From Desulfurobacterium pacificum (GTDB lineage Bacteria > Aquificota > Aquificia > Desulfurobacteriales > Desulfurobacteriaceae): a DNA stretch of 32,000 nt. The position numbers and the translations under genes are program-made. The notes below the pieces were generated by a model, which saw nothing but the letters and a program-made list of their open reading frames with translations, had not been told where the DNA came from and did no database searches. The stretch's first letter is position 1. Each line of letters starts with the position of its first letter. Location: positions 676,945 to 708,944 of the forward strand of contig NZ_FXUB01000001.1 of the NCBI RefSeq assembly GCF_900182835.1. The letters are read 5' to 3'. Positions 1-32,000 of this stretch are shown here, piece by piece.

Positions 1-33
1 TTCATTAAATTCTATTCTCAACCTGAAACACAT
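1..33 (-). CDS. 5' end of an ORF running off the left edge (MCFRLRIEFNE...); probable next gene of the Argonaute/AAA+ operon
   Basis: ATG at complement 31-33, AAGGTG Shine-Dalgarno 5 nt upstream, 13 nt after the stop of the AAA+ ORF, open to window edge. Not in the supplied ORF track because it is too short within the window. Confidence 0.45.
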   Translation of the reverse strand, partial: MCFRLRIEFNE

Positions 34-46
34 TCAAGCACCTTAA

Positions 47-1693
47 TCAAGAATTTTCACTGTCAGAATCTTCTATCCATTTAAAAAATTTTTCCCATTC
101 TTCTTCGCTTAAATTGATGTCTAAATCATATTCATCAGCAGAGCTTTCTTTAGAATTCTTTTCTGGCTCTTCTAGAATTTTAATTTTTATTTTCCCTAAA
201 ATCTCTTTTCCTAACGCATTCTTTAAAAGCTTTAAATTCCGACGATTCAGACTCAGAGAAGATATAGTCCCATCTTCCACCAGATATTCAAGCACGCTTT
301 TTCCGGTAGAATCTGTTAATAAAAGGTAGTCTATCAGTTTGTCCTGCAGTATAAAGTTGGCAGGATTTCCTGACCGGATTTTTTTAAGCTCCTTCCTGAG
401 AAACAGGACTCTTGCCTTAACCATATTATCTTTAGAAACTCTACTTTTACGACGTATTTCTTTTATTTTTTCCTTTTTTTCCTGACTTAATTCTGGAAGC
501 ATAGGTATCTGAAAATTAAAGTCTGCTTCAAGCGCCCATCTCACGAAAGAAGCATTCACAACCACAGGTAAAACACTGCCGTGCATAAGATCCCATTCAA
601 CCGCCTCTCTAATTTTGGATAAAAGGCTTTCCAGCCTCCTTACACCTAAGTATTCTTTTTCGTTTTCTTTTTCACATATCTTCGCTAACTCTATTTTTGC
701 GTCGTTTTCCACAACAACTACGTCAGGAATGGAATTAGTTGAATCTCCTGAAGGCAGGTATTCCTGCATTTTAGAACTGATGATAGCCAGATAGTCTTCG
801 TATCCCAGCTTTCTGACATTTATGCGGACGTTAAGCCTTCCTTTCAGTTCCGGTGCAAACTCTTCCGGTGAAGTTTCAGTGAAAGCTCCAGCTAAAATGA
901 AAGTTATGTGAGAAGTGTCGATAGAATCAGAAGACTTCTCTGCCCTTACCCAACCACCTTCGATAAGCTCTAAAAGGTGATACTGGAGGCTGCGGTAGAA
1001 ACCCTCTTCATCGTCTCCCCTTTCTTTTATTAAAAGCTTATCTGCTTCATCTATAAAGATTAAACCAAAGGGACGTTTTTGAAAGCTCATCAAGACAGGG
1101 AAATCTTTATCCTTTTTCTCTTCAAAACCTGGAAAAGACAGTATTTCACCGGCTATTTCTTCAATCAAAGAAGCAGTTTCTAAAGCATCTTCTGAACCAT
1201 TAAATCTGTCATACATGAACTCTAAAACCCGTGTGTGTCTGAGAAAGACTCGGGCAGCTGCGTATTCGAGAGCAGCCTTTAATTTCTCAGGTGAGCTTTC
1301 AGATTCGCAAAAAGCAGCAAGAGCTTGCTTGTATAAATAATAGTTTTTTGCCAGATCTTTAATTCCGTGATAACTATTCTTAACCGCAGACGCAAATTCT
1401 GCAGTAACTATTTCGTGCGGATCTTTTCCCTTATAGCCTGTCAAAGTATACTCAGTTATGGATACTTTAGTAAAAGGAACCTTGAGTTTCTGCGATAGGG
1501 CTCTTGCAATCTCCGTTTTACCGTTTCCGGTAGGACCTACAATCAGGCAGTTGTTCTTCTTCCTGGAACGTCCTTCAAGGTAAGCTTCCAGATTTTCGCA
1601 GATAGCATTTGACAGCTTAAAAAGAGCTTCAAGCTGCCCTACTACTTTTTCGCTGAGTTCACGAGCCAAGTAGTAGCTTGCAAATTCCAGCAT
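47..1693 (-). CDS. AAA+ ATPase, HslU/ClpX-like unfoldase family
   Basis: 548 aa. Walker A GPTGNGKT (aa 53-60), N-terminal VVGQ...A motif, TGYKGKDP pore-loop-like segment, Walker B LIFIDEADKL, and a downstream GRLNVRI segment compatible with an arginine-finger region. Confidence 0.85.
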   Translation of the reverse strand: MLEFASYYLARELSEKVVGQLEALFKLSNAICENLEAYLEGRSRKKNNCLIVGPTGNGKTEIARALSQKLKVPFTKVSITEYTLTGYKGKDPHEIVTAEFASAVKNSYHGIKDLAKNYYLYKQALAAFCESESSPEKLKAALEYAAARVFLRHTRVLEFMYDRFNGSEDALETASLIEEIAGEILSFPGFEEKKDKDFPVLMSFQKRPFGLIFIDEADKLLIKERGDDEEGFYRSLQYHLLELIEGGWVRAEKSSDSIDTSHITFILAGAFTETSPEEFAPELKGRLNVRINVRKLGYEDYLAIISSKMQEYLPSGDSTNSIPDVVVVENDAKIELAKICEKENEKEYLGVRRLESLLSKIREAVEWDLMHGSVLPVVVNASFVRWALEADFNFQIPMLPELSQEKKEKIKEIRRKSRVSKDNMVKARVLFLRKELKKIRSGNPANFILQDKLIDYLLLTDSTGKSVLEYLVEDGTISSLSLNRRNLKLLKNALGKEILGKIKIKILEEPEKNSKESSADEYDLDINLSEEEWEKFFKWIEDSDSENS

Positions 1694-1703
1694 GACAAAC
1701 TCC

Positions 1704-1838
1704 TTACAATAAGGTTAATTGATTGTTGTTCTTCCCAGATACTTTTTTATTCAAAACATCAGCTACGGTAACTTCAGAAACTGATAGATTCGGCAGGAGC
1801 TGCTGGACTTCACGGCTTTTCTCGGCTGGAGTTTTCAC
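1704..1838 (-). CDS. Possible unannotated small protein (44 aa) or frameshifted C-terminus of the upstream RHH-like ORF
   Basis: GTG-initiated frame VKTPAEKSREVQQLLPNLSVSEVTVADVLNKKVSGKNNNQLTLL*, filling the gap between the RHH-like ORF and the AAA+ ORF. No strong Shine-Dalgarno at the GTG. Confidence 0.3.
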   Translation of the reverse strand: MKTPAEKSREVQQLLPNLSVSEVTVADVLNKKVSGKNNNQLTLL

Positions 1839-2025
1839 TTCTGGTGGAAGGCGGTAAACGGTTGTCCCTTTCTAAAATTTTTCTGATAACTTCATTTATG
1901 TGCTGGTTAATAGACCTATATCCGTTATCTATCAACCACTTTTTGTATTCCTTGAGTATTTCCCTTCTTACCCTGATGGTGGTCTGAACGAATTTTTTTT
2001 CCTTCTTTCTTTTATCGCTTTTCAT
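1810..2025 (-). CDS. Small basic protein, ribbon-helix-helix/CopG-like putative DNA-binding protein
   Basis: VQTTIRVRREILKEYKKWLIDNGYRSINQHINEVIRKILERD has an RHH-like pattern (beta strand followed by two helices). The track starts at 2046; the ATG at 2025 (MKSDKRKK...) has an AAGGTG Shine-Dalgarno and is more likely. Confidence 0.55.
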   Translation of the reverse strand: MKSDKRKKEKKFVQTTIRVRREILKEYKKWLIDNGYRSINQHINEVIRKILERDNRLPPSTRSENSSREKP

Positions 2026-2174
2026 ATCATGACACCTTGACGTCATTTCTTTCTATTTATGAAGATAATCCCCATTCCCCGACAGTCAAGGGGGAAAGAA
2101 AAAGTAAAAATCAGACCAGTAGGAGGAAGAAAGATTCCAGAAATCCCTCTTTCAGAATTAGGAACGTGGATTTC

Positions 2175-2474
2175 TCAGATATCAAAAAATTTCTTCCAGC
2201 CGAATATTTCTAAACCTGCTGGTTCGCCATCCTCGTCAAAATCAACTATAAAACCGCCGCTGAAATATTCGCCCTCGCATCTTCCTTTATCGGAAATCGT
2301 GACCCAGAGGATATCGTCTTTAGGAAAATACTTTGATTTTTCTTTGAGTTTCTCTATGGTAAGAGATATCCATTTTCCTTTTTCAGTGTCATAGAAAGAT
2401 ACATAAAGAATGTCGCTACTCTTATCATATTTAAGTTTTCCTTCTTCAGGCTTAAAAATGTCTATTTCTTCCAT
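2175..2474 (-). CDS. DUF2283-like small protein
   Basis: 99 aa. LKYDKSSDILYVSFYD near the N-terminus and FIVDFDEDGEPAGLEIFGWKKF at the C-terminus match the general DUF2283 pattern. Starts 9 nt after the Argonaute stop. Confidence 0.65.
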   Translation of the reverse strand: MEEIDIFKPEEGKLKYDKSSDILYVSFYDTEKGKWISLTIEKLKEKSKYFPKDDILWVTISDKGRCEGEYFSGGFIVDFDEDGEPAGLEIFGWKKFFDI

Positions 2475-2483
2475 CAGTTCCTC

Positions 2484-4547
2484 TCATAGAAAATAAAGCG
2501 CTCCCATTTCAAGAAGGTATTGGTCAACTATCCAGTTTCTTCTTAAAGCGTTCACGTAAAGGTGAGAATAGTGAATTGGTGCGGGCAACCTCAGTTTGTT
2601 TTCATCATTGAATATGGTAGAAAAGTTAAGCTTGGTTAGTAAAAAGAGTGTTCTTATGAGTTCAGAGGTAATTGAATTAGGAGAGTATTGCCCGTAACTT
2701 ATTTCCCAGAAACTGTCTATCAGAATGCTTCTGGCACCTTTGCAAGAGTGAGGTAAGAGAACGGCCAAATCCTTTCTTAAGACAACGCCTTTCTTTCCTT
2801 CGTCGGATAATATGCGGAAAGAATGCCCTTTCTTAATATTGGCGGTAAACACTTTTAATTTTCTATCTTTTACAACATAAGATTCAGATAAAGAACCTAC
2901 TTCATCTTTATATAGATTCCCGTCTTTTAGCAGTAAAACTCTGCTGCCGTAAACGTTTATTTTCTCCACAACTATTTCAAGTATCCAGTTAAGGTTATCT
3001 ATTTTCTCTCCTCCTGTATCGATAGAAACAGGATAAAGACCTTTTATAGTGCCATCAGATAGAAATACAGTTATCCCTCCTGCACGAGTTCTACGGTTAA
3101 AAGGATCGTTACCGCAATCAACGCCTATGATAAGGTCGTAATTGAACTTTTCTGACAGAGAGAATGGTCTTATACCGAGCTTGGCGTATATGTTATAGAC
3201 TAAAGTTCTAGAAATATTTAAAGGATTAGAGTTTCTTATCCATTTATCATAAATGACAAACTGGCTTATTATGTTTTTGGCAAACAACCTTCTTTTAAGA
3301 GAATCGTATTTTTCTTTGTTCATTTCAGGAATAAGGCAAAGAGCAGAAGAAAATTTGTATTTACTAATTTCTTCCTGAATTTTTTTAGGTAAAGAAAAAT
3401 CGTCGAAATCAACTATAAACACAAGTTTGCCTTTAGCAGGACGTATCGTCTTAAATAGTTCTTTGTAACCTTCTATTCTGTTTAGTTTTAAAGCTTTCTT
3501 ATCTTTAAGTTGACTACGTAAAAACGCATTTACGCTGCTTTCATTAAATCTTTTGTCTACCAAGACGAAAAATGGCATTCCTCCCTGTTCTTCTATGTAT
3601 TGTGGAATAGAAAACGGAGGGTAATTCAATACTTCTTTAAGTGAAAAAACCTTTTTCTCTGTTCCATCTATGGTTTTAACTACATAAACTGGCTTTGAAA
3701 AAAGTTTTCCATCTATGCTACAGGGAGTATCAGCTAAAAACGGAATCTTCCTGACAGTTTCTTTCAGGATTTCTTTTCTCTCGAAATTTGAAATTACGAG
3801 TTTATTAGGGGATAAAGTTTTAGTTCGGTAGCAAGTGTCAGGATGAAATGGATAAACCCTGCCTTTTCTACCGAATTTAGCTTTCAAAATGGGAAATTCT
3901 TTCGGGAAATCTGTTACGCCGTATTTTTTCTCTAGAAGTTTTAAAATGCTTTCTCTCTCTTCTTCAGAAGGACTTTTAATCACTTCTTCTACGTTTATAA
4001 GGTCGCCCTTACCAGGACTATTTCCAGGAGGATAATAGAGCAATCTTTCTCCAACTATATCTTCTAAGGTAATCTCATTCCGTTTAAGCATCTGGTAAAT
4101 ACTTCTGTACCATTTAACCCTGTGCTTTAGGTCAAAGAATAAATAGAATTTTTCTCTGATTTTTCTTACGGTGAAGTTTCCGATAGTGAGTATTACAGAA
4201 TAGGAAGAATGAATTTCTTTCTTTTTAGGAAGGTTTTCTTTAAGCAGTTTTTTTATTCCTTTTTCGTTCAAAATTTTTATAAGTATCTTCTCTTGAATGA
4301 AGTCTTGAAGTTTTTGAAATGGTATTTCCTCTAACAATTCTGCATCGCTGCACGGTAATGATTTTCTGTGAGATACCACTTCAACTTCTGCATCTTCCAC
4401 AGGAGTAATAGGGACACCTATAGAGCGAACTTCTCCGTTTCTCTCATCTAAATCTTCTGATTGAGGAATAAGACGAAATCTATAAACAACATCAGGAATA
4501 ATTGACGGTACTATTTCAAAACCATTGAGTTCCACTTTGGTTTCCAT
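2484..4547 (-). CDS. ago: Long prokaryotic Argonaute (PAZ-MID-PIWI), Aquifex-like, predicted catalytically active
   Basis: 687 aa. PIWI motifs: YDLIIGVDCG (D477), SIDTGGEKID (E514), RVLLLKDGNLYKDEV (D542), LPAPIHYSHLYVNALRR (H662). MID motif: Y414..K418, S-Q429, AK456LG. C-terminus ends in a hydrophobic LYFL. Preceded by a GGGGG Shine-Dalgarno. Confidence 0.95.
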   Translation of the reverse strand: METKVELNGFEIVPSIIPDVVYRFRLIPQSEDLDERNGEVRSIGVPITPVEDAEVEVVSHRKSLPCSDAELLEEIPFQKLQDFIQEKILIKILNEKGIKKLLKENLPKKKEIHSSYSVILTIGNFTVRKIREKFYLFFDLKHRVKWYRSIYQMLKRNEITLEDIVGERLLYYPPGNSPGKGDLINVEEVIKSPSEEERESILKLLEKKYGVTDFPKEFPILKAKFGRKGRVYPFHPDTCYRTKTLSPNKLVISNFERKEILKETVRKIPFLADTPCSIDGKLFSKPVYVVKTIDGTEKKVFSLKEVLNYPPFSIPQYIEEQGGMPFFVLVDKRFNESSVNAFLRSQLKDKKALKLNRIEGYKELFKTIRPAKGKLVFIVDFDDFSLPKKIQEEISKYKFSSALCLIPEMNKEKYDSLKRRLFAKNIISQFVIYDKWIRNSNPLNISRTLVYNIYAKLGIRPFSLSEKFNYDLIIGVDCGNDPFNRRTRAGGITVFLSDGTIKGLYPVSIDTGGEKIDNLNWILEIVVEKINVYGSRVLLLKDGNLYKDEVGSLSESYVVKDRKLKVFTANIKKGHSFRILSDEGKKGVVLRKDLAVLLPHSCKGARSILIDSFWEISYGQYSPNSITSELIRTLFLLTKLNFSTIFNDENKLRLPAPIHYSHLYVNALRRNWIVDQYLLEMGALYFL

Positions 4548-4986
4548 TACTTTTACCCCCTCTTCTTGTTTTCTTTGAGAATTTTAAAATTTTTCTTAAA
4601 AAGAATAAAACAAGTTCCTCTCACGCCTGAATCAACTTTTTCAAAAAGATCAATACCTCTCTTAGACATATTAAGCCATCAGCTCAGATAGGAAAAGCTG
4701 GCTTGTGGTAATCAACCGTGTGGAACGCACTGCACTACACACAACTTGAGTTTTAAACAGGCTTTTTGATTCACCCGTAAACGAGGGGATACGGAAGCTA
4801 TTGATAACATTATTGAGAGAAATTTATGATAGTTGTTCCAACCCCTAAACCGCTGAAAAGAGACTGAGAAATGTCAAAGAATTGTATTATAAAAGCTATG
4901 GAAAAAGAGTAACCGTCAAAAAGTTGCACACCTTAAAATAGAAAACAGGAAGGGAAAGTAATACTCAATTTTTGTGGGAGAAGGAA

Positions 4987-5568
4987 ATGAACACTTCGCT
5001 TACGCCGATGACAATTGTAATCGGAACTTGTGCTGTTGCGATTATGGTCCTATTTATCACCTATCTTGCTATTTTTGTATTGAACTATGATGTTAATAGG
5101 AAGGAAAAAGAAATCATCCTTTCTGAGATTACTCCTGAAACGTTAAAGGAAGCTGGGAAAAAAGCAGAAAAGATACGTATTCCTGCCAATGCGCTTACCC
5201 CAGAGCAGAGAAGAAGATTAAGGGAAATGGGGGCAGTAACAGCTTCAACGGATGATTTCCTTCTAAAAGCAGGTATGCTGTATCTACTGTATGAAACTCT
5301 TTTTGACAATGATGACGCTAAAACAAACGAAATCCTGTCTAATCAAGAAGAAACATACACATCTGATATAAATTCAAGCACTGACGATACCGATGCAAAT
5401 GAGCAGACAACAGATATTTTTCAAAGTCAAGAAGAAAACATAGAGCAATCTAACGACTCTTTGGATTACGTTCCCTCTTTAGACGATAATAATGCTGCAA
5501 ATGATTGGGATAGTAGAAGTGAAAGTAGTTGGGATTATGCTGATGACAGTTGGGATAGTGATTGGTAG
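4987..5568 (+). CDS. Hypothetical single-pass membrane protein with a highly acidic, Trp/Asp-rich C-terminal tail
   Basis: ATG at 4987 with GGGAGAAGG Shine-Dalgarno. N-terminal hydrophobic helix TIVIGTCAVAIMVLFITYLAIFVL, tail NDWDSRSESSWDYADDSWDSDW. Confidence 0.7.
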   Translation: MNTSLTPMTIVIGTCAVAIMVLFITYLAIFVLNYDVNRKEKEIILSEITPETLKEAGKKAEKIRIPANALTPEQRRRLREMGAVTASTDDFLLKAGMLYLLYETLFDNDDAKTNEILSNQEETYTSDINSSTDDTDANEQTTDIFQSQEENIEQSNDSLDYVPSLDDNNAANDWDSRSESSWDYADDSWDSDW

Positions 5569-5708
5569 TGAAGTTCAAGAGGTTTAAACTTGCATATAGT
5601 CTAAACAATAAAAAAACGCTTTTAGAAACATGGATTGTCAGATGTTTTATAGAGAAAAAAATAAAACCAGAACAGGCTGCTATATAGGGAAAACTTTGTA
5701 TACCGGGC

Positions 5709-5804
5709 TCACCCTACTTTTTTCTTCCCTAAATAGTCAATTACTTCAAAACCGATAAGTGAAGTAAGTATCAGCGCTATAAAAATCCACATTCCTACTA
5801 CCAT
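5709..5804 (-). CDS. Single-TM microprotein (31 aa): MVVGMWIFIALILTSLIGFEVIDYLGKKKVG
   Basis: Read manually on the minus strand. Follows the 36-aa microprotein almost directly and shares the I-G-F-E-[VI]-I pattern with it. Confidence 0.45.
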   Translation of the reverse strand: MVVGMWIFIALILTSLIGFEVIDYLGKKKVG

Positions 5805-5806
5805 TG

Positions 5807-5917
5807 TTACTTCGTTTTCTCCTTCTTCTCTAATTCTTTTTCATCTATGTAGTAGATTATTTCAAAGCCAATAGTCATTAAAATAAACATTATTCCGAGA
5901 ATTATTGCTGCAATCAC
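5807..5917 (-). CDS. Single-TM microprotein (36 aa): (M)IAAIILGIMFILMTIGFEIIYYIDEKELEKKEKTK
   Basis: GTG start with a strong AAAGGAGGG Shine-Dalgarno. Hydrophobic helix followed by a charged tail. Confidence 0.55.
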   Translation of the reverse strand: MIAAIILGIMFILMTIGFEIIYYIDEKELEKKEKTK

Positions 5918-5927
5918 TTTCCCTCCT

Positions 5928-6027
5928 TTAAAGGCTTCTCAGTTCTTTCTTGCTCTGATAATTTACCGTCTCAAATATAATAGTTATTGACGCCAGCATT
6001 ATTCCAATGAATCATTGCAATAACCAA
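5928..6027 (-). pseudogene. Frameshifted remnant of a third copy of the same microprotein family
   Basis: AGAGG Shine-Dalgarno then TTG GTT ATT GCA ATG ATT (LVIAMI). After a frameshift, IGIMLASITIIFETVNYQSKKELRSL* aligns with VIAAIILGIMFILMTIGFEIIYYIDEKEL of the neighbouring intact copy. Confidence 0.45.
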
Positions 6028-6094
6028 CTTTTCCTCTGAAAATTGCGAATTCTTCTCCAACCTTATTTTAAAATTACTATCGGAGGTAAGCAGC

Positions 6095-6541
6095 ATGGCA
6101 TTACTGAAAATACACACCATAGAGGCAAAGATTTACAGTCGCAAGAGTCCAGCGTTCTTAATCGGCAGAGTAAGTTATGACACGAAAACGCCAGAAGACT
6201 ATGAAATCAAGCCAGTTGCTAAAGGTAAAACCAAAATTCTCATTGGGACTAAAGGGATATACATACTCAACGACAAGATAACTGAAGAAATCATTAGTAG
6301 AGTTTGGGAAAACTACCTAAAAGAGAGGAAAGGAAACAGAAACAGGAAAGAGGGAATAGTAGAACACCCCGTAGAAGTAATTGAAGATGAGGTAAGAAAC
6401 TACTTCTGCGAAAAAGGAATTGTTCCTATGCCCGAAACAGGCTGGATTAACTTCTCCTATGAAATCCCAGACTTTGAAAAGATGAGGAGAAGTATTCTGG
6501 AAATTGTTAAGGAAGTAAAAAGAAAGGTAGTAAAAGAGTAA
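6095..6541 (+). CDS. Hypothetical protein (148 aa)
   Basis: Strong CGGAGG Shine-Dalgarno and complex sequence with a soluble-protein-like composition (MALLKIHTIEAKIYSRKSPAFLIGRVSYDTKTPEDYEIKP...). Confidence 0.7.
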   Translation: MALLKIHTIEAKIYSRKSPAFLIGRVSYDTKTPEDYEIKPVAKGKTKILIGTKGIYILNDKITEEIISRVWENYLKERKGNRNRKEGIVEHPVEVIEDEVRNYFCEKGIVPMPETGWINFSYEIPDFEKMRRSILEIVKEVKRKVVKE

Positions 6542-6576
6542 GATTAAAACTTACATGCAAGTTACAAATCGCAATT

Positions 6577-6723
6577 ATGAGAAAGGACAAAATGAACACG
6601 AAAGAAGTCCTTAAAACAAAATCTATTTATAACAGAGAAGACTTATTGAAAATTAGGGTTTTCCTATCAGCCATCTTGAATGTTGCAAAATGCAAAGTCC
6701 CGAAAGATTCCGTAAAAGCTTAA
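6577..6723 (+). CDS. Possible small protein (48 aa): MRKDKMNTKEVLKTKSIYNREDLLKIRVFLSAILNVAKCKVPKDSVKA
   Basis: Open frame ending 47 nt before the 77-aa ORF, same strand. No strong Shine-Dalgarno. Confidence 0.3.
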   Translation: MRKDKMNTKEVLKTKSIYNREDLLKIRVFLSAILNVAKCKVPKDSVKA

Positions 6724-6770
6724 CTACGATTTCCTGAAGAGAATATCACTTTCAAAAGCAAGGAGGAAGC

Positions 6771-7004
6771 ATGCCAATAGCGGTTGAAGATAGAGAATTG
6801 ATAGAAAAGGCTTGCGAAGTTCTTGTAAAGGAACTCGGACTTATAGGATTTGTGAGGTTTGTAAAGCTTATGGGCTGGGCAAAAAGAAACTGGACAGAAG
6901 AGAGAAAAGAAGTTCTTAAAGAACTGGAAGAAAAGCTGATGAAAATGACTACCGAGGAAGTCGTCGAATACTTTGCTGAGGGAAGAAAAGTAAGACCGGG
7001 ATAG
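6771..7004 (+). CDS. Hypothetical small helical charged protein (77 aa)
   Basis: AAGGAGGAAGC Shine-Dalgarno immediately upstream. MPIAVEDRELIEKACEVLVKELGLIGFVRFVKLMGWAKRN... Confidence 0.65.
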   Translation: MPIAVEDRELIEKACEVLVKELGLIGFVRFVKLMGWAKRNWTEERKEVLKELEEKLMKMTTEEVVEYFAEGRKVRPG

Positions 7005-7138
7005 GTTGTTGTGTAGGTTCATTCAAAAAGAGAAGAATATTGCTTAAGACAGGATTGCTAGGTAGGATTACAAACCTGTTCTTTTTGGGTAAAGAAGCAT
7101 TTACGGGGTAAAAATGCCGAAAATAAACGAATATGTAA

Positions 7139-7240
7139 CTACCTATCAACCTTCTTAGGAGTGTAGGTAGCACCCCAAAAGATAATCCCTATTAGGATGA
7201 AGATTCCGAGAAAAATCAAGAGCCCCGCTATCGTATCCAT
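7139..7240 (-). CDS. Single-TM microprotein (33 aa): MDTIAGLLIFLGIFILIGIIFWGATYTPKKVDR
   Basis: Read manually. GAGGG upstream of the ATG, one hydrophobic helix and a short basic tail. Confidence 0.5.
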   Translation of the reverse strand: MDTIAGLLIFLGIFILIGIIFWGATYTPKKVDR

Positions 7241-7446
7241 CCTCTAATTCCCTCTTTAAAGAGATGTTACAGAAAAGAATAATTTCTTTCAACATTTCTA
7301 AAAACTGCTCTAGCGGAACAAAACAACTCTCGGGTTCAGGAAAACTTTTCCGTCAACGTTTAAAACATATTTTTATCTTATGCAAGAATTTCATCACCCT
7401 TGCTGCATATCAATAGAATTCAGACTCAGGAGGGCTCACTAAACCA

Positions 7447-10257
7447 ATGAAAGACAAAATCATCATTAAAGGTGCAAGGCAGCACAACTTAAAAAACATA
7501 GACCTTGAAATACCAAAAAATAAGTTAGTAGTCATTACGGGAGTTTCCGGTTCTGGAAAATCCTCCCTCGCCTTCGACACCCTCTACGCCGAAGGGCAGC
7601 GCCGCTACGTAGAAAGCCTTTCAGCCTACGCAAGACAGTTCTTGGAACTGATGGAAAAACCGGACGTTGACCTCATAGAAGGACTTTCCCCTGCCATTTC
7701 AATAGAACAGAAAACCGTTTCAAAAAATCCCCGCTCCACCGTCGGCACCACCACAGAAATCCACGATTACCTGAGAGTCCTCTTTGCAAGGGCAGGAACG
7801 CCCTACTGCCCCAACTGCAACGTCCCCATCCAGCCCCAAACGGTGCAGGAAATCGTTGACAGAATTCTTGAAAAAGAAGGCAAAAGAGTAATACTGCTTT
7901 CCCCTATCGTCAGAGAAAGAAAAGGCGAACACAAAGACCTTTTAGAAAAAATCGCAAGGCAGGGCTTTAGAAGGGTAAGAATAGACGGCAAAGAATACAG
8001 AATAGAAGAAGCCCTTGAACTGAAGTTAGAGAAGAAAGTTAAACACACGATAGAAGTTATCGTTGACAGGATAAAAGTTTCCGCAAAAAACAAAAACAGA
8101 ATAGCAGACTCGGTAGAAATAGCCGTAAAACTCTCAGACGGCTTGGTTATAGTTCAGGACTACGAAACAAAAGAGGAAGAAACCTTTTCCACCAAAGGCG
8201 CTTGCCCGATATGCGGATTTTCCTTCAAGGAAATCTCACCCCGCCTATTCTCTTTCAACAGTCCTTTAGGCGCCTGTCCCGAATGCAGCGGCTTAGGCTT
8301 TAAGTTAGCAATAGACCCAGACCTCTTAATAGACTGGGACAAGCCGATAATAGAAGCCGTAGAACTTTCCCAAAAGGCAAAGTTTGAATACCTGCAGGAC
8401 ATGATAGAAACAGCCTGCGAATACTTGGGAATTTCCTCTCTCACGCCGGCAGGAGAAATAAACAAAGACGACCTGAACTTTATCCTCTACTCACCGAAAC
8501 AGCCGATAAGAATTTTTAACACCGTTCCTTTTAGCAGAGGTAACTACAAACCATACTACTTTGAAGGAATAATCAAACACCTTGAAAGGCGCTACTTTGA
8601 ATCGGAATCGGACTACGTAAAAGAGCTGATAGAACCCTACTTGAGAGAAGTCACCTGCAAAGCCTGCGGTGGCAAAAGGCTTAACAGAGAAGCGCTGTCG
8701 GTAAAAATAGCAGATAAAAACATAGCTGAAGTTGAAGCTTTAACGGTAGAAAAGTGCTACGAGTTCTTTGAAAACCTTCAGTTGGAAGGAAAGAAAAAGC
8801 TAATAGCAGAACGAGTTTTAAAGGAAATCAGAAACAGGTTAAAGTTCCTCATAGACGTCGGACTTACCTACCTGACTCTTGACAGGCGAACGGCAACCCT
8901 TTCCGGCGGAGAATCTCAAAGGATAAGGCTTGCAACACAAATAGGCTCAAGGCTGACGGGCGTTCTCTACGTTTTAGACGAACCGAGCATAGGCTTACAC
9001 CAGAGGGACAACAGAAAACTCATTGAAACCCTGAAAGGACTGAGAGATTTAGGAAACACCGTAATAGTGGTAGAGCACGACACCGAAACGATAGAAAGCG
9101 CAGACCACGTAATAGACATGGGACCGGGCGCAGGAATTCACGGCGGCGAAGTCGTTGCCTGCGGAACGCCGGAAGAGATAAAGAAAAACGAAAATTCCCT
9201 AACCGGAAAGTACTTGAGCGGAAAACTGAAAATAGAAGTACCGAAAGAAAGAAGGAAGCCGGGTGACAAGTGGCTTAAAATCATCGGCGCTTCAGAGCAC
9301 AACCTAAAAAACGTTGACGTTGAAATACCTTTAGGCTTGTTCGTCTGCGTCACAGGCGTTTCCGGCTCTGGAAAATCCACCCTCATCAACGAAATCCTCT
9401 ACAAAGCATTAGCCCGCGAAATTTACAACTCAAAAGTAATCCCCGGAAAACACGAAAGAATAGAAGGTTTAGAACACGTTGACAAAGTAGTAAGGGTTGA
9501 CCAGTCTCCCATAGGCAGAACGCCCCGCTCAAACCCTGCCACCTACGTTGACGTCTTTACCCCCATAAGAGAGCTTTTCGCCGCAACGCCGGAAGCAAGA
9601 GCAAGGGGCTACAAAAAGGGAAGGTTCTCCTTTAACGTTCCCGGCGGAAGGTGCGAAGCCTGCAAAGGCGACGGGCTGATAAAGGTTGAAATGCACTTTC
9701 TACCCGACGTTTACGTAACCTGCGACGTGTGCGGAGGAAAGCGCTATAACAGAGAAACTTTAGAAATTACCTACAAAGGCAAAAACATCTACGAAGTCCT
9801 TGAAATGACCGTTGAAGAAGCGATGGAGTTTTTCAAAAACCACCCGCGGATATTCAACAAGCTGAAAACCCTCTACGACGTGGGACTCGGCTACATCAAG
9901 TTGGGGCAACCGGCAACGACCCTTTCAGGCGGCGAAGCTCAAAGAATAAAGTTAGCAAGAGAACTCTCAAAGAAAGGAACGGGAAAAACCGTTTACATAT
10001 TGGACGAACCAACGACAGGACTTCACATCCATGACATTAAAAAGCTCATAGATGTCCTTCAAAGATTAGTTGATAAGGGTAACACCGTAATAGTTATAGA
10101 ACACAACCTTGACTTTGTAAAGTGCGCCGACTGGATAATAGACTTAGGACCAGAAGGCGGAGAAAGAGGTGGACAGGTAGTAGCGACAGGAACGCCAGAA
10201 GACATAGCAAAAACAAACACATGGACAGGAAAGTTCTTAAAAGAAGTCCTTTCTTAA
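7447..10257 (+). CDS. uvrA: Excinuclease ABC subunit A
   Basis: 936 aa. Two ABC ATPase modules ([35 protein letters not shown]; [10 protein letters not shown]), CxxC zinc motifs, two LSGGE(S/A)QR signatures. Confidence 0.98.
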
Positions 10258-10286
10258 CAATTCCTTAACACTTTATAAATACACTT

Positions 10287-10315
10287 ACCTCCGAAGAAAC
10301 AAAAACTTCGGAGGT
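10287..10315 (+). promoter_or_regulatory. Hairpin sequestering the Shine-Dalgarno of the porin gene
   Basis: Perfect inverted repeat ACCTCCGAAG(10287-10296)-N9-CTTCGGAGGT(10306-10315), extendable outward to about 13 bp with one G-T wobble (10284-10318). Contains GGAGG and ends just before ATG 10320. Confidence 0.6.
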
Positions 10316-10319
10316 AGGA

Positions 10320-11456
10320 ATGAGAAAAAAACTTCTACTCGCCGGACTGCTGTTAATCGGAACATCATCACATGCACTTGCACAACAGGCAACAATTCTC
10401 ATCAACGGAGTTCCCGTAAAACAGCTCTACGTTGACAGCGAAGGAAGGCTTTATCTAACACCTGGAGAAGGTAGAAAACCGGTAAAAATTGAAATCCCAA
10501 CAACTTCCAAAACAGCTCTCTCATCAAAAGAAAAGAAGATAAAAATCAGTGGAAAAGCTTTCATCCACTACGACGTTGACCTTAAAAATCCCTCCCACCC
10601 AAACGCCTTCAAACTCACCAGAAACTACGTTGAATTGAGAGGATACTTCAACAAAAAAGATTACTTCAGAACAACCCTTGACGCTCATCAGGATGACGAC
10701 GGCTCATACAGAACAAGACTCAAATACGCATACGTCTACTTTTCAGACGTTCTACCCTATACAGGCGTTGAGTTAGGACTTGCCCACAGACCCTGGATAG
10801 ACTGGGAAGAACACCACGGCTGGCTCCACAGAGACGTTGAAGAAACGTTTATAGAAAACCACTCCGGCGCAGGACTAATAAACTCAGCAGATACAGGAAT
10901 TGACTTTAAAGGAAAGCACGGCATCGCTTCCTGGGAATTCGGAATTTTCAACGGAGAAGGCTACCACGGCGAAGAAGAAAGCAAACATTTCGGGAAATCT
11001 TTAGAAGGAAGACTATCCCTCAATCTTTTCAAAGGATTTATCCTTTCCGGACACACGACACACATATTTGACCTTAAAGGTGAAAACATGGATAGACATA
11101 TCTATCAAATTCACGCCGTCTATAATAACCCCTATCTCTTAGTTGCCGCTCAGTATATCTGGGATAAAGACGACTACCACAACGCCACTGACGTTAAACA
11201 GAAAGGTTATTCAATCAACGGAGACCTGAAACTAAAAACTCTAACAGGATATCCCATAACCCTTTTTGCAAGATACGATAGCTGGAATCCCAATACGGGC
11301 AGGCCTGATGATTCCAGAAAACACTTCGTTTACGGCGCAAGCTACACACTGAACCCTTTTGTGAAGTTCTCACTGGCTCAGGACAGGAAAATAGTAAAAA
11401 GCAACGGTGGAAACGACTCTAACACCTTTATGGCAGTAACAAATGTTAAATGGTAA
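10320..11456 (+). CDS. Outer-membrane porin-like beta-barrel protein
   Basis: Signal peptide MRKKLLLAGLLLIGTSSHALAQ. Alternating amphipathic strands (FKLTRNYVELRGYFNKKDYFRTTLDAHQDD...; GKHGIASWEFGIFNGEGY) and a terminal VTNVKW typical of porins. Confidence 0.75.
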   Translation: MRKKLLLAGLLLIGTSSHALAQQATILINGVPVKQLYVDSEGRLYLTPGEGRKPVKIEIPTTSKTALSSKEKKIKISGKAFIHYDVDLKNPSHPNAFKLTRNYVELRGYFNKKDYFRTTLDAHQDDDGSYRTRLKYAYVYFSDVLPYTGVELGLAHRPWIDWEEHHGWLHRDVEETFIENHSGAGLINSADTGIDFKGKHGIASWEFGIFNGEGYHGEEESKHFGKSLEGRLSLNLFKGFILSGHTTHIFDLKGENMDRHIYQIHAVYNNPYLLVAAQYIWDKDDYHNATDVKQKGYSINGDLKLKTLTGYPITLFARYDSWNPNTGRPDDSRKHFVYGASYTLNPFVKFSLAQDRKIVKSNGGNDSNTFMAVTNVKW

Positions 11457-11510
11457 AAAGATTTTTCCGCTTTTTATAAAATAAAGTCAGAAATTTTTCA
11501 GGAGGACTTG

Positions 11511-12578
11511 ATGAAAAGAAAACTTGCAGTTGCAGCAACACTTCCGGCTGTTTTACTACTTGCAGGATGTTTTGGTGGAAATGGAAATAGCCAGAAAACT
11601 TCCTCAGCAGGAGGAAATAGAAAAAGCACAACGGTAATAAATGGTGCAGGTGCCACTTTCCCCTATCCCGTTTACGTTAACTGGGCTAAAGAGTATTACA
11701 GAGCAACCGGCATAAAAGTTAACTATCAGGGAATCGGTTCTGGCGGTGGTATCAGACAGGTAACAGAAAGAACCGTTGATTTCGGCGGTTCAGACAAGAT
11801 GCTCTCACCTCAGGAATTAGATAAAAGAAGGCTCTACCAATTTCCTGCTGTAATAGGCTCAATCGTAGTTGTTTACAACCTTCCAGGTATCGGAGATACA
11901 GAATTAAAGCTCTCAAACAAATCGGTTTGCGACCTGTTCATGGGCAAAATTAAATACTGGGATAACCCAGAAATTAAAAACGACAATCCAGGCATTAAAC
12001 TACCCCACCAGAGGGTAACGGTAATTCACAGAGCTGAAGGTTCAGGAACTACCTGGAACTTTACATACTGGCTCAGCGCCATATGTCCTGCCTGGAAAGA
12101 AAAGGTGGGTTACGGTAAAGTAGTGGACTGGCCTACCGGCATCGGTGCAAAAGGTAATGCAGGCGTGACAAACTACGTCAAACAAACGCCCGGTGCAATC
12201 GGTTACGTCGAATACGCCTACAAGCTACAAAACCACTTAACAGCAGCCCAGCTTCAATCTAAAGATGGTGACTTCGTCAAGCCTACCATGAAAAACTTTA
12301 AGGCTGCCGCCTCCCATGCCAGATGGAGTATGAAATCTCACTTCTACTTAAAAGGAAACCTAATACTCCAGCCTGGAAGCAACAGCTGGCCCCTCACCGC
12401 TGCAACGATGATTTTACTTCCAAGAGAAAAGAAAGAGAGAAACAAGTTGGTAATAGACTTCTTTGATTGGTCATTCAAAAACGGCGATGCTATAGCTACA
12501 AAGTTAGGTTACGTTCCACTTCCAGAAGACTTAAAGCAAAAGATAAGAACCTACTGGAAAGAAGTGGTTTTAAAATAG
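11511..12578 (+). CDS. pstS: Phosphate ABC transporter substrate-binding lipoprotein
   Basis: Lipobox LLLAGC and VINGAGATFPYPVYVNWAKEY...GSGGGIRQVTERTVDFGGSDKMLSP. ATG at 11511 after GGAGG; the track starts at an upstream TTG. Confidence 0.95.
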   Translation: MKRKLAVAATLPAVLLLAGCFGGNGNSQKTSSAGGNRKSTTVINGAGATFPYPVYVNWAKEYYRATGIKVNYQGIGSGGGIRQVTERTVDFGGSDKMLSPQELDKRRLYQFPAVIGSIVVVYNLPGIGDTELKLSNKSVCDLFMGKIKYWDNPEIKNDNPGIKLPHQRVTVIHRAEGSGTTWNFTYWLSAICPAWKEKVGYGKVVDWPTGIGAKGNAGVTNYVKQTPGAIGYVEYAYKLQNHLTAAQLQSKDGDFVKPTMKNFKAAASHARWSMKSHFYLKGNLILQPGSNSWPLTAATMILLPREKKERNKLVIDFFDWSFKNGDAIATKLGYVPLPEDLKQKIRTYWKEVVLK

Positions 12579-12582
12579 AAAT

Positions 12583-12600
12583 GGGGGGCTTACGCCCCCT
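12583..12600. terminator. Probable bidirectional terminator-like hairpin between pstS and purH
   Basis: GGGGGGC-TTAC-GCCCCCT inverted repeat between convergent genes. Confidence 0.6.
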
Positions 12601-12601
12601 A

Positions 12602-14212
12602 TTAATGCCTAAAATGTCTTATTCCAGTAAACACCATAGCCATATTATGTTCGTTGGCAGCCTGAATAACCTCTGAATCCCTTATAGAACCACCCGGCTG
12701 GATTATCGCCGTAACTCCCACCTTTGCTGCTTCATCTACGCTATCCCTAAACGGGAAGAAAGCTTCAGAAGCTAAAACAGAACCTTCCAAATCCATTCCC
12801 ATCATCTTTGCCTTTTCGGCAGCACAACGGGCAGAATCTATACGGGAAGTCTGACCAACACCTATACCGATAGCAACTTTATTCTTGGCGTAAACAACAG
12901 AGTTGGATTTTACCCATTTAACTACTTTAAAGGCAAAAATCATGTCCTCCCATTCCCTTTCGGTAGGCTCTCTGTCTGTAACCACCTTCACCTTTTCAGG
13001 GTCAAAAACGACCAAATCCCTATCCTGAACTAACAACCCTCCCGTTATGCGGCGGTAGTCAAAAGGCGACTTCTGTCCTCTCCTTTCAAGTCCCGAAAGT
13101 CCGTTAGTAGTCAAAACTCTTAAGTTCTTTTTCGTCTTGAGAATTTCTAGAGCTTCTTCGTCATACTCAGGCGCTATTATGCATTCGTAAAACCTCTGAG
13201 TAATCAGTTTTGCCACCTCAGCGTTAACCTTTGAGTTAAAAGCAATTATTCCGCCAAAAGCGGAAACAGGGTCAACGTTTAAAGCTTTTTCGTAAGCTTC
13301 TTCTGGAGTCTTTCCGAGAGCAACACCACAAGGATTGGCGTGTTTAATAATAGCGCAGGCAACACCCTCTTTTTCAGGGTCAAACTCCAAAACTAAGTTG
13401 AAAGCACCATCAAGGTCGTAAAGGTTGTTGAAGGAAAGCTCTTTTTCGCCAGCTAACTTCTCTGCTGAAGAAACACAAGGCTCATCAATGAAAACTTCTT
13501 TGTAGAAGGCGCCGCGTTGGTGGGGATTTTCGCCGTATCTCAAATCCTGCACTTTCTCAAACGTTATAGTAAGCGGATTTCTCATCTCTCTGACGGCAAC
13601 AGGATTGCCTTCCTCATCTATGGAATAGAGAAAATCGGATATCAAGGCATCGTAATGGGCTGTTAAATTAAACGCCTTTTTAGCAAGGTAAAACCTCGTT
13701 TTAAGAGAAATCTTCCCAGTTTCTTCCAATTCTTTCACTACAAGGTCGTAGTCTTTCGGGTCAGTAACTATTGCAACATCTCTGTAGTTCTTAGCAGCAG
13801 CCCTTACCATCGTAGGACCACCAATATCTATGTTTTCAATTATCTCTTCTAAAGATGCCCCCCTTTTAACCGTCTCTTTAAAGGGATAGAGATTAACTAC
13901 AACCATATCTATTCTCTCTATCCCGAGTTCCTCCATGGCTTTTAAGTGGTCTTCCTTATCTCTTCTTGCCAGTATTCCACCATGAACCTTAGGATGAAGC
14001 GTCTTTACCCTACCTTCCATTATCTCCGGGAAACCCGTAAGGTCAGAAATCTCTCTAACTGGAATACCAGCTTCTTTCAGAAGTTTAGCAGTGCCACCGG
14101 TAGAAATTATCTCTATTCCTAAGTCAACAAGTTTCTTAACGAAATCTACAATTCCCGTCTTATCTGAAACAGAAACAATAGCTCTAACAGGTTTCATAAA
14201 ATCCTCCCACAC
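12602..14212 (-). CDS. purH: Bifunctional AICAR transformylase/IMP cyclohydrolase
   Basis: MKPVRAIVSVSDKTGIVDFVKKL..STGGTAK..., KHANPCGVA, PGGSIRD, and C-terminal TGIRHFRH. Confidence 0.97.
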   Translation of the reverse strand: MWEDFMKPVRAIVSVSDKTGIVDFVKKLVDLGIEIISTGGTAKLLKEAGIPVREISDLTGFPEIMEGRVKTLHPKVHGGILARRDKEDHLKAMEELGIERIDMVVVNLYPFKETVKRGASLEEIIENIDIGGPTMVRAAAKNYRDVAIVTDPKDYDLVVKELEETGKISLKTRFYLAKKAFNLTAHYDALISDFLYSIDEEGNPVAVREMRNPLTITFEKVQDLRYGENPHQRGAFYKEVFIDEPCVSSAEKLAGEKELSFNNLYDLDGAFNLVLEFDPEKEGVACAIIKHANPCGVALGKTPEEAYEKALNVDPVSAFGGIIAFNSKVNAEVAKLITQRFYECIIAPEYDEEALEILKTKKNLRVLTTNGLSGLERRGQKSPFDYRRITGGLLVQDRDLVVFDPEKVKVVTDREPTEREWEDMIFAFKVVKWVKSNSVVYAKNKVAIGIGVGQTSRIDSARCAAEKAKMMGMDLEGSVLASEAFFPFRDSVDEAAKVGVTAIIQPGGSIRDSEVIQAANEHNMAMVFTGIRHFRH

Positions 14213-14287
14213 CTCATCTTTTTCGCAACCTAATTATACCTACTACCTTGATGTAGAATTTCGTATTCCCATTTAAAGGAGAAACCG

Positions 14288-15352
14288 GTGCTCCGCTGGG
14301 CAGAAATTCATTTAGACAGACTAGTAGAAAACTACAAGCAAATAAAAAATTTGTCAGCCGGGAAAAAAATAATCGCCGTAGTTAAAGCAAACGCCTACGG
14401 TCACGGCATAAAAGAAGTCGCGCAAACGCTGGCAAAGCACACCGACGTATCCGCATTTGCAGTAGCAACTTTTGACGAAGCCGAAGAATTAAGAAACATT
14501 GGAATCGCAAGAGATATTTTAGTAATGGCTTCTCCTCTATCTGAAGGTTTGGATAAAATCAAAGAACTCAATGCTGTTCCCGTAATTTTTGACTTTGAAG
14601 ACCTGAAATTAGCAAAAGAGCTGAAAATCCCCTTCCACATCAAAATAGACACCGGAATGGGACGCCTTGGATTTTTAGAAAATCAGTGGAACAAACTTTT
14701 AGAAGAACTAAAAGGAACAAACCTCAAAGGAATTATGACCCACTTCTGCTGTGCAGATGAAGACAAAAATTTCACTGAGTATCAATTTAAAGAGTTTCTC
14801 TCGTTCTTTCAAAAACTCAAAAGCCTCAACTTCAAGAACCTTACCATCCACGCAGACAATTCCTCTGCCATACCTTTTAAACTCAACAAAATCCTCACCC
14901 ACTCCCGCGTCGGCATAGCACTATACGGCACAAAACCTTACGAAAATTACCCGGCAGAGCTAAAGCAGGTAATGGAAGTAAAAGCGAAAGTCATAACAAC
15001 CAAAGAACTCCCGGCAAACTTCCCCGTCTCCTACTCTGCAACATACAAAACAAAACAGAAAGAAAAAGTAGCCGTAATCTCCTTCGGCTATGCAGACGGA
15101 TATTTGCGGAGTTTCTCAAACAAAGGATACGTCCTCATAAACGATGAAAAGTGTCCCGTTCGCGGAAGAGTCTGCATGGACATGACGATAGTTTCCTCAA
15201 AAACGGCGAAAAAAGGAGATACGGTAACGATATTCGGCGAAAAAATCACATTTGAAGAAACAGCAAAAGTAGCAGGAACAATTTCCTACGAACTCATGTG
15301 CGACATCAGTCCCAGAGTTAAAAGGATTTACTTTTACCCATCACAAACATAA
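14288..15352 (+). CDS. alr: Alanine racemase
   Basis: [29 protein letters not shown]-lysine motif, [20 protein letters not shown] start. Confidence 0.93.
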
Positions 15353-15387
15353 AATTACCAGTTAACAGATTTCAGGGAGGCAGTTTA

Positions 15388-16608
15388 ATGGCTCTTGTAG
15401 TTCAAAAATTCGGCGGAACATCTATGGGTTCAATTGAAAGGATAAAACACGTTGCAACAAGAGTTTTGGAAGAGAAAGAAAAGGGCAACGACGTAGTTGT
15501 AGTAGTCTCCGCAATGGCGGGAGAAACCGATAGACTCATCAATTTAGTCAAAGAGATAACCGCAGAACCCAACGAAAGAGATATGGACTTTGTCGTCTCA
15601 ACCGGCGAACAGGTATCGGCTGGTCTCCTTTCAATAACCTTAAACCACATGGGACACAGCGCAGTATCGTTAACAGGCTGGCAGGCAGGTATAAAAACGG
15701 ACGACGCCTTCACAAAGGCAAGAATACTTTCAATAGATACAGACAGGATAAAAAACTACTTGAAGCAAGGCAAAATCGTTGTAATCACAGGTTTTCAGGG
15801 CATTACAGAAAGCGGCGACATAACAACTTTAGGAAGGGGCGGTTCAGACACTTCAGCTGTTGCCTTAGCGGCTGCTCTCAACGCCGACAGGTGTGACATC
15901 TATACCGACGTTGACGGTGTTTACACGGCAGACCCGCGAATCGTCCCCGAAGCAAGAAAAATAGACGTTCTTTCTTATGAAGAAATGTTAGAACTCGCAT
16001 CTTTAGGCGCCAAAGTGCTTCAAATCAGGTCCGTTGAATTTGCAATGAAGTATAAGGTGCCGTTAAGAGTCAGATGCACCTTTACAAGCGATGAGGGAAC
16101 CCTGATTAAGGAGGAAGACGAGACTATGGAAAGAGTAGTTGTCAGAGGCATAGCTCACAATAAGAATGAAGCGAGAATAACTGTTGAAAGAGTTCCAGAT
16201 AAACCGGGAATTGCAGCCAAGCTCTTTGATGCCTTAGCAGAAGCTAACATTCCTGTTGACATGATAGTTCAAAACGTTTCCGTTGACGGATACACCGATA
16301 TCTCCTTTACCGTTGAGAAGAACGACGCTCCAAAAGCCGAAAAAATCACAAGAAAGGTAGCCGAAGAAATAGGGGCAAAAGGCGTAATAAGAGACGACCG
16401 CATAGCAAAAGTTTCCATAGTTGGATTAGGAATGAGAAGTCACGCAGGCGTTGCCGGAAAGGTGTTTGACACGCTGGCTAAATACGGCATAAATATAATA
16501 ATGATATCCACTTCCGAAATTAAGATATCCTGCATCGTTGATGAAAAGTTCACTGAGTTAGCGGTAAGAGTTCTCCACGAAGCGTTTGGATTGGATAAAA
16601 ATGAGTGA
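15388..16608 (+). CDS. lysC: Aspartate kinase
   Basis: [39 protein letters not shown], and C-terminal ACT domains. Confidence 0.96.
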
Positions 16609-16825
16609 CAGAATTAAGGAACAGATAGGAATATATAAGGAAATTTTTAAAAGTTTATTTACTCTGATGATAATCGTAGGTGGTGCTTCATTCGCCTCGC
16701 TAATACACGGAAAAGTAACTCTGTGGAACATATTAGGAGCTGGACTGTCAATTTGGTTATCAATATCTTTAGTATTACTCTGGCGTTACATGATTAACTT
16801 AACCGAGGAGATAAAAAATGAATGA
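16601..16825 (+). CDS. Small two-TM membrane protein (74 aa)
   Basis: ATG overlaps the end of lysC (ATGAGTGA). [19 protein letters not shown] and [18 protein letters not shown] hydrophobic segments. Confidence 0.6.
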
Positions 16826-16922
16826 AAAAATAATCGCTAATCTCTTAATGTTCTTAATATTTCTATCTTTCGTTTTCGTAACCGGTTTCATTGTTTTCTA
16901 CCGCGGAAAAGAAGCAAAGTAA
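16818..16922 (+). CDS. Single-TM microprotein (34 aa): [34 protein letters not shown]
   Basis: Read manually. Overlaps the previous stop by 8 nt, preceded by GAGGAG. Confidence 0.6.
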
Positions 16923-16935
16923 AGAGGTTTCAAAA

Positions 16936-18546
16936 ATGGTTTACATCTACGATACAACATTAAGAGATGGCGCTCAGACAAGAGGAGTTTCATTCTCTTT
17001 AGAGGATAAACTGAGAATCACCCAAGCCCTTGATGATTTAGGAATTCACTACATAGAAGGCGGCTGGCCTGGCTCTAATCCCAAAGATTTAGCCTACTTT
17101 GATAAGGTTAAAAAACTAAACCTCAAAAATTCCAAAATTGTTGCGTTTTCTTCAACAAAAAGGAAAAAGATAAAAGTAGAAGAAGACCCTAACATCCAGC
17201 AATTAATAAAAACAGAAGTTCCGGCAGTGACGATATTCGGCAAATCTTGGGATTTACACGCAACAGAAGGTCTAAACATCACGTTAGAAGAAAACTTAGA
17301 GCTGATTTTTGAAACGATTAAATATCTGAAGAACTATTTTGACGAAGTATTTTTTGATGCAGAACACTTCTTTGACGGATACAAATCAAACCCAGAATAC
17401 GCAATAAAAACGTTAAAAGCAGCAGAAGAAGCAGGTGCTGACTGTTTGGTTCTATGCGATACAAACGGCGGAACGCTCTGGTACGAAACAGAAGAGATAA
17501 TAGACAACGTTTTAAAAGAAGTAAACACACCTTTAGGTATACACGCCCACAACGATGCAGATATGGCAGTGGTTAATTCTCTTATAGCTGTAAAAAAAGG
17601 AGCAATTCAGGTTCAAGGAACAATAAACGGTCTGGGAGAAAGAACCGGAAACGCCAACCTCTGCTCCATAATTCCAAACTTAGTCTTAAAAATGGGGATA
17701 AAGACAATCCCCGAAGAAAAACTCAAAAAACTATACGAAGTTTCAAGACTTGTATCCGAACTCTCTAACAGACCTCATCCTGTTAATTTGCCATACGTCG
17801 GCGATAACGCCTTTGCCCATAAAGCAGGCGTTCACGTTTCGGCAGTTGAGAAAAATCCAAAGATGTACGAACACATAGAACCCGAAAAGGTAGGCAACAG
17901 AAGAAAAATTATGATTTCAGAACTTTCAGGAAGAAGCAACGTAATAAGCAAAGCAAGAGAATTAGGAATAGAACTTTCAAAAGACGCTCCAGAAGTTAAG
18001 AAAATCCTCTCCCGCATCAAAGAATTGGAAGCAAAAGGCTACCACTTTGAAGGAGCAGAAGCTTCATTTGAACTTCTCTTAAAAGAAACTATGGGACTAA
18101 CGAAAAAATACTTTGAACTAAAAGGTTTCCGCGTTCTAACCGAAAAACGCTCCGAAAACGAAGAAGCCTACGCAGAAGCAACAATAAAGGTTGAAATACC
18201 GGAAGATGTTGCAAAAGAAAGGAACATAGAAGAAAGAGTAGAACACACAGCTGCAGAAGGCAGAGGTCCCGTTGAAGCTTTGGATAAAGCCCTGCGTAAA
18301 GCTTTAGAAAAGTTTTATCCATCAATAAAAGAAGTAAAACTTACAGACTATAAGGTGCGCATTCTCAACGAAGCAGCAGGAACAGAAGCATCGCCGAGAG
18401 TCCTTATAGAATCAACCGACGGCAAGAAAAAGTGGGGAACTGTAGGAGTATCACCGAACATCATAGAAGCCTCATGGCTCGCTTTAGTTGATGCGCTAAA
18501 ATACAAGCTAATGAAAGACGAAGAAGGGGAGGAATCTAATGGATGA
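16936..18546 (+). CDS. cimA: (R)-citramalate synthase
   Basis: [71 protein letters not shown]. The track start at 16891 is too early; ATG at 16936 is likely. Confidence 0.93.
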
Positions 18547-19096
18547 AAAAACCAAAATATTGGGGGGAATAGGTTCTATATTATTAGTCTTGGGAATAAT
18601 CCCCTACATTGGCTTACTTTTTAGCTTAGTAGGTTTTATCTCGCTACTGATAGCCGTAAAGCAGATATCCAACCAATACAAAGATGAAAACATATTTCGC
18701 AACTTCTTAACCGGTTTCATCATAAATATAGCAGGGATGATAATAGCCATAGTAGCTGCAGTATCAACGTTCATCCCTTTTGCTTCACTTTCAAACATAG
18801 ACAAAGATACTGCCTTAGGGCTTGGCGCTATAGTAGGCATTTCAGTAGCTCTTTTAGTGTTTTATATAACTGCTGTAATTTCCGGACTACTCTTTAAAAA
18901 GGCTTTTGACTCTATAAGCAAAATCACTAACAACGACCTATTTGGATGGGCGGGGAACTTAATATTCTGGGGAAGTATAGCAATGATAATTCTTTTAGGG
19001 GGAATACTCATCTGGATTGGGTGGATTTTAGCTGCAATAGCCTTTTTTACCACAGAAACCAACAAGGATATAACCGAAACAGCAATAACACTTTAA
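18539..19096 (+). CDS. DUF996-like multi-TM membrane protein
   Basis: [54 protein letters not shown] pattern. Start overlaps the cimA stop. Confidence 0.7.
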
Positions 19097-19101
19097 TAAA
19101 A

Positions 19102-19118
19102 GCCCCGCCAAGCGGGGC
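19102..19118 (-). terminator. Intrinsic-terminator-like hairpin, mainly for the bpsA direction
   Basis: GCCCCG-N5-CGGGGC followed on the minus strand by CTTTTATT. Confidence 0.65.
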
Positions 19119-19124
19119 GCAAAT

Positions 19125-20177
19125 TTAAGTAGTTGAACTTTCTGCATCGTTGTAAATATCGCCAACTATAGGCTCGTTAAACCCTTTAAATCCTCTAACA
19201 GTTTCAACTCTAAACTGTGTTGACCTATACCAGATATCTTCAGGCGCTTTCTTAACAGGTGTAAGCTGCCAGCCTCTCATCTCTTCGTAGTAATCCCAGT
19301 TAACGTATTCGTTGAAGTTGTGAATCAAGTCTGTAATCACGAGTCCCATATCAAGGAGAACCTTCTGAATTTTTCTCCACTTATCAAGAGAAGATTCCCT
19401 TCTCGTCACGCCAAAGTAACCTGCACACCTTTCAGCCTTTAACGTAGCAACGCCTCTACCTACAAAAGCCTTTATAGCTTCTACCGTTTCAGGAGGGTCA
19501 GTGAAGAAGGTATCGTAAGCACCTACAACATCTTCTGGTAAAGGCTGTCTCAAATCGTGAACTCTTGCATCAATTCCAAGGTTATACTTATCGGAAACCT
19601 CTTTAATGAAGTTTACAAGTCTTTCATCAATCTCAAGAATCGTAACCTTAGCTGGAAGTCCAGAAAGTGCAAGGGCAATACTCATAAGGTCATCATCACC
19701 TAAAACAACAACCTTCTTGCCTCTTAAATCTCCTCTACTATCGGCTAAAGCAACTCTTGCAAAGGTGTTTTCAGGCGTAACGTAACCTTGGTCAAACTGG
19801 TGAATAGCTGGCGGTCTCTCTTCTTGAATTTTCAAAAACTTTTCGTAAGCTTCTCTTAAATTGTCAATTACTACCCCTCTACCTTTACATCTTGGACAAA
19901 CGTGAGAAGCAAAAGCTTCTATCTTGGCTTTACGAGCAAGTTCTGCTCCAGCTTCTGTAAGGAGAATCTGGTCACCTTCAAAAGCCACAAGGTCATGCTT
20001 ATTAAGGAGCTTTAAAATTTCCGCTACCAACGGAAGTGGCTCATCAGAAAGGTCAACAATCTTCCAAAAATCGGAAGACGACATTACCGCTGCAATCACC
20101 TTCTCAACGCTTCTTGGATAGGCAGGAACTTGCGTGTTCTTCTCTGCCTCTCTTGCAATCTGCTCAAGTATCTCCAT
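19125..20177 (-). CDS. bpsA: Branched-chain polyamine synthase (N4-bis(aminopropyl)spermidine synthase)
   Basis: CPRCKGRG, KVVVLGDDDLMSIALALSG, FTDPPETVEAIKAFVGRG, and the C-terminal Asp/Glu-rich region. Confidence 0.88.
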   Translation of the reverse strand: MEILEQIAREAEKNTQVPAYPRSVEKVIAAVMSSSDFWKIVDLSDEPLPLVAEILKLLNKHDLVAFEGDQILLTEAGAELARKAKIEAFASHVCPRCKGRGVVIDNLREAYEKFLKIQEERPPAIHQFDQGYVTPENTFARVALADSRGDLRGKKVVVLGDDDLMSIALALSGLPAKVTILEIDERLVNFIKEVSDKYNLGIDARVHDLRQPLPEDVVGAYDTFFTDPPETVEAIKAFVGRGVATLKAERCAGYFGVTRRESSLDKWRKIQKVLLDMGLVITDLIHNFNEYVNWDYYEEMRGWQLTPVKKAPEDIWYRSTQFRVETVRGFKGFNEPIVGDIYNDAESSTT

Positions 20178-20179
20178 TT

Positions 20180-21055
20180 TTACTCCTCCTCATATACAAA
20201 GTTTGGTATCGCAAAAGCGCCATAATGGATTTCAGGATTGTAATACTTTAATTTCCCGTTCTCCTTAACAAACTTCCCGTAAGCCTCTCCTAAAGCTCCT
20301 GGGTTAACTCCCAGTGGGTCTAAAGAATTAGAAGCAAACGTAAAGCTCCACATACCAGAAGGGTATGTAGGGATAAATGCAAGGTAAGGTCTTACAACTT
20401 CAAAAACTTTTCTCAATTCATTAACAACCTGTTTATGAACTTTCCTCTGTGCAAAAGGCGATTCAGATTGAGTAACGAAAACTCCGTTTTCTTTCAAAGC
20501 TTTCAAACAATCTCTATAAAATTCTTCCTCATACAAAACTTTTGAAGGTCCTATAGGGTCAGAACAATCAACAATTATGGCATCATATTCGTTTTCCTTA
20601 CCCTTAACAAACTCCCTGCCATCGTCAAAAATTAAATTAACCCTCTCATCTTCAAGTTTATTAGCTATAGAAGGAAACTCCTTCTTTGCAACTTCTACAA
20701 CTTCCCTGTCTATCTCCACCATATCAATCTGCTTAACTCCATGCTTCAAGGCTTCTCTAACAGTCCCACCATCTCCTCCACCTATAATCAACACTTTTTC
20801 AGGAGAAGAGTTCATCGTAAAAAACGCAGGATGAACTATCATTTCGTGATATATAAATTCATCTCTCTCCGTAGTCTGAACTGCACCATCCAACACCAAC
20901 ATCTTCCCAAAATCCACAGTATTTAAAACCAATACTTCCTGAAAAGGAGTTCTAAAAGAAAAAGCCTCTGTAACTTTAAACGTCAGTCCCGTTCCTTGAA
21001 GCTCCATACCTTCACCGCTGTAATATTCCGTAAACCAAAGCATCTTTACCCCCAA
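20180..21055 (-). CDS. speE: Spermidine synthase-family aminopropyltransferase
   Basis: MLWFTEYYSGEGMELQGTGLTFKV, MLVLDGAVQTTERDEFIYHEMIVHP, VLIIGGGDGGTVREALKH, DCSDPIGP. Confidence 0.95.
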   Translation of the reverse strand: MGVKMLWFTEYYSGEGMELQGTGLTFKVTEAFSFRTPFQEVLVLNTVDFGKMLVLDGAVQTTERDEFIYHEMIVHPAFFTMNSSPEKVLIIGGGDGGTVREALKHGVKQIDMVEIDREVVEVAKKEFPSIANKLEDERVNLIFDDGREFVKGKENEYDAIIVDCSDPIGPSKVLYEEEFYRDCLKALKENGVFVTQSESPFAQRKVHKQVVNELRKVFEVVRPYLAFIPTYPSGMWSFTFASNSLDPLGVNPGALGEAYGKFVKENGKLKYYNPEIHYGAFAIPNFVYEEE

Positions 21056-21849
21056 AATTTCAGAATAAGCTCTCTAACAACCTTAGCAGCCAAAGCTTGC
21101 GTAATTCCAGAAGGGTCGTAAGGAGGAGAAACTTCTACAACATCAAAACCAACAAACTTTACGGCAGGTAATTTATAAATAGCTTCAAAGAATTCAAGCG
21201 GAGAAAATCCCCCCACCTCCGGCGTCCCCGTTCCAGGCGCAAAAGCAGGGTCAAAAAAGTCAATATCAACAGTAAAATAAACAGGTAATCTTTCATTTAT
21301 CAACACGTCAGCAAGCTCTTTAGGAGTTTTAAGGTAAGTAATCCTTTCACAACTTCTCATAAGCTCAAATTCCTCCTTAGTTCCGCTCCTTATCCCCACC
21401 TGAATCAACTTACACCCAAGCTCCAAAATCCTTCTCATAACGCAAGCATGAGAAAACTTCGTCCCCAAATACTCATCTCTCAAATCAGCATGCGCATCAA
21501 ACTGAACAACACAAAGCTCTCCATACCTTTCAACTAAAGATTTCACAACAGGATAGGTAACGGAATGCTCTCCCCCAAGCATAACCGGATACTTAACGTC
21601 CTTCATAAAAGCCGTAACAGACTCAACCATACCCTCAACAGTAACGCCGCACTCAACGTTACCTGCATCAACGAAATCAAGGTCTTCAAGACTCTTATCA
21701 AGCTCGGGGCTATAATCCTCTAAATTCTCCGAAAAAAACCTTATACCATCAGGAGCAAAGCGCGCCCCCGGTCTAAAGCAAGTTGTAGAATCAAAAGGAA
21801 TACCGAACAAAACAATATCTCCCCCTTTAGAAGCACACAAAAACTTCAT
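21046..21849 (-). CDS. speB: Agmatinase-family ureohydrolase
   Basis: GGEHSVTYP, VVQFDAHADLRDEYLG, FTVDIDFFDPAFAPGTGTPE, metal-binding motifs. Confidence 0.92.
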   Translation of the reverse strand: MKFLCASKGGDIVLFGIPFDSTTCFRPGARFAPDGIRFFSENLEDYSPELDKSLEDLDFVDAGNVECGVTVEGMVESVTAFMKDVKYPVMLGGEHSVTYPVVKSLVERYGELCVVQFDAHADLRDEYLGTKFSHACVMRRILELGCKLIQVGIRSGTKEEFELMRSCERITYLKTPKELADVLINERLPVYFTVDIDFFDPAFAPGTGTPEVGGFSPLEFFEAIYKLPAVKFVGFDVVEVSPPYDPSGITQALAAKVVRELILKFWG

Positions 21850-21897
21850 GAATCGCTCCTTAATGGTAGAATTACAAAAATCGTATTGGATTAAAGG

Positions 21898-22560
21898 ATG
21901 GAATTCAAGCTTAGAGGAACAAACGTAATAGCAATAGAGCTCATAGCAGATAACATCAATTTCAATGTAGAAAGAATAAAACAGTTCATATCAGAGAAAA
22001 AACAACTCCTCAAAGGAAGCAGATTTGTAATTTCAATAGAAGACTACGTTTTAACCGAAGCAGAACTTGACTCCCTAATAAACTTCCTCAAGCAAACTGA
22101 AGAAATCACATTTTGCGGGTTTAAAACAAACAAAAAAGAAAACAGAGAACTCTGCATAAAGAAAGGAATTCCCTGCGATATGTCCAGTATGGAATTGGAA
22201 AAACTCAAAGAGCGTTCCCCAACAGAAGAAATTAAATTCATCAGAAAAACATTACGTTCAGGTGATAAAATATCATCATCAGGTGATATTGTTATAATGG
22301 GAAATGTAAATCCGGGGGCGGAGGTAGAAGCAGGAGGAAACGTTTACGTTATGGGTGACCTGAGGGGGACAGTAAAAGCTGGAATAGGAAAAACTGAGGG
22401 AGAGGTTAAAGCCCTATTTTTCCAAGCGCCCAGGCTGGAAATCTGCGGTAAGGAATTTACCTTTGATAGAAAAGAAAAATATCTAAACTTTAAAGCAAAA
22501 GTTAAAGGAAATCAGCAAAGTATAAACTACTACAAAGATAGGAAGGGGAAAAATGGCTGA
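21898..22560 (+). CDS. minC: Septum site-determining protein MinC
   Basis: C-terminal beta-helix motif RSGDKISSSGDIVIMGNVNPGAEVEAGGNVYVMGDLRGTVKAG. Directly followed by minD and minE. Confidence 0.93.
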   Translation: MEFKLRGTNVIAIELIADNINFNVERIKQFISEKKQLLKGSRFVISIEDYVLTEAELDSLINFLKQTEEITFCGFKTNKKENRELCIKKGIPCDMSSMELEKLKERSPTEEIKFIRKTLRSGDKISSSGDIVIMGNVNPGAEVEAGGNVYVMGDLRGTVKAGIGKTEGEVKALFFQAPRLEICGKEFTFDRKEKYLNFKAKVKGNQQSINYYKDRKGKNG

Positions 22561-23353
22561 TAAAGTAATCTGCATTACATCAGGAAAGGGAGGAGTTGGC
22601 AAAAGTACAGTAACAGGAAACTTAGCGACAGCTTTAGCAGCAAAAGGTTATAAAGTAGTTGCAATAGACGCAGATATCGGTTTGAGAAACCTTGACCTTA
22701 TATTAGGACTTGAAAACAGAATAGTTTACGACATCGTCCACGTTATAGAAGGGGTCTGCCCCGTTGAAAAAGCGCTGGTAAAAGATAAAAGAACGAAAAA
22801 TCTTTACCTGCTTCCAGCAGCTCAAACAAAAGATAAAAGCGCAGTCAAACCTGAAGACTTAGTTGCAATCGTCGAAGCTTTAAGGGACAAATTTGACTTC
22901 ATATTTATAGATTCCCCGGCAGGTATAGAAGAAGGATTTAAAACAGCAGTCACGCCTGCAGACACAGTAATAGTAGTTGCAAACCCAGAAATGGCGTCAA
23001 TAAGAGACGCAGACAGAGTAACCGGTCTTTGCAGTGCAATGGGAAAACCGGAACCCAAGTTAATAGTAAACAGGCTTGACCCCAAAAAAGTAGAAAAAGG
23101 AGACATGTTAGATGCAGAAGACGTCGTTCAAATATTAGGACTTGAACTTATAGGTATTGTTCCAGAAGATAAAGATATGGTTTCATACATAAACAGAGGA
23201 GAACCTGCCGTCTTATCCGAAACTTCAATAGCAGGAAAAGCCCTAAGAAATATAGCTGAAAGACTTTTGGGCAAAGAAGTTCCCTTCCTTGAACTGAAAG
23301 CAGAAGGAGAAGGATTCTTTAACAAATTGAAGAAACTCTTCGGGGGAGATTAA
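22553..23353 (+). CDS. minD: Septum site-determining protein MinD
   Basis: VICITSGKGGVGKSTVTGNLATALAAKGYKVVAIDADIGLRNLDLILGLENR. Confidence 0.97.
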   Translation: MADKVICITSGKGGVGKSTVTGNLATALAAKGYKVVAIDADIGLRNLDLILGLENRIVYDIVHVIEGVCPVEKALVKDKRTKNLYLLPAAQTKDKSAVKPEDLVAIVEALRDKFDFIFIDSPAGIEEGFKTAVTPADTVIVVANPEMASIRDADRVTGLCSAMGKPEPKLIVNRLDPKKVEKGDMLDAEDVVQILGLELIGIVPEDKDMVSYINRGEPAVLSETSIAGKALRNIAERLLGKEVPFLELKAEGEGFFNKLKKLFGGD

Positions 23354-23356
23354 AGA

Positions 23357-23614
23357 ATGGGGTTTATGGATAGATTAAAAGAAGCTTTCGGGAAGCCACC
23401 AGCAAAGGAAGTTGCAAGGCAAAGACTTCAACTAATCCTAAAGTACGATAGAGCTGGTCTACCTCCAAACGCCATTAATGCAGTAAAAGATGCCATACTC
23501 AACGCATTAAAGGATTTCCCTTTCATAGACGCCTCAGGAGTAACAATCAATATATCTGAAGGGGATACAGACAGAGAAAAAATAGAGATAGAAGTCCCCG
23601 TAAAAAACAGCTAA
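23357..23614 (+). CDS. minE: Cell division topological specificity factor MinE
   Basis: AKERLQLIL-like KEVARQRLQLILKYDRAGL, located after minD. Confidence 0.92.
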   Translation: MGFMDRLKEAFGKPPAKEVARQRLQLILKYDRAGLPPNAINAVKDAILNALKDFPFIDASGVTINISEGDTDREKIEIEVPVKNS

Positions 23615-23618
23615 AAAT

Positions 23619-23642
23619 AAAAAGCCCCCAAACGGGGGCTTT
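23619..23642. terminator. Bidirectional intrinsic terminator between minE and rplQ
   Basis: AAAAGCCCCC-AAAC-GGGGGCTTTT-like perfect inverted repeat with A/T flanks, between convergent genes. Confidence 0.8.
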
Positions 23643-23666
23643 AATTCCTACATACATTCTCAATAA

Positions 23667-24044
23667 TTATTCAGCAGCTTCCTCTTTTTCCTCAACCAAC
23701 ATAACGATAGCTGTAGGAGCAGCATCACCCTTTCTGTAATCGTAGTGGAAGAACCTCGTATATCCACCGTTTCTGTTTTTATACCTTGGCGCTATTTCGT
23801 TAACAACTTTGTAAGCAACGTCCTTTCTCGTAACAATTCTTAACACTTCTCTTATCGCTTTTACCTTATCTTCCTGCTTACCCTTAGTTATTACCTTATC
23901 TGCAAGCCTCCTGAGCTCCTTAGCCCTTGCAACAGTAGTAACTACCTTCCCATGCTCCATAAGGTCTGTAACCAAGTTTCTAAGCATCAACATTCTATGT
24001 TCAGTAGGTCTTCCTAACTTCTTTCCTTTCACTCTATGTCTCAT
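23667..24044 (-). CDS. rplQ: Ribosomal protein L17 (bL17)
   Basis: MRHRVKGKKLGRPTEHRMLMLRNLVTDLMEHGKV. Confidence 0.97.
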   Translation of the reverse strand: MRHRVKGKKLGRPTEHRMLMLRNLVTDLMEHGKVVTTVARAKELRRLADKVITKGKQEDKVKAIREVLRIVTRKDVAYKVVNEIAPRYKNRNGGYTRFFHYDYRKGDAAPTAIVMLVEEKEEAAE

Positions 24045-25009
24045 TCTTTCCCACCTCCAAGCTCAAATCCGAGAGAAGCTAAGAATTTCTCTATCTCTGC
24101 AAGAGATTTCTTACCAAGACCCTTCATGCTTTCAAGCTCTTTCTTGGTAAGCTTGAGAAGGTCCCCTACGGTCTCTATACCGTTATCCATAAGCACTTTA
24201 AGCGCTCTCCCTTTAAGTCCAGCTTCTTCAAGCGTTTGAGAATAAACTTCTGGTTTTTCTTCCTCTTTCGCTTCTTCAACCTGAACTGTAGCAAATATAG
24301 CCTCAACCAATTTATCTCTAATAGTAGAGAAGTGTTCTATAAGTATGTTAGATGCCCTAACAACAGCATCTTTCGGAGAAATACTGCCGTCGGTCCAGAT
24401 TTCCATAGTAAGTTTGTTATAGTCGGTTCTTCTTCCAACCCTCGTATCCTCTACCTTAAAGGCAACCTTTTTTATAGGAGAAAAGTCTGCATCTAAAGGT
24501 ATCCAGCCTATTGTAGAGATATCAAAAATCTCCTGAATATCTTCAGAAAGGACAAAACCCTTCCCTTTGTCTATCCTGAGATGTATCTCTATCTCTGAAT
24601 TCTCATTGTCAAGAGTAGCTATCTCAATATCGGGCGTTAAAAGTTCAACTTGAGATGGAAGTTCAAAATCTTTAGCGTAAACCTTTCCTGGTCCTTTCTT
24701 TTTCAACTCAATAAACACAGGACCTTCTCCATGAAGAACAAACCTTAACTGCTTGAGATTAATAACTATCTCTGTTACATCTTCCACAACGCCAGGAAGA
24801 GTGGTAAATTCGTGGTAAGCACCCTCAAACTTTACCGCAGTAGGAGCTGCCCCTTCAATAGAAGAGAGAAGAACTCTCCTGAGAGCGTTACCGATGGTAG
24901 TTCCGTAGCCCTTCTCAAGAGGTTCAACTACGAATCTACCGTAGGTATTGGAATGTTCCTCCCAGACGAACTTCTCAGGAGTTATAAACTCAACCATTAT
25001 TTCCTCCAA
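24041..25009 (-). CDS. rpoA: RNA polymerase subunit alpha
   Basis: YGRFVVEPLEKGYGTTIGNALRRVLLSSIEGAA and alpha-CTD GLKGRALKVLMDNGIETVGDLLKLTKKEL. Confidence 0.98.
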   Translation of the reverse strand: MEEIMVEFITPEKFVWEEHSNTYGRFVVEPLEKGYGTTIGNALRRVLLSSIEGAAPTAVKFEGAYHEFTTLPGVVEDVTEIVINLKQLRFVLHGEGPVFIELKKKGPGKVYAKDFELPSQVELLTPDIEIATLDNENSEIEIHLRIDKGKGFVLSEDIQEIFDISTIGWIPLDADFSPIKKVAFKVEDTRVGRRTDYNKLTMEIWTDGSISPKDAVVRASNILIEHFSTIRDKLVEAIFATVQVEEAKEEEKPEVYSQTLEEAGLKGRALKVLMDNGIETVGDLLKLTKKELESMKGLGKKSLAEIEKFLASLGFELGGGKE

Positions 25010-25023
25010 TTTACAGTTAGCTA

Positions 25024-25650
25024 TTACTTGGAGTAAAGCTCAACGATTAGGTGTTCTTGAACAGGAATCTCTACTTCATCCCTTGTAGGTTCTGCCTTGA
25101 CAACTCCTTTAAAGTTTTCAGCGTCAAGTTCAAGCCAGGATGGAATACCTCTCCTCTGAGCAAGTTCAATACCTTCCTTAATTTGAGGAATATCTCTACT
25201 CTTTTCCTTTACTTCAATCACATCTCCAGGCTTTACAAGATAAGAAGGTCTATCAACTTTCTGCCCGTTAACCAAAATGTGACCGTGAACAACAAGCTGA
25301 CGGGCATGGCGGTGAGACTTACCAAAACCAAGCCTGTAAACCACGTTATCAAGTCTACTTTCAAGAAGTTTCAACAGGTTTTCACCTGTCTGTCCTCTCA
25401 TGCGCTCAGCCATTTCGTAGAAACGTCTAAACTGCCTTTCCCTTACGCCGTAGTAATACTTAACTTTCTGCTTCTCCATAAGCTGACGGGCGTAGTAGGA
25501 AATCTTTCTACGAGAACGACCGTGCTGCCCAGGAGGATAAGGTCTTCTATCGGTAATCGCCTTACCTTTTTGTGACTTTTCTTCACCAACGTATATGTTA
25601 ACGCCAAGACGCCTTGCAATACGCCACTTAGGACCTGTATATCTTCCCAT
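25024..25650 (-). CDS. rpsD: Ribosomal protein S4 (uS4)
   Basis: [27 protein letters not shown], and an S4 domain. Confidence 0.98.
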
Positions 25651-25662
25651 TTACTACCTCCA

Positions 25663-26055
25663 TTACACTCTTCTTCTTTTTGGTGGTCTACAGCCATCGT
25701 GAGGAATAGGAGTAACGTCCTTAATAGCTTTCACGTTAAGTCCTGTAGCAGCAATAGCTTTTATGGCTGTTTCTCTACCACCACCGTTACCCTTAATTCT
25801 TATCTCTACGTCTTTAACTCCAAACTCTTTCATGGCTCTCTCTGCAGCCTTTGTAGCAGCAAGCTGTGCAGCGTAAGGTGTACTCTTTCTCGTTCCCTTA
25901 AAGCCCACAGTACCGCCGCTTTCCCAGCAGAGAGTATTTCCTTCCTTATCTGTAAAGGTAACAATAGTATTGTTAAAAGTCGTCTGGATGTGTGCTATCG
26001 CAAAACCAACCGTTCTTTTCTGCTTCTTTTTGGAACCTTTTCTGGCTCTTGCCAT
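25663..26055 (-). CDS. rpsK: Ribosomal protein S11 (uS11)
   Basis: [42 protein letters not shown]. Confidence 0.98.
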
Positions 26056-26072
26056 TAATTACCTCCTAATAA

Positions 26073-26453
26073 TTACTTCTTAGGTGCTTTTTTCTTACCA
26101 GCAACAGTCTTCCTCGGACCTTTACGCGTTCTTGCGTTCGTTCTCGTTCTCTGACCTCTCACAGGAAGTCCAAGTCTGTGGCGTACTCCTCTATAACATC
26201 CAATTTCAATAAGTCTTTTGATATTCATAGCAATTTCTTTCCTGAGGTCACCCTCAACCTTGTACTCAGTTTCTATAATTTTCCTTATTTTGGCTATCTC
26301 TTCTTCCGTAAGGTCTTTAACCCTTTTTTCAGGGTCAATACCGGCTTTTTCGCAAATCTTAAAACCGGACTTAATACCAATACCGTAAATGTAAGCCAAA
26401 GAGTAAGGAACCTTTTTGTTATCAGGAATATCTACTCCTGCTATCCTTGCCAC
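26073..26453 (-). CDS. rpsM: Ribosomal protein S13 (uS13)
   Basis: [49 protein letters not shown]. Confidence 0.98.
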
Positions 26454-26464
26454 CTCTTTCCTCC

Positions 26465-26581
26465 TTATTTACCCTGTCTTTGTTTGTGCTTTGGGTTTTC
26501 ACAAATAACTCTTACAACACCTTTCCTCTTGATAATTTTGCACTTTGGACAAATCTTCTTCACAGATGGTCTTACCTTCAT
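26465..26581 (-). CDS. rpmJ: Ribosomal protein L36 (bL36), missing from the ORF track because it is short
   Basis: Manual translation [38 protein letters not shown]. Confidence 0.96.
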
Positions 26582-26639
26582 CTGTTACCTCTCTAAACGT
26601 TTTTTCGTGTGCCTTCAGCCGCGGTATATAAAGGGACGG

Positions 26640-26858
26640 TTAGCCTTTCCTAAATACTATTCTTCCTCTCGTCAAGTCGTAAGGACTTAGCTCAACGACC
26701 ACACGGTCGCCTGGCAAAATTCTAATAAAATGAACCCTCATTTTCCCTGAAGCGTGAGCCAGAACCTGATGACCGTTATCAAGCTCAACCTTAAAATAGG
26801 CGTTGGGAAGTGCTTCTACTACTTTACCTTCAACCTGTATTCCTTTTTCTTTAGCCAT
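26640..26858 (-). CDS. infA: Translation initiation factor IF-1
   Basis: [47 protein letters not shown]. Confidence 0.97.
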
Positions 26859-26884
26859 AAATACAACTCCGTAAAACGTTCTTT

Positions 26885-27667
26885 TTAAATTGCGGACATA
26901 ATTATAGTCCCTTCTTCAGTAATAGCAACATCGTGTTCAAAGTGAGCAGATAACTTCCCATCTTTAGTCACGACAGTCCATTTATCTCTTTTTACCTTTA
27001 CTTTACCTGTTCCTTCATTTACCATAGGCTCAATGGCAAACGTCATACCAGGCTCTAAAGTAATATCCGGATAACCTCTATAAACGTAATTCGTTATCTG
27101 AGGCTCTTCATGAAGAGAACGACCTATGCCGTGACCAGCATACCCTCTTGTAACGTTAAAACCATGAGATTCCACAAACTTCTGAATTGTTCTGGATATA
27201 TCTATAAGTTTCCCACCAGCCTTTGCTGCTTCAATACCTTTATATAGGGCTTCCCTCGTTACATCAATAAGCTTCTGGGCAGTTTCACTTATCTTTCCTA
27301 CAGGAACTGTTACAGCTACATCACCTATCCAACCATTAACAACAGCTCCAAAATCAAGACTAACTATGTCACCTTCTTTAAAAACCTTCTTTTTAGTCGG
27401 CAATCCATGTACTACTTCTTCATTAACCGAAACACAGATAGCACCGGGAAATCCACCGTATCCCAAAAAGGCAGGTTTAACTCCATACTCTTTGCAATAA
27501 CTACGGGTAAGTTTATCTATATCCAAAGCTGTTATTCCAGGAGCAACCTGCTCTGCAACTCTTAGGAGAATTTCCATAGTAGTAGCCGCTGCTGTTCTTA
27601 AAGCGGCTATCTCCTCAGGAGATTTTAGAATAATCCCATGCTTATTTTTCTTTAACGTCTTAACCAT
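26885..27667 (-). CDS. map: Methionine aminopeptidase type I
   Basis: [47 protein letters not shown]. Confidence 0.97.
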
Positions 27668-28223
27668 TTAATCCCAAATTCTCCTCAATCTTCTTTGTTA
27701 TCTCATCAATATCACCAACGCCGTTTATCTCAACTAACAATCCTTTCTTGGTATAGTAATCTATCAACGGAGATGTCTGCTCTCTGTAAACCTTTAAGCG
27801 ATTTCTTATTACATCCTCAGTATCGTCAGCCCTACCGCGAGCTAACAACCTTTTTACTATCTCCTCGTCGTCAACGTTAAGATAGATAACCTTATCCAAA
27901 GGCATTCCCAACTCTTCAAGCATCTTGTCTAAAGCTTCAGCTTGAGGCAAAGTCCTCGGAAAACCGTCAAGAATAAATCCATTTTCTTTTACGTCTTCTT
28001 GAGAAAGCCTATCTTTTATTATTCCAATAATAATTTCATCGGGGACAAGTTCACCTTTATCCATATACTCTTTAGCTATTTTCCCCAATTCTGTTCCTTC
28101 TTTTACTGCTGCTCTTAAAATATCACCGGTTGATATATGGGGAACGTTATACTTCTCTGCTATTCTCACCGCCTGAGTACCCTTTCCAGCACCTGGAGGA
28201 CCTAAAAATACCACTCTTATCAT
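27660..28223 (-). CDS. adk: Adenylate kinase (short-LID form)
   Basis: FLGPPGAGKGTQAVRIAEKY, ISTGDILRAAV, GFILDGFPRTLPQAEAL. No extended LID insertion. Confidence 0.96.
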   Translation of the reverse strand: MIRVVFLGPPGAGKGTQAVRIAEKYNVPHISTGDILRAAVKEGTELGKIAKEYMDKGELVPDEIIIGIIKDRLSQEDVKENGFILDGFPRTLPQAEALDKMLEELGMPLDKVIYLNVDDEEIVKRLLARGRADDTEDVIRNRLKVYREQTSPLIDYYTKKGLLVEINGVGDIDEITKKIEENLGLNG

Positions 28224-29557
28224 CTTATACCTCCCAAACCAGCGCGAAGCTTTCCTCTTCTCCTTCTGCCCAAAAATCCTTCATAAGAAAACGAAAGCGC
28301 ATACGCTTCCATTCTCCTTAACGTATCAAGAGCAACACCTACAACAATCAGAATGGCTGTTCCACCAAAATAAAAAGGTAACTGCATTTGACGAGTTATT
28401 ATGATAGGAATAACCGCAACAAGCGTTAAGAAAACAGCACCAGCAAAAGTCAACCTGGAAACTATTCTATCTAAATATTTAGCTGTATCTGTTCCTGCTC
28501 TAACTCCAGGAATAAAACCACCTGCTTTATTTAAGTTCTCCGCTATATCTTCAGGATTAAAGATGATAGCAGTGTAAAAGTAGGTAAAGAAGAAAATCAA
28601 AATTGCATAAATAACCAAGTATGCAGTAGAACCCGGTTGTAGAAAATCGTAAATAGCCTGAGCAATGGGATTATGGACAAACCGTGCAATAGTCGCCGGG
28701 AACATTAAAACAGAAGCAGCAAAAATGATAGGTATAACGCCGGCAGGGTTCAACTTTATAGGAAGGTAACTTGAGTAACTTCCTAAAGCCTGAGAACCAG
28801 CAGTTCTTCTTGCATAGTGAAGGGGCACTCTCCTTTCCGCTTCCTGAATATACACAATTGCCGCTATCATTGCTAAAATAATAACGGTTATACCTATCAC
28901 TTTAAACAGAGAGATATCTCCGTTCTTCAACTCTGTAAACAGGGCAATAACAGCATTGGGTATCCTTGAGACTATACCTGCAAAAATCAGAATGGACATT
29001 CCGTTACCGATACCTTTAGCTGTAATCTTCTCTCCAAGCCACATAAGGAAAGTAGCACCAGCCGTTAAACAGGAAACACAAACAAATATGAACGTAAAAC
29101 CATAGTCAGGGACTACTGGTAATCCTGACGGGCTGGTCATTCCTTTTAAACCTATGGCTATACCCAAAGATTGAATAAAAGCTAAAAGAACCGCTCCATA
29201 GCGAGTATACTGGTTAATCTTTTTACGTCCGTACTCTCCTTCCTCTTTAGCCAATTTTTCTAAAGAGGGAAAAGCAACAGTAAGAACCTGCATTATGATT
29301 GCAGCACTGATATAAGGCATAACTCCTAAAGCAAAAATGGTCAACCTACTTAATGCACCACCAGAGAAAACGTCCATAAATCCTAAAACTGTTCCCTGTG
29401 CCTGCTGAAAGAACTCGGAAAGTGCCTGAACGTTGATACCAGGAGTAGGAATGTGCGCTCCCAGCCTGTAAACAGCCAGGAGCAGCATAGTGAAGATAAA
29501 ACGTTTCTTTAATTCCGGAACTTCTTTAACGTTAAGAATTATCTTAGAAAGGTTCAT
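28220..29557 (-). CDS. secY: Protein translocase subunit SecY
   Basis: RLGAHIPTPGIN, FSGGALSRLTIFALGVMPYISAAIIMQ, 10-TM pattern. Confidence 0.98.
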   Translation of the reverse strand: MNLSKIILNVKEVPELKKRFIFTMLLLAVYRLGAHIPTPGINVQALSEFFQQAQGTVLGFMDVFSGGALSRLTIFALGVMPYISAAIIMQVLTVAFPSLEKLAKEEGEYGRKKINQYTRYGAVLLAFIQSLGIAIGLKGMTSPSGLPVVPDYGFTFIFVCVSCLTAGATFLMWLGEKITAKGIGNGMSILIFAGIVSRIPNAVIALFTELKNGDISLFKVIGITVIILAMIAAIVYIQEAERRVPLHYARRTAGSQALGSYSSYLPIKLNPAGVIPIIFAASVLMFPATIARFVHNPIAQAIYDFLQPGSTAYLVIYAILIFFFTYFYTAIIFNPEDIAENLNKAGGFIPGVRAGTDTAKYLDRIVSRLTFAGAVFLTLVAVIPIIITRQMQLPFYFGGTAILIVVGVALDTLRRMEAYALSFSYEGFLGRRRRGKLRAGLGGIR

Positions 29558-29568
29558 TGTTTAGCTCC

Positions 29569-30027
29569 TTAAGCTATCTCCTCACAAACACCGCCAGCAG
29601 CTTCAATCTTCTCCTTAGCTGAAGCAGAAAACTTATGAGCCTTAACGGTAAACTTCTTTGTAACTTCACCGTCTCCTAAAATTTTCACAGGAAGATTTTT
29701 CTTAACCAATCCTACTTCCTCTAAAACTTCAGGAGTAATAACAGCCCCTTCTTCAAACCTATCGTTTAAATCCTTTACGTTAACTATGGCATACTCCTTC
29801 TTAAATGGAGCGTTAGAGAAACCTCTCTTAGGAAATCTCATATATAAAGGTGTCTGTCCACCTTCAAAACCAGGTCTTGTTCCACCTTTCCAGCCAGACC
29901 TTGCCGTTTGTCCTTTTTGACCTCTACCAGAGGTTTTACCGTGTCCGGAACCGTGACCTCTACCAAGCCTCTTCTTCTCTCTAACTGCTCCAGGATTTGG
30001 TTTTAGATTATGTAATTCCAATCCCAT
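29569..30027 (-). CDS. rplO: Ribosomal protein L15 (uL15)
   Basis: [40 protein letters not shown]. Likely start at 30027 rather than the track's 30048. Confidence 0.97.
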
Positions 30028-30028
30028 C

Positions 30029-30214
30029 TTACTCCTCCACAGGTTCAACTTTTATGAGTTCTCTAACTTTATCTATCATACCTTCAATAGCAGGGTTGAG
30101 TTCTTTTACAGTTACAGCACCTCTTTTGTGAAGACCAAGAGCAGCCAATGTGGCTTTTTTTCTCTTGCTCTTACCTGCCAAACCTCTTACGAGAGTTATC
30201 TTAACCTTAGCCAT
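30029..30214 (-). CDS. rpmD: Ribosomal protein L30 (uL30)
   Basis: [31 protein letters not shown]. Confidence 0.96.
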
Positions 30215-30216
30215 TA

Positions 30217-30777
30217 TTACCTCCTGATAATTTCACCTTCCTTAGTAATCCTTCTACCAGGTAACTTCCAGCGCTTGCGTAATTCTTCTACTGGAACGCC
30301 GCGGAGCCTTGCAAACTCTTCAGGAGTCTTAAGTTGCTCAAGTCCTTTTAAAACCGCTCTAACAACAGTATGAGGGTTTGTTGAACCGATAACCTTTGTC
30401 AAAACGTCGGTTACACCGGCAGACTCAAGAACGGCACGAACAGGAGCTGAAGCGATAACTCCGGTACCAGGAGCAGCTGGTCTCATTATAACTTTCGAAC
30501 CACCAAACTTGGCTTCAATCTCAAAAGGAATAGTTCCGTCAACAACAGGAACTTTCATTAAGTTCTTCTTTGCATCTTCAACAGCTTTTCTTATAGCATC
30601 TGGTACTTCAGCAGCCTTTCCTCTACCGAAACCGACAACGCCTTTTCCGTCACCTACAACAACAAAAGCTGTAAAGCTAAACTTCCTACCGCCAGTAACG
30701 ACCTTCGCGTTTCTGTTAATATGAACAAGTCTTTCTTTTAATTCAAGTCCTTCAGGTTTTACTCTCTCAGCCATCAA
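30217..30777 (-). CDS. rpsE: Ribosomal protein S5 (uS5)
   Basis: [41 protein letters not shown]. Confidence 0.98.
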
Positions 30778-30785
30778 TACCTCCT

Positions 30786-31157
30786 TTAAAATTCAAGTCC
30801 ACCTTCTCTTGCCCCTTCGGCAAGCGCTTTAATTCTGCCGTGGTAGATGAAACCACCACGGTCAAATACTACCTTTTTAATGCCTTTTTCTAAAGCTCTC
30901 TGAGCTATGAGCTTTCCTACTTCACGAGCTTCTTCCGTCTTTGTAAGTTCAGCAAGCTTCGGTCTTAACTCCTTATCCAAAGTTGAAGCAGCTACTAAAG
31001 TTACTCCGTTTACATCATCTATTATCTGAGCGTATATGTGCTTAAGGCTTTTATAAACAGCTAATCTCGGTCTTTCCGGTGTGCCGAAAACTTTCTTTCT
31101 CACCCTTCTATGTTTTTTAGCTATCCTTTCACGCCTTGTTAACTTTGCCATCTTCAC
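30786..31157 (-). CDS. rplR: Ribosomal protein L18 (uL18)
   Basis: [46 protein letters not shown]. Confidence 0.97.
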
Positions 31158-31172
31158 TCTCCTTATTTAGTG

Positions 31173-31715
31173 TTACTTCTTAGCAGACTTACCAGCTTTG
31201 AGAATGATTCTCTCGCCTCTGTATCTGATACCTTTACCCTTGTAAGGCTCAGGTGGTCTGAAGGAACGAATTTCAGCAGCTACCTGTCCAACTTTTTGCT
31301 TATCTATACCGCGAACGAAGATGTTGTTATCCCTATCAACTTCAATCTGAATACCTTCAGGTATCTTGTAGAGAACAGGATGGGAAAAACCAAGGTGAAG
31401 CTCAAGAGTATCGCCTTTAACGAAGGCTCTATAACCAAGACCCTTTACTTCAAGAACTTTCTCAAATCCTTTAGAAACTCCAATAACCATGTTGTTAATT
31501 AAAGCCCTCGTTGTTCCGTGCAAAGCTCTCATTTGCTTCTCATCGTTAGGCCTTTCAACGATAACTTTGTTATCTTCAACTTTAATAGTGAGTTTAGGGT
31601 TAAACGTGTATTCAAGCTGTCCCTTAGGACCTTTAACTATTACGTGGTTTCCAGGTTTAACTTCAACAGTTACTCCTTGCGGTATCTCAACTGGCAACCT
31701 TCCAATTCTTGACAT
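31173..31715 (-). CDS. rplF: Ribosomal protein L6 (uL6)
   Basis: MSRIGRLPVEIPQGVTVEV, EPYKGKGIRYRGERIILKAGKSAKK. Confidence 0.98.
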   Translation of the reverse strand: MSRIGRLPVEIPQGVTVEVKPGNHVIVKGPKGQLEYTFNPKLTIKVEDNKVIVERPNDEKQMRALHGTTRALINNMVIGVSKGFEKVLEVKGLGYRAFVKGDTLELHLGFSHPVLYKIPEGIQIEVDRDNNIFVRGIDKQKVGQVAAEIRSFRPPEPYKGKGIRYRGERIILKAGKSAKK

Positions 31716-31736
31716 CTTTCCACTCCTTCAATGGTT

Positions 31737-32000
31737 TTACCATACGTAGCAAAGAACTTCTCCACCAACGCCCATCTTCCTGGCTTTATAACCAGGGATA
31801 ATACCTTTGTTGGTAGAAAGAATAGCTACTCCAAGTCCTGCTTTTACAAGAGGAATTTCATCCTTTCCAACGTAAATTCTTCTACCAGGCTTAGAAACTC
31901 TCTTAATTTCGTTGATTACTCTTTCTCTATTAGGACCGTACTTGAGATGAACGCGAATAAGCTTCTTCTTGTTGTTAGGGTCTTTAGCCTTCTTAAAAGG
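31737..32000 (-). CDS. rpsH: Ribosomal protein S8 (uS8), partial; 5' end beyond the window
   Basis: Manual translation of the C-terminus ...[11 protein letters not shown], open to the window edge. Confidence 0.92.

Follow-up and report, generated by a model that had tools for sequence, protein, structure and literature searches.

An Argonaute Gene of the Long-A Class, Predicted to Encode an Active Guide-Directed Nuclease, in the Hot-Vent Bacterium Desulfurobacterium pacificum

Introduction

Does the Argonaute gene of the bacterium Desulfurobacterium pacificum (Aquificota) encode an active guide-directed nuclease, and if so, which guide and target would the enzyme use, and would it act alone? 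The gene lies in the window analyzed here, a stretch of 32,000 nucleotides of contig NZ_FXUB01000001.1. No publications on this Argonaute, or on its subclade at ≥39% identity, were found in the literature searched. The architecture of the protein, its catalytic and guide-binding residues, its relatives and its genomic neighbors were analyzed by computation.

Results

Identification of the Argonaute Gene

According to the ORF listing of the window, the Argonaute gene (2484..4547, minus strand) starts with ATG and is complete, encoding a protein of 687 amino acid residues followed by a stop codon; its identity was supported by the ORF itself, the Pfam Piwi match, PDB matches, an AF2 model and Foldseek. 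An initial annotation of this DNA had assigned 2484–4547 to an Argonaute without giving the strand, and the translation bore this out, with a single ORF in which every residue named was found where it had been placed. The quoted motifs GVDCG, TGGEKID, LLLKDGNLYKDEV and PAPIHYSHLYVNAL start at residues 475, 511, 538 and 655, respectively. A strong Shine-Dalgarno sequence, AGAGGGGG (4556..4563, minus strand), was read 8 nt upstream of the start codon, the assignment being a consensus match only.

The translation matched WP_283400182.1 / SMP09086.1 of D. pacificum at 100%, and the NCBI label on the former is "Piwi domain-containing protein / Argonaute homolog". The best PADLOC match was the model "PprPIWI" (E 5e-46), a term that was not found in the literature searched. 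When the protein was used in a word-indexed homology search, only 1–3 close matches were obtained, probably because it is rich in K and E, and an exhaustive profile search was then used. Comparison with relatives at 85% and 75% identity gave dN/dS values of 0.11–0.14, indicating purifying selection. In this hot-vent bacterium, the Argonaute gene is intact and is maintained by selection. The thermophilic origin proposed by the initial annotation agrees with this host, given that characterized relatives of the same family have an optimum of about 70–75°C.

Domain Architecture of the Protein

The Pfam Piwi profile (PF02171) scored the protein at 59.5 bits (cut-off 28.9, E 4e-16), and it also matched 42 of the 45 family members. 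A phmmer search of the PDB returned TtdAgo, MjAgo and PfAgo with E-values from 2.5e-42 to 2e-37. The AF2 model, built from the 45-sequence alignment, reached a pLDDT of 92.5 and a pTM of 0.90. When it was compared by Foldseek, it aligned over 724–805 columns with full-length MjAgo, TtdAgo and PfAgo at a query-normalized TM-score (TMq) of 0.72–0.79; the top matches were MjAgo (E 2e-51), the TtdAgo-gDNA-tDNA ternary complex (TMq 0.79, the highest value) and PfAgo-gDNA-tDNA (TMq 0.77).

Based on the MjAgo alignment, the MjAgo domain table (PMC6299218) and the secondary structure of the model, the N domain and linker L1 were placed at approximately residues 1–140 (4128..4547, minus strand, as are all features of the gene given below). 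They are followed by a divergent PAZ domain at approximately residues 141–247 (3807..4127; pLDDT ∼80–95) and by linker L2 at approximately residues 248–312 (3612..3806), the limits of the linker being approximate and taken from the MjAgo alignment. The MID domain, with its 5′-phosphate pocket motif, covers approximately residues 313–461 (3165..3611), as judged from the translation, the family columns and the MjAgo and PfAgo alignments. The RNase H-like PIWI domain covers approximately residues 462–687 (2487..3164), based on the PfAgo and MjAgo alignments, the conserved columns and the C-terminus.

None of the Pfam PAZ models, including PF22333 (Ago_PAZ_arc), matched the query. Nevertheless, hhalign of the subclade segment 140–262 with MjAgo-like segments, which themselves score E 1e-42 on PF22333, gave a probability of 97.9% (E 3e-13). 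By this profile–profile comparison a PAZ domain was confirmed to be present, yet it appears too divergent for the Pfam models. Of the profile comparisons that the initial annotation had proposed, Piwi lay above its threshold, and PAZ was recovered indirectly rather than by a direct Pfam match.

Because the AF2 model matched the fold over its full length and the phmmer alignment with MjAgo was continuous (query 69–687), the protein is assigned, on its predicted structure, to the long-A prokaryotic Argonautes in the classification of Ryazansky et al. (2018), neither short nor PAZ-less, with the order N-L1-PAZ-L2-MID-PIWI. The earlier reading of a long pAgo was upheld by the full-length superposition, together with the Piwi match and the hhalign PAZ match. 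MjAgo itself is classed as long-A with a normal PAZ and a YK-type MID (PMC6299218).

The Catalytic Tetrad

The four PIWI tetrad residues are D477 (3117-3119), the glutamate finger E514 (3006-3008), D542 (2922-2924) and H662 (2562-2564). In the alignments, they corresponded exactly to D558/E596/D628/H745 of PfAgo and to D504/E541/D570/D688 of MjAgo. Mutagenesis of PfAgo has shown that alanine mutants of its four residues are inactive. Within the 45-sequence family alignment, the first three columns were almost invariant (D 44/45, E 44/45 and D 45/45), and the fourth position held D in 32 sequences, H in 12 and N in one. Active pAgos carry a canonical DEDX tetrad in which X is D, H or K (PMC6299218), and the alignments, on which the placement of these residues in the active site rests, put such a tetrad at the homologous positions. 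The intact DEDH tetrad of the initial annotation therefore held up against both a mutationally verified enzyme and the family columns. By all sequence hallmarks, the protein is predicted to be a catalytically competent, guide-directed nuclease.

The initial annotation had also regarded the fourth-position His as distinguishing and eukaryote-like. This part did not stand, given that mutagenesis established a DEDH tetrad in PfAgo, that the TtdAgo residue aligned with H662 is also His, and that 12 of the 45 family members share it, in at least four separate branches of a crude NJ tree. The nearest relative at 49% identity has Asp there.

The MID Pocket and the C-Terminus

The residues Y414 (3306-3308), K418 (3294-3296), Q429 (3261-3263), T448 (3204-3206), N452 (3192-3194) and K456 (3180-3182) make up the full Y-K-Q-T-N-K motif, which defines the 5′-phosphate MID, with MID-OH and MID* as subtypes (PMC6299218). 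The substitutions of MID-OH and MID* were absent. In the family alignment, the Y, K, Q and final K columns were conserved in 40, 41, 44 and 44 of the 45 sequences, respectively. The pocket is thus predicted to be of the YK type that accepts a 5′-phosphate rather than MID-OH, which agrees with the proposal made earlier from Y414, K418, Q429 and K456. The C-terminus, GALYFL, fits the pattern G-x-L-Y-F-[ILV] conserved in the same alignment.

Comparison With Characterized Argonautes

The top five PDB sequence matches and the top seven Foldseek matches were all MjAgo, TtdAgo or PfAgo, although identity to characterized enzymes was only about 21–30%. By these closest sequence and structure relatives, the protein was placed with the MjAgo/PfAgo clade of thermophile pAgos, the phylogeny covered being a crude NJ tree.

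MjAgo of Methanocaldococcus jannaschii (PDB 5G5S/5G5T), a DNA-guided DNA endonuclease, was the best fold match and the only solved homolog with one continuous, near-full-length alignment (phmmer, E 7e-42). It is of similar size (713 vs. 687 residues), has the D-E-D residues and the Y-K-Q-K pocket in the same positions, and ends in LYFI where the D. pacificum protein ends in LYFL. However, the two are only about 22–30% identical, D688 with Lys at +4 in MjAgo is replaced by H662 with N666, the PAZ domain of the D. pacificum protein is shorter and is not recognized by Ago_PAZ_arc, and the MjAgo host is an archaeon whereas D. pacificum is a bacterium.

PfAgo of Pyrococcus furiosus (PDB 1U04, 8JPX), a thermophile enzyme of the same clade, has a DEDH tetrad as well: its H745 pairs with H662 in the alignment, and in both proteins the residue at +4 from this His is Asn (HKFANAI vs. 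HLYVNAL). It differs in its length (770 residues, with extra insertions) and in a MID motif that begins with Phe rather than Tyr, and it is ∼22% identical over the model. TtdAgo of Thermococcus thioreducens (PDB 8JSI/8WD8) gave the lowest phmmer E-value in the PDB and shares the His of a DEDH tetrad (HYAH), but it has 750 residues and is ∼21% identical, its first MID position is held by Phe, and the residue at +4 from the catalytic His is Arg. This enzyme has been characterized as a DNA-guided DNA endonuclease that works at 30–95°C.

Aquifex aeolicus Ago (PDB 1YVU/2F8S), which the initial annotation had taken as a close comparator, has the same overall long-A build and likewise comes from a thermophilic member of the Aquificota, and it is listed as long-A with a normal PAZ and a YK MID (PMC6299218). 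It gave no phmmer match in the PDB at E ≤ 1, however, and by Foldseek (E 5e-29, TMq 0.58–0.62, 17% identity) it ranked 31st, behind eukaryotic PIWI/AGO structures. As the closest relative it was rejected in favor of the archaeal MjAgo, TtdAgo and PfAgo.

Genomic Setting and Neighboring Genes

The GC content of the locus is 34–36%, compared with about 40–43% in the rest of the window. In a MAG of the Desulfurobacteriaceae, Ago occupies another genomic position, and its distribution is patchy. Relatives of the gene adjoin BrxL, HsdM, an N6-MTase and a PLD-HerA fusion, and one related locus (L024) is a general defense island. In a genome scan with a 16-sequence alignment, the matches were vent thermophiles, archaea and bacteria mixed, among them Methanocaldococcus and Archaeoglobaceae. 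Based on the low GC, the shifted position, the defense neighbors of relatives and this mixed distribution, the locus looks horizontally acquired and linked to defense. Around the gene, no tRNAs, Rfam families or terminators were found and flanking repeats were at chance level, so that no island borders were defined. A plasmid collection contained no match to Ago or to the HslU-like ATPase described below, and a viral collection contained no Ago and only generic ClpX-like ATPases with no Ago nearby.

Three genes on the same strand lie beyond the Argonaute stop codon. A DUF2283 protein of 99 residues (2175..2474, minus strand; Pfam E 1e-12) starts 9 nt after the stop and is probably co-transcribed with the Argonaute gene. 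It has the same position in a related locus (L004), with a dN/dS of 0.14, and apart from L004 it was not found beside the Ago relatives examined. The next ORF, of 78 residues (1810..2046, minus strand), is weakly Arc/ribbon-helix-helix (RHH)-like (phrog_582 Arc-like repressor, E 0.002) and 73% identical in L004. Both are neighbors that are candidate, as yet unproven, members of an Argonaute system. The third gene encodes a non-canonical HslU-like AAA+ ATPase of 548 residues (47..1693, minus strand; Pfam AAA_2 and AAA), which scored 122 bits on TIGR00390 (hslU) against a cut-off of 362 and matched PDB HslU in two stretches. A homolog adjoins Ago in L004 and L024, a pairing that recurs in two lineages, and the ATPase is a possible, likewise unproven, accessory factor. 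No APAZ, TIR, SIR2 or Cas genes were found among these neighbors. A SPARTA/SPARSA-type or MID-OH CRISPR-associated system was rejected, given that there is no obligate partner gene and that the MID is YK-type.

Discussion

The favored reading, to which a probability of roughly 0.6 is given, is that the gene was acquired horizontally and that its product, a catalytically competent long-A pAgo by its sequence, would be a stand-alone, 5′-phosphate-DNA-guided DNA endonuclease used in defense. Whereas the evidence described above covers the sequence, its conserved motifs, the predicted fold, purifying selection and kinship with characterized enzymes, the guide and target chemistry, the metal, the temperature optimum and the defense role are drawn from homology. 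The MID pocket (Y414, K418, Q429, T448, N452 and K456) would anchor the 5′-phosphate of a short single-stranded guide, with the C-terminal carboxylate holding a divalent cation in the pocket and the PAZ domain holding the 3′ end. Upon pairing with the target, the glutamate finger E514 would insert into the PIWI site to join D477, D542 and H662, and cleavage of the target would fall opposite guide positions 10–11, with Mn2+ or Mg2+, at about 60–80°C. The guide is most likely DNA, a preference taken from the nearest characterized homologs, PfAgo, MjAgo and TtdAgo. In the cell, the enzyme would most likely serve as a stand-alone nuclease that defends against the DNA of invading plasmids or viruses. 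PfAgo has been shown to cleave DNA with DNA guides and to lower plasmid transformation in vivo, and it was for these properties adopted as the functional model; its own requirements are Mn2+ or Co2+ and a temperature of about 95°C.

An active slicer of the same architecture could also follow another substrate rule, preferring RNA targets with DNA guides or using DNA and RNA guides promiscuously with tolerance of 5′-OH. Among related pAgos the preference varies: TtAgo-siDNA cleaves RNA whereas PfAgo does not, TtdAgo takes both 5′-P and 5′-OH guides, and MfAgo is reported to have diverse substrate targeting. With identity to characterized enzymes as low as noted above, DNA versus RNA is not readable from the sequence. 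However, the three nearest solved and characterized homologs are primarily DNA-guided DNA cutters, and the canonical 5′-P motif is whole and free of MID-OH substitutions, so that this alternative, although the strongest, is considered rather unlikely. A role mainly in chromosome maintenance, either on replication products or in DNA repair alongside uvrA, is far less probable. The Ago of Thermus thermophilus has been proposed to help in resolving replication products, and the present gene lies on the chromosome, in a contig of 716 kb, with uvrA 2.9 kb away. But uvrA is on the opposite strand with three unrelated small ORFs between, and the different location in a related genome, the patchiness, the lower GC and the defense neighbors of relatives fit a mobile defense gene rather than a housekeeping one.

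It is also doubtful that the Argonaute belongs to a module with the co-oriented DUF2283, RHH-like regulator and HslU-like ATPase, so that it would not be a stand-alone nuclease; remodeling or unloading of Ago–nucleic acid complexes, or service as an effector, would be possible tasks of the ATPase in such a module. The close spacing of DUF2283 would suit such a module, as would the four-gene order kept in L004 with every gene under purifying selection, the HslU equivalog score far under its cut-off with no HslV partner seen, and the ATPase of L024 (30% identity, E 7e-41), immediately upstream of and divergent from an Ago of 40% identity. Elsewhere the association breaks down: the Ago at 75% identity is flanked by gyrB and an SBP gene and has none of the three genes beside it, the 48% group and locus L023 lack the three genes within their contigs, and none of ∼45 other related loci has them. 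Since L024 is a general defense island, its ATPase–Ago adjacency may be incidental. Moreover, long-A pAgos with an intact catalytic site, PfAgo among them, act alone in vitro, and neither DUF2283 nor HslU/ClpX appears in the accessible part of the supplementary tables, operon table included, of the 2018 pAgo survey. A more specific and similarly doubtful proposal is that the subclade recruited a dedicated, non-proteolytic HslU-like unfoldase, together with DUF2283 and the RHH regulator, and that the AAA+ protein loads, recycles or activates Ago. This would explain why homologous atypical HslU-like genes lie, in different orientations, beside Agos with no more than 40% identity to each other, and a recruited AAA+ motor would, if real, define a new type of long-pAgo defense module.

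Under the favored stand-alone reading, no new biological principle is involved: the architecture, the tetrad with its His and the 5′-phosphate pocket are those of a textbook active long-A pAgo, the family is well known, and the gene already carries an Argonaute label in public databases. The thermophilic DNA-guided pAgos PfAgo, TtAgo and TtdAgo serve as programmable nucleases in diagnostics and DNA assembly. As a compact bacterial member of the MjAgo/PfAgo clade, the 687-residue protein could cover the temperatures that lie between the ranges of mesophilic and hyperthermophilic enzymes. The gene would also document the exchange of Argonautes from archaea to bacteria among vent thermophiles.

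Identification of the Ago Gene

The gene was read as a single long ORF at 2484..4547 (minus strand) with an ATG start, encoding an Argonaute (Ago) of 687 amino acid residues, and a Shine-Dalgarno sequence, AGAGGGGG, lies 8 nt 5' of the ATG on the same strand. By exact-sequence look-up, the product is WP_283400182.1/SMP09086.1 of Desulfurobacterium pacificum, encoded on a 716-kb contig and already labelled “Piwi domain-containing protein” or “Argonaute homolog” in the database. The flanking UvrA, DUF2283 and AAA proteins are each identical to a D. pacificum entry. This species belongs to the family Desulfurobacteriaceae of the Aquificota and is termed thermophilic in the title of its description (L'Haridon et al., 2006). 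The dN/dS of the Ago gene was 0.136 against the relative with 85% identity (metagenomic contig L004) and 0.113 against the relative with 75% identity (L001), values that clearly mark a gene under purifying selection and speak against its decay.

Relatives and Predicted Fold of Ago

The Pfam Piwi domain was matched with 59.5 bits (cut-off 28.9). Among all PDB sequences, the best match was Thermococcus thioreducens Ago (TtdAgo; 8JSI/8WD8, E 2.5e-42), followed by Methanocaldococcus jannaschii Ago (MjAgo; 5G5S/5G5T, E 7e-42, one unbroken alignment over query residues 69-687) and Pyrococcus furiosus Ago (PfAgo; 1U04/8JPX, E 2e-37), and animal PIWI proteins ranked next at E ∼1e-4. When 1.84 billion cluster representatives were searched exhaustively with a profile, just 63 relatives emerged at E ≤ 1e-3, so the clade is small. 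From the set of 63 relatives, 45 formed the input alignment for AlphaFold2, which gave a confident model (pLDDT 92.5, pTM 0.90). When this model was compared with the PDB by Foldseek, the top rank went to MjAgo (E 2e-51, TMq 0.72-0.73), ahead of the ternary complexes of TtdAgo (TMq 0.79) and PfAgo (TMq 0.77). These alignments span 724-805 columns, so that the model superposes on known Argonautes over its full length. The Aquifex aeolicus Ago, which the initial annotation had taken as a close comparator, gave no match at E ≤ 1 among all PDB sequences and appeared in Foldseek only at rank 31, with 17% identity; it is therefore no close relative.

All sequence and structural features tested for an active long-A, YK-type prokaryotic Argonaute (pAgo) of the MjAgo/PfAgo clade were found in Ago, and both sequence and model support its placement there, with nuclease activity predicted. 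Ago was not found in the consulted part of the supplement to the 2018 pAgo catalogue (Ryazansky et al., 2018), a literature search found no paper linking Desulfurobacterium with Argonaute, and no subclade member at ≥39% identity is named beyond automatic annotation. Ago is thus an uncharacterised protein of a well-known kind, which would not surprise a specialist; it matters mainly as a candidate for a thermostable, programmable nuclease and as a case of transfer between domains.

Catalytic Tetrad, MID Pocket and PAZ Domain

Translation confirmed Y414, K418, Q429, K456, D477, E514, D542 and H662 together with the peptide blocks quoted in the initial annotation. Counted by residue in HMMER alignments, D477, E514, D542 and H662 align with D558, E596, D628 and H745 of PfAgo and with D504, E541, D570 and D688 of MjAgo, which bears out the proposed DEDH tetrad. 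The PfAgo mutants D558A, E596A, D628A and H745A lost activity, and the tetrad is described as DEDX, with X being His or Asp (Swarts et al., 2015) or D, H or K (Ryazansky et al., 2018, PMC6299218). In the 45-sequence alignment, the first three columns are conserved (D in 44/45, E in 44/45 and D in 45/45), and the fourth holds D in 32 sequences, H in 12 and N in one. Judged from these columns, the Ago tetrad is intact and correctly placed and its His is an ordinary variant; occurring in 12 of the 45 family members and in PfAgo, the His does not distinguish this protein as had been thought.

The fourth residue is His in the relatives with 85 and 75% identity and Asp in the next one (49%), and the His state falls on at least four separate branches of a crude NJ tree. 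In the family alignment, His is paired with Asn at +4 in 9 of 12 sequences, as in Ago (H662/N666; 2550-2564, minus strand) and PfAgo (H745/N749), and Asp with Lys at +4 in 23 of 32 (Fisher's exact p = 2e-6, a statistic that ignores phylogeny). This pairing suggests that charge is compensated one turn of the helix away from the catalytic residue.

The MID motif Y-K-Q-T-N-K binds the guide 5'-phosphate via a divalent cation (Ryazansky et al., 2018, PMC6299218). Ago carries all six residues (Y414, K418, Q429, T448, N452 and K456) and lacks every MID-OH or MID* substitution; the 5'-phosphate-type pocket, first proposed from four of them, is thus complete. The terminal carboxylate of Argonaute helps to hold the pocket metal, and the C-terminus of Ago, GALYFL, fits the family-conserved G-x-LYF[ILV].

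The expected PAZ domain was recovered by one type of profile comparison and not by the other. No Pfam PAZ model matched the Ago query directly, whereas the PAZ segment of MjAgo-like family members matched PF22333 Ago_PAZ_arc (E 1e-42 to 4e-9) and, in profile-profile comparison, the Ago-subclade segment 140-262 matched these MjAgo-like segments with 97.9% probability (E 3e-13, 113 columns). The PAZ region was also confidently modelled by AlphaFold2. From the profile-profile match and the model, a PAZ domain is present in Ago, though divergent.

Proposed Function

PfAgo, a DNA endonuclease guided by DNA, lowers plasmid transformation in vivo (Swarts et al., 2015). MjAgo also works with DNA guides and leaves RNA uncleaved. 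TtdAgo is likewise guided by DNA; its guides may carry a 5'-P or a 5'-OH, and its metal is Mn2+ or Mg2+. By homology to these three proteins, we infer DNA-guided DNA cleavage for Ago, with a probability of about 0.6: short 5'-phosphorylated DNA would guide the protein to complementary DNA, which it would cleave at high temperature with a divalent cation, and this cleavage would serve defence. The reading stays at the level of homology because Ago shares only 21-30% identity with the three proteins and related pAgos differ in their substrate rules; the same two points speak for a rule other than DNA guide and DNA target, which we consider unlikely.

Neighbouring Genes

A DUF2283 (YuzE-like) gene assigned by Pfam (2175..2474, minus strand) begins 9 nt past the Ago stop. 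It is followed on the same strand by a 78-aa ORF (1810..2046) that is weakly Arc/RHH-like (phrog_582, E 0.002) and may encode a local regulator, and then by an HslU-like AAA+ ATPase of 548 aa (47..1693) recognised by family profiles. The ATPase is non-canonical: it scored 122 bits against the hslU equivalog cut-off of 362, matched PDB HslU in two separate stretches only, has a C-terminal extension of ∼150 aa and has no HslV beside it. Divergent to Ago lies a 198-aa ORF (4972-5568, plus strand) that begins with a hydrophobic segment and ends in a very acidic region with repeats, where a direct repeat (5489-5514/5534-5559) encodes WDS/WDY-like motifs. The ORF shares 72% identity with its counterpart in L004 and has no family assignment. 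No APAZ, TIR, SIR2 or Cas partners were found among the neighbouring genes, which places Ago, on gene content, outside every known multi-gene pAgo system.

The order Ago/DUF2283/RHH-like ORF/ATPase recurs in L004, where DUF2283 (L004:3653-3952) is 89% identical in the same position (dN/dS 0.14), the 78-aa ORF is 73% identical and the ATPase homologue lies at L004:4379-6046. In contig L024, whose Ago has 40% identity, a homologous, equally atypical HslU-like ATPase (L024:3394-4842; 30% identity, E 7e-41) lies directly upstream and divergent, so that this ATPase adjoins Ago in 2 of ∼5 subclade lineages, in L024 in the arrangement opposite to that of the window. Its recurrence with DUF2283 beside Ago is the sole lead to something new. 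The L024 locus is also a general defence island, where an N6-methylase and a PLD-HerA fusion are encoded (L024:7078-10790). In a Desulfurobacteriaceae MAG, the Ago with 75% identity is a lone gene flanked by gyrB and an SBP gene. In ∼45 other related loci, neither DUF2283 nor the RHH ORF adjoins Ago; a DUF2283 copy in L053 (L053:1974-2183, 45% identical) is separated by ∼1.9 kb from the C-terminal fragment of an Ago and lies on the opposite strand. The consulted part of the 2018 survey's supplementary tables holds no pAgo-DUF2283 link (Ryazansky et al., 2018). That the ATPase and DUF2283 form a genuine functional module with Ago is, in our estimate, very improbable.

Among distant relatives, Ago adjoins a BrxL-like Lon/ATPase gene (L007:2474-3517, E 1e-68) or a type I R-M HsdM gene (L010:199-1791, E 6e-96); with the N6-methylase and PLD-HerA of L024, these make up a typical defence-island context.

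Probable Horizontal Transfer and Locus History

GC content is 34-36% over Ago and upstream (∼3000-6000), versus ∼40-43% elsewhere in the window, and the 75%-identity orthologue (L001/L006 8001-10064) lies elsewhere on the chromosome, with gyrB on one side and an SBP_bac_5 gene on the other. Together, these observations point to horizontal acquisition of the locus. Relatives occur in bacterial (Aquificales, Hydrogenothermaceae, Thermotogota) and archaeal (Methanocaldococcus, Archaeoglobaceae, Acidilobaceae, Woesearchaeota) vent thermophiles, a spread that, with the low GC, points to a defence gene that moves horizontally and mostly stands by itself. Within the window, no island border is marked by a tRNA, Rfam family, flanking repeat, integrase or terminator. 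Intrinsic-terminator-like sites number 0 in positions 1-7500, versus 5.3 ± 2.3 in region shuffles, possibly a trait of the organism rather than of the locus. Between the window and L004, dS is strongly unequal in adjacent genes (DUF2283 0.37, Ago 0.57, ATPase 1.66), which hints at recombination or cassette exchange inside the locus.

A large protein of 691-774 aa that no Pfam family matches is encoded just upstream of Ago, beside a resolvase, in the lineages with 48 and 40% identity (L019:1481-3556, L019:3519-4241, L024:741-3065; also L005, L018 and L020-L022); neither the window nor L004 has it. The two lineages share 44% identity in this protein (E 8e-123), and in L024 it is fused to a 240-aa protein. 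By eye, its DxD...KSGRFR pattern recalls replication proteins of the primase-polymerase type, a reading that would mean a plasmid-like carrier.
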